Assembly (NCBI GenBank): GCA_951406725.2
Contig: OX597818.1
Coordinates: forward strand, 112,282,001 to 112,346,000
From: Octopus vulgaris
Lineage: Eukaryota
DNA: 64,000 bases
Direction of reading: 5' to 3'
Part shown: in pieces, positions 1 to 64,000 of the stretch
How the letters are laid out: each line of letters starts with the position of its first letter
Position numbering within the stretch: position 1 is the first letter of the stretch
Notes under the pieces: generated by a model
Told to the model about the DNA's origin: nothing
The model's input: only the letters and a program-made list of their open reading frames with translations
Databases searched by the model: none
Made by a program: the position numbers and the translations under genes

Positions 1-70
1 TATTGTTATTGTTATCGTTGTTGTTGTTGTTATTATTATTATTATCATAATTATCATTATCATTATCATT

Positions 71-114
<44 letters not shown>

Positions 115-135
115 AATCATCATCATCATCATCAT
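1..135. repeat. Compound trinucleotide microsatellite (TTG/ATT/ATC)n
   Basis: Direct reading of the sequence. Confidence 0.95.
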
Positions 136-722
136 TTGTGTTATTCACACCGCTCTAAATTTATATTACTTGACATCTTCAAATGTGGATTGACATTTCT
201 TATTCATGGGAGTTTCTTTTCGTTTTCTTTGGAGGGGAAAACTAATTCAACAATTTAGAATATATTTTTAGATTGAAGAGTTTATTCCATTCAATAATGA
301 TATTTAAATGATAACGGACTTGTTTTTTAATTCACTGGAATAACCACTGACAAATTCTACTTTTTTGTTTTTCTATATAATATGCCCTTCATCTCAAAAT
401 AGAATTCTTCAATTTCTCTTTATAAAATCTGTTAATTGTTTGGTTTTTTCTGACATTCTTGATTCAAATGTTAACCGTTTTATGATTAATTTCTCTGTTC
501 TCTCTAGTATTTCTGATCATAACAATTTCGTCAAAATTAGCTTTTTTATTGATGGTCGGCATAAAACAGGAAGAGCTGCATATTACTTGCGTAAGTGACA
601 TATTGGAACCCTCGTTGATTATGAAGATGCCGTGTTTTTGGCAGTATTGTATCTAGAATTTGGAATGAGAGAGAAGCATTATGGAGTGGAGTAGAAAAAG
701 TGAAACACTAGCTCTAAAAATA

Positions 723-963
723 TACTCTTTTTTACTCTTTTTACTTGTTTCGGTCATTTGACTGTGGCCATGCTCGAGCGTCGCCTTTAGTCGAGCAAAT
801 CGACCCCAGGACTTATTCTTTGTAAGCCTAGTACTTATTCTATCAGTCTCTTTTTGCCGAACCGCTAAGTTACAGGAACGTGAACACACCAGCATCGGTT
901 GTCAAGCGATGTTGGGGGACAAACACAGACACACAAATATATACACGCACACACACACACACA

Positions 964-1025
<62 letters not shown>

Positions 1026-1189
1026 CGAAGGGCTTCTTTCAGTTTCCGTCTACCAAATGCACTCACAGGGCTTTGGTCGACCCAAGGATATAGTAGAAGA
1101 CACTTGCCCAAGGTGCCACGCAGTGGGACTGGACCCGGAACCGTGTGGTTGCTAAGCAAGCTTCTTACCACACAACCACTCCTACGCCT
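723..1189 (-). mobile_element. tRNA-derived SINE, family 1 (octopus OR-type/CORE-like), near full length with internal (CA)/(TA) tract
   Basis: Minus strand begins aggcgtaggagtggttgtgtggtaag (A-box-like), then gggtccagtccc (B-box-like) and CORE-like ccttgggcaagtgtctt, and ends in a (gagtaaaa)n tail. Partial copies occur elsewhere in the window. Confidence 0.85.
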
Positions 1190-3242
1190 ATATATGAAAA
1201 TGTTATAATTTTTCCATTCTCAAAAAATTATCGCTACCCGATCCTAGGACTAGAGATCACTATTCGATCTTCTAGAAAAATCCGGTATCAGTGTAAACTA
1301 GATTTATCACATAATTCAGTACAAATCACTTTAATAATCATAATAAAACCTACACTTATTGTAACTTGTTAACGTGTTGGTAGCCGCATCTTAGTAACTA
1401 AATCAATGTTCAGATGTATATTTTAGATTCCAAACAGTAGAACATTACCAATTTTATTTGCGCGTTACGTTTGCCAAATATCTAAAGAATTTTAAAATTA
1501 TGTTCATCATATATAAAGCAATTGTGAAGCCCTTGTGTAAGCATCTATGACACATCTTGCTGGAAGCAACTTGTATGAATCTTAACAACCTATATCCTCT
1601 AAACTTCGTCTACGTCATGAACACGAGGGAAGTATTGACGTCATACATTCTTGTGAGAAATTACTTTATTGAAATGTATGATTTAATCCTCCTGCTCTTA
1701 GAATGAGCATTTGATTGAAGTGTAATCGCCATATCACATCGCCAGACGTGTATATATAAACGATGTTTAAACACGATTAAGCTATAAATGCCTTCATGAT
1801 GTATATATGCAATAACGTATTAGTTGGCTTCAGATCATTAACTATTGAGGTAGTTAATGTTCCGACTGAACAGTAAAATCCAATTACATAATATGTTACA
1901 GATGTCATCTTATTGGAATAATTTAATTAACGCTAAAATAACAAATATTAATTATAAGAAAGTTTCACCTAATTTCTATTCAAGAGAGGAGGAACTCTCC
2001 ATATGATATCACTAATTTTTATCGATATTTACTTGTATCTTTTCATTTGAAAAAAAAACTCTGTGGTGTTCTGTTTGATGGAGTATTATATAATACTAAT
2101 TGAAAAACTTTTTAAATGATTTTTAAAGAAATGCAGACGACGTTGTTGTTAATGATAGTAAAAGCAGACATTGATTGAAACGTCACTTCACGGGAAATTT
2201 TCCCGTCGTCATTTCTATTTAAAGTCTTATTAACTCTTCAAACTTTACACGACTAGACTAGAATAAAATAAGAAAGAAAGAACGAATCAGAATTTTAAAT
2301 AATTACCTGGAATGAATCAGATAATGGGATTTAACACAAATTTATATTTTTTTTTTGTGTTTTTGACGTGTGACTTTTGCAAAGAGTCGTGTAGCCAATG
2401 TAATAATTTAGATTGCCATGATACTCGTCAAACGTTTCCAAACGACAATAATATCTTTCTGTCTGAAGTTGTGTTGGCGAATGCGTCAGATGCTCGATTT
2501 ACAGCAACGAAGTCGCAGTATTCTTCGATATTAGGGCAGATTCGACACGTTTGCTTCGCTAGAGTACTGTGAATGAAATATGGATTAAAGAAGACGGTGT
2601 AGAAACCGGTTGGATGTTTGAAACTGAAATTCAATGCGTAGCTTTGATTCAATTCATACTAATCTCATTTAGCTAACAATATTACCCATAAAATCAGCAC
2701 ATCCGCCGCACACGGGCAAAATCTACGATCAGTATTTAATTTAATGACGCTAATGAAGCAAATGAAATCGCAAAGGAGACATATTTAATTTACTTTAGTT
2801 AATATTCAATCCATCAAAACCTACAGAATGTTTATTACTTTTGGAAAGCAACAGGTGTACTTTCATAATGCGAAAGACTACGTACTCCACCGCTGTCATT
2901 GTTGGTTAGTGAATTGTAAAATCTGTCCGTCACATGAAGATGTTTGGAATCCTCTAATTTTCTAGTGGAAGGCGCTTAAATAATTATTTAAGAAACAAAA
3001 CCCGAAATCCTGGGGAAGCAGCGACTCATCCCAATACTCAACTGGCACTGTTTTTGTTCTTTATCGAACAGAAAATGATGAAAGGCAAAATCCTCGGAGG
3101 AATTCGAATGTCCAGCGAGAACAGGAGGAAACGTCACTAAGTATTTTTCCGGGCGTGGTAATGTTTCAAACAGCACATGTCCTTGACGGGTTCATACATA
3201 ATAGATATAAACCTCTATTTAAGAATTATAAACTGCGTTTAT

Positions 3243-3385
3243 ATCCCCGTTACTTAGTGGTTCGGCAAAAGAGATCGATAGAATAAGTACTGGGCTTCCA
3301 AAGGAATAAGTCCTGGGATTGGGTTGCTCGATTAAAGGCGGTGACTGAAACAAGTAAAAGAGTAAAAAGAGTAAAAGAGAGTAAA
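3243..3385 (+). mobile_element. 3' fragment of SINE family 1
   Basis: Matches the reverse complement of 723-880 (ttagtggttcggcaaaagag...gactgaaacaagtaaaagagtaaa). Confidence 0.8.
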
Positions 3386-3432
3386 CTGTTGTAGTTTCAT
3401 GTAGTTGTACACTTATATCGATTATTTACGTC

Positions 3433-3494
<62 letters not shown>

Positions 3495-4502
3495 GGCTAT
3501 AAAGGATGACGCAAAATACATTTTGCATACTCTGTTCTGTAAGCAAATAATTAAACATAATTTTGACGAGAATTATGAGAAGTTTGATTAAAATATTTCA
3601 GTACCATGACATTTCATCTTTGCTGCTCATAATAATAAATAATTCAAGTGATTTGCCCCTGAGATCTTATCATATCTCAAAGTTCTTTCTTTGTATACAT
3701 CAAGAGTAGATGATAGTTCAAGAAAATCCTCCAGGATTTCTTGATAGTGTATATTTGCGAGGAACTGTGTATGACTATAACAAATAGTGATTAATTCCAT
3801 GAGTGTATTTTTGTTAATTGCATTAAGTTATGCAACAGAGCATTTGTTTAAAAATAGTAAGAGTAAAGAGGATTGACGAAGCTAATTCTCAAATCAAGAA
3901 TTTCTGATTTAGCTGCATAAGTTTTCTTACAGGGTGATAAACATATTGATTTCACGTTGAATTTGAAAGATGCATCACATGGAAATCACCAATGATCGGA
4001 AAGTAAAGCATACACTCTATTCATGCAACTGGTTTTTGAGTTGTTTACGTGAAAAGTTTGAGAAGTTATTAAAAGCAAGAAAGTCAAAAAGTAACATTTG
4101 TTGTTATTCTTGATATAATCCTCTTGACTCGGATTTAGATTAAATACGGAATTGCCAAATCACTTTACCGCACATGTCGATGTAAAGGGATTTGAAACTA
4201 TTCAAACTCAATGATTATACTTATTACACACACGTGAAAAGTTATTGCTTGCTCTAAGCGGTATTATTAATGACAAAGTTTTATATATAAATAAAACTTG
4301 ACGGTAGCGCCAAAGTAGCCAACATTTCATAATAAGATAATTAGATAATTTTACACTAATTCGCATTTTATCGACGCTGTTTTAATGGGTTTGTTGATAT
4401 AGTATTTTACGACTGGCAAAACATCTGTGAATGTGTGATATTTCAGATGTAATATTATTACTTTTTCTTTTGTTTATCAACCAAAGCACACAGGCGAGCT
4501 GG

Positions 4503-4620
4503 GAAGAGCGTCGGCTCGAAACATTAAAGACTTTTTTCACTTTCCAAGCGTTAAACTAATACATCTGTTTGTTGTCTACATCACTTGTTTTCCTCTTTTG
4601 TTTTTTTTGTGCATTCTCCA
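4503..4620 (+). mobile_element. Short PLE-pLTR-like element carrying the 3' half of a minimal hammerhead, ending at (TA)n
   Basis: gaaGAGCgtcgGCTC-GAAAC-atta has the same layout as the hammerhead at 36549-36583, but the CUGANGA strand is absent or degenerate. Confidence 0.5.
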
Positions 4621-4694
<74 letters not shown>

Positions 4695-5352
4695 ATTTAT
4701 TGCTAAAACCGCAAAGACATTACAAAAACTGTTACTTAGAAATTGAGTTTCGCGTTCCCGTTCGTCGACGAACGGGAAGCGAAACTCCGAGTAAAAGTTT
4801 GTACACAGAAGAGATGTACAAGATTTAAACACCGATTACTTAACAATAAACAAGGTCAGGCCTTGAGATGTTTGAACCTACGTGGAAATCCTCTAAGCAT
4901 TTTCATGCAGGTATCGGGTAGGATGACATCCTATAAACAAAAGTAAGGTGGCCAATGATAACAGTATACATCGAGTCATTATCCATCAGAACTTTCAAGT
5001 AAATATCGTTATTATAACTAGCTTAAAATATCTTCTTATTCTGATAAGTCATAGCAACACGTACCGATATGGAAACTGCACAATAATCTAAAACTCAATT
5101 TAAAAACAGACCATCTTAACGTATCTTGCTGGAACTCCATCGATATAACTATTTTTAATATGAACTCTATTCAAACATCATCAACTCATAGAAAAAAGCC
5201 TATTTGAAAGCTCAGATATATTTTGACATAATTTAATATATATCAAACTCCAAAATTCCGTCGTGGTACTGGTGTTGAGATCACCCTATGATTAAACCTT
5301 ATATCCATTCTGTTTCAATATATCCCCGAGACAAATAAACACAGTTTGTTTC

Positions 5353-5419
<67 letters not shown>

Positions 5420-5425
<6 letters not shown>

Positions 5426-6514
5426 ATATTTCGGAATGGTCATATTGCCAGTTTAGCCAATAAAAACACACGCACTATATACTTGGTGTTATTTTGCTTC
5501 AGTGATATTTATTTTTTACATTAATCTTAATCTTATTTCGGCCAAAGTTCTTTCGTCACACTCCTGTGACCGCATCAGTGGTCCTTTGTTTTCTTTTCAC
5601 TTACTTGTGTCTCTCCTTACTAACCGTCAGCCATTTTGTATTTCTATTGTATGTCTTCATTTGCGCATGTTTATATCTCTATGTGCGTCTATGTTTATTT
5701 AGTGTGTGTGTGTGGGGGGATGCCTGTAATATTTGTATCTTCTGGTTATATACATTCTTGTAATTTGTATTTTGTTTTTGTTGTTGTTGCTTTTGTTCTA
5801 ATTTTGTTCATGTGTTTACATCCACCCATTATTATCATTACATATGCTTGTATGTATGTATAACAACAATATTAGTAATAATAATAATAAATCTAATCGA
5901 AAAAAAAAAAGAATATACATATACATATATATATATACATACATATACATATACATATATATATATATACATATATACACACATATATACACATATACAT
6001 ATACATATATATACACATATACATATATATAGATATTCATTTCTATTTCTTTAATTGCCTGTGTATTTATTATGTTTGCAGGATCCACTATTGTCATATG
6101 TTGTGGTGTGCGCTATTGCTCCATTCTAGTTTTCTATTCAGGCTAGGTTTATTTTCTATTATATGTGTAGCTTCTGTAATTTGTCTAATTGTTGCATCTG
6201 TTCTATGTGTGGACAATATCTCAATCTCTATGTTATTGATTGATCCCCCGTGTTCTTGTTCGGCGTGTTGGTACAGAATCGATGAGCTTTTACCTTCCTT
6301 GAGTTGTCTCCAATGTTCATTCACCCGCTCACCAATGCTTCTTGCAGTTTCCCCTACGTATGTTACTGTCTTCTTACTGCATCGTCCCTCTATAATCTTA
6401 TACTATAGACCACATTTCTGGCTTTACAGTTCGTTTGTGGGCTAAATCTACATACAGTGCAATAGTTATCCGTACAGAGAGTTCTACTAAAAGGATAGCT
6501 TCTACCAATTATAG
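5420..6514 (-). mobile_element. Inverted 3' copy of a Penelope-like element (GIY-YIG C-terminus plus 3' pLTR)
   Basis: Reverse complement of about 7138-8233. ORF 6094-6324(-) is nearly identical to the C-terminus of 6616-7557. Abuts (TA)n. Confidence 0.92.
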
Positions 6515-7557
6515 CTAACTCCATCCACCAGAGTATTAAGGTCACAATAGACTACCCCACTAAACACCCCAACCATAGACTGCCAGTACTAGACACTGAA
6601 CTCTGGCTAGAAATTGTGAAAAATAAAAATAAAACCCAAATCCTTCATTCATACTATGCAAAACCTATGGCCTCAAAATACCTGATCCACCGGAACTCAG
6701 CCATTGCGGGCAATGCCAAATTCAATATTTTGATGGCAGACCTCGTCAGAATAATGAGAAATGTGTCACGCATGTGCGAGCCTACAGAATTAAAGAGACA
6801 CATACAGTATTTCATTCACCGCATGCAGTTCTCAGGTTACAGCCATAAAGAAAGGATCAGAGTATACAAAGGAGCCATGAAGAAATTTGATAATATATTA
6901 TGTAATGATAGGAATGGGATTTGCCCACTCTATAGGAACAAGTCATGGAACACTATAGAAAGGACAAAAAAGAAAATAGGGAAGGCCAACTCTTGGTATG
7001 ATAGTCATAAATACCAGAGTGTCATGTTCGTTGACACCACCCCTGGAGGTGAACTAGCGTACCGCTTTAGAAGGACCCTAGATAAACTTAAACTAAGAAT
7101 TAAGGTGGTTGAAAAGCCAGGCAACCCTATCAGATCTATAATTGGTAGAAGCTATCCTTTTAGTAGAACTCTCAGTACGGATAACTATTGCACTGTATGT
7201 AGATTTAGCCCACAAGCGAACTGTAAAGCCAGAAATGTGGTCTATAGTATAAGATGTATAGAGGGACGATGCAGTAACAAGACAGTAACATACGTAGGGG
7301 AAACTGCAAGAAGCATTGGTGAGCGGGTGAATGAACATTGGAGACAACTCAAGGAAGGTAAAAGCTCATCGATTCTGTACCAACACGCCGAACAAGAACA
7401 CGGGGGATCAATCAATAACATAGAGATTAAGATATTGTCCACACATAGAACAGATGCAACAATTAGACAAATTACAGAAGCTACACATATAATAGAAAAT
7501 AAACCTAGCCTGAATAGAAAACTAGAATGGAGCAATAGCGCACACCACAACATATGA
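6511..7557 (+). CDS. PLE polyprotein C-terminal part: RT end/thumb plus GIY-YIG endonuclease (open frame, 5'-truncated)
   Basis: Frame is open from 6511 through ORF 6616-7557. NVVYSIRC...YVGETARSIGERVNEH...RQITEATHI..NKPSLN is a GIY-YIG signature, preceded by a CTVC/C linker. Confidence 0.9.
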   Translation: MANSIHQSIKVTIDYPTKHPNHRLPVLDTELWLEIVKNKNKTQILHSYYAKPMASKYLIHRNSAIAGNAKFNILMADLVRIMRNVSRMCEPTELKRHIQYFIHRMQFSGYSHKERIRVYKGAMKKFDNILCNDRNGICPLYRNKSWNTIERTKKKIGKANSWYDSHKYQSVMFVDTTPGGELAYRFRRTLDKLKLRIKVVEKPGNPIRSIIGRSYPFSRTLSTDNYCTVCRFSPQANCKARNVVYSIRCIEGRCSNKTVTYVGETARSIGERVNEHWRQLKEGKSSSILYQHAEQEHGGSINNIEIKILSTHRTDATIRQITEATHIIENKPSLNRKLEWSNSAHHNI

Positions 7558-8067
7558 CAATAGTGGATCCTTCAAACATAATAAATACACAGGTAATTAA
7601 AGAAATAGAAATGAATATCTATATATATGTATATGTGTATATATATGTATATGTATATGTGTATATATGTGTGTATATATGTATATATATATATATGTAT
7701 ATGTATATGTATGTATATATATATATGTATATGTATATTCTTTTTTTTTTTTTCGATTAGATTTATTATTATTATTACTAATATTGTTGTTATACATACA
7801 TACAAGCATATGTAATGATAATAATGGGTGAATGTAAACACATGAACAAAATTAGAACAAAAGCAACAACAACAAAAACAAAATACAAATTACAAGAATG
7901 TATATAACCAGAAGATACAAATATTACAGGCATCCCCCCCACACACACACTAAATAAACATAGACGCACATAGAGATATAAACATGCGCAAATGAAGACA
8001 TACAATAGAAATACAAAATGGCTGACGGTTAGTAAGGAGAGACACAAGTAAGTGAGAAGAAAACAAA

Positions 8068-8112
8068 GGACCACTGATGCGGTCACAGGAGTGTGACGAA
8101 AGAACTTTGGCC
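8068..8112 (+). ncRNA. Variant hammerhead-like motif in the PLE 3' pLTR
   Basis: ggacca-CTGATGC-g-GTCAC aggagt GTGAC-GAAA-gaactt-tggcc. A9 is replaced by C and stem III is non-standard. The motif is identical in all three PLE copies. Confidence 0.35.
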
Positions 8113-8287
8113 GAAATAAGATTAAGATTAATGTAAAAAATAAATATCACTGAAGCAAAATAACACTAAATATATAGTGCGTGTGTTTTTATTGGCTAAA
8201 CTGGCAATATGACCATTCCGAAATATAACAATATCTGTTTCAACACACGACTTCACATAAAAAATCTTGCACAACAAATATTTAAAC

Positions 8288-8332
<45 letters not shown>

Positions 8333-11300
8333 GCACACACAAAACGCACATAGCAATGCTAAAAAAGATAGAGAACTTGGTATATAAGTATGATTAAGTA
8401 TACAGTTACGTTCGCTCACACGAGCGAGCAAACATGCAGGATATATAGAATATATATTATAGACACATTTAATAAGTTTAAGCAAAGAGATATTGCAACA
8501 TGTGGCATTTTCAAATGCAGACGTGTATAGAAAACAGTTACATAGACGTTACTTAATCGATCGAATGATTTGTAACATGAACATGGCGCCTGGTTAATCC
8601 AAGACACACCTGTTTTAAACCAAAATGTATTTTAACACATTATGCTTCACGCATGTTTTGAATATGTATTGATCCGCGGAGTCTCAATGAACTGTAAATG
8701 CTAATATAAATTTTCAGAGCTCTCGTTAACTGCCTAAACTGTTTACTCTCGCCAGCTTTAATGACATTGGACATGAAGCTGTGCTGCCGAAAAGAAATCT
8801 ATCAAAAACCAACAACTTGGCTAATAAAATTTAAAGAAAACAATGCTCTTCTACTTGGTCATTATTCTATTGCTAAATGAACGATGTATTTGCACTGCTA
8901 TTACACTAAGCAGCTATTGTATTAATTCACTACTTTGTTAAGACAAACACAATTTACTGATGTCCAGTGACCAAATCGATACAAGACTTGCATTATATTA
9001 ATATGTTCACACACTCACACACACACAGACATACACACAGAGACACACACACACAGTCACATGCACACACACATACATACACATATATCATGTCACATCA
9101 TTATATAGTTATATTAAACCTTTCATTTTCTAAGTTCAAATTCGTTTTGTTGAATATGTTTCTGATCTTTAATAGTATAATGTGTCAGCTAATACCAAAC
9201 ACGATCTTTCATTGAAGGTTATTCCGAACGTGATGAACTGTGGTCTTTAGACACCCTGTATAATAACACAATAGTAAAGTTCGCTTAAATCTCTTTTCTG
9301 TCAATTTAGTATTTCATACTTGAAAACATTTTGTTGCTCCAACGTTGGTGAATCTTTGAGTATTGAACCATAAAATGTATTTTTCTTTATTTTTGAATAT
9401 ATCAATTCTAGACTGTTTACAATAGATTTCGATTGATTTTTTTTAGTGAGAAATTTATACTGATCAACCATTAAAAATACGCTTGAGAAAAAACCTTTGC
9501 GAAGACAGAGTGAATAAATTGTTCTTTGTCACAATCATTTCACAAATAGTTTAAATTTTGCATCATATAATTTAGAATCTCTACGAATGAAGAAATATGT
9601 TTTACATTACTGGCACATAATATGTCTCCATGTTTGGTTCAGTCCTTGTCATGATGGAAGGCCTTTATATGCCGCACAGCGAGCTATGAAAATATTGTAA
9701 ACATATGTGAGACTCCGTGTATCATAGGATTCTCTGCTTTGTGAAAGATTAGAAATTTCGATGAAATTTACGTTTAAATGAGACAATTGTTTGTCGGTTT
9801 AATGTTGAAAAGAAAAATGAGCAGGAATTAAATTCAAAGAGCAGGTATGACATTAAGAATTATTGAATGCATGCAGAGTAGAGACGCTGTTTTGCATGGC
9901 CTGCTGTGCCGGGTTGTAGCGTGTCAATATTCCCAGGAACAAATTTCGTACCTGAATTCATTTGCACCGTGAATAAAAACTATCGACAATACCTTACTGA
10001 GACCAAATGTAGGAAACTATAGAGATTTGGAGTAGCAGAAAAACAGTTTATAAGATGTTTCAGCATCTGTTAAATGTTACCTGCAGATGTGTCGGCATAA
10101 TTAATTTAAAAAATAAAGATGGAAGGAAAAAGGAACAGATATAAAACTACGAGAATACGGGAGATTTTTGTGTATCATTATCCAGAAGTCCAATATAATG
10201 ACTTAATAACGATTAAATTCTGATGTATACTATTTCAAAGACGCAATAAGACATTTCGAAAATAATTAACTGCGACGCAAGTAGTATTAATAACAAAACA
10301 CAATGTTGTTCTCCAGCTTAACGTGGATGTCGTGTTGCAACACAGAATTCTGCGTTATCTATCTTAAGAGGATTTCTCGAAAATATAAGAACACAGATTG
10401 TGTCGCATAGTCAGCTGGAGATTGTGTATCCTGGGGCTAAATTACAGCAGTATTCGCCCTAAACCAGGACTGCCATGTTATGTTGGCAAGCAATTATTAC
10501 GCCTCCCCTACTATGTTTTTTACAGCTGTGTTTCACTGAAGAGCTGTTTATTGTTATCAATGGAAATAGCGATTAATTCCATGGGCATATAATTACCAAT
10601 TTTATTAATAATACATGTTTAATGCAACGACATAAATTAAACAGGATAACTGATAGAATGAGTTAATGAAATAACAAGAAAATTACAAAAGTGTTCTTTC
10701 TGAATAACGGAGTGTTCAAAATACAATGTCTTTTTAACGTTACATTTGACGAACATATAACGTGGTAATTTTCAGGTGAGTCGAGTGAGGAAACGTAAGT
10801 TCGGTTAGTGGCTAAAATCTTTTACAGTAGATAATATATTAGATTGAAGAAATAATCGCCATATTTTAAAACAAGTCGTCTAGGATAAATATTTAAAAAT
10901 TCAAGCGATAAATGTCCTCGTAATACACACATCGCAACATACTGGTAAACTTCCTCACTTTAACTAAATTAATGTTTTGCTGACAATAAAAATTAAATTA
11001 CACAATATGTTGCTGATTTTATGCGATAAGAATAATTTTATTATCTCTAAACTAATAGAAATTAATTAAAAGAAAGTTTTTACCAAATTTCTATTCGACA
11101 GAAATAAAGCACTTCAAGCGAGTATCATTTTTTTTACAACACTTCTCTCTATTGTGTCGTATCAAAATATCCGTGATTCTTTAATTGAACGAGCGTTATG
11201 TATGACAAGCTGAAGAATTTTTTAATGTTATTTAAAGAAATAAATACACCATAAATGACGTCAAAAGCAGAAACTGCTTGAATCGTCACATCTTGGGAAA

Positions 11301-11620
11301 TGTTCAAACACCAAGATGAAAACGAATTAACTAAAGAAATATCTTTCAAACGGTTTTCCTAGAATCAGATAATGGAAAGTAAAATAAAGTTCCAATGGTT
11401 ATGTACTTCAAATGTAACTCATGTACAGAATCGTGTAAAGAATGCAGCAACTAAGATTGATCTAAAGTTCACTAACTTTGTCCAAGCATTTCTTTGCATT
11501 CGACGCTGCTATATTTTTTTGCATATTTTCTTTTAAGTCCCTCACAAAATATAATTCAATGAATTATAAATGCTTTTAAAATCATATTGAACGAAAAGAT
11601 TTATCCGTTCTCTGGTGCAA

Positions 11621-11888
11621 TCGTGGCATTCCGTCAGTTACGACGACGAGGGTTCCAGTTGACCCGATCAATGAAACAGTCTGCATCGTGAAATTAACGT
11701 GCAACTGGGTGAGCTCTCCACAGACACGTGTACCCTTAACGTACTTCTTGGGGAGATTTAGATTAGCACAGAGTGTGACAAGGCTGGCCCTTTCAAATAC
11801 AGATACAAAAGAAACAGGAAGAAAGAGTGAAAGTCGTTGTGAAATGTACAGCAGGGTTGCTCCCCCCCCCCCCGCTGGAGCCTCGGGT
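11621..11888 (-). mobile_element. SINE family 3 body (5'-truncated)
   Basis: Homologous to 41040-41405 (acgacgacgagggttccagttgatccgatcaa...). Confidence 0.75.
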
Positions 11889-11894
11889 GATTAA

Positions 11895-12300
11895 CGGAGC
11901 ATATTATGCTTCTTAGCTGCGGAAATTGCGGGGCGCCATCCAAGCGGAGAGGCGTGGTATACTGACTGAAGGAGTTTGCCACTTCCAAGACAACACCCCA
12001 GTTCACAATGTATATATTACCCGGGTGAAAACACACTCCTGTATCTATGAAATCCTTCCTCACCTCCATTACTCTCACGACCTGGCACCATTTGACCGTC
12101 ACCCCTTTACGAACATCAAGTCTTTTCGGAAAGTTTGGAAAGGAAAGTACTTTTTAGTTGCTTTCCGAGGTAACGTCTTGTCTCCAGACGCAACCTTCCG
12201 ACTTTTACAGACGAGGTTATCACAATTGCATTAATCGATGGGAGAAGAGCGTCACTATTGAGAGTGGCGATGTAGAGAAGGACTAATAAACATTTGCTAT
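11895..12300 (+). pseudogene. Degenerate mariner transposase C-terminal fragment
   Basis: LRGAIQAERRG..HFQDNTPVH..LPHLHYSHDLAPFD matches the mariner HDNA..H and YSPDLAPSD motifs. The fragment ends RWEKSVTIESGDVEKD*. Confidence 0.8.
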
Positions 12301-12492
12301 TCAGAGCTTCTCTATATTGAAATGATTAAGAAAATTTTTCTTTTGTATGTATTGAAATGGATAATGATGTAATTAATGCTAATTCCCGGCTTCAAGTTAC
12401 TGACATGACATAAGAGTCTTTCATAGGAGGTTTTACTGAAAGAGGGATACAAATTATGGTTGATGGTTACATGCTTCAATTTGTCGTTAATA

Positions 12493-12707
12493 TTCTTTTC
12501 TACTCTCGGCACAAGGTCCGAAATTTTGCGTTAGGGTTTAGTCGATTAAATCAACCCCAGTACGCAACTGGTACTTAATTTACGAACCCCGAAAGGATGT
12601 AAGGCAAAGTCGACCTCGGCGCAATATGAACTGAGAACGTAAAGACAGACGAAATATCGCTAAGCCTTTCGCCCGGCGCGCTAACGACTCTGCTTGTTCG
12701 CCGCCTT
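12493..12707 (-). mobile_element. tRNA-derived SINE, family 2
   Basis: Reverse complement of ggcggcga...gaggtcgactttgccttacatcctttcgggg; same family as 31621-31850. Confidence 0.85.
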
Positions 12708-13176
12708 AATTTCTCATTAATATTGCCAAACCAGCTACAGAGTTCTTTGCGCATGAGTGTATTTACAGTTAATATATGAAAAATATTATTTGTTTGGATT
12801 TGCTTGTGTTGGTAACATCTCACCGCGAATAATTTTTGTCTTTGCCATGTGTGTAAGATGACTAATTCGTCGTCCAATTAAACGGAAGAAGATCTTAATT
12901 AGATGACAAAGAGTTTTTCGTGAAACATAGTCGAAATATATTTGGCCCTCATGAAACTGTATTTCTTAAGATAACAGCATCGACGAAAGCTCTGTCAAGG
13001 AGAACGGAAAAGAAACGTAATTATGTAGAAAATTGTTTATGCAAATATTTCCCCCGTATTACATGAAATATGGCATAGAAATATGGTTAAAAATATTCTA
13101 GAACCCACCACAGAAAGTATGTATCTAAGAAACGGGAAATTCAGTCTAACAAAGAAATGAAATATATACATACATG

Positions 13177-13251
<75 letters not shown>

Positions 13252-14030
13252 TTATATATATATATACATATATATACATACACATAAGCGTACGCACATA
13301 TACATTCATGTTTGTGGTATCTATGTGTGCGCGTGCATGTAAATGTGAGTATGTATCAGTGTATGAGAGTGTCCGTGTGTACGCATTTTCCTCTTCAGTA
13401 AGTTTGATAAAAACACTTGAAATTCCGGAGACTTTATTTTTCCTTTCCTCTATGTCCTCTTTCAAGAGAATTGGAGTTAGAAAAAAAAAAAAACGAAAAC
13501 TGCTTTGAAATCGTTTGGAGAATTTAATACAAATTAAAAGGGAAGATCATTATTGAACCATTTTAAAAATTTATTTTACGTTACATAGGTAAATAAAAAA
13601 TAATAATGTCTCATTGAGATGTCAGGTCAGTGAATCAATCAATTCGTTTGAGGAATTCAATTAGAGAGTAAATTAAAACAGAAAATAAATTGTTTCACCA
13701 AAACAAACAGAAAATTTAAATTGAAAAAAAACCTAAATCAAACATCTGAATAAAAAGCATCTAAAAGCTATGATTGTGGAATTTAGAAAAAGAATATATT
13801 AAATGAAGGCAGCCAATTACAGTAAAATTTTAAATTGTTAGTTAGAAGTCTAATTTGTGCAGATTTATTCAAGTAGAATTGAAAGCATCATTATTTTGTT
13901 TTTTCAGGTGATTTTTTTTATAAACTAGTGGTTAGCATATATACATGGATGTATATACATACATGCATTCTTACATATATAAATACCATCATACATATAT
14001 AAGATAAACATATATATTTACACACGTATT

Positions 14031-14088
<58 letters not shown>

Positions 14089-14366
14089 TGTGTGTGTTTC
14101 ATCTAATCATTTACGATTAAATGAAAAGACAAAACAAAAAAAACTAAATTTTTTGCAAACATTTCAATCTCCTACAATTGCTATTGGACATCTTCCCCTA
14201 AATATATTTTCAGTTACCACAAAGCAAACTGATATTTTTGAAAAACGAAATATTTCCGAATGACCTATCTACCCACACGTATTTACTACAGATCTACAAA
14301 AGTACACCTACATACATATACATAAACACACACAACACACACATGAACACAAATATATATTATTGC

Positions 14367-14410
<44 letters not shown>

Positions 14411-15421
14411 TAGTCAGTGGATACACCTATTTATCATCCTCACTTTAATGCTAGTGTCTCACTCAAAATTTAATACTTTTTAATGGTGATTATGGCTACT
14501 TGATAATTATAATTAATTATATAATGTAATTATAGTCATATAGCTGAACACAGAGCTTTCAGAGTTAATCAATGTCTAATGTATATTTTCGCCACAAGAA
14601 AAAAGTATTTTAGATTTTACTTGTGGCTCAAGTTTGATTTGATTTTTTACCAAAGAACGATCATTCCAAGCAAATAGTATGTCTAATGAACGTACAAGAG
14701 ATGCTTTCTAGAGAATGCAACTGTGTTAACATACGATGGCTCACTACATTTATCGTGTAAAATATATGAGCAGAGGCAGGTACAATGTTATAAGATTTTA
14801 AACAACACATATTTAATCCTGTTTGTAGGAAATGACTCATCGCTGTGCTTCATCTAAGAAATAAGTGTTAAATGCATACTAGGCTGATGTGACTGAGTAT
14901 CTAAAATGAATACCTGTTCGTGTATTAACAAAGAAAAAAACGATAATCAATGCATATGTCAGTAGTTAAGAAATGTTTATATCAGTGAAATATTATAGAG
15001 GATACGTATTTAAAATTATCTTCATTATAATATTAAATACACACTATTTAAATGTAAATATTTACTGAATGTCTTGCCTGTCCATTTTCATCGGTTTGTC
15101 CTTAATTTGTCTACGTTTGTATGCAGACAATTCGTTTGTTCTTGTTTCCTCGGTTCTGAGTGATATAAAGATTACTTTGCATAAATCCCAAAGTGGTCTG
15201 CGGATTAAATAAAAAACAAAACAAAACAGAAAACTGAGAGCGATTATCATATTTGATGCATGGGCATCCAAGAAATATTTTTCTGCGTATTGCATGCCAT
15301 ATCAGATAAAAACAATCAGTTTGTATTATGTTTATAATTTATATATGGTACACAGACTGACACAGAAACAAAGACACACTGACAGACACACACACATATG
15401 CATATATGTACGTGTGTGCGT

Positions 15422-15501
<80 letters not shown>

Positions 15502-17645
15502 CTATATGTGTGAACTAAGAAAGACACCCTCCACATTGAATTGGGAATATTACTTCCAGCGGTGTAGATTAATTAATTAAAATATAATATTCATTACATT
15601 GCAACATATTGTCATTTTTTTCTTTTCTTACTTGGAGTACAAAACTTATGTAATTCATTAAATTTTATTGTCTAAGCTGAATATGTGCAAGAATATCTAT
15701 ATTGTGAAATCACAAATGAAAAGGAATTTCACAGATGCCATTGATTTATTATCGGAAATGAAGAAGACGTAATGGACGCCATGCGAACGGGAATTAGCAG
15801 TAAATATTATATAAGGACATTATGCTGTTGCCTGATAATTAGTTTCCTAATTAGAATCGATAACATGTAATGCTAGACGTTAACTAGGTGTTGTTATTGT
15901 CTTGATGAAGTCGACAGAATGGTGTGTGTCTGCTAAATCACTTGATAATTTTCTTAATATGAACGTGCCGAAAATATTAGATCATCTGTGTAAAGTTCAG
16001 TTTTCACTAAATATGTAATCTGATTCCAATACTTAATATTTCGTAAGTATACGTGACTTGATCGGTTAAGTATATACTGCAATTCTTCATAGAGTATTGT
16101 TCACACTAAAGTAAGCTCAGGTCTTTCGCATAGACGTCCTATGAATCTCATTCGGAACATCCTTGTTTTTAACCTACCATATATAACGCATAATTAATGA
16201 AAGGACATGCTAATGATATAAAATAAGAACAGGCTCATTTCATAATATTGGTTCCCTAAATTTCAACATATGCAATGCCAACGGACTTTGTTAGGGTTTA
16301 CCCTCAGTACTGACAATAACGATGTACAGATATTCTTAGCGAAACTCCTTCCAAAATTCTTATCGGTGTAGCTGGAGCTGTGCACATGAATAACTCCTAC
16401 CCCAAAGTATCTGCACAAATGCTATTTGTCTTGAACAATCTACAAATTGTTTGCACTTTTATGACAAGAAATACGAGACTTGTTGAAGAACCTGTTCGCA
16501 ATGACAAGCGAATACAATTTTGTTGATATATCTTTCTGAAAGACAAGTTTCTAATCAAATATGTTATATATTTTCCTTCTGGAATCTTTTCAATATTATT
16601 ATTATATGGGAATTGTTATAAAAAATGTAGATAGAAACATGCAATTCATCGTGTGGCATGAAATGAGAATTACCTGACAGCAAGCGAATCCCATTTGTTA
16701 TTGGAATTCAGTTTTCTTTCGTTGAATATACATAAATTCCAACTCGACATTTGGAGCTTTACGTAAGATATCGAAATGAATAGTCTGGAAAGTCAAAGAT
16801 CCTTGTGTTAGAACCCTTACTTCAAGGTTCATAGCAACTAGAAAAAATATAACTGGATGACCAGTTATTTCTGTGTGTTACATATTCATAAATAGTCCGT
16901 TCGCGTTCATACAACTATGAATTTGATTACAAGAGTTGGTCTAATTTTTGTCCATTAATAGTTATTGATGTGTCAATTAATAATAAAATATTATAAAAGC
17001 TTTGTTTTTGCTGAAGCAAAATCATAGTTTATTGGAAGGATTAGATATACAAGTACATTATAATAAGTGTGCATATATCCGATTAACAACTACAAATGCA
17101 GCGTTCGTGCAACACAAGGGGAAAATGCATTAGCATGTTGAATGTAATGTTGTTTCATATGTTTATGCTTCTGAAAACGGTGCTGAAATAATTCCTGCAA
17201 GCTTGACTTTAGATCATCAATGCGTTTAAAGCTAGATTTGGATATGTGAGTTCTGGCTCTTACAACCGTATGGGAAATCAATAGTTCTTGGAGAAGAAAT
17301 TAACGATTAACGGAAATTGTAGGATCTATATCATGGCTTTTTCATGTATATATATAAATCCTACTAAATTATATTTCTGTGGCATGTTACGTATCTTTAT
17401 GTACACTCATATATCACGTTATATTGCCAAAAATAAAATTATTCCATTCATCATCGGGTTACACTCCACATTTGTATCAACGCATACAGGTAGGCAAAAC
17501 ACTTTCAAACGTATATGCGCATACGTGTGCGCTTATATGCACATAGACCCCAAAACACACATATATGTGCATAAATATGTGTTACGTGCGCGTGTATATA
17601 TATATATATATGTACATGCATACATATGTATCAATATATAAAGCA

Positions 17646-17688
<43 letters not shown>

Positions 17689-17848
17689 TATTTGTATATC
17701 TTTCTATCTATCTATATATGCATATATATATATTTATATATATACACATATATATACATAAAAATACACACACACACATAAACGTATGCATGTACATATT
17801 CATATGTATGTTTGTATGTGTACCTTTGTATATACACTCATTCAAACA

Positions 17849-17898
<50 letters not shown>

Positions 17899-18499
17899 GA
17901 TTATTATTATTATTATTATGGAAACAGAAGCATACTCGTAACTTCCGAAAATATATAAAAGTGTATTCAAATTTGTCATCCAGTAAATTCGCATAAAGAT
18001 CCGTATAACTTTGTAGATAAAGTGAAGTTATATAATAAATTTATTTTCACCGCCTCGAACAACTCGATTTCAAAAGAGAGAAAGTAATTGCATGGAACAT
18101 AATATGAAATCCAGAGCTATAAATATAAAACGGATACAATATTTAGCAAACTAGTTTTGCAAATGTTGATATTGTATTTGTCCGGGGTTTAAGTACTGTT
18201 ATAATTCAAGATGTCGGTTATCCTGTGTAAACATTTATCTTCCAAACTGGGAACAGTTTTAATACATAAAATGCTGTAAATTATTAATGTTTTACTACAT
18301 CCTTGCGTCAAATGTATGCAATTAATACACTGTGATTCAATTGCATTTCAGCAATACGTTTTCTTTGTTAATATTTATTTTTTATTTTTTGAAATATTGC
18401 AGATGAGATCTGACATTGTTAACGTAAGATATTTAAAACGCGTCTCCTGATTCAATGCAGTTGGGATCTTAACAATGCCGGAGATTATGCTTATAGTGA

Positions 18500-18716
18500 T
18501 AATCCTTTGCATTATGGTCAGTCGATCACATCGATCTCAGTACTTGACAAGTACTTGATTTATCGACCCCGAAAGGATGAAAGGCAAAGCCGATTCGTGC
18601 GGAATTTGACTGCAGAACGTAATGGCCTGCTAACGATGCAGCCGTCTCGCCACCTTAAGGGCTGATAATACTAATAATGATTAGATGCTACTACTACTAC
18701 TACTACCATCACCACC

Positions 18717-18778
<62 letters not shown>

Positions 18779-18905
18779 GTCTAGGTAGATTTTGTCTTCC
18801 ATCATTTAGGGGTCGATAAATGACGTACCAGTGAATCACATGGGTCGATGTGATCGATTCATACGCCCACCCAAAACTGCTGTCCTTGTGGCAAAATTTG
18901 AAGCG
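18500..18905. mobile_element. Two degenerate SINE family 2 pieces (18500-18657 minus; 18780-18905 plus) around a (CTA)n tract
   Basis: atcgaccccgaaaggatgaaaggcaaag and ttccatcatttaggggtcgataaa cores. Confidence 0.7.
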
Positions 18906-18918
18906 ATTCTTCTTCTTA

Positions 18919-18980
<62 letters not shown>

Positions 18981-19305
18981 GACGGTACGAATCCCAACAG
19001 TTAATAATGTAGCATTAGCAGAAAAATGATAAATTACACAAATATTCATAGAAATATTTTGAAATAGATGTAATACAAGTGGATGTATTGAAAAGAGAGA
19101 CGATTGTCTATGATAAGTATCGTTGAAGTAATTGAAAATCTGCAGGCAAATCTATGCCGCATGAGAAGCTTCACAATACTGAAGCACACGGACAGCATAA
19201 AGCAAATATAGCTCTTAACTTCTGCAAGAATACTCTCACGAATGATGTAGACAGGCGGAAATACAATAGCAGCACAGAAAGCTGGACACAAGTATGTCTC
19301 ATATC

Positions 19306-19746
<441 letters not shown>

Positions 19747-20883
19747 AGCATCATACTCAGTAACAAAACAGGCAAAGGAATATCTAAGTGAATTCCGAAT
19801 ACAACAAATTTCAGAATTAGAGATAGACATACAAGAAACAGGCACAGAAAAGGCTAAGCGCATGAAAACCCATGCTAAATCTGCGGCCTTAGATATTCTG
19901 AATGATAAATGGCAAGAAAAACCTCTCTATGGCAAATACCCAAAGAGAGCAAATAATGCAGATGTTGACAAAGCCCTGACCCATCAATGGCTAATGGCCT
20001 CTGGCTTAAAATCTGAAACAGAGGGGTTTATCATAGCAGCTCAAGATCAATGCCTACCAACAAGAAACTACCAGGCCAACATATTAAAGATCAGAAGCAG
20101 TCCAACGTGTCGTGTATGCCAGCAACAAAATGAAACCATTGACCATGTGGAGTCTTCTAGCGCCTACAGGGTATCTCAACAGACACGATAGAGCTGCACA
20201 ATATATTCACTGGGTAATCTGCAAAAACCTGGATTTGCCCCATGAAAAAAACTGGTGGGAACACAAACCACCCCCAGTGCTTGAAAATGACCACATTTCA
20301 CTCCTCTGGAACTTCACCATTCAAACTGACAGAAAGATAGATGCAAATAGGCCAGACATCATATTGAAAGACTTCAAACAAAGAACATGCCTCCTCATTA
20401 ATATGACTGTCCCAATCGATATAAACGTATCTGTCAATATAGACCTACCAAAAACTGAGCAAATATAAAGATCTTGAAATAGAAATCAGCAAAATGTGGA
20501 ACCTGAAGACTAAAACAATACCTGTTGTCATAGGTGCCCTGGGAATGATATCAAAAGGGGCTGATAGCTACCTAACTCAGATACCAGGAAACCCCAAAAT
20601 GGCAGAAATTCAAAAGATAGTGCTCATGGGACCTGCTCATATCCTACGCAAAATACTTTCTATGTAATCTTAAGGTTTAAAACAAACATAATTTTCGGTT
20701 TAAAAAAAAAAAAAATTTTTTTTTTTAGACATTCATTAGTACAACACCAAAAATCCCCCCCCCCCCCAAACATATGGCACACTAGGCATAACAACAACGT
20801 GAACTTCCAACCTGTTGTCTCTTGAGGTCTCTGGGTGAGACTTGGAGTCAACTTGTACAAATATAAAGCAAAACTCAAACATA

Positions 20884-20884
<1 letters not shown>
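19747..20884 (+). mobile_element. 5'-truncated Dong/R4-clade non-LTR retrotransposon (subfamily A), frameshifted
   Basis: WQEKPLYGKY, LKSETEGFIIAAQDQ, CRVC..ETIDH zinc knuckle, RHD and ANRPDI restriction-like endonuclease motifs. The 3' end runs into (TAA)n. Confidence 0.9.
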
Positions 20885-20946
<62 letters not shown>

Positions 20947-20964
20947 TAATAATAATAATGATAA

Positions 20965-21835
20965 TAAAAAGCTATGAAGCAAATGAAATCCAAACTAAAA
21001 CTAGAACAGCAAAGGACCATGATAAAACGATGGCAAGAAAAGTCCCTTCATGGCAAATACTGGACTAAACTAAGTGCAAAAGAACTAGACAAAGAAAAAT
21101 CCCAGCAATGCTTGAGAAGCTCAGGACTCAAAGCAGAGACAGAGGGATTTTGAATTGCAGCACAAGACCAAAGCCTCCCCACCAGAAATTACCAAAAACA
21201 TATAATGAAAAGAAATATAACAAGTAACTGCAGAATATGTGGAGATGGACAAGAAACAATAAATCATGTTATCTATGGCTGCCCAGTCCTGGCTAAGAAG
21301 GAATATATTCACAGACACGACAGAGTTGGGACCTACATACACTGGAAGCTATGCCAACATTATGGAATAACAACAGAAAAAAGATGGTATAGGCACACAC
21401 CAGAAAAGGTCACAGAAAACGAGAAAGCAACCATACTCTTGGATATTCCAATACACAGAAATAGAGAAATTAAAGCCAACAGGCCAGATATAGTTGTGAG
21501 AGATCATGAAGAAAACAAAACGCTTTCTAATTGATGTATCACTACCAGCAGATGACAACGTGTCTCTAAAAGAAATGGAGAAACTTTCAAAATACAAGTA
21601 CCTGGAAATAGAGGTAACAGGAATGTGGAATCTAAAAACAGAAACAATTCCTATCATAGTAGGTGCATTAGGAATGATGAAAAAATATTCAGACAAGTAC
21701 ATAACAAATACATCAGGACTTACAAACACATGTAACATACAGAAAATTGCACTACTGGGCACTGTACACATCCTACGCAGAACACTTTCAATACAGTAAC
21801 CATAACAGCATCACAACAAATCACATCTTATACCA

Positions 21836-21836
<1 letters not shown>
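20965..21836 (+). mobile_element. 5'-truncated Dong/R4 LINE (subfamily B), defective
   Basis: CRICGDGQETINH..C, HRHDRV, KANRPDIVV, KEMEKLSKY motifs; flanked by (TAA)n on both sides. Confidence 0.9.
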
Positions 21837-21891
<55 letters not shown>

Positions 21892-22308
21892 TAATAATAA
21901 TAATAATAATAATAAGAGTCGATGAAGGAACGAGGATGCGTTTTCTGCATTGGACCACTGATGAAGACATAGAACCACAGATGGTGAAACGTATGAAATT
22001 ATTAGATGATTATTAGGAAGTAATACAAATTTGATTTTTTGGTTTATATTTACGTTGCATTTCTTTAATTTGATTGCTTTTATAGACTAGTTTTAATTTG
22101 GTTGCTCTTATAATTACTGGAGCACACAAAACAATTGATTAAATAAGCAACTGTCTTCGTTGCTTAAGTTCAGAAACCTGAAACATGAGACAGAAATAGT
22201 ACAGCTTTGTAAAGTAACGTAACAAACCATTACAATGGTTTTAAGAATCAAGACGACCATCAGCTTAGAAGAGGGTTCAAGTTAGATCAACATTATTTTG
22301 TTGTCCGT

Positions 22309-22925
22309 AAGGCGGCGAACTGGTAGAATCGTCAGCACGCCAGGCGAAATAAGTTCAAATTCCGCTGAGGTCGACTTTGACTTTATCCTGAAGTATCAGT
22401 TGCGTACTGGGGTCGATCTAATCGACTGGACCCCTCCCCCAAGTTTGCAGACCTTGTGCCTATAGCAGAAAAGATTACTTTAAGCCGGCGAGCCGACAGA
22501 AACGTTAGTACGCCGGGCGAAATGCTTAGCGTTATTTCGTCTGTTTTTACGTTCTGAGTTCAAATGCTACTGAGGTCGACTTTGCCTTCCTTTTGGAGTA
22601 GAAAGATTAAATACAATTTGCGTACAGGATTTGATCTAATCGACTGGTCCTCTCCCCCAAAATTTCGTTCCCTGTGCCTAGAGTAGAAAAGAATATTTTA
22701 TTGACCTTGATTATAATAATCCTTTGTATTATAGGCAGAAGGCCTGAACTTTGTGGGAGTGGGTTAGTCGACTCCATCGAACGCTTTGCTAGTACTCATT
22801 TTATCAACTCCGAAGGATGAAAAGTAAAATTGGCCTCAGTGGAATTTGAACTCAGAACGTTAAAACGGACGCGATGCCGCAAAAGATTTGCCTGACAAGC
22901 TAACGATTCTTCCAGCACACCGCAT
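22309..22925. mobile_element. Cluster of three SINE family 2 copies (22309-22475 plus, 22482-22697 plus, 22717-22925 minus)
   Basis: Each has the ggcggcgag..gaggtcgactttg core or its reverse complement. Confidence 0.8.
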
Positions 22926-23634
22926 TTACCATATTTATAAAATTATACCGAAAGTCAAAAAATTTTATATGAAATTTGTCAGACTTATTTAATAGGGTGA
23001 CAAATGCAATAAACATGAGAAATGCGTCGATCACGAGATGGCCACAAGTTTGCTGACGTCATATTTCTGAAGGAAGAAACAAAGTCCATGGGACGACAAA
23101 ATAAATTGAACATGACAAATATATAAAAAAAATTAAACGTTAGGCATTGCTAATGAAATCCATTCTGAATTGTTTCCCAATCTTCCAGCGATCAATGCAT
23201 CGATTACAGGAACAAAGACATCCAAACACCAGATGTCTGTGACAACAATGACAGATAAAAAAAGAACAGATAAGAACAAAGCAAATATTCAGCCGTTCAG
23301 GCGACAAAATACACGGAATAATTCTATGAAGATACGTGATGCTGCTAGAAATAATTACCTAATTCCTTCAAATTACAACATATCCAATTAAAGAAGGAAG
23401 AAAAAATTAGATGGTGTAGTCCATGAAGGTTTAGTTCTGAAATAAACGACACGGTGTTCCACATAGGAATCTTATAATTATATTTCTGCTTAGGAAAAGT
23501 GTAATTTGTGGTTACATGAGAGAAGTTTCACATGTGATAATGGCTAGAAGTTTTGACACTAAGTTTGAAGGGAATGAGAGCTGCAATTCACTCCATGATA
23601 ATGCAAAATTAGAAAGTATTACGTTTAATATCGG

Positions 23635-23842
23635 TTTAAAATGTTGACACAAAACCGGCAAATATGGCGGAGGGGTAAGATGACTATGTCGAACTCAATG
23701 CACAATTAGTAGATATTTTAAAGACTCCGAAAGGATGAAAGGCAAAGTCAACCTTGGCGAAATTTCAACTCTGAATCTGAAGATGGTCCAAATGCCGCTA
23801 AGAATTTTGACAGATGTAGTAATAACTTAGCTAACTTGCGGA
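23635..23842 (-). mobile_element. Degenerate SINE family 2
   Basis: ccgaaaggatgaaaggcaaagtcaaccttggcgaaatttcaactc. Confidence 0.7.
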
Positions 23843-23849
23843 CTTAAAA

Positions 23850-26258
<2,409 letters not shown>

Positions 26259-26679
26259 GTGTTGTCTTTACTGGTCGAAAGGTGGGGCAACAAACCTCGA
26301 GTATAAAATTAAAACAACAAGAATTCTACAATGAAATAAGCTGAGAGTTTTCATGAAATAATGATTTAATATTCTTCTGGTTCTCACAAGAATATCGGAA
26401 AAAATTTTATATCTTTATAGAGTGAAATGATAATATATCATCATTTTACGAACGTGCCAAGACCTCGTTGAAATAATTTCATTTACAACATTTATTTCTC
26501 AAAGGAAAATAAATATGCTATCAATCACCAACGTACATTAGGAGATACTCTCCCCAATTTTCAATGTTTTAATTCGCTATCATCATCTAGACCTGGTGGT
26601 TTATCAGCATTACATGCTTTTCTATATGATAGGAAATTCTAAACAGTTAAGAATGCGGTATTTATTGTATGACGTGATA

Positions 26680-26913
26680 CCTATTTCTTTACTACCCACA
26701 AGGGGTGAAACACAGAGAGGACAAACAAGGACAGACAAACGGATTAAGTTGATTATATCGACCCCAGTGAGTAACTGGTACTTAATTTAACGACCCCGAA
26801 GTGATGAAAGGCAAAGTCGACCTTGGCGGAATTTGAACTCAGAACGTAGCGGCAGACAAAATACAGCTTAGCATTCCGTCCGGCGTGCGAACGATTCTGC
26901 CAGCTCGTCGCCT
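26680..26913 (-). mobile_element. SINE family 2, full length
   Basis: Reverse complement of the 31621-31850 type; aagacgtgatacct/atgacgtgatacct flanks resemble a TSD (gacgtgatacct). Confidence 0.88.
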
Positions 26914-26937
26914 TTTAAGACGTGATACCTTCATCGT

Positions 26938-27305
26938 GACTACTTTTGATCTTCCGTGAGCAAAGAAGGCATAGATTTCGCCGCAACTATTTTCAGAGTT
27001 TGTTGGCAGGACTTCCACGACATACCGGTCATATCAACAAGTTCGTCAATTCTTCCATGACGATCCTTTAAGATCAGTTCATGAATTTTGATTATGTTTT
27101 CATTCGTTCGGGTGTTCGACGCCTGTCTTGAACGAAGTCGGTCCTTAAGCGACAAGTGACCATACCTAAAATGGGAAAACCACTCGTAAATATGTATTTC
27201 TCTCATAGCAGCGTCCTTGTAAGCATGGCAGCTGTTTCGGCTGCCGTTTTCCCCAGCAGAAAACAGAATCTCACAGAAGCACGCTGTTCCTTAGTTTCAG
27301 CCATT
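26938..27305 (-). pseudogene. Degenerate mariner transposase N-terminal (HTH) fragment
   Basis: MAETKEQRASVRFCFLLGKTAAET..YEWFSHFR..LKDRLRS...VAAKSMPSLLTEDQK (WVP motif equivalent). Confidence 0.8.
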
Positions 27306-28354
27306 GCAAAATTCGACGAACACTGGAGAAGCACTGCTAAGCAAAGACGCATCAGTCGATGTAATTGAACAGTCACCTGCTCAAAACTTTCAGCCTTTGT
27401 GCTTTTTGATAGAAAGGAATATTTGTCTCAAACAGTCATGAAATAGTGAATACCTAGAACATAACTTATTAATTTATAACATGAAACATGTTAGAGAAAA
27501 TATTATTTCATTAAATATAAGCCTGTAATCTGTTAAGTCTCACTTCGGTAACATAATATAGTTGCGATCATGTTGCCGATAATATAAAAGAAAGGGATTA
27601 GATTCATTTGAAGTAGATGTCCGAAATGAATGACCAAGGGAATCACAAAATACTTTAGAGTTGATTAGGTGAGAACTTGGCGAGTAAAATAAAGCTAATA
27701 GAAAACGCAGCAATACTAGAAAATTTTTATACTAAGACATTAGCAAGAAATTTTAAGTTTTTCGATCTAACCTGAATGTGGAGACACAAAAATATAATCA
27801 AACTACAAACCAAAATGTTAATGGCAAAAGCAGACAGTATAATTGATATTAAGTTACAATGAATCTCATTATGACATGTCCAACAATAACATAATATGAC
27901 CACAGGTATGGCATATCATTGGCAAATACAATGATGCTTCTGTAAAAAAAAAAGGAGATATTTAGTGTAATGCAACATTAACTCAAGGAGTTTGGCGGTT
28001 ACATTGCTATGATATTCGAAACCTTAGCGGATTGATTTGCGTCGCCCCAGATATCATAACGTAAAATAAATATGGATGCTAAAATATTGTTCTGCAGAAA
28101 GTTAATAAGATGTAAATTACAGAAGTCTCAAAACTGAAATTAGAAAAAGACAAGAGACATTTATGAAAGCAGAACCCTATTACAGAATAAATGGTTTACT
28201 TACACAAAAGAGATCATTGATAATTTACGAACAGTATACAACTCTTTGCAGCTTTCTACAGAATCAAATAGAGAATTGTACGGGAATATGATCCCAAGAG
28301 GTAACAAGTAAAACAAAAACATCAGTGTAAAGTCCAAACCGACGTAAAAATTAT

Positions 28355-28769
28355 TATTTCTTTACTGCCCATAGGGGCTAAACACAGAGAGGACAAACAA
28401 GGTCACACAAACGGATTCAGTCGATTATATCAACCCCGGTGCGTAACTGGTACTTAATTTATCGACTCCGAAAGGATGAAAGGCAAAGTCGACCTCGGCG
28501 TAATTTGAACTCAGAACGTAGCGGCAGACGAAATACCTATCTTTTTACTACCCACAAGGGGTTAAACACAGAGAGGACAAACAAGGACAGGCAAACGGAT
28601 TAAGTCGATTATATCGACCCCAGTGCGTAACTGGTACTTATTTAATGGACCCCGAAAGGATGAAAGGCAAAGTCGACCTCCGCGGAATTTGATCCCAGAA
28701 CGTAGCGGCAGACGAAATAACGCTAAGCATTTCGCCCTGCGTGCTAACGTTTCAGCCAGCTCGCCGCCT
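28355..28769 (-). mobile_element. Tandem pair of SINE family 2
   Basis: Two head-to-tail copies; the first lacks its 5' head. Confidence 0.88.
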
Positions 28770-29584
28770 AACCTACATAAAAATATCATAAACAAACAAC
28801 ATTATAGCAGCACAGGTAGAGAAACTCTAGTGTCGCAAAAGCCATGGGAAACATTGCAAGACATAATATTTCCATTCAAAGTACCATTACAGCAGTTGAA
28901 CATATGCGATGTCAGAACAGCTTAAAAGATCTGTATTTCTAAAGTTGAAATGTTGTTGATTAATCGTAGAAGCAGTAGCGGAGAATGAAAAGAAAAACTG
29001 TAAAAGTGATTATACAGCAGAAAATGTTAAAACATTCGAATTCTTTTTATATTATGTATGCCATTTCTGCATTTGCAATTACAACATATAATATCACTTT
29101 ATAACACCGACAGGGACGTGACAAATTTGAGAAAAGATAGCTAGACAAGGAATCCATTAAAATTTATATAATTAATGAGAGTTGATGACAACCAGACAAG
29201 CAACCACTGTATATTGCAAGAATAAAAATTATCAAGAGGATAGTGAGTATGTATCGATGAATAATTTAAGGTTTCAATTATTCATGTAAATTACTTTCAA
29301 AGTCTAGTGAAAACTTGCTCTGAGCCGTTGTGAATTACAGTGGCAAGAAAAATCTTAAATCAATATTTGGTATAGAAGATTATTTTCTCACTAGAAACTG
29401 AAGAAAATTATTCAAATAGTAAGACATACTAGTGAGGCGGAGCAGAAGTAAAACACAATTTCTGAGGACAATAACGAATAGCCATGATGTTGGTGACTAT
29501 TTCTGACATGAATACGTTATAACAACTGTACACATATCTGTAAGAAAATATCTAACACGAGAGCATCATATAAACAATATATAA

Positions 29585-29643
<59 letters not shown>

Positions 29644-29878
29644 TATATAATAGAAATATTAAAATTACTAAGTCTCTCTAAAGGAGATTACGGCAGTCTT
29701 ACTGGATATTAATAGTTATCGCCAAACTAATATGGCAGTCCATAAATATAAGACTAAAGCTGTCGCTAATTACCTCCAAGAGGCCATCGCCTCTAGCTAG
29801 CTATATGACACAGGAACCTGCGTCCATTACAACCTTCGAACAGGGGAGGTCAGCCGCTTCACCTTACTGGTCAGACAT

Positions 29879-29919
29879 CTGCGGACATGTTTCAGGGTTG
29901 TTGCCCTTTATCAATTCAG
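29879..29919 (-). ncRNA. Hammerhead ribozyme, U3-A8 variant (stem I mutated in this copy)
   Basis: Minus strand reads ctgaa-TTGATAA-AGGG caacaa CCCT-GAAA-CATG-TC-cgcag. Confidence 0.6.
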
Positions 29920-30425
29920 CGTAGTCAGACCCAGCAAGTAAATAAAATCTTCGAACAGACGGTCGGTAGCGACAACCCTGAAACATGTCTGCAGATGTCT
30001 GACCAGCAAGGTGAAGCGGCTGTTCGAAGGTTGTAATGGACGCAGGTTCGTGTGTCATATAGCTAGCTAGAGGCGATGGCCTCTTGGAGCTAATCAGCGA
30101 CATCTTTAGTCTTATATTTATGGACTTCCATATTAGTTTGGCGATAACTATTAATATCCAGTAACGCTGCCGTAATCACCTTTAGAGAGACTTAGTAATT
30201 TTAATATTTCTATTATTGAAAACAAGTGGATGTATTCCACTGTAACTAGGTAAATAAAATCTTCGAACAGACGGTCGGTAGCGACACCTGCGTGTTTTTG
30301 TTTTGAAGAAAGGTGTTTTTGTTTTTTGGTGACGGATATTTCTGATTACGTTATTGTTGTGTCGCGGTTGTGAGATCGAATTCGTTGGTGGAAGCGGTTG
30401 CGGCGTTGGGAATTTTTTCTCAAAA

Positions 30426-31995
30426 ATGCAAACCCAAACGTATGCGGGAGCGGCGAGCAAGGGCCTGGCTGCGAGCGAACTACAGTTGGAAGAAGTTATA
30501 GTCGAGAAGGAGATTTTGAAGAATTATTTCGACAGCTTGAAGAGAGAAGGTGATTGTGTGAGGGTCACACCATCTGAAGAAGAAGCGAAAAACACAGAGA
30601 AACGTATCATAACATACAGAACGTGGAGCGTGGCTTCAAAGAAAATAGAAGTGGCACCGATAGAGGAAATTGAGTGCTGTCTGGATGAAATTGAAGGAAA
30701 AGCTACCTACTACAACAGGGGCAGAAAATTTGCAACAGTGGTCGTGCATTTTAAAAACGAAGACGAAGCGAAAAGGAATGCACCGAAAAGTTTGAAAACC
30801 GAAAGATGGATATTATTACCAAGTTATTGCGGGAAAAGGGCAGTAAGGATACGAATAAGTAAGATTTAGCCGGAGCTGAATATGGAAAGGATTTTAGCGG
30901 CAGTGGTATTCAACTGCAAAGAAAACGTGGAAATATTGAAAGCGGAAAGGTGAAAAGAAGTAAAGTGGAGGGGTTATGCGGTGCAGGCATTAGTCCACAT
31001 TACCATGCCTGACCTGTACAACGTCCCGGAGGAGTTGGTGTTCCCCGACGAAACACGTCTCAGAGTCGTGGTGGAGGGGAGACCCCCTGTGTGTTATAAA
31101 TGTAAAATTAGAGGCCACATGAAGGATGTGTGTCCGGAAAAAAGAGTACAGGAGGAGAAGATAACATTGGAGGCTCGGACGGAGGAGCGGCAAATGACGG
31201 ATGTGGAGGAGGAATGTGAGAATGCAGAGGATGTGGAAAGTGGTGAAGTGTTGGAGAAAGAAAAGGAAAGAACAGAAGAGAGAAAGAGAACGAGGGTGGA
31301 ATCACCACTTAAAGTTCAAAAAAAGAAAAAAAACCAAAGGGAAGAAAAATACGAAATGGAAGATCGAACGTGCGAAGATAAGGAAGCAAAAGAAAAAGAG
31401 AAAGAACAGACAGGCCAAGAATGGGAAACAAGAGTGAAAGAGCAGTTGGAAGCATGTAAAGAGGGAAGAAGACCCGAAGGAAAAAATCTTAAAGCAGTAA
31501 TATTGTATATGAAAAACAAAGAAATCGAAAAGAAGCTGGCAGGTAAGAAAGGTTTAATCAGAGTTAAGTTGAACCCAGAAATATTTGGTGACCAAGTGAA
31601 GTCAGCGGTAGTAGAGAAAGGCGGCGAGCTGGCAGAAACGTTAGCACGCCGGATGAAATGCTTAGCGGTATTTCGTCTGTCGTTACGTTGTGAGTTCAAA
31701 TTCCGCCGAGGTTGACTTTGCCTTTCATCCTTTCGGGGTCGATAAATTAAGTACCAGTTCCGCACTGGGGTCGATGTAATCGACTTAATACCTATGTCTG
31801 TCCTTGTTTGTCCCCTTTATGTTTAGCCCCTTGTGGGTAATAAAGAAATAGGTAGTAGAGAAAGAGACATTTTACAAATTGAGAGATATGTTTTTCGGTG
31901 TATATGAAATGCAATATATACGTTACGACACTTTGCCGGCTGTTATAAACCAGATGGATTTAATAGATTACGTTACAGATGAGCGCCCGAAGTAG
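30426..31995 (+). pseudogene. L1/Tx1-type ORF1 (Gag-like, CCHC zinc knuckle), about 441 aa when reconstructed; two in-frame stops and a SINE insertion
   Basis: MQTQTYAGAA start and VVVEGRPPVCYKCKIRGHMKDVC (CX2CX4HX4C). One frame runs across TAG 30867 and TGA 30951; removing 31621-31864 restores the frame to TAG 31993-31995. Confidence 0.8.
31621..31850 (+). mobile_element. Young SINE family 2 copy with 14-bp TSD
   Basis: ggtagtagagaaag at 31607-31620 and 31851-31864; tRNA-like head with B-box gagttcaaattcc. Confidence 0.95.
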
Positions 31996-32233
31996 CAGAA
32001 TTGTATACGAAATTGTAAAATTGTAAAAACTGTATTTTAAATGAAACTGCGAGTTTTGGGGGGCTCGTAAGCCGTTCCATCTAATTCATTATAAATATTC
32101 ATTTTCACCTCATATTTTTCGATTTTTTCAAATTTATGTACCCCACGTCCTGTTTTGTAATGTCCCCTCTTAATTCAGGCCTTAGTGCCTATAATAAAGA
32201 TTTCGGTAGCGACACCTGCTGGGTCTGACTACG

Positions 32234-32274
32234 CTGCATTGATAAAGGGCAACGACCCTGAAATATGTCTGTAG
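32234..32274 (+). ncRNA. Minimal type I hammerhead ribozyme, U3-A8 variant
   Basis: CTGCA-TTGATAA-AGGG caacga CCCT-GAAA-tATG-TC-TGTAG; 5-bp stem I, 4-bp stem II, GUC site. Confidence 0.7.
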
Positions 32275-32485
32275 ATGTCTGTCCAGCAAGGTGAAGCGTT
32301 TGACCTCCCCTGTTCGAAGGTTGTAATGGACGCAGGTTCGTGTGTCATATAGCTAGCTAGAGGCGATGGCCTCTTGGAGCTAATCAGCGATAGCTTTAGT
32401 CTTATATTTATGGACTGCCATATTAGTTTGGCGATAACTATTAATATATATATATATACTTATATATTTATATACATATATTTAT

Positions 32486-32547
<62 letters not shown>

Positions 32548-35059
32548 GCATATGTATATATGTATATATGTATATATAAAATAAGTGTTATAACACTATT
32601 TCACATACCCCAAAACAACCATACCAACAATCCAACATACGTCCATCATCAGCTGCTCCACATATATCATTATGGTTTCGACCCCTGGACAGTGCCATTC
32701 AATTCGTCAGTGTCAACACCATTAAAAGAACTGTTGTTTGGGAACAAACATGCCAAGACAAACCATAACTTACAAACATATTTACAGCAGCATTCTAGCT
32801 AAATATAAGCAGAATTAAACACTAACGACGTGTGTGTGCACCAACCTATGTGATGCATGTTTGCTCTGATAAAAGAATTTGTATTAAAGTGATGTTAGAG
32901 AAGATAAAAGGCTTTATCAAATTATAAATAAAAATAAGAAATATAGAAATGAATTTTATGTCTATCAAGCTAGATATCAAAGAGTTAGTAACAAAATTAA
33001 TAGCTGATAGATTAAAATGGCAGGTTTTGGCGTCCCTTTTAAATATATCTATTGCCCATATAATAAAGTAAATTTCAGGGGGAACCCTAAATGTAAATTA
33101 GTGATCCCAGAACTGACACAGACCGGTATAGTTGTAAAGAAAGATAAAAAAATTATTTCAGGGTAAATCATTATGGTGCAATATTTTTGAAGCGGCGATA
33201 TCTTTTCGCGGGTTAAAAGAAAAGAAAATACTGTGGGTTCACGCAGTTCTATGTAGTTAATATATCCTTAAACAACCGACAATTTGTTAATGAAGGCTAT
33301 AAATGACGCGTAAACAGTCACATACATTAATGAACGAGAAGTGCAAGTGATGATAAACATAAGAAAATCACTGCGGTAATTTGGAAACGATATTTGAGGA
33401 ATGAAAAGCGAGGATGGGTTGTTTGATGTATCTACCAGTGAGAATATATGATGGAAATTGAGTGGAAGTTTAGGGATATATATTCTAGATTTGTCTATGA
33501 GAAGTTTTCCTGAAATAGATTGTTTTATATCAAGATGATAGCCTGATTATATCGAGAAATTTTAATAGCCATACGTTTGATAGATTTTGGAAATTTTCAT
33601 GAAACAGGACACGTTATTACCAGATACGAAATTCAGAAACACACGTTTTATAAACACTAAAATGAAACCTGATTAAAATACTTTAAACTAAATGAGATTG
33701 TGAGCGAACATACATAGAATCGATTCGCCAACGTAGCCTCTTGAGGAACTTGAATGACAACGGCAGTAAAAAAAAAAAAAACTATTCTTGATATCTTCCA
33801 ATAAAACTGCCTTTATGGGCAGCTGAATAATAATTAGGTACTCAGAAATGGTGAATTCTCCAATAAAATCATTACACGAAACAAAACGAGAATCTATAGA
33901 GTAGGAGTAAGAATAGGAAAAGGAAAATTTCGATTGATAAAACCCAGTGTTCAGAATAGCAGTAGGAGCAAATATAGACTGATTTCTTAATCTAATAAAT
34001 ACCATTTTCTACTGTATAATATGTATCGTAACATACTAAGTAAGTTAAGACTCCAGTTTATCAAAGTTTCTCTTGTTATATCAGGGAATATAATGCTTGA
34101 AATTAATTATAAAGATAAGCAAACTGTTAGCCAACAACGATCAACATCGGAAAAATTCGTGGATAGTGCACGCAAGATATTAATTGTTTCGCTCAGAAAA
34201 TAATCTACATCGCTGAAGTAGAAAAAACAACTGAGATGACCCTGAAATATATATTAGGGTAACTAATAAGTCAATTAAATTTCTTCTTAGTAATATTCTG
34301 CATCTTCCTACAGTAAACACCTATGCATTTGTCAATCAAATATTGTTCATATTTCGTAAATAATTTTCGCTGATAATGGCAAACTAACTTATCGATTTAA
34401 ATTTGTTTTAAAGTACACCAAGTATCGCTGGCAATTGTTATTAAAAAGTGTTTTGTGATCGACATGTATCGACCGATATGGAAAATGTAATTTGCCAACT
34501 TAACATGGCAGTCCTAGTTCCTAAACCACGAATGCCATGTTATGTTGGCAAATTATCTCTACTCCAAAGTACTGTTGCTGAATAATCTCTCGTTGTGAGA
34601 TTTACAAATATTTTTCTAATATGGAAAATGTCGTACAAGACGATACGCACTGATTCATAAAAACTAAGTTTAATACATAAATAAATATAGCAATACAAAT
34701 ATTTCCTTGTTAAGGACTTGGTGGGGAATATGTTAATGGTGCTTGACGTTGGCTGTTATGTGTATTTCTCCTGAAATTTATGGCTGTTGCAACAAGGACT
34801 GTGTAGTAAATCCCGCAGGTATTTATGGCCGTGATTATGAAAGAATTTTGTGCAAGAATTCGTTGTCTAATCCCTACAGTGCATGTCTAGCGTATCTTTG
34901 AAATTTTCGTACACGTCCATTTAGATTCGTTTCGATATTCCTTGAAAAATATGGATAATCCGATATATAGGTTATCGGAAGTGATTCTATGATCATGTTT
35001 CGTTTGATTACGGACGGTTTTCAAGCGTAATGCTACAAGCGTTCGTGGACTGCAAACGA

Positions 35060-35420
35060 AAGTTGCCGACAAACGTTCACAATTTTCGTTTGCACCGACA
35101 AATGATTTTTATAGTATATTTTCGAATCTTTGAACCCGGATAGAAAGCAATTCCTGTCAACTGTTCAATTCCCAGTTCACAACAAACATGCTTTAATTTA
35201 GATGATGTAAATTGAATTCCGTTGTGAGATATAATTTTCTCGAGCAATCCTTTAAAGATAAATACATTACCAGGTATTGTGAATGTTTGATTAGAAGGCG
35301 TTGATGTCAATTCGACATATGGTGATTCCGAGAAGGAATCAATAAAATAAACCATATTTTATCGGAAAAGGCTTCGGCTTATTCGATAAATACTAGTTGC
35401 TTTATTCCAGATGCTTTGGG
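35060..35420 (-). pseudogene. Degenerate Ty3/Gypsy integrase core fragment
   Basis: FIDSFS..GLLEKIISHNGIQFTSSKLKHVCCELGIEQL matches the IDSFSK..GLPE.IVSDNG.QFTS..F....GI.H integrase pattern. Confidence 0.75.
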
Positions 35421-36489
35421 CCATTTATTATATTCTTCATGTTATGTATTGCCAATTCATTAACAGCGAGTTCATGAATTGATTATTGTATTTATATCGA
35501 ATTGTATTACAGTCAATATTGGAATCTCCGACTCATTTGTTTTATTCAGACCATACTTCTGTGAAAATGAAGCAGTTAAGCCACCATTTAATTTTGGAAT
35601 ATTTTCAAAATTAATATTGTGGGAAAAGTTTGAGTACAAATTTAATAAATCCCCATGATGATAATTAATTGCATCAACATTTATCCAATATTCTCTTCAA
35701 TGTTTGTCTTCAATATATTTTAATTTTTTGGTCAAACATTCTCGGTGAATTGTTTAATTTGAAAAAGATGGTCACGAATTCCATGAGTGATTCAATCTCA
35801 TTACAACTAACTGTCATTCCATCGAGAATTTCATTAATAACACGATGCTTTTCCAACCTAGATAGAAATGATTGCATGATTTTTGCCATACTTTATCATT
35901 TTCATATGCATAAGCAGTTTCTGTTTCTCCAAAGCGTCATATCCCAATACACAATGTTATTCAACGTTGAAGAGCGTGGTAACTAAATTAAAGCATATAT
36001 TTTGCCGGAGAGGAATAGAGTTTTAAAGGCTTGTTAAATCAAATATCCTAACGGTTGCATGTAATAAATAAAGCCTTTTATTGCTATCTTAGGCGAGTGA
36101 GCCAACACCCGTGTAAAAGCATTTACAACGTCGTACCAGAACACTTTCCACTCAACCGTGAAGAGAGCTGCTATCAGTATCACTTGGGAGCTTTAATTAT
36201 AGTGCGTATTCACAAATTAATTGTCTAATGACCCAGAACAGCAAATCTTTGTGGCCATACCTCTGAAGACTTAAATTAATTGTTCTTTATCGTTCACTCA
36301 TATGAAAATCTAAATATGTTAGATTCTTACTCAAAGTCTAATAATACCTTAATTCCGACATAATTTGTAGCAAATTAAAAATGAGTTGACTTATATTCTT
36401 ACAAGCATGTATATACTTACATATACATAGATACATACGCATACACACATACATGCATCATATACTTTTCAAAATGTAACCCACATGTG

Positions 36490-36644
36490 AATCGTTGACG
36501 ATTTTTCCCCTCCGTCTTCCTTTTCTCTTGGACTTTACTCTGTCGCTTGTTTCTGAAGAAGAGCTTTGCTCGAAACGTAAAACCACCTTTCTTTCCTTTC
36601 CTGAGCGTCTGCTATTATTTTACAAGTACCATGTCCTCGCGTTG

Positions 36645-36711
<67 letters not shown>

Positions 36712-36946
36712 GTATATATATATATATGTATATACATATATAATATCTCCCACCCACGCCAAAAAAACACAACGAAGATCAAACACAAAAGAATAACAAT
36801 GCGAGGACGTGGTACATGTAAAATATTAGCAGACACAAAGGGAAGGAAAGAAAGGTGGTTTAACCTTTCGAGCAAAGCTCTTCTTCAGAAACTGGAGACA
36901 GAGTAAAGTCCAATAGAAAAGGAAGACGGAGGGGAAAAGTGCGATT
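36490..36946. mobile_element. Fold-back element: two inverted about 150-bp arms each carrying a minimal hammerhead, separated by (TA)n
   Basis: 36501-36648 is the reverse complement of about 36790-36938. Confidence 0.8.
36549..36583 (+). ncRNA. Minimal type I hammerhead ribozyme (PLE-type)
   Basis: GTTT-CTGAAGA-a-GAGC ttt GCTC-GAAA-CG-TA-AAAC; palindromic ACGT in place of stem III. Confidence 0.65.
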
Positions 36947-37156
36947 AGAAATCGCCATAAATTACAAAGGTGCGAATGTTTTGGTACGCTTGAGTTGTAC
37001 ATGTGTATATATGGTTGAAGACAAAAGAAGACAATACGTTAAATGAAATATAACAGTAACATCATTATTTTTGGTTTATAAACAATACCTCAAAAATTTT
37101 TTAAAAAGTGAATTGGGAATATGAGGAAAAGTTTTCTAATAAATGTTAACAATAAT

Positions 37157-38245
37157 ATTCTTTTCTCCTCTAGGCACCGAGTATGGGGCCATTCGATTGG
37201 ATCGATCAGTACGCAACTGGTACTTAACTTATCAAACCCGACATGATGAAAGGCAAAATCGACCTCGGTGGAATTTGAACTCAGAACGTAACGGCAGACG
37301 AATTACCTATTTCTTTACTACCCACAAGGGGCTAAACACAGAGAGGACAAACAAGGACAGACAAAGGGATTAAGTCGATTACATCGACCTCAATGCGTAA
37401 CTGGTACTTATTTAATCGATCCCGAAAGGATGAAAGGCAAAGTCAACTTCAGCGGAATTTGAACTCAGAACGTAACAGCAGACGAAATACGGCTACGCAT
37501 TTCGCCCGGCGTGCTAACGTTTCTGCCAGCTCGCCACCTTGTTAGCAATATTATCAATGATAGAAAGGGCGGCGTGCTTGCAGAATCGTTACCATCGCGA
37601 GCAAAATGCTTGGTGATAATTCACCCGCCTTTACGTTCTGAGTTGAAGTTCTGTCGACGTCGAATTTGCCTTCCGTCATTTCAGTATCGATTAAATAATT
37701 TACAATTAATCACTTGGTTCGATGTATTCATCTTAACTTCTCCTCCTGAAATTACTTAAAAATTCTCCAGCAATTTTACTAGTGACAAGTATCGTTTTCC
37801 ATTGCGACCAGTCTATATGAATGACTGCAAGTAAAAGGGAATGTCCTTATGGTAATTGTTTTATAGCAATAGGGCGACGAGCTGGCAGAAACGTTAGCAC
37901 GCCGGGCGAAATGCTAAGCTGTATTTCGTCTGTCCCTACGTTCTGAGTTCAAATTCCGCCGAGGTCGACTTTGCCTTTCATGCTTTCGGGGTTGATTAAA
38001 TAGGTGCCAGTTACGCACTGTGGTCGATATAATCGACTTAATCCGTTTTTCTGTTCTTGTTTATCCCCCTGTGGGTAGTAAAGAAATAGGTATTTGTTTT
38101 ATAGTAATTTTACCAGATATGCAAATTTTAAGTAGGGTAATATTCTTTTCTACTCTAGGCTCAAGACCCGAAATTTTTGGGGAGGGTGTCAGTCGACTTG
38201 ATCGGCATAAGTACGCAAATGGTACTTAATTTACCCAACCCGAAA
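37157..38245. mobile_element. Cluster of five SINE family 2 copies (37157-37540 tandem pair minus; 37567-37760 plus; 37872-38091 plus; 38140-38245 minus partial)
   Basis: The family 2 core recurs in each. Confidence 0.82.
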
Positions 38246-39859
38246 GTAGGGTAGCAAATTTTAATTATAAACCTCACAAATCAATTGTTTAATAATCCAG
38301 AACATCAAATCTTTGTTGCTGTTTCTCTGATTTTATATGGAATAAAGAAATTGGTTACTGTAATACTTTAGCTTTCAGCCCAAATCTACATTTAATTAAA
38401 TTGATTACATTGTGGCATACTATTCTAATTTTCATCGCGGAAATTAATATGGATATTAGGAGGTTCGAAAACGTTATCATAATGCCATTTCTATAACCGA
38501 CGGATGTACGCATGTGTTCCACAACGATATCACTTCATACTAAGCGTTGACATCCATTGGATACGCAGTTATATCTTTAAGTATATTTTAGCCGGAGCTA
38601 ATGTGGGAAGTAGTGTGTGCAACATACGGGCCTTACCTTTCTTCTTTATTGTGAGAATTGAAAATATTTCCATCAATATGTCTGTGCGCGATTTGCGATT
38701 TCGCAAAGGTTATTCATAGAGAATGTATATATCCATAAGTTGTGTATATGTCTATGTGTATAAGCGTATGTGTCTGAATTCATTTATATATGAGCAACAG
38801 TTTGCTCTCCGGGCATACAATATGTGTCACGGCAGTTGTTCACAATACTTGATTTATGTGCAGTCAGTGGTGTTTCTTTCTGTTTCTGTTCGCAGTCAAA
38901 TATAATTTCTTGTGAGTATTAAATTATTGTGGATATCATTGATTTGCTTTGCGACTATTTTTTACAATCATGAACACAGTTGGTATTATTCCTTTGAAAC
39001 GGTTCACATGATTAATGTCGTTTCGAACACCTCCTCCCTCGTATTGCAAAGCCTCGTAATACAAGCAAAGGAATAAAGGTCTCTAATCTTGCTTTCCAAT
39101 ATCCTAAAATTGCTTTTAGGAGATTTCTCGTATTACAGGCAAAGAAACAGAAAGCTGTGTGCTTTCACAACACACATTATGTATATCTAATAGCTGGTAC
39201 TGCAAGTATGCTAATGGCACTCATAGCAATCATTTCACGCAGGTGAAGTTTTTAAAAAGGTTTGAGGCTTTTATATATGAAATACACATACATACAAACA
39301 CGTATTATTCGGAATTTCCAAAGAAGATTCTAGAAAGAAGAATTTCAATATTCACTATTTTACACTATTCATTTTTTTAAACATCTTCTCGGCTAAATAG
39401 TTTCATGTTTGGTCTTCGATTTCTCTCGATCTAGGGACATTAAGGGCACTAGGTCGAAGTTAAGTTGTATGATGATACCGGACAAGCATTCAAATCGAGG
39501 AGCACATACCGCCTTGGCGTTCAGGTCATTAAAGAAGATAATATGCTGACTACTCTTGGTCCACTTACTTTGTATTAGTTTCTTATTTATGCTTTTTATC
39601 AGCGAAATCCATGGTACCATATGGCGGAAATGCCGATCATATAACAGCGTAAACTATGTGTCTGCCCATTCATAATTATTGTTTTATTGAAGCTTTACAA
39701 CCAAGCTGTACATGTCAACAATAGGGTGTCGAAACAAAGACAGTTTGTCATTTTTCCTATTAAAGAGCAAAAATGGATTCATCTGAGCAAAGAAAGCTAA
39801 TCATTGGTCCTGTAGAATTTCAAAATATACTATGTAGAGTTGCATTTTTAAGGCGAAAT

Positions 39860-40307
39860 ATTTCACTTATCGTAATGCATAAGGTGGGATACCGATGTTC
39901 GAAGAAAGGCCCATCATTGAAAAATCTTCTGTTTATGGAGGACCAGAAATTGTTTGAGAAATCTGGAAAACAGATAGATTCCTTGCTCAAAACAGTCCAG
40001 AAGTGTGGTAGGGACATCGGTATGGAATTTGGGATTAGCAAATGCTCAGAACGTAATATGAAACGATGGAAGAAAGTATCCTGTAGAGGATTACGGTTAT
40101 CATCAGGAGAGACCATGGGAGAACCTGACGGTAGTGGATATAGTTATCTAGGGATTTGGGAGCGGAAGACGACACTCTACACAGAGAAATGCAAGTCAAG
40201 ATCAACGAGACGTACCAAAAAAGGGAGAAGATGGTGATGAAATCCAACCTGAATGCAAACATTTGATTACCGCAATGAATATCTGGGCAGTTGCGGTGAT
40301 CAGATAT
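39860..40307 (+). pseudogene. Old Dong/R4 RT fragment
   Basis: NLLFMEDQKLF (HLLFMDDLKLY motif), DIGMEFGISKC and YSYLGI. Confidence 0.8.
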
Positions 40308-40867
40308 AGATGTTTGGTCTCGTGACTAGCAGGAACCGATTAGATTTTGGAATCGATCCTCTACCGATTATTTTTGCTGTTTTTCTTTTTTTTACTTAAT
40401 TTTTGAGAGCGGTCGGATTTATTTGTAGTATTCTCTCTTGTGAGAGCATTCGAATTTATTTAAGAAATTCTCGTTTTAAAACTCATCTCCGTTTAATCAT
40501 TGCCTTGGCGGAGATTTGCGCTCTGTTAGTGATCTTGTTTTTATTGTTTTTAGTCGTGTTTGTTTGCTCGTGGACAAGATAACTGAAGAACCGCTGGATG
40601 GATTCGGATGAAGCTTTCAGAGATGTTTGGCCTCGTGTGACTGGCACGAATTGATTAGATTCTGGGATCGATCCGGTACCTAACAAGGATTCTGGTTTAC
40701 TTTTACTGATTGTTTTTACTTAATTTTTGAGAGCGGCCAGTCTCATCTTTAGTATTCTCGTTTGTGAGAGCAGTCAAATTTATTTCTGATATTCTCATTT
40801 TAAAAATCGTTTAGAGATCTTTTGTGTTGCCTTGGCAGAGGTTTGCACTCCCTGAGTGCTCTTGTTA
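40308..40867 (+). mobile_element. Two tandem partial copies of a Helentron-associated (HINE/DINE-like) non-autonomous element
   Basis: Duplicated agatgtttggc/tctcgtg..gatcgatcc; each copy ends ttgccttggc(g/a)gag.tttgc with a short hairpin (gcactc-ct-gagtgc in the second copy) before ttgtt. Confidence 0.55.
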
Positions 40868-41039
40868 TTATCATTTTTTACTTCATACAGATAGTCTGCA
40901 ATTCTTCCAATAAAATCAATTTTTGACTAATATCTCTTATAAACAAAATACCGTTACGGAAGGAATTGTGAAAATCTGGATTTTAGATGACTTATTGAAA
41001 AAAAAACAAGCAAAACCATTTAAATAGAAATAGTAATCT

Positions 41040-41405
41040 TCGTGGCACTTTGTCTGTTACGACGACGAGGGTTCCAGTTGATCCGATCAACGGGACAGCT
41101 TGCTCGTGAAATGAGCACTCCACAGACATGTGAACCCTTACCGTAGTTCTCGGGGAGATTCAGCTTGACACAGAGTGTGACATGGCTAGCCTCTTTGAAA
41201 TACAGGTACAATAGAAAGAGGAAGAAAGAGTGATAGAAAGTTGTTGTGAAAGAATACAACAGGGTTCGCCACCACATCCTGCCGGTGCGTCGTGGAGCTT
41301 TAGGTGTTTTCGCTCAATAAACACTCACAACACTCGGTCTGGAAATCGAAATCGCGATCCCATGACCGCTAGTCAGCTGCCCTACCCACTGGGCCATTGC
41401 ACCTC
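41040..41405 (-). mobile_element. tRNA-derived SINE family 3, near full length
   Basis: Minus-strand head gaggtgcaatggcccagtgggtagggc..gatttcgatttcc; the flanks repeat gaaatagtaat (TSD-like). Confidence 0.82.
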
Positions 41406-43105
41406 CTCGGAAATAGTAATAATAGAAATTTTAAAAAAGTAGATGTATCTCTGGTTAAAATAAAGAAAAAATAAGCTTTGCAGAGTAGCAACAGTGTTTG
41501 TTATATCTAAATTTATGTATTAAAACATTTTGTTAAGACTTTATACGCTATGATTGTCATCTTCAAAGCATTGAATTTCATCTTCACTGATGCTGTTTTG
41601 GAAACTTAGAACATTTTTCTTTAATCTTGATATATTTATAATTTTAGAAATTTTTGAAGTTTTTCCTCACTTCATCTCACACCTACATTGTAAGCTAATG
41701 TCTTTTCCGATCCGTCTACAGCATTACTAATACTAAACTTTCAAGTATTTGTCAGTAATCTCTTCCCATGTATCTTATTATGATGCCTTAAATGAGTTGC
41801 GTAATGGTGCCGCGGTGGCTGTCCTCATAACTTGAATAGGAGTATATTCATCATGAGTTGGATTGTTTATATTCTGAAGACTAGATTACATGCAGATAAA
41901 TGAAAACTAGATTACATCCTAACCCATTCTACATACACAGAAGAAACTTTGACAGGGATGGTAGCAGAAACAAACTTAAAGGCTGCAGTTAAGATCTGAA
42001 TCAATCAGGTACCGTTTGGTTTATAATCCCGTCGATTCAACTCCGTTGCTTGCGTCAGATAAGATATAAACGCATCCACTGCTCTTGAAGATGCCATTTC
42101 ATCATAATTCAGGAGATTTTATGCATATATTTTCGCTCAAAAAATTCATTCCATCTAGATATATTCAGTTATGCGATTTATTGAAGCTGTTCTCTTTTGC
42201 AAAGAGATTTTCTTCTAAATACCATCAACGGCGGTACCTGCTGTTTCATCTGCAGTGTTTACGAATGCAACAGTTCAGTACGATCTTTTCATTCTTTCAG
42301 ATTTTTGACCTTTGCGGCTATGATGTATATAATTTAGCAGCTATATTTTTTGTTAACTGTAGGTTTTGCTTCATACTCATATATCTTACCATATTTTCAA
42401 ATCAATATATTCGACAGGTTTACCAATGAATTAATATCGCATCCTAATGACGGCTCCAGTTCCTATAGATCCCCTGTGCAAGCATTTCACATTAAAGGAC
42501 CATGTCCTCCCATACAACTCACATTTTACACTTAGCTGAGATATCTTACGTATCTATATCATTTTGATGTATCTTCTTACGATTGTTTGATCCTTCGCAG
42601 TATCAGGTCTTCGTACTTAAAACCCTATGTTCAGTTCATTGAAACTGCTCCAGATCTCCAGATCTTTCCCTAACATTTTCTCTTCATACCGTTGTTTTCC
42701 AGCTCCAAAGACTTACTTCAATTCCTTCAGCTAACCTCTTCTCTCTTCGTACTACCTTCATAAACGCCTCCTCACTATCGGATGCCTACTTAATAAACAA
42801 TTCTACTATTCTTCTACACATTTACTAACGATTATTGATTATCTTAACTTATGCTTTCTGCAGAAATATAACCTGCTAACGTCTAAATGAAGAATAATTT
42901 CTCTGTGGAAGACTTCGAGTTCTACACTACAGACGAAAGAACAAGGAACAAAACAAGGTTTTTGCTATTCAGATAAAAAATATAACAATGCGCCGATGAA
43001 ACATGGAACGAAAGTAATTTCATTAAGGGCAACGACGTCATGTTTGCGAAACAGAAATTCACCCAAATATAGAGTTTCAAATACTTAAGAGATAATGAAT
43101 CTTAC

Positions 43106-43106
<1 letters not shown>

Positions 43107-43173
<67 letters not shown>

Positions 43174-43202
43174 TGATGATGATAATATTAATAATAATGA
43201 TG

Positions 43203-43256
<54 letters not shown>

Positions 43257-43301
43257 GTAATAATAATAATAATAATAATAATGATGATGATAATAATAAT
43301 G

Positions 43302-43368
<67 letters not shown>

Positions 43369-43381
43369 TGATGATGATAAT

Positions 43382-43448
<67 letters not shown>

Positions 43449-43493
43449 GTAATAATAATAATAATAATAATAATGATGATGATAATAATAATG

Positions 43494-43558
<65 letters not shown>
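43107..43558. repeat. Long (TAA/TGA)n microsatellite with an internal about 190-bp higher-order duplication
   Basis: The variant pattern gatgatgatgataatatta...tagtaa...gatgatgata occurs twice. Confidence 0.9.
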
Positions 43559-44607
43559 TAAATAAATAAATGAAATAAAATATAGAAAAGAATGCATGGA
43601 TTGGATATTATAGATGTAATAGTTTAATACTTACAGAAAGTGAAATGAAAAATATAAGATAATTAACATCAATATATCCTGGTAATAAGTGATATTTATA
43701 ACCTAAGCTGTAGTACACTAAATGAGCTCGAAATATCAAAGATAAAGCAATTAGCGTGGTCTTTGACACCGATGGCTGCGGAGGACAATGAAACGTCATT
43801 TAGATATGGATGACTTCAATTTGTAATAATGAATGACGAGAGAGACTATGTTAGTGAGATTACACGCGTTTAGTAAAGTTATTGTTATGCGATGCGGATT
43901 ATAAAAAAAATACACGATGTCGACATTAATTAGAGGTAAATTAATAAACATTAAAGAATGTTAATAATATGCTAGAAGGAGAATAGAGAGCTAGATCAAA
44001 CTCGGATTTTAAGGGAATATTATTGAAGCATTAAATTTATTGTTCGTGTACTAAGCTGCGAAATAAAATTACTATAGAACTGAGAGCGAGGTGGCAGAAT
44101 AAATATAAAAGACATCAATACAATAGTCGTTCACGTAATAATATTATATTGTTCTTAACTGGATGTTAAATAAATTAGCAAGATTAGAGAGAAGAAAAGA
44201 TATAACGACGCTACCTAGAATACACAACTGACGTCTGATACATGTCAATAATATTTATCAAAAGTACAGAAAGGTAGACGAATGTTATGTAACTATAAAA
44301 CTATTAGAGTATTCATTGAAGGATTAAAAATATTTCTTGTAAACAACAACGAAATTCCAATAAAAATAATTTCAAATGAAACAACAAATTACTTATATGA
44401 CTCCTTTTTGGGACCAACAAACACAGTGCATTTGAGGTTACGGGAATTTGGGAAGAGATAAAGAAAGACCAAAATAACTGATATTGTGGAATTTCGAAAA
44501 TCTAAACTAAATACGAGAAGTGTCTTCTATTATGGTTCCAAGGATCAACAAAACAAACTGAATGAGTCCCGTTAAATACATACCTACCTACCTAAACACA
44601 CACACGC

Positions 44608-44650
<43 letters not shown>

Positions 44651-44790
44651 CATATATATATACTTATATATATATATACATATATCTATCTATATCTATA
44701 TCTATATATATATATACATATGTAGGTCCCGGGTTGATTCGGGGTTAACCACAGTAAATAAGGTACTCAATACATAGCAGAGTAAAATTA

Positions 44791-44912
44791 ATTTATTATA
44801 TAGAAGGAGCTTCTACAGGACTAGAACTGTTTCATTCAAGAGAAATCTTCAGGAAGATTTCTCTTGAATGAAACAGTTCTAGTCCTGTAGAAGCTCCTTC
44901 TATATAATAAAT
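44791..44912. repeat. Perfect 60-bp-arm palindrome (2-nt spacer) within a pLTR-like element 44722-44912
   Basis: 44791-44850 is the exact reverse complement of 44853-44912. Confidence 0.95.
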
Positions 44913-44961
44913 ATATATATACATATATATATGTATGTATGTATATAACGAGACTCATTCA

Positions 44962-45002
<41 letters not shown>

Positions 45003-45425
45003 TTCAGCCATTGAGACTTTTTCAACTGTAAGTATGGAAAACAATTAAATTTTTGAAGAATTAAAAGGAAAGCTTTTTAAAAGAATATTTGCATAGCGTT
45101 TAAATACAAGGGACATTTTTAGCTGTTCTCTATATCTCATACTGTTTCTTTGTTTCAGAATATCAGATGACATTGGAGTAAAAGAAATTTTTACTTAGAT
45201 ACATGATATTCAACAAAAAAGGAAGGTATTACACTGAATCCATATAACCCTGTTTATATAAATTCTTGGTGAATTACTATCTGGAATCTGTACAGGATTA
45301 ACTTGGACAAATTTATAGAGTTAGCAGTATCTTTAGATACTGATAAAAACACTAAAAATATTCGTTAGGAATAAAGTATGAAAACAAAAAGACAAACGAT
45401 ATAATGTGTTCAAAGAAGAAAAGTT

Positions 45426-45620
45426 ATGGAAAATGAATTGAGAACCATGTTAAATGCATAACAGAGTCTAAAATGAGTGATCTTCCTGATGTGATGCTGA
45501 AAGAGACAGGAAAAACATCATTCCACTGTGATATCTGTGATAAGTCATTCTCTCAGAAAGCTAATCTCTTTACTCATAAACATATTCACATTGGAGAAAA
45601 ACCATATTGCTGTGATATAT
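45426..45620 (+). pseudogene. Truncated C2H2 zinc-finger gene (one finger plus start of a second), octopus ZNF-expansion type
   Basis: [33 protein letters not shown]. The upstream MENEL start is frameshifted, there is a possible acceptor ttctttgtttcag at about 45158, and the gene is cut by a SINE tail. Confidence 0.8.
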
Positions 45621-45705
45621 TTACTTGGTTCGATTTGTTCCACCGAATCTTACCATGTGGTGCCCCAGCATGGCAATAGTCCAAAGACTGAAACAAGTAA
45701 ACGAG
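45621..45705 (+). mobile_element. SINE family 1 3' tail fragment
   Basis: ggtgccccagcatggc..gactgaaacaagtaaa. Confidence 0.65.
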
Positions 45706-47459
45706 GAGAAAGAAAGGATAAAAAACCGTCCATGTAAGTGTGTATGTAACATTTAATCACGGAATCTTTGGCTGCGAAATCTTTTCCAAGAGAATGTTCA
45801 CTTGTAGCGGTCAGAAAACAGTGGAAACTATTTCAGACTTGCTACATACGACCAGAATACTTTTTATAAGTATATACAGGAAAACAGGTTTCAAACATGA
45901 CAATCCAACCCTATTAATCAATGTGCCAACACACAAAGGTAGAGAGATCAATAAGAATCTGTTCGAATGTTGTCGTCACACAAGAAAGGAAGAATTTCTC
46001 TATTGAAGCACCGCTCTAAGTTATCAAAGCATTTTCAAGAATAACAGGGCGTGAACACTGATAAAAAAAAAGATGCAGAATAAAAATGGAAGCCCAGGTT
46101 TTATAAATATGGGAAACAAGTAAAATAGCAATTTGAACGCACTGCATCAATATTACGTAAATGAAAGGGCAATGGAAGATATGAAATGCAATCTGAAAGC
46201 CGCACGCATCTTAAATTCTTAGTGCTGTGAATGGTAATGTAGTGAAATGAAGCAATTGACCTAATACTAATGAAACAAATATAAATATTAATATAAATAC
46301 TATTTGACATGGTTATTATTAGTGTCCATCAGAATTAACAAATATATAAGAATGATATTTGTGATTGTACTAAGAGGAAATTAGTCTCCTTAGAAAAATA
46401 GGAATCTAAGTTATGTTGACTGGAATCGTGAACTGACAGCAAAGTTTACGTGCATTTATTTTTGTGCGATAATATTTTGAGATTCCCGAATGTTGGATTA
46501 TATTTATTTTGCTTCCCGAGTTTCCATTTAGAGTATCATTTCGTGCAATGATGGCGAAATTAAGTCTGATTGACAATAATCTTCATCAACGTCAAAAATT
46601 AAAACTGTTCATTTCTGATTAAATCACTTCCACACGTAATCAAATACAAATACACAAACCCAAGCATTCACACACACAAATACACATATATATGTTTGTG
46701 TGTATGTGTGTGTGTATCCGCGCATGCGTGCGTTTGTGTGCGTGTGTGAATGAGTTTGTGTATATGTGCATCAATGTATTTGTATGAAAAAGCGATTTAT
46801 ATACTGGTACATACATTGTTCATGGATGGTGGCATAAGGTATGATCATAATTTCTCTCCTTTTATTTTCCAAATCATCCTTATTAGTTATTTACGATTTC
46901 ATATTATATATTTACCATGTCCTCTCATTCTGAACCCAATAACAGCGTGGTTCTTTATCTTCCACGCCTTCTACTTTGAATAACTATAGAGTAGCTAGTA
47001 GATAATAATATACTATTGAAATAATGGTTTCTATTTAGCTTAAGAGGAAAGGGTGAAGGAAGAAAACGAACAGAATTTTCAAAAAAGACATCAGACGATG
47101 TCGCTCATGGATATAGAAATAAGCATAAAGAATTTACGTTTGCGGTAAAGTCGGAAACTATCTTTCTTCGTATTCCTTTACAGTATTAAAATATTCCAAA
47201 ATGAGTTATTCTTTTGCAGTATCACCTGTTTGTGTAGGTTCCATCTATGTCTTTGAGGATTAGTGGTGTGTTATGTGGCAACCGCGCTACCATTTTTGAA
47301 GATACCACTACGATGGAATATTCTACCTGCACAGATTGGACACATGAGGACTGTTTATATTTCTGTTTAATTTTTGGTTAATTCAAGATTCCTAGGCGAG
47401 AACACGTGAGAATTATTTGTTTCTTCGTTTCTTTCTAATTTTATAATATATCATTATAA

Positions 47460-47675
47460 TAATCGTTTCAAAATTGGGCGCAAGGCAAGCAATTTCGCGA
47501 AAGGTGAATAAGTCGATTGCATCGACATCAGAGGTTAGCTTGTACTCATGTTATCGACCCCGAAAGGGATGAAAGTTAAAGTTGACCTCACCAGAATTTG
47601 AAGTGGGGACAGAAAGACAGCAAAATACCACAAAGCGTTTTGCTTAATGCGTTAACGATTCTGTCAGCTATCCAC
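47460..47675 (-). mobile_element. Degenerate SINE family 2
   Basis: ttatcgaccccgaaagggatgaaagttaaagttgacctc. Confidence 0.7.
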
Positions 47676-48156
47676 ATTATATGGACATAATAATCTCAAT
47701 AACAAATATTTCTCAGTGAATTGAATATTTTCTCTTTCCTACCAATGGCATATCCAAGGAGACCAATTTTCTTTATCTTGATCGACTTCAGCTGAGATTG
47801 ATAAATGACTATATACTCAATTAATATGACGTATGTAATCGTTTTCACTTTAAATCCAAGAGAAAGCGAGATAAAGGAGAGAAGAATGGAGTAGTCCACA
47901 CATAGTTGTAGCGTAGGTGGAAATAATTTTCCAATGACTGATATTAAGATGAAAATCTAATTCTTGCAACTGTTAGTAAAACACATTTCAATACAAACTT
48001 GGTTTGATTCATTGAATGGTGACATTATTTCGGTATATGCAACTTTGTGTTGCTTTCTATAACTTAACGAGGAATTTTTTTATATGGAAAGGAGAAAACT
48101 GCAGATAGATAACAAACTAAATCCCAAGATGGAAGAATATAATACTTTTATTAGAC

Positions 48157-48445
48157 GAAGGAGTGGTTATGTGATTAGAAGCTCGGTTCCTTACCAAGAA
48201 CCACATGGTTTCGCGTTCAGTTCCACTGCGTGGAAACTTGCTTAGTGCTTTCTACTATAGCTTCGAGCTGATCAAAACTTTTTGAGTGGATTTGTTGGAC
48301 GGAAACCGAAAGGAGGCGTCGTATATAAATATGTGTGGCACTGTCGCAGGCGGAGTAATGTGGTATGAAGTTTACTTTCCAACGTCGTGGTTCTTGGTTC
48401 TGTCACACTACGTGATATCTTAGGCAAATATCTTTTACAATAGTA
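48157..48445 (+). mobile_element. Two degenerate SINE family 1 heads
   Basis: ggagtggttatgtgattagaag..ttcagttccactgcgtgg and ggagtaatgtggtatgaag... Confidence 0.65.
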
Positions 48446-48649
48446 CTCCATGTAAATTTATTTTGTAAACACATAAATACATGTATGCGTATACATGCGT
48501 GCTCATCCACTTCACAATTTCAGAGTTGCTTCTGTTAGAGAACAATTGCATAGACTTTCTCTCGTTAGCTTCGAAAGTATCAAACTCCATAATATTCAGT
48601 TCCATTAAATCGAGTGCGCATTATGTAACTTATAAATATTCATTTAAAA

Positions 48650-48723
48650 TCTATCTATCCGTCCATCCATCCATCTATCTATCTATCCATCTATCTATCT
48701 ATCTGTGTGTCTATCTATCTATA

Positions 48724-48796
<73 letters not shown>

Positions 48797-48850
48797 CTTT
48801 GACTCTCTGTCTATTTATCTATATATCTATCTATCCATTTATCTATCACT
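48650..48850. repeat. (TCTA)n tetranucleotide microsatellite
   Basis: Direct reading of the sequence. Confidence 0.95.
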
Positions 48851-49350
48851 CTCTATTTGTAAACCTAGAATACTTTTATAATATGTAATTAAACGGAATT
48901 TCATATTAACCAATGAAAACAGAACATAACATTACATATTCAGTTTATTAGTAGCAATTATTATTACCATTAAATAAGATTTCATTAAAGTCGATAACGC
49001 AGATATACATTTAAATACGATTATAACTCGAAATATATATTATTATTCAGCAATAAAATGAAGTTAAATGAAATGTATCAATAGCACACACTTTAAACGT
49101 TTGCCTTTATTATGAGGTCGTGCTACCACTTCCAAAACTATAATGCCAAGGTAGAAGGCAAAGCAAGAGGATACACATACGAGAAAGAGTCGTTGAAGGG
49201 GTCACAGTATGTGTGACGAAAAAGTTTCGTCTAAGAAACAAAGAAAAACAAATATATATATATATATATATAATCATAGAAAGAGTCGTTGAAGACGTCA
49301 CAGTATGTGTGACGAAAGAGTTCTATATAAGAAAAAAAATATATATATAT

Positions 49351-50389
49351 AACCAAGAAAAGAGCAACAAGAATGGATTAGTAGTTTAGTACAATTGTTT
49401 CATACCAAGATCCATTTTATTTAAAGCTGCAAGTATTGCAGCAAATACAAATGTCCAGTGTCCATCAGCTAAATCACATATATGTTTTCCAGACATCCTA
49501 GAGAGTATGTCTATCCTCATGAAGTATTGGGAGTGAGTTCTATGAAATTTAAAGTCAAATTATAAGCAGGCTCAAATTGCTTTCTAATGATGCACAGTTT
49601 TATAAAAAGTTTTTAAAAAGATTGTTAACTTCCCAGAGAAGGTGAATCTATCCATAAAAATGCAGATATAATTTCCGGAGACATGAGGAAAGCTGTTGGT
49701 CACACAGCGGTTCATTTCACAACTAAGCTGTTGCAAACCGAATTTGGTTGTAGTAGTAAGAAAGCCAGCGAAGCAGATTCAGTCCAAATAAAGGACATTA
49801 TAGGAGGAAAGGAGTAGGGGAGTAAGAAGGCATAGATATACCACAGACAAAGGTTAGTTTATTTCTGTGGTGACAGAAAATCTAGGTCAGTGTTGAAGGA
49901 ATCTTAGATTTATAAAAGTTTGACCACCACCAGCTATGAACTGAGACACTCCCAGAGTTAATGGTAGGATAAAGAATACAGAGGGATCAAAGGAAAACAT
50001 TAAAGGGGTCAAAGGCCATCAGTAGAGGAAGATACAGTAAGAAGGTTAAGGATAACACGAGAAAAGAAGGTTATTTATTTATTTATTATTGTTGTTTCTA
50101 TTTTAACTTATGTTTATATATTGTAAGAAAGCATTTTGGTCAAAATCCAGAGGTCAAATAAATTCAATAGTAAATTGTGGGAGAATTTTATTTATTCAAA
50201 GTATATAGTGAAAATTACTTGTATCCTTAAGGGAATAGTATTATTTATTAAATTTAGAATAGAATTAGGAAATATTATCAAATTTATATGATTTAAGTTA
50301 GGTTAGTCATATAAATATAAAATGGTTCTTGGTATGAAACAATTGTACTAAACTACTAATCCATTCTTGTTGCTTTTTTCTTGGTTATA
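49351..50389 (-). mobile_element. Non-coding PLE-like element with inverted terminal duplication (about 60-70 bp)
   Basis: 49351-49410 is the reverse complement of 50327-50386; a hammerhead-like fold lies near the left end, which abuts (TA)n. Confidence 0.7.
49385..49473 (-). ncRNA. Hammerhead-like motif with extended stem II
   Basis: Minus strand reads TTTAG-CTGATGG-[60-nt hairpin]-GAAA-CAATTG-TA-CTAAA; A9 is G. Confidence 0.55.
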
Positions 50390-50587
50390 ATCACCCCACA
50401 TTTTTATGGTTAATACCATAAACAATTCTGGTGAATCTAAGTTAAGTACCATATTCATTTGAATTCTTTGGAATTCACTTGAATCTTAATTGTTTTTGCT
50501 GAAAGTATATATATAAAATCAAAATAAGCAATCACCCTATTTTGAAACTGTATGGATAATACCGTACAAAATTCTGGGGTCTCAACT

Positions 50588-50739
50588 GTCTGGTAAGTAG
50601 CTTGCTTACCAAATACGTGGTTCTGGGGTTCAGTCCCACTGCGTGGAACCCAGGTCAAGTATCCTCTACTATAGCTACGAGCAGACCAAAGGCTTGTGCG
50701 TGGATTTGGGATTTGGTAGACGGAAACTAAGATGCTCGT

Positions 50740-50745
<6 letters not shown>
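50588..50745 (+). mobile_element. SINE family 1 5' part
   Basis: tggtaagtagcttgcttacc..ggttcagtcccactgcgtgg..tttggtagacggaaact. Confidence 0.8.
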
Positions 50746-50805
<60 letters not shown>

Positions 50806-51017
50806 TGAGAGAGTTGGTATGTAAAAGCACGTAATTGGATGTATAAAAGACTGAAAAGTTTGAAAAAACTACAGGAGGCTTGTGTTATATGGTTAAAAGA
50901 ACATATTTAAATCGTTATGTTAGAAAAATGTTATAAAAGTTTGCGTATAGTAACATAGTTTTGGGAGAAATAACCGGTTTCGTACTTTTTTTCAAATTTC
51001 TCAAATTTCTTGACCTA

Positions 51018-52486
51018 CAGTTGCGGCTAAAATGTTCAGAACGGCATTGTTTTCGTCAGAAAAGTAGGAATAATTTTTTTATCAAAATTGTTTTATATTC
51101 TGTAATTTTCACAGACAATAACTACGATATTATTTGTTATTGTCTGAGATTTTGGTGTAATTTGAGAGGATAATACAAAAGTTATGGATGATTTAGTGAT
51201 TTACTGCAAAACCCATAGCGGCCAAAATGATCAGAACGGTTGCTTTTACTCCGTGTTTTAGTATATTTAACCGGCGAACTCTAATGTTTTGAATTTGTTT
51301 ACGTGACGGTTCATTTACTAAACACGCCGTAAGAATATCTGTAGTGTACTTTGTTAATATAATGCCACTTACTCCGTTACCAATACGTCAGCAGATTATT
51401 AAGCTTCGAAAGAAGGATAATTTAAGCATTGGGTCTATTGCAAAGATTGTTAACAAGTCAAAGTGTTGTTCACGGTATTCTTAAGGTCTACGATGATTGT
51501 GGTTCGTGTGAAGCAAGAAAGTCCACAGGTAGGCCAAGAAAAACGACCAAGAGAGAAGATCGTGCTATGGTAAAGTTGGTTATAAAGGTTAGATTTAAAA
51601 CTGCTGCTGCTGTTTCTCGGGAAATGAGCATTGTACGGAAGAAACATTTATCGCGAAAAACTGTGTCTCGTCGTTTAGTTGAACATGACCTACAAGCAAG
51701 AGCACCTGCAGTGAAGCCACTGATCAGCTCCAAGAATAAAAAATGTCGTCTTACCTTTGCAACCGAACATGTGTTGTGGTCTCAAGAAAAATGGCAAACG
51801 GTGCATTTCAGTGATGAATCTAAGTCTATGTTATTTGGCTCAGATGGGAAAAGCAGGTGAAAAATTGTCGCCTAAATGCCTTAAGACTAATGTTAAATTC
51901 GGTGGAGGAAGTGTCATGGTTTGGGGGATGATATCTGGAGATGTTGTGGGCTCTTTGCTGCGATTACATGGAAAGGTAAATGCAGGAGTTTATAAACAAC
52001 TTGTAAAATATCATGTCTTGCCTGTGCTGAGAAATTCAACTAAGCGACCACCCATATTCATGCAGGACAATGCCCCATGTCACAAAGCTAAGGCGGTCAT
52101 GAACTTCCTCAAGGCTGAAAAGGTTATTTTTATGGATTGGCTTGCTCAAAGCTATTGAAAACATGTGCTGGAGTCGGAAAGACAACATCCAGGTCTCCTG
52201 GAGAACGTCCGAAAGCCAGAAATCCTAAAACAACCGAGCAATTATGAAATACCCTTCAGGAAGAATGGAATAAGATCACCTAGAAAGAAATTGAAAATTT
52301 AATTTCCCCATGCAGTCCAAAATGTCAAACTTTAATTGAAGCTAAAGGGCTTCACACTAAATATGAAATAATTCCAGCATTCTCTGTCATTTTTGATTTT
52401 TTTTGTTATTTTTTTCAACCGTTCTGATCATTTTGACCACCATGGGTTTTGCAGTAAATCACTATATCATCCATAACTTTGTATTA
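51018..52486 (+). mobile_element. Tc1-family DNA transposon of IR/DR type, defective, right TIR truncated
   Basis: TA|CAGTTG left end; direct-repeat motif gcggc(t/c)aaaatg(t/a)tcagaacgg at about 51023 and 51218; 51171-51242 is inverted at 52416-52486. Confidence 0.88.
51362..52365 (+). pseudogene. Tc1 DDE transposase pseudogene
   Basis: GRPRKTT, FSDESK, VKFGGGSVMVWG, MQDNAPCH, IENM and GLHTKY motifs, with several frameshifts and deletions. Confidence 0.9.
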
Positions 52487-52589
52487 ACGACAGCATTAAG
52501 CAACATTGGTAAGGAGTATTTTAAGGGAACTTTTGGCCAGCTGCTGATTACATGAATGATGACTTCCTTAGAAATGAAAAAATCCAGCA

Positions 52590-52670
52590 AAGGTGTGGCC
52601 GTGCGGTAAGACGCTTGCTTCCCAATAACATGGTTCTGGGTTCAGTCGGACTGTGTGCTACGTTGGCCTG
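52590..52670 (+). mobile_element. SINE family 1 head fragment
   Basis: ggtgtggccgtgcggtaagacgcttgcttccc..ggttctgggttcagtc. Confidence 0.65.
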
Positions 52671-52679
52671 GTCTATTCA

Positions 52680-53777
52680 GAAATCAAGGCTGCATCATCT
52701 GGGAAATGCTTTCCTTTCAAAAACAACTTCATGGCTGGGAAGAGGTGAAAATCAGAGGGTGCAAGGTCAGGAGAGTAGGGGGATGTGGGTGGAGTTCATA
52801 GCCGCATGCCTGTGCTTCTGATCTGGAGACAAGCGAGTTGTGGACCGGAGCGTTGTCCAGCAGGAGGAGGATGCCTTTGCTGATCTTGCCCCGCCTCTTG
52901 ATTTTGATAGCTTCTCTTAATTTCCTCAAAAGTGAAGCATAATAGGCTCCTGCAATTGTGGTACCCTTTGCCAGGCAAATCTGTCATCACTACACCGTCC
53001 TGGTCCCAGAAGACTGTGAGCATGACCTTGCCAGCGGAGGGCTGCACTCTTGCCTTCTTTGGAGGAGGTGAGTCACGGTGCTTCCACTGCATTGACTGGG
53101 CTTTGGTATCTGGATCATAGTGATGGACCCAGGTTTCATCCTGTGTAATCAGTCTTTTGAAAAATTTTGACTCATCTTCTTGGCACATCTCCAAATTCAT
53201 CCTTGTGCACTAGACGCGTTCTTGCTTCTGGAAAGGTGTGAGCAGCCTGGAAATCCATCTTGCAGACACCTTTTGCATATCCAAATGGTCATGAATGATA
53301 GTTTCCACAGACCCGGTACTAATCTTGACCTCATGGGCTATTTGGCGAATAGTTATGCGTCGATCTTCCAAAATGGCAGCCTCAACTTGACGGACAGATG
53401 CCTCATCAATGCCAGAAGTGGGGCGACCAGATCTGGGAGCTGTTTCCACAGAGTTCCGACCATGTTTAAATTCACGATGCCAGCGTTTTACAAGGTCATA
53501 TGATGGGGCATCATCACCATAAGTTACTTTCATTTCATCAAAAGTCTTCCGTGGTGTACGTCCTTTTAAATACAAAACCCGGATCACTGCTCGACACTCA
53601 ACAGGCTCCATTTCATACCTGACTCAGTTCAAACACCTGTAAATCAGAAACCGCAATTAGTCCAGAGCTGTAATTTGCCACGTAATCTATAGAGATATAA
53701 ATAATTGCACATGTAAAATTTCAGCTAGATCAAATAATTGCAAGTGGGTCAGGAGCATTACTTATTGAACGTCCCTC

Positions 53778-53778
<1 letters not shown>
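52680..53778 (-). mobile_element. Mariner (DD34D) transposon, 3'-truncated, transposase 53611 to about 52680 with a stop and frameshifts
   Basis: MEPVECRAVIRVL..PRSGRP..VSARWISRLL, ITQDETWVHHYDP, SAGKVMLTVFWD and DNAPVH motifs; 5' TIR TA|CGAGGGACGTTCAATAAGTAA at 53778. Confidence 0.92.
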
Positions 53779-53822
<44 letters not shown>

Positions 53823-53830
53823 TATATATG

Positions 53831-55270
<1,440 letters not shown>

Positions 55271-56220
55271 AGTGCCCCAGCATGGTTACGGTTTACGAGC
55301 GAAACAAATGAAGGATAAATGATAACAAAATAAAAGAATGAATATATTTGGTATCATCTTGGGTTTCAGAAGTGTTTTGCTGTTTCTTTCGTTCATTAGT
55401 AATCTGCAGCCTTCTCCAGCTTTCAACTTGCACACGTATTTCCTTCGACGTGTAACGTAGTATTTCAATATTGATAAATATTTCGAATATTTTAACTTCT
55501 TCCACATAGAGCTTGTAACTGTAATGTGCGAATTAGCTGGTTATGCATGTGTGTATGGCTGTCAGAATTTATGTATGTATCACGCACACACATATTTGTA
55601 CAAACACATGCACACACACACACACACACGCACTCATACACATACCTATTAATAGGGATGCCGTTTATGAAGGGCAATAACGTGAGAATTTTGAATACAT
55701 TCATATATTTCCGCTGAATCAACGAATTAAAGTCATGATTTCTGGTTAGTAATAAATATTCGCTGCTTTGTCCCCCGTACAAAAGATTGTAATGGCATCG
55801 AATACAATATATCAGCCATTCAGAGATAAAGTACCAATAAACTTATATTTTAAAGGACAGGGGGTAAAGGAAATATATATATATATAAAAAATCAAATAA
55901 GCTAAATACAATAAGAGATTAGATTTGAAACTTGTGAACCTAATAAAAAAAAAATTTGAATTGTGTTTGGACATAATGAAAATGAATCTGTTACAAACAA
56001 ATTTTGCTTTATGAGGCCGCATACGAAGCTGTAAATAAACTCTAAGAAAAGTCTACTAACTTCTAACGTTTTTGACAAAATCAGCGGTACATACAAACAG
56101 ACACGCACACATGTAGACATACACATATTCACATTCTCACACACATACGGTCGCAAATAAGTAAAATCATACATGTAATCTCCTACGCGCGCACACACAC
56201 ACACACACGCACACACACAC

Positions 56221-56260
<40 letters not shown>

Positions 56261-56262
<2 letters not shown>

Positions 56263-56798
56263 GTTTAAATATTAGTTGTGCAAGATTTTTTATGTGAAGT
56301 CGTGTGTTGAAACAGATATTGTTATATTTCGGAATGGTCATATTGCCAGTTTAGCCAATAAAAACACACGCACTATACATTTGGTGTTATTTTGCTTCAG
56401 TGATATTTATTTTTTACATTAATCTTAATCTTATTTCGGCCAAAGTTCTTTCGTCACACTCCTGTGACCGCATCAGTGGTCCTTTGTTTTCTTCTCACTT
56501 ACTTGTGTCTCTCCTTACTAACCGTCAGCCATTTTGTATTTCTATTGTATGTCTTCATTTGCGCATGCTTATATCTCTATGTGCGTCTATGTTTATTTAG
56601 TGTGTGTGTGGGGGGATGCCTGTAATATTTGTATCTTCTGGTTATATACATTCTTGTAATTTGTATTTTGTTTTTGTTGTTGTTGCTTTTGTTCTAACTT
56701 TGTTCATGTGTTTACATCCACCCATTATTATCATTACATATGCTTGTATGTATGTATAACAACAATATTAGTAATAATAATAATAAATCTAATCGAAA

Positions 56799-56847
<49 letters not shown>

Positions 56848-57580
56848 TATACATACACATACATATATATATGTATATAAACATATACACACATATATAC
56901 ATATATACATATACATATATACACATATATATACACATATACACACACACATATACACACATATACACACATATACACACATACATATATATAGTTATTC
57001 ATTTCTATTTCTTTAATTATCTGTGTATTTATTATGTTTGCAGGATCCACTATCGTCATATGTTGTGGTGTGTGCTATTGCTCCATTCTAGTTTTCTATT
57101 CAGGCTAGGTTTATTTTCTATTATCTGTGTAGCTTCTGTAATTTGTCTAATTGTTGCATCTGTTCTATGTGTGGACAATATCTTAATCTCTATGTTATTG
57201 ATTAATCCCCCGTGTTCTTGTTCGGCGTGTTGGTACAGAATCGATGAGCTTTTACCTTCTTGAGTTGTCTCCAATGTTCATTCACCCGCTCTCCAATGCT
57301 TCTTGCTGTTTCCCCTACGTATGTTACTGTCTTGTTACTGCATCGTCCCTCTATACATCGTATACTATAGACCACATTTCTGGCTTTACAGTTTGTTTGT
57401 GGGCTAAATCTACATACAGTGCAATAGTTATCCGTACAGAGAGTTCTACTAAAAGGATAGGTTCTACCAATTATAGATCTGATAGGGTTGCCTGGCTTTT
57501 CAACAACCTTAATTCTTAGTTTAAGTTTATCTAGGGTCCTTCTAAAGCGGTACGCCAGTTCACCTCCAGGGGTGGTGTCA
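56261..57580 (-). mobile_element. Third copy of the 6511-8289 Penelope-like family (5'-truncated, 1-bp frameshift in GIY-YIG)
   Basis: Reverse complement of about 7032-8289; same 3' terminus at (TA)n. Confidence 0.93.
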
Positions 57581-57698
57581 TGTTCGTTGACACACACTAA
57601 ATAAACATAGAGGCACATAGAGATATAAGCATGCGCAAATGAAGACATACAATAGAAATACAAAATGGCTGACGGTTAGTAAGGAGACGGTTAGTAAG
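57577..57698 (+). other. Junction filler made of re-inverted PLE pieces
   Basis: gtcatgttcgttgacac (=7021-7037), then acactaaataaac...aaggaga (about 7946-8040), then duplicated cggttagtaag. Confidence 0.85.
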
Positions 57699-57826
57699 AA
57701 TCGGCGGCTTATATTTATTTGCTGCCGATAAATTTGGCGCGAGTGCGATGATTTGAAAATTTTAGGTCAGATATTGCCGAGGCAGGGACGGAAATGCCTC
57801 GTGAAAATATCTGTTCCGTTCTGGCT

Positions 57827-57933
57827 ATTTCTTACTGAGGAATCTAAGGGCCTATGGAAGATTGGCTTGATTTAATTTAATCAGGTTAGTTTACCATTAA
57901 ACAGTAGATGAAACGGTGCATCATATAAGAAAT
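57827..57933 (+). ncRNA. Type I hammerhead, unit 1 (G16.2A variant)
   Basis: Same as unit 2 except tcatata, which breaks the C15.2-G16.2 pair. Confidence 0.65.
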
Positions 57934-58316
57934 TACAGGGTAAATGTTTTTTTAATTTTCTCCTGGTTTACGGATTTAATGTTATTTTGCGGTTAAAGCT
58001 TTGGCTGTTATTTCTAGTGGGTGAATGGCCTATTATGGCCGTTCCTTGATTGTGATGTTGAACTTAGAAATGGTCTATGACTGTTTAATTTTTTCCCACT
58101 AGGCCGCTGGTGGCAAAAAAATTCTACAAAATTTTTTTTGCCACCCTATATTGATTAATTATGAATTTTCTGGTTGATTCCGTAATGGAATCGGCGGCTT
58201 ATATTTATTTGCTGCCGATAAATTTGGCGCGAGTGCGATGATTTGAAAATTTTAGGTCAGATATTGCCGAGGCAGGGACGGAAATGCCTCGTGAAAATAT
58301 CTGTTCCGTTCTGGCT

Positions 58317-58423
58317 ATTTCTTACTGAGGAATCTAAGGGCCTATGGAAGATTGGCTTGATTTAATTGAATCAGGTTAGTTTACCATTAAACAGTAGATG
58401 AAACGGTGCATCGTATAAGAAAT
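58317..58423 (+). ncRNA. Type I hammerhead ribozyme, unit 2
   Basis: ATTTCTTA-CTGAGGA-ATCTA[58 nt]TAGAT-GAAA-CGG tgca TCG-TA^TAAGAAAT; predicted cut after 58415. Confidence 0.85.
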
Positions 58424-58806
58424 TACAGGGTAAATGTTTTTTTAATTTTCTCCTGGTTTACGGATTTAATGTTATTTTGCGGTTAAAGCTTTGGCTGTTA
58501 TTTCTAGTGGGTGAATGGCCTATTATGGCCGTTCCTTGATTGTGATGTTGAACTTAGAAATGGTCTATGACTGTTTAATTTTTTCCCACTAGGCCGCTGG
58601 TGGCAAAAAAATTCTACAAAATTTTTTTGGCCACCCTATATTGATTAATTATGAATTTTCTGGTTGATTCCGTAATGGAATCGGCGGCTTATATTTATTT
58701 GCTGCCGATAAATTTGGCGCGAGTGCGATGATTTGAAAATTTTAGGTCAGATATTGCCGAGGCAGGGACGGAAATGCCTCGTGAAAATATCTGTTCCGTT
58801 CTGGCT

Positions 58807-58913
58807 ATTTCTTACTGAGGAATCTAAGGGCCTATGGAAGATTGGCTTGATTTAATTGAATCAGGTTAGTTTACCATTAAACAGTAGATGAAACGGTGCA
58901 TCGTATAAGAAAT
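58807..58913 (+). ncRNA. Type I hammerhead ribozyme, unit 3
   Basis: Identical core; predicted cut after 58905. Confidence 0.85.
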
Positions 58914-59297
58914 TACAGGGTAAATGTTTTTTTAATTTTCTCCTGGTTTACGGAATTAATGTTATTTTGCGGTTAAAGCTTTGGCTGTTATTTCTAGTGG
59001 GTGAATGGCCTATTATGGCCGTTCCTTGATTGTGATGTTGAACTTAGAAATGGTCTATGACTATTTAATTTTTTCCCACTAGGCCGCTGGTGGCAAAAAA
59101 ATTCTACAAAATTTTTTTTTGCCACCCTATATTGATTAATTATGAATTTTGTGGTTGATTCCGTAATGGAATCGGCGGCTTATATTTATTTGCTGCCGAT
59201 AAATTTGGCGCGAGTGCGATGATTTGAAAATTTTAGGTCAGATATTGCCGAGGCAGGGACGGAAATGCCTCGTGAAAATATCTGTTCCGTTCTGGCT

Positions 59298-59404
59298 ATT
59301 TCTTACTGAGGAATCTAAGGGCCTATGGAAGATTGGCTTGATTTAATTTAATCAGGTTAGTTTACCATTAAACAGTAGATGAAACGGTGCATCGTATAAG
59401 AAAT
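59298..59404 (+). ncRNA. Type I hammerhead ribozyme, unit 4
   Basis: Identical core; predicted cut after 59396. Confidence 0.85.
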
Positions 59405-59787
59405 TACAGGGTAAATGTTTTTTTAATTTTCTCCTGATTTACGGATTTAATGTTATTTTGCGGTTAAAGCTTTGGCTGTTATTTCTAGTGGGTGAATGGC
59501 CTATTATGGCCGTTCCTTGATTGTGATGTTGAACTTAGAAATGGTCTATGACTATTTAATTTTTTCCCACTAGGCCGCTGGTGGCAAAAAAATTCTACAA
59601 AATTTTTTTTGCCACCCTATATTGATTAATTATGAATTTTCTGGTTGATTCCGTAATGGAATCGGCGGCTTATATTTATTTGCTGCCGATAAATTTGGCG
59701 CGAGTGCGATGATTTGAAAATTTTAGGTCAGATATTGCCGAGGCAGGGACGGAAATGCCTCGTGAAAATATCTGTTCCGTTCTGGCT

Positions 59788-59894
59788 ATTTCTTACTGAG
59801 GAATCTAAGGGCCTATGGAAGATTGGCTTGATTTAATTGAATCAGGTTAGTTTACCATTAAACAGTAGATGAAACGGTGCATCGTATAAGAAAT
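59788..59894 (+). ncRNA. Type I hammerhead ribozyme, unit 5
   Basis: Identical core; predicted cut after 59886. Confidence 0.85.
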
Positions 59895-60278
59895 TACAGG
59901 GTAAATGTTTTTTTAATTTTCTCCTGGTTTACGGATTTAATGTTATTTTGCGGTTAAAGCTTTGGCTGTTATTTCTAGTGGGTGAATGGCCTATTATGGC
60001 CGTTCCTTGATTGTGATGTTGAACTTAGAAATGGTCTATGACTATTTAATTTTTTCCCACTAGGCCGCTGGTGGCAAAAAAATTCTACAAAATTTTTTTT
60101 TGCCACCCTATATTGATTAATTATGAATTTTCTGGTTGATTCCGTAATGGAATCGGCGGCTTATATTTATTTGCTGCCGATAAATTTGGCGCGAGTGCGA
60201 TGATTTGAAAATTTTAGGTCAGATATTGCCGAGGCAGGGACGGAAATGCCTCGTGAAAATATCTGTTCCGTTCTGGCT

Positions 60279-60385
60279 ATTTCTTACTGAGGAATCTAAG
60301 GGCCTATGGAAGATTGGCTTGATTTAATTTAATCAGGTTAGTTTACCATTAAACAGTAGATGAAACGGTGCATCGTATAAGAAAT
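60279..60385 (+). ncRNA. Type I hammerhead ribozyme, unit 6
   Basis: Identical core; predicted cut after 60377. Confidence 0.85.
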
Positions 60386-60769
60386 TACAGGGTAAATGTT
60401 TTTTTAATTTTCTCCTGGTTTACGGAATTAATGTTATTTTGCGGTTAAAGCTTTGGCTGTTATTTCTAGTGGGTGAATGGCCTATTATGGCCGTTCCTTG
60501 ATTGTGATGTTGAACTTAGAAATGGTATATGACTATTTAATTTTTTCCCACTAGGCCGCTGGTGGCAAAAAAATTCTACAAAATTTTTTTTTGCCACCCT
60601 ATATTGATTAATTATGAATTTTCTGGTTGATTCCGTAATGGAATCGGCGGCTTATATTTATTTGCTGCCGATAAATTTGGCGCGAGTGCGATGATTTGAA
60701 AATTTTAGGTCAGATATTGCCGAGGCAGGGACGGAAATGCCTCGTGAAAATATCTGTTCCGTTCTGGCT

Positions 60770-60876
60770 ATTTCTTACTGAGGAATCTAAGGGCCTATGG
60801 AAGATTGGCTTGATTTAATTGAATCAGGTTAGTTTACCATTAAACAGTAGATGAAACGGTGCATCGTATAAGAAAT
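60770..60876 (+). ncRNA. Type I hammerhead ribozyme, unit 7
   Basis: Identical core; predicted cut after 60868. Confidence 0.85.
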
Positions 60877-61099
60877 TACAGGGTAAATGTTTTTTTAATT
60901 TTCTCCTGGTTTACGGAATTAATGTTATTTTGCGGTTAAAGCTTTGGCTGTTATTTCTAGTGGGTGAATGGCCTATTATGGCCGTTCCTTGATTGTGATG
61001 TTGAACTTAGAAATGGTATATGACTATTTAATTTTTTCCCACTAGGCCGCTGGTGGCAAAAAAATTCTACAAAATTTTTTTTTTGCCACCCTATATTGA

Positions 61100-61161
<62 letters not shown>

Positions 61162-61373
61162 CATGTATCTGCCGTGGCCCGTTGGGTCACAACCATTCCA
61201 AGTTGAAAATGTCGGGCAAGGAAAAAATACTATTTCGAATTTCATGCAATAAAATTCTTAAATAACACTGTTCTCATGCCTATGGTGTGAAAAGTTAGGC
61301 GCGACCAAATGGCCTTAAAATTTTTTCTCGCTTTCTTCTTTCACATCGTTTGTTACTACTGTTTCCAGTGAAA

Positions 61374-61454
<81 letters not shown>

Positions 61455-61582
61455 ATTGAGGGGATAATTATAATCTAGGCTTTTCCCTCGCTGCGTCAGT
61501 AGCAGTATATATATATATATGTTGAACAGTTAGCTGATCGACTTAAGCGGGGCAGGGTCGTTGTTTATTTATAATGCATTCA

Positions 61583-61628
61583 GGCCTGCTGATGAGTACG
61601 TAAGTATGAAATCACTGTGATACAGGTC
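61583..61628 (+). ncRNA. Compact type I hammerhead ribozyme in a (TA)n-bounded element (about 61521-61897)
   Basis: GGCCTG-CTGATGA-GTAC gtaa GTAT-GAAA-TCA ctg TGA-TA-CAGGTC. Confidence 0.8.
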
Positions 61629-61894
61629 TATATTTTTTTAAATGTCTTACTTTGAAAAATTGCATTCGGTGGGATTAGTAATATTTTTGGTAGAAATGAC
61701 TAATTGTCCCTCTTAGCGTTTGGCATGTATAGATAATGCCTTCTGGCATGTATGTATAATGCCCTCTATATATAAATTAATATGTTCAATAAGAAATAAT
61801 TATTTTCGAAATTTTTTCTCTTATGAGGTTTTTACGCTATCTACCTGACAATTTCTTGTTAAGTTTTCCTTATTAAGTAGTTGTCCTTAATTGC

Positions 61895-61930
<36 letters not shown>

Positions 61931-61993
61931 AATATACATATGGTTAAATATGTATACCTTAGGAATGAGAACCCACGTTTGAAATTGCCCCCA

Positions 61994-62039
61994 GACACCT
62001 GATGATGGCTGGCGGGTATATCAGCCGAAAAGTTGTGTT
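61994..62039 (+). ncRNA. Minimal hammerhead-like motif (position 15.2 mutated)
   Basis: GACAC-CTGATGA-t-GGCTG gcgggtatat CAGCC-GAAA-aG-TT-GTGTT. Confidence 0.6.
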
Positions 62040-63331
62040 AACAACAAACAAATATCCGTCAAATGTAAATACTGTAAATAATGTATATATAACAAATAGA
62101 TCCTGCCAAATAATATATGTATATAGTAGCGAATTGTAAATTTTCCTTTCTCAAATTTTTAGGAAAACGTCACAATCACCATACGACATTACATCTAAAG
62201 CGTCAGTACTAAAGGAACCCTCATATATTATAATTTTACGTACTGTGGTTGTCTGTCAGGAATATTTGGGTCTTTCCAAGTCTGTTAAGCATGCCTCTAA
62301 ATATCCAGCACACTTTTATACATTAGATGTTTAATATACAAACAGAATTTGCACAAGGAATTCCTTACAGTGTTCAATATTTACAACTCATATTATTCTT
62401 AACAAGGTGATATATTTTACACTTCATGTGTTTCTTTGGAAATTTATATAACCACATTCATTGTATGCCCCCTATACATTTCTTTTGCAATCGTTTCATA
62501 CATAATTGCGTGATATCATAATGTTTACAGGCGAAAATTATTCTTAACAATGTATAAACAACCTTGAAATTTTAAAAATATTTCATGAATTTTTATACAA
62601 AGTTTTCTTGCTTGAGGAAAATGTGAGAAGCTTATATACAAACTGGATAATGTATTCGAAACTAGATACAATAAAGATAAACTTAATGATTGTGTTTGTA
62701 AATTAAATATGAAATATATACTGATATTTTGTTGTAAACAGGTAGATGAAACATTTCCTCGAATAATGTGTATATTAATAAAAGTCTGATATAATCATCA
62801 AAGAAAAGATGATATATGTGGCCCTCATATTAAACTACTTCATTATTGCAGCAACGAGTGTGTGTGCTGATGCAATATGTAATAAGTAAGTAATAAATTG
62901 AATGAAAAGCGGATGACGAAATTGCCTTTAATAATGTCGATAGTAATCTATTCTCCGATTTCGTGAAGCTAGATCTTGCAAACTCTATGTAATTTAATCA
63001 AATTGTCACATATATATGCGACTGTTGTTCGCAGAGACTTATTCTGACTAGGGAACTTTCTCGAATTACTTTCTCTACTTGCTGTATATTAAATGTAGTC
63101 TTAATGAAACGTGACAGACATATTAGAACCATGTCTGGTCATTTAAATCTAGAAAATTTTCCTCTTCTATTAGGGATAACATATATCTCTTCGTGGCTCC
63201 GAATAACTAATCGAATATTAAGAAATAATTGGCAGTTTCTATCAATTATCTGCTTCACATTTCTTTCTATTTTTTTTTTTTGTGGGGAATGGAAACTTAT
63301 GAAAATTTTTCGTTTTCTTAAAATTAAACAT

Positions 63332-63388
63332 AGAGTAGTACCACGGTTTTCGAACAACTCTGATCACGAATAAATCGTGCTCTCACTC

Positions 63389-63470
<82 letters not shown>

Positions 63471-63608
63471 TATATACATATATATAAAGCACGATTTATT
63501 CATGATGGGAGGCGTTCGTAAACCGAGGTACTACTGTATCAAATGAATATGAGAAAGACAGGAGATAATGTACGTTAAATTCGTGATCAGAGTTGTTCGA
63601 AAATCGAG
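63332..63608. repeat. MITE-like inverted repeats around a (TG)(TA)(GA)(GACA) microsatellite
   Basis: 63334-63381 is imperfectly inverted at 63488-63536; a further inverted piece lies at 63580-63608. Confidence 0.6.
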
Positions 63609-64000
63609 TTTCTAGCGTATTTATGTTTTCTTTGCCAAGCAATATGAAACTATTTGACGATTAAAATTAAGTTAATTTAATTGAACATTAAGTGTGTAAG
63701 ATATCAATATCCTGTACACTCATGAGAATTTTGTCCAAGTTTTCCACATCATTTTATTCAAGGTTACATCAAAATATTACCTAAATGAATATTTTTGGTG
63801 AATGAGAAAAATGTTGCTGCCTTATACAAAAATGTATAAATTTTACTCTTTCAAATGTTTTGGCGCAAGACATGTGGCCATACATGATCATCACCTAAAA
63901 AAGAAATTTACTGAATTATAAATTGTCAATGATAAATGTCAACATTATTTACATTATTTACATTTCACGGATATTTTTCCGCATCTTGTTTGTTTGTTAA

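Follow-up and report, generated by a model that had tools for sequence, protein, structure and literature searches.

At positions 56221-61156 of a 64,000-nucleotide stretch of Octopus vulgaris DNA (the window, whose numbering is used throughout), a 5'-truncated Penelope-like element (PLE) and a tandem array of a hammerhead-bearing repeat, RZ-A, lie back to back between (TA)n tracts. The most likely origin of this locus, to which we assign a probability of roughly 55%, is a pair of insertions into one (TA)n followed by loss of the inner arms. The earlier note on this DNA had proposed that PLE machinery mobilises the repeat, and this is very probable at the family level, since RZ-A carries the full PLE integration signature in dozens of loci.

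Anatomy of the composite insertion

The left (TA)n is followed by a minus-strand PLE arm, 123 bp of PLE scraps, the RZ-A hammerhead array and the right (TA)n, with zero host bases where the PLE half abuts the RZ-A half (Table 1). The earlier note had given this order, and every part was found where it had been placed; the lack of host DNA between the halves was likewise confirmed from the junction sequence. The PLE arm terminates at 56262, the long (tailed) end of its family, and its reading frame carries a 1-bp frameshift (a missing base) near 57258. Over 56262-57580 the arm is 93% identical, microsatellite included, to the PLE at 7032-8328. That copy belongs to one of two outward-facing twins previously offered as comparators: the insertion at 5421-8288 is indeed an ordinary PLE twin, whereas the one at 29650-32445 faces outward but is different, more complex and endowed with an internal ORF.

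Table 1. Features of the composite insertion and of a comparator in the window
Feature	Position	Strand	Basis
Left (TA)n target tract, preceded by (CA)n run	56221..56261	.	sequence
PLE arm, 5'-truncated: ORF end (GIY-YIG region), internal microsatellite, 3' UTR/pLTR	56262..57580	-	
PLE tail, about 55 nt, from short to long start site	56262..56316	-	
Hammerhead-like variant within PLE UTR, CUGAUGC core, one conserved base altered	56438..56482	-	fold z = -1.2, not significant
Inverted (sense) scrap of PLE ORF, 19 bp; overlaps arm by 6 bp (gtgtca)	57575..57593	+	
Sense scrap of PLE UTR, 98 bp, about UTR positions 149-246	57590..57687	+	
Slip-back duplication of 57673-57683, 11 bp; final base common to array	57688..57698	+	
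RZ-A array, 6.95 tandem 490/491-bp units, 99% match; long end, at unit position 465	57698..61107	+	
Type I hammerhead, RZ-A unit 2 (unit positions 130-236)	58317..58423	+	motif and fold; recurs in every unit
Conserved block ahead of short start site, RZ-A unit 2 (unit positions 310-359)	58497..58546	+	resembles corresponding PLE place
Right (TA)n target tract	61105..61156	.	sequence
Comparator twin of same PLE: left end short, right end long	5421..8288	.	

At the junction, the 98-bp UTR scrap is identical to the reverse complement of the left arm at 97 of 98 positions and could be either a short-arm stump or a templated insert. The 4-bp overlap at its start and the repeated 11-mer (57673 and 57688) bear out the microhomologies described before, although the first overlap is the 6-bp gtgtca rather than gtca. 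When the junction stretch was used as a DNA query, whole coverage was obtained at the focal locus only (best 40 of 2383 candidates). Among public runs, no RNA run was listed as containing the sequence, and of the pieces listed for four contig sets none spans the junction; since these are a minority of all pieces, this result weighs neither way. The junction is known from one assembly alone, as an artefact fusing two repeats would be, but we consider such an artefact highly improbable: the junction is marked by three switches, ordered and specific to this locus, the scrap has a base change of its own, and the locus-private unit variants, of which the array has three, indicate that it is not a collapsed family copy. 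No other array was found to share the order of its unit variants, as a source array would.

The RZ-A repeat and its PLE-type insertion signature

The RZ-A unit measures 490/491 bp, has a GC content of 37% and contains no ORF of 120 aa. Its hammerhead is composed of an 8-bp stem I, CUGAGGA, a long stem II, GAAA, a palindromic loop 3 and GUA, and its fold (z = -3.5) was matched by 0 of 200 shuffles. GAAA is invariant across 988 aligned bases and variation in the core falls chiefly at N7; in unit 1 of the focal array, AUA replaces GUA through a private change at 57923. Cleavage is predicted to occur after unit position 228, and 39 of 66 end-picked arms run through this putative cut site. Rfam searches by gathering score and by E-value returned no hammerhead match, only microsatellite-driven miRNA matches. 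Among the best candidates, RZ-A is dispersed as at least 40 arrays on many contigs; 700 exact long ends genome-wide and 418 exact short ends were counted, and no LTR structure was found in 39 RZ-A loci. On sequence grounds, its assignment as a candidate non-LTR retrozyme-type element is supported.

The PLE encodes, in one ORF, RVT_1 followed by GIY-YIG, both with Pfam scores below the curated cut-offs. There are 362 homologues, and open frames reach 1312 aa. The genome contains at least one further PLE family, and others are reported in octopus. A CX2-5CxxC linker and CCHH were recognised in the L101 translation, read by eye against the motif description in PMC8557442. The family has direct pLTRs (L098/L099), long+short twins, an inverted 5'-truncated copy and a tail on one end. 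The hammerhead variant in its pLTR combines CUGAUGC, a 6-bp stem II and GAAA with weak stems I and III, and its activity is doubtful.

Back-to-back twins of both elements obey an almost invariant end rule. Long+short ends were scored in 50 of 51 RZ-A twins and in all 44 PLE twins (eight of which are copies of a single insertion), long+long ends in none of the 95, and RZ-A twins chosen blind to their ends gave the same result (28/28). Likewise, no outward pair of the same end type was present among 262 exact ends on contig C1 (1-196 Mb). RZ-A position 359 was matched to the PLE short site by its order from the ribozyme and by a common block: a 36-nt block 5' of the first RZ-A start site is similar to one in the focal PLE, and a BLAST comparison of the RZ-A unit with the full PLE found no homology. 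Tails measure about 55 nt in the PLE, 106 in RZ-A and 49 in RZ-B, a different retrozyme.

We infer a dimer mechanism with the PLE protein as its enzyme. This protein would nick both strands of the (TA)n tract, and each strand would prime reverse transcription at a different one of two fixed sites within the same RNA. Microhomology repair would then link the resulting 5'-truncated cDNAs head to head, so that the twin faces outward and has a short end opposite a long one. The RZ-A RNA, whether a circle or an uncut multimer, would bear the same two-site signal and be copied in trans likewise. The focal PLE family is probably the driver, a judgement held to modest confidence because the second PLE family exists. 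Contrary to the earlier claim, the locus alone does not single out the autonomous partner: the PLE is also fused to the retrozyme of the L070 group, and there are at least two PLE families.

Origin of the fused locus

The focal locus pairs the PLE long end with RZ-A position 465; because RZ-A 359 corresponds to the PLE short site, this is a long+long combination and breaks the one-short-one-long rule of a primary PLE twin. Set against the absence of such pairs among the scored twins, this favours a history in two steps. The PLE and RZ-A would have arrived successively, in one (TA)n or in neighbouring tracts, with their long arms outermost. The inner part (the remaining PLE short arm, the common (TA)n and any RZ-A short arm) would have been lost while the inner end of the second element was being joined, or at some later time. 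On this view, the 98-bp sense scrap would be what remains of the PLE short arm.

Sharing of a (TA)n and arms joined to host DNA both occur elsewhere, which also favours two steps. One (TA)n holds different elements at L108 (an RZ-A twin plus a PLE twin), L208, L074 and L210. Single arms that meet unrelated DNA without (TA)n occur in all three families: for RZ-A they are 2 of 35 long arms (L111 and L127), for the PLE at least 5 of 49 long arms, and for RZ-B, across 40 loci, 11 of the 13 arms that lack a partner. At L082 a PLE arm meets an older LINE about 90 bp before the LINE's (TA)n. In human cells, (TA)n tracts are described in PMC13645644 as break-prone and repaired by microhomology joining. 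The ingredients of a deletion that joined two older insertions, the case that the earlier note had set against its own reading, thus exist at measurable rates, as both nesting and host-joined arms. That note had also looked to other junctions of the 490-bp unit with this PLE; none was found on C1, where 44 RZ-A and 86 PLE long ends were inspected, nor in 39 other arrays, a count that covers C1 1-196 Mb plus fetched loci and in which the PLE arms of L148 and L169 extend past the fetched stretch. This absence of a second PLE/RZ-A fusion again favours two steps. Two candidates were rejected: at L074 (PLE plus a third hammerhead repeat) a short (TA) run separates the halves, which are therefore nested, and an RZ-A and a PLE that lie within 3.3 kb of each other on C1 (L143) are two separate insertions.

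A single event involving two RNPs is possible. Here the PLE RNP would prime at the left flank and the RZ-A RNP at the right, each at its long site, with the cDNA ends joined via the fold-back synthesis that makes the scraps or by a jump of the RZ-A cDNA to the PLE RNA for 98 nt. Such an event predicts halves of equal age, and their comparable divergence (the PLE half has 6 private changes over 1169 bp, the array 10 over 3409 bp; p = 0.26) accordingly counts against two steps; dating did not set the two halves apart. The junction, free of host bases, resembles the centres of primary twins, which carry like scraps and short duplications (L038, L043, L050, L051, L054, L088), and a single uninterrupted fold-back/slip-back synthesis from the PLE cDNA end could account for its three switches. 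No allele carrying a single half has been seen, as two steps might have left. Unpaired RZ-B arms are long-ended in 11 of 13 cases, which suggests that the long site is used first, and in the L070 group a PLE long end is cleanly fused to an RZ-B short end, so that heterologous pairs may be primary products. However, two RNPs should also generate long+long twins within a family, yet these are missing from the 95 scored twins and the 262 C1 ends, and the scrap sits where a short arm normally starts, and on the matching strand (a start within the UTR block is ordinary, being seen in 5 of 19 PLE short arms). The earlier view of the composite as one event is hence favoured by the similar divergence of its halves and opposed by its two long ends. 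A broader proposal is that a PLE dimer primes both strands of a nicked (TA)n from two fixed RNA sites, that several octopus retrozyme families have acquired this two-site signal, and that PLE and retrozyme RNAs can be primed at one break, which would make the focal locus and the L070 group primary hetero-twins; it seems doubtful to us.

The specific mechanism first suggested, one cDNA for which the PLE RT changed template from PLE RNA to the 490-nt RNA, accounts for the microhomologies and the absence of intervening host DNA, but we think it very unlikely. The array is oriented opposite to the PLE arm, whereas a switch should leave both parts in one orientation with a single primed end. Its outer end, next to (TA)n, is the start site that is fixed for the RZ-A family and occurs in 700 exact copies. 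An end at site 465 implies that priming took place at the right flank and that copying ran inward to the junction; a template switch would instead require an RT working on the antisense RZ-A strand and a chance stop at position 465.

Relation to known elements and significance

For animal non-LTR retrozymes, PLEs have been proposed as mobilisers by co-occurrence and, in Xenopus, by pLTR homology (PMC7229834 and bioRxiv 10.64898/2026.07.22.740005). Like those described in PMC7229834, RZ-A is a non-coding, low-GC tandem repeat with a type I hammerhead per unit; its 490/491-bp unit exceeds the 150-450 bp given there and lies inside the 51-972 bp of the bioRxiv text. Unlike described retrozymes, it has a very long stem II, lacks BLAST-level homology to the pLTR of the focal PLE, and has dispersed arrays that sit in (TA)n as inverted twins, both of whose ends are fixed. 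We found no report of this signature for retrozymes in the texts searched. These twins argue for direct retro-insertion of multimers, and not only the local tandem growth proposed in bioRxiv 10.64898/2026.07.22.740005.

The focal PLE resembles the Neptune/Nematis (C-terminal EN+) elements, a likeness resting on domains, motifs and structure: RT plus C-terminal GIY-YIG, a CX4CxxC linker and CCHH, direct pLTRs, an inverted 5'-truncated copy, a single-end tail and a (TA)n target (PMC8557442). It differs from that description in its tail (about 55 nt versus 30-40 nt), in a one-end tail rule that is near absolute and in having only a doubtful pLTR hammerhead variant. In vitro, the Poseidon element PAc of Anolis nicks and extends both strands of AT-rich DNA, and its RT initiates at two sites inside the RNA, both lying downstream of the hammerhead; the interval between these sites forms the tail, and a dimer is predicted (PMC11167929). 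The octopus PLE likewise has two start sites with the tail lying between, but for PAc no difference in start site between strands was seen (PMC11167929), and the two arms of octopus twins differ in 94 of 95 cases. This difference between arms points to coupling on one RNA. In L1 twin priming, cDNA is primed at both flanks, leaving an inverted 5' part and a central microhomology join. Octopus twins share all three features; they differ in their fixed internal start sites on both sides and, at the focal locus, in arms derived from different elements.

The PLE link in animal retrozyme copying has so far come from co-occurrence and frog pLTR homology. To this RZ-A adds the whole PLE footprint, repeated across dozens of loci, with start sites that are fixed and an upstream block that is conserved, in a genome where open reading frames of PLEs are numerous; a defined assay thereby becomes possible. 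Taken singly, the fused locus is a curiosity, unless its alleles were to reveal formation in one step; if the hetero-twin reading were true, this locus and the L070 group would, together with the 36-nt block, name the focal PLE family as the RZ-A driver and fix its start sites exactly, at unit positions 359 and 465. The near-absolute long+short rule bears on PLE chemistry (two sites, one RNA, one per strand), beyond what in vitro work has provided.

Anatomy of the fused locus

The layout claimed by the earlier note, with an arm of a Penelope-like element (PLE), PLE scraps and an array of the 490-bp hammerhead retrozyme RZ-A between two (TA)n tracts, is present in the sequence of the window (G000:C5:112282001-112346000). 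Three array-private variants are common to some units of 57698-61107 in a non-nested pattern, probably the result of unequal exchange or conversion that acted locally once the array was in place.

Features of the fused locus (window positions)
Feature	Position	PLE orientation	Overlap
Left (TA)n	56221-56261		
PLE arm	56262-57580	antisense	
ORF scrap of PLE, 19 bp	57575-57593	inverted	6 bp
UTR scrap of PLE, 98 bp	57590-57687	sense	4 bp
Slip-back duplication, 11 bp	57688-57698		
RZ-A array, 6.95 units of 490/491 bp	57698-61107		
Right (TA)n	61105-61156		

Every RZ-A unit carries a type I hammerhead predicted by motif and fold (8-bp stem I, CUGAGGA, an unusually long stem II, GAAA, a palindromic loop 3 and GUA), and an Rfam search of RZ-A detected no hammerhead. 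Among aligned copies the GAAA is invariant (0 of 988 bases changed) and the core varies chiefly at N7. Because 39 of 66 end-picked arms cross the predicted cut site, the templates appear to be mostly circles or uncut multimers. Inner ends also pile up around the predicted cut, at unit positions 222-260 (16/66, in L108-L143 and L211-L215), an interval picked after the fact that holds only 4/68 in a similarity-picked set; cut linear RNA may have been the template for some insertions.

Long and short ends in paired arms

Comparison with 39 other RZ-A arrays and 38 PLE stretches, and later with 36 and 44 from contig 1, revealed that both families form outward-facing twins in (TA)n. Each has two fixed 3' ends, short (without a tail) and long (with one), at unit positions ~359 and ~465 in RZ-A and UTR positions ~440 and ~495 in the PLE. 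Where (TA)n borders a twin on both sides, a short end is paired with a long one in 50 of 51 cases for RZ-A (the other has an odd end) and 44 of 44 for the PLE (8 rows being copies of one insertion), and none of these twins has two long ends. Because the loci from contig 1 were picked by their long ends, short-short pairs could not show up there, a bias from which the first RZ-A set (28 twins) is free. Exact end patterns on contig 1, 1-196 Mb (RZ-A, 44 long and 32 short; PLE, 86 long and 100 short), gave 37 + 8 outward long-short pairs and no same-type pair. The 359-bp hammerhead repeat RZ-B was long-short in 22 of 23 two-arm loci, with one ambiguous, by match coordinates alone. Of the unpaired RZ-B arms (L193-L205), 11/13 are long-ended and most adjoin unrelated DNA, a hint that priming begins at the long site.

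Elsewhere in the window, an element at 29650-32445 has two fixed ends with a spacing of ~58 nt, the long one on the left and the short one on the right, and encloses a zinc-knuckle ORF remnant; a motif scan found no hammerhead in it, and it may be another PLE-driven passenger. Stretches 19625-25620 and 51426-53623 presumably hold RTE-like LINE remnants, interrupted by (AAT)n runs, together with the remains of two Tc1/mariner-like transposases.

Origin of the fusion

The focal locus, being long-long, is an exception to the long-short rule. The earlier note had proposed that the PLE reverse transcriptase (RT) switched template from its own RNA to the 490-nt RNA. A switch within one cDNA would yield co-oriented parts; the array instead points away from the PLE and ends beside (TA)n at RZ-A's own long site (700 exact copies in a genome-wide end-pattern search), leaving this mechanism unsupported and very improbable. 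An assembly artefact seems equally remote. Judged by orientation and end site, each half was primed from its own flank.

We lean slightly towards a two-step origin. Several elements can share one (TA)n: at L108 an RZ-A twin abuts a PLE twin, and L074, L208 and L210 are similar. Single arms are also joined to unrelated DNA without (TA)n (long RZ-A, 2/35; long PLE, at least 5/49; unpaired RZ-B, 11/13, from 40 loci), and at L082 a PLE arm meets a LINE ~90 bp short of its (TA)n. The ingredients for two steps thus exist. In strand and position the 98-bp scrap matches a normal short-arm start (5/19 short PLE arms begin in the UTR block), so that loss of ~195 bp plus (TA)n from the inner part, sparing the scrap, would be enough. 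A rough product of rates from small counts (nesting at 1-2%, host joining at 5-25%, ~1000 insertions) puts the expectation at about 0.5 to 5 such loci in a genome.

Less probably, two RNPs acted in one event. In its favour, divergence is equal in the two halves (6 in 1169 bp vs 10 in 3409 bp, p = 0.26), and the junction resembles primary twin centres, which hold the same scraps and slip-back duplications; these are, however, also products of break repair, according to PMC11724301 and PMC13645644. At L070:2730-3438 (also L071, L075 and L076, four copies of one insertion with the PLE breakpoint and flanking LINE in common), RZ-B lies back to back with the main PLE family, the PLE contributing its long end and RZ-B its short end, and the two are cleanly fused across a 3-bp overlap. 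This fits co-priming, but a two-step origin would also give long plus short half the time.

No further PLE/RZ-A fusion was found in the 39 other RZ-A arrays, or at any of the long ends catalogued on contig 1, 1-196 Mb (44 for RZ-A, 86 for the PLE), which were paired by pattern or fetched (partner beyond view in L148 and L169). Separately, a third hammerhead-bearing repeat, RZ-C, lies next to a PLE arm across a short (TA) run at L074:3136-3850.

Probable PLE-type mobilisation of RZ-A

The PLE encodes RT followed by GIY-YIG (Pfam matches weak, below cut-off). Its translation also shows a CX4CxxC linker and a CCHH motif, and full copies (L098, L099) have direct pLTRs; by the motifs in PMC8557442, it is putatively Neptune/Nematis-type. 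Its protein has a 97%-identity match whose source names it Octopus vulgaris, which marks the host as an octopus. Matches to a distant relative are stop-free within the match in 50/58; of five fetched, four are the main family and one (L188:1-3424) a second, with 57% identity at the protein level. In L188, DNA lying 1.2 kb further downstream ends in a tail homologous to the main PLE's (0/500 shuffles), a candidate end of the second family. Several independent PLE arms (L070, L077, L100, L184) break at a common RT-region point (~2850 of a full copy), which may be a hot spot for pausing or cutting. One PLE twin recurs at least 8 times within a larger repeat (L079-L081, L093, L103-L106), its copies lying on small contigs and close to the end of a contig.

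RZ-A and the PLE have no BLAST-level likeness. The 50 nt upstream of RZ-A's short end contain a 36-nt alignment to the corresponding PLE place (score 26, reached by 1/1000 shuffles and 0/4000 background windows), the best of 1978 PLE tiles. Against it, the block was first spotted by eye and is 1 of 12 comparisons, and in the reverse test a minus-strand site scores equally well and 4/4000 windows reach the score. This block, RZ-A's most conserved long stretch (0.7% change vs ~3% in flanks), equates RZ-A 359 with PLE 440. A further point against the match is that the 3' region of L188 has a weaker version (score 17, 47/1000 shuffles). RZ-B has no comparable block. We moderately favour the main PLE family as RZ-A's driver.

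A one-end-only tail is a recognised PLE hallmark (PMC8557442), and PMC11167929 describes, in vitro, a tail that spans the interval separating two internal RT start sites, nicking and extension on both strands, and a predicted dimer. With its two-ended twins, RZ-A insertion bears the full PLE signature, and we put the probability that PLE-type machinery moves RZ-A at about 0.9. The end rule suggests that a single RNA would carry two start sites, one used per strand.

PLE enzymes were proposed for retrozymes on shared ribozymes and co-occurrence (PMC7229834), a Xenopus retrozyme-PLE link was drawn from pLTR homology (bioRxiv 10.64898/2026.07.22.740005), and Chlamydomonas is known to carry non-autonomous PLE derivatives (PMC8557442). 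Literature searches, covering titles, abstract openings and passages of text in a library with few subscription papers, listed no report of retrozyme arrays as PLE-tailed inverted twins, or of PLE/retrozyme fusions. As evidence for a PLE-retrozyme link the fusion is weaker than first claimed; stronger evidence comes from the family-wide RZ-A footprint, which opens the question of mobilisation to a direct test.

Follow-up and report, generated by a model that had tools for sequence, protein, structure and literature searches.

The tandem array at 57698–61107 of the window, the 64,000-nt stretch of octopus DNA analyzed here, is probably a recent insertion of a protein-free non-LTR retrozyme family that was copied into (TA)n by a Penelope-like reverse transcriptase (RT) with a GIY-YIG nuclease. 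The original prediction, made from the window sequence, had read the array as a young, possibly active retrozyme. Hammerhead anatomy, conservation, and dispersal make a young non-LTR retrozyme family the best fit to the DNA, with ribozyme activity as a candidate property. What the prediction overlooked is the setting of the array: its family is spread across the genome and has Penelope-type ends, and in the window the array is joined directly to a Penelope fragment.

Hammerhead motifs in a 490-bp tandem array

The array has a period of 490/491 bp with 99% matches and comprises 6.95 units. Tandem Repeats Finder returned a period of 491 and 6.9 copies, reproducing the coordinates, period, and near-identity first claimed for it. 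With unit position 1 set at 58188, the units start at 57698, 58188, 58678, 59169, 59659, 60150, and 60641; the last one ends at unit position 465, beyond which (TA)n begins. The GC content of the unit is 37%. The longest ATG-initiated ORF within the array has 26 aa, in agreement with the earlier statement that no ORF of 60 aa or more is present.

A descriptor scan of both strands of the 64-kb window found six hammerheads in the array, one in each of units 2 through 7, and another at 61589. The latter belongs to a second family that has no significant similarity to the array (best E 0.098). Each of units 2 through 7 carries an 8-bp stem I, CUGAGGA, a 5-bp stem II base, GAAA, stem III CGG-UGCA-UCG, and GUA. 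These units have the CUGANGA/GAAA/NUH core, the three helices, and the open helix I of a type I hammerhead, and the scan reproduced both the motif parts and the cut positions that had been proposed for them. The motifs in the array are:

57827–57933, + strand: type I hammerhead of unit 1, probably impaired; G>A at 57923, predicted cut after 57925
58317–58423, + strand: type I hammerhead of unit 2; predicted cut after 58415, stem II with a 58-nt hairpin extension, stem III near-palindromic
58807–58913, + strand: hammerhead of unit 3; predicted cut after 58905
59298–59404, + strand: hammerhead of unit 4; predicted cut after 59396
59788–59894, + strand: hammerhead of unit 5; predicted cut after 59886
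60279–60385, + strand: hammerhead of unit 6; predicted cut after 60377
60770–60876, + strand: hammerhead of unit 7; predicted cut after 60868

The claim of a complete hammerhead in every unit does not hold, as only six of the seven are intact. The descriptor missed unit 1 because G>A at 57923 breaks C15.2–G16.2, the first Watson-Crick pair of stem III, which adjoins the core. The cut had been placed at the equivalent position in this unit (57925), and that placement stands; the base change had been described as a replacement of GUA by AUA, but its effect is larger, since the pair is lost as well. The change also weakens the predicted stem-III dimer from −17.5 to −12.3 kcal/mol. On these predictions, the unit 1 ribozyme is probably impaired.

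The motif is unlikely to arise from base composition: a hammerhead with stems of 8/5/3 bp occurred in none of 20,000 dinucleotide-shuffled units (both strands), and a looser descriptor gave 19 matches. An Rfam search of 55000–64000 at E ≤ 1 returned no hammerhead match, probably because stem II carries the 58-nt extension.

In the predicted hammerhead fold, the 8 bp of stem I are followed by a 3 × 2 internal loop and five further pairs, and the 5 bp of stem II by a 7 × 7 internal loop and a long hairpin. The stem-III strand has a folding energy of −0.2 kcal/mol on its own, as compared to −17.5 kcal/mol when paired with a second copy; a dimer arrangement with paired stems III is known for animal hammerheads (PMC4209133). 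For each of the 11 variant types examined, the hammerhead fold is less stable than the minimum-energy fold, by 1.5–3.3 kcal/mol. The fold predicted for the whole monomer differs from the hammerhead, with stem I pair probabilities of 0.02–0.13, and the circular monomer is more structured than shuffled sequence (z −4.8, 40 shuffles). These energies, computed without tertiary contacts, neither prove nor exclude cleavage.

Conservation of the hammerhead across the genome

The 2.8-Gb host genome contains 2,079 matches to a pattern with an intact core and none to the reversed control; a 28-nt segment of the unit has 4,097 matches. When the core was left free in the query, CUGANGA was kept in 1,639 of 1,648 genomic copies. 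A non-catalytic 6-nt control segment was kept in 3,978 of 4,097. The core is thus changed five times less often than the control (0.55% vs 2.9%; Fisher p about 1e-9, a value that is overstated because the copies are related).

For a closer view, we assembled a sample of 80 loci, of which 39 were taken by top identity and 40 by the intact-core pattern (the first listed on contig C1), the window being the remaining one. The unit search gave 236 matches among the best 40 of 1,337 candidate places. Among 274 unit copies from the 80 loci, N7 takes all four bases and is the sole column of the unit with four common bases, and H17 is restricted to A and C, with no G. At the stem II pair 58336–58395, 219 copies have A-U and 44 have G-C. 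Loop III reads UGCA in 231 and UAUA in 35, the palindrome being preserved in both. At the level of subfamilies, none of 11 core columns is variable vs 50 of 441 others, a difference that alone is not significant. Copy number and covariation had been suggested as checks on the original prediction; run within this genome, they bear it out in that the core is kept while stem II and loop III change in compensatory pairs. These compensatory changes amount to just two or three events, in lineages that are related, and not to hundreds. The pattern of variation across copies fits a working hammerhead.

Insertion ends of the retrozyme family

The 80 loci contain 81 insertions. In 57 of the 81, two arms meet head to head and end near unit positions 359 (end A) and 465 (end B); none has two A ends, and the second arm is very short in five. 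Another 17 insertions have a single arm with an open 5' end, and six have a single atypical end. One locus (L094) appeared to have two 465 ends, an artefact of the short-motif search. Nearly all 3' ends at 359 or 465 (127/131) adjoin (TA)n. The array in the window stops at the same end B.

Arm lengths were compared in 47 two-armed insertions that passed our filter, six complex loci having been removed by hand. The arm exceeds one unit in 63 of the 94 cases. The 5' ends scatter along the unit, and 1/94 lies within 10 nt of the predicted cut. These two observations argue that the template was not a cut linear monomer; it would be a circle or an uncut multimer. The lengths of A and B arms show no correlation (rho −0.10). 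At six loci, both arms are fixed for variants (eleven in total) that no other locus of the sample contains, as expected if both arms have one source.

Throughout the 80 loci, the arms consist of nothing but tandem units, with about 14 copies at most, and none reaches an ORF. The dispersal of this family is of the retrozyme type, with many loci, no LTR structure, and no ORF. Its inverted 5'-truncated arms, tail at one end, and microsatellite target are those of a non-autonomous element mobilized by Penelope-like elements (PLEs).

The seven units of the window form a mosaic of variants shared at positions 181, 278, 378, and 386. Such a mosaic is not expected from one pass round a uniform circle and counts against the best explanation. 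Repeated blocks of units are seen at three other loci (L037, L045, and L102). With mosaic and block repeats in view, the number of turns made round a circle cannot be read from array length; the length therefore reflects some later exchange, or else noise in the assembly consensus.

A neighboring Neptune-like Penelope element

To the left of the array lies a 5'-truncated arm of a young Penelope element (56262–57580, – strand). It consists of a frameshifted GIY-YIG remnant (57059–57580) and a 3' UTR that extends to the fixed long end at 56262. The domain match of the remnant (E=2.6e-4) is just under the gathering score. The element belongs to a family with at least 1,788 candidate places, whose top copies are 99% identical, and its closest database protein, also 99% identical, is labelled Octopus vulgaris, in keeping with the cephalopod source guessed in the original prediction. 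The copy at L074 has an open frame of 1,271 aa. The family has the layout of the Neptune/Nematis type: a single ORF with RT, a CX2-5CxxC linker, and, at the C terminus, a GIY-YIG domain with two internal cysteines. Pfam returned no match on two full Penelope frames; in the closest database protein, an RVT_1 match is present and weak. On motifs and domain layout, we class the neighbor as Neptune-like.

This family also has two fixed ends on (TA)n. At 40 fetched loci, half of which were selected for containing the long end, the ends lie 54 nt apart (window equivalents 56316 and 56262), and where two ends on opposite strands were seen (27 loci), both types occur together in 24. The retrozyme and the co-resident Penelope family follow the same two-end rule. 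BLASTN found no similarity between the 490-bp unit and the Neptune-like element at the 40 loci of this family. The comparison therefore gave no indication that the unit descends from a pseudo-LTR (pLTR) of this family.

A composite insertion joins the two families

In the window, the Penelope arm and the array are parts of one 4.8-kb composite (56262–61107) between two (TA)n stretches:

56221–56261, no strand: (TA)n target, left flank of the composite
56262–57580, – strand: 5'-truncated Neptune-like Penelope arm
57576–57594, + strand: inversion joint, read from the sequence; a short sense piece of the same Penelope ORF at a GTGTC/GACAC inverted repeat
57590–57687, + strand: 98 bp from the 3' UTR of Penelope, inverted (sense orientation) and 99% complementary to 56510–56607
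57671–57698, + strand: joint between Penelope and retrozyme; a 13-nt motif that recurs at a spacing of 15 nt and whose final base is also base 1 of the array
57698–61107, + strand: retrozyme array, 6.95 units of 490/491 bp, stopping at unit position 465, the fixed end B of its family
61105–61156, no strand: (TA)n target, right flank of the composite

The composite thus runs from the minus-strand Penelope arm through the inverted snippet, the 98-bp 3' UTR piece, and the 13-nt repeat into the array and on to its 465 end. The retrozyme occupies the place of about the last 195 bp of the Penelope second arm. The joint has a single match in the genome, with no second copy, and the other 79 loci have no comparable joint with the Penelope family. 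The fusion is specific to the window locus and ambiguous.

Either one event or two may have produced it. Tentatively, and with less than even odds, the composite can be read as one reverse-transcription event with a template switch from retrozyme RNA to Penelope mRNA. A Neptune-type enzyme would prime at the fixed end of the retrozyme, circle the 490-nt RNA several times, and jump onto its own mRNA, and the product would be joined to a second cDNA primed on the same mRNA. Both parts of the composite are about 99% identical to their closest relatives; this shared youth fits a single event, as does the slip at the joint, which suits re-priming. If true, this reading would name a Penelope family that mobilizes a retrozyme without shared sequence. 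The other possibility is that the retrozyme was primed in (TA)n beside an existing Penelope copy, part of which was deleted by 5' joining. Joints into unrelated DNA in several single-arm insertions (L036, L037, L094, L122, and L130) fit this sequence of events, as does L107, where the retrozyme lies some 370 bp beyond the end of another RT-bearing frame. L036 was considered as a second chimera and rejected: the 163 bp joined to the retrozyme there come from the end of a common repeat, and no inverted second arm is present in the other matches listed. A 5' joint made into DNA already in place is the better reading of L036, which so supports the sequential reading of the window composite.

Four assembled-contig runs of a type guessed to be RNA cover 57200–59200 with depth in 24–26 of 30 bins, the Penelope piece and the array alike, and show no pile of ends; all runs are contigs, and 14 of the 20 are only guessed to be RNA. 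Such coverage speaks neither for nor against transcription, cleavage, or circles.

A model for retrozyme insertion and its alternatives

In the model that we favor, arrays would be transcribed as multimers. The hammerheads would cut after GUA, probably aided by pairing of two palindromic stems III, and a host ligase would close the 490-nt monomer. The Penelope enzyme would nick (TA)n, prime at unit positions 359 and 465, and, from either side of the break, copy its way round the circle, after which the two cDNAs would be joined in head-to-head orientation. Later local exchange from unit to unit likely altered some of the array length.

The same Penelope machinery could dispense with a circle if its template were the uncut multimeric transcript, the hammerhead being slow or only a structure that the enzyme recognizes. 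The arms pass through the cut site, and uncut multimers explain long arms equally well. The hammerhead is also not the lowest-energy fold, minimal hammerheads of PLEs cleave poorly, and eight of nine predicted Xenopus retrozymes stayed uncleaved in vitro by the account in bioRxiv 10.64898/2026.07.22.740005. We nevertheless consider this template unlikely: selection has preserved the core, the variation at N7 and H17 stays within the bases that a cutting hammerhead permits, and the mussel, coral, and axolotl retrozymes described in PMC7229834 cut and circularize.

Two further explanations dispense with an independent retrozyme. The unit might be the tandem pLTR of an unsampled autonomous Penelope, with the arrays as its 5'-truncated copies; the PLE-like insertion ends would suit such an origin, and 24 of 57 Xenopus retrozyme families are reported in bioRxiv 10.64898/2026.07.22.740005 to share homology with repeats, nearly all of them PLEs, at their termini. 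However, no arm runs out of its tandem units into an ORF at any of the 80 loci, and Neptune-like protein matches occur there in the window and at L047 only, in the latter about 900 bp from the insertion, which makes this origin very improbable. Least credible of all is an ordinary satellite that spread at the DNA level and retains the hammerhead as a relic. The mosaic and the block-duplicated variants in long arrays do point to some local DNA-level exchange, but such a spread is at odds with 3' ends that are fixed and lie on (TA)n, with 5' ends that are random, with the head-to-head arrangement of the arms, and with conservation specific to the core.

The enzyme that copies animal retrozymes back into DNA has so far been argued from coexistence and pLTR homology. 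Here, retrozyme ends correspond to the ends of a young Penelope family that shares the genome, and the two are joined at one locus. The model supplies a named enzyme, a template, and two sites of priming, and it has a bearing on the way in which PLEs may make inverted, tailed insertions. The insertion rule is part of its value to specialists; the ribozyme and circular RNA part, taken by itself, would do no more than extend a known class to another host group.

Comparison with known retrozymes and Penelope-like elements

Our literature searches found no report of a cephalopod retrozyme; the supplements of PMC7229834 and of the 2026 preprint, which might list examples, lay outside their scope. 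Non-LTR retrozymes are defined in PMC7229834 (Cervera and de la Pena 2020), where cleavage and circles are described for coral, mussel, and axolotl, with sizes of 220–240 bp in coral, 350–390 bp in mussel, and 330/350 nt in axolotl. The paper names PLEs as a strong candidate for mobilization, a case that its text makes from coexistence, without insertion-end evidence. Like the metazoan retrozymes presented there, the octopus family consists of tandem non-coding low-GC units with one type I hammerhead each, is present in thousands of copies, coexists with PLEs, and has a short palindromic helix III suited to a dimer. It differs from them in its 490-nt unit, in the 58-nt hairpin of stem II, and in being known here from DNA alone. 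The original prediction had placed the unit at the large end of the size range. This is true of the 170–400 nt given in PMC7229834, whereas the unit falls inside the range of consensus lengths, 51–972 bp, reported for Xenopus in bioRxiv 10.64898/2026.07.22.740005 (Li, Clavereau, Pollet 2026).

That preprint ties Xenopus retrozymes to pLTRs and describes cleavage of one of nine predicted retrozymes in vitro. Its link to PLEs is drawn from pLTR homology and co-occurrence, local tandem amplification is favored, and the sampling that it describes includes no mollusc. The octopus array has the features by which the preprint defines a retrozyme, namely tandem repeats of which two or more successive units each contain a complete hammerhead. 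In contrast to the vertebrate retrozymes as presented there, the octopus arrays are dispersed with PLE-type ends and have no detectable homology to the neighboring PLE.

PMC8557442 (Craig et al. 2021) describes PLEs whose arms are inverted, with a tail on one end and (TA)n as target, and lists the origin of such inverted, tailed insertions as unresolved. The octopus insertions resemble the EN+ PLEs of the Neptune type and the non-autonomous Chlamys MRC1 in that account, sharing 5' truncation, head-to-head arms, the one-end tail, and (TA)n targets; with MRC1-type elements they also share a multicopy head-to-tail non-autonomous form. Unlike the PLEs described there, the octopus retrozyme has no ORF, and its hammerhead is canonical, not minimal. 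The offset between the two ends is 106 nt in the octopus retrozyme and 54 nt in the co-resident PLE, as compared to 30–40 bp in the elements of PMC8557442. PLE hammerheads and the octopus unit have type I topology and a palindromic helix III in common, together with a proposed circular template for more-than-unit reverse transcription, but those of PLEs are mostly minimal motifs of low activity inside autonomous elements. Taken together, the sequence features of the array fit the retrozyme class known from mussel, coral, axolotl, and Xenopus, an assignment that is well supported at the DNA level.

Retrozyme subfamilies and array structure

Contigs from a second organism (organism B, run X11), compared with positions 57200–59200 of the window, cover both the 490/491-bp repeat and the adjoining Penelope piece, and in one of them the repeat runs out into (TA)n at 58061. 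These contigs carry the repeat, and the retrozyme family therefore extends beyond one species label. At three genomic loci, L022 (3717–4062), L032 (5253–5719) and L110, units of two different subfamilies lie within one locus, with unit identities of about 90–96% versus 98%. Such mixed loci point either to template switches from one retrozyme RNA to another or to a single site that received insertions more than once. In three other arrays (L045, L102 and L037), variants recur every ~3 or 2 units, a periodicity consistent with duplication of blocks of units in the already inserted array or with a multimeric circle as the template.

Other repeats and motifs in the window

Additional features of the window
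28361–28719: two copies of a 184-bp unit, 89% identity
55130–55318 (+): short frame VINLS...NFNPTP, putatively similar to the N-terminal region of another Penelope-like ORF
56439–56483 (−): minimal-hammerhead-like motif in the Penelope 3′ UTR, CUGAUGC...GAAA
61519–61905 (+): truncated copy of a second hammerhead repeat family, hammerhead at 61582–61629

The second hammerhead family has a 480/481-bp unit unrelated to the main family. Its truncated copy is flanked by (TA)n, and the hammerhead combines the core CUGAUGA with a 4-bp stem II and an AUA site. The family has 977 candidate places in the genome and forms a long array on one contig (C1); five further fetched loci, representing three separate insertions, contain inverted arms whose ends lie 121 nt apart.

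Part of the 184-bp unit is similar to sequence in the flanks of other loci, and the unit is probably a common dispersed repeat. In the Penelope 3′ UTR motif, A9 is replaced by C, and among the matches listed 57 of 64 copies have the same sequence; the motif may have a variant core or may be dead.
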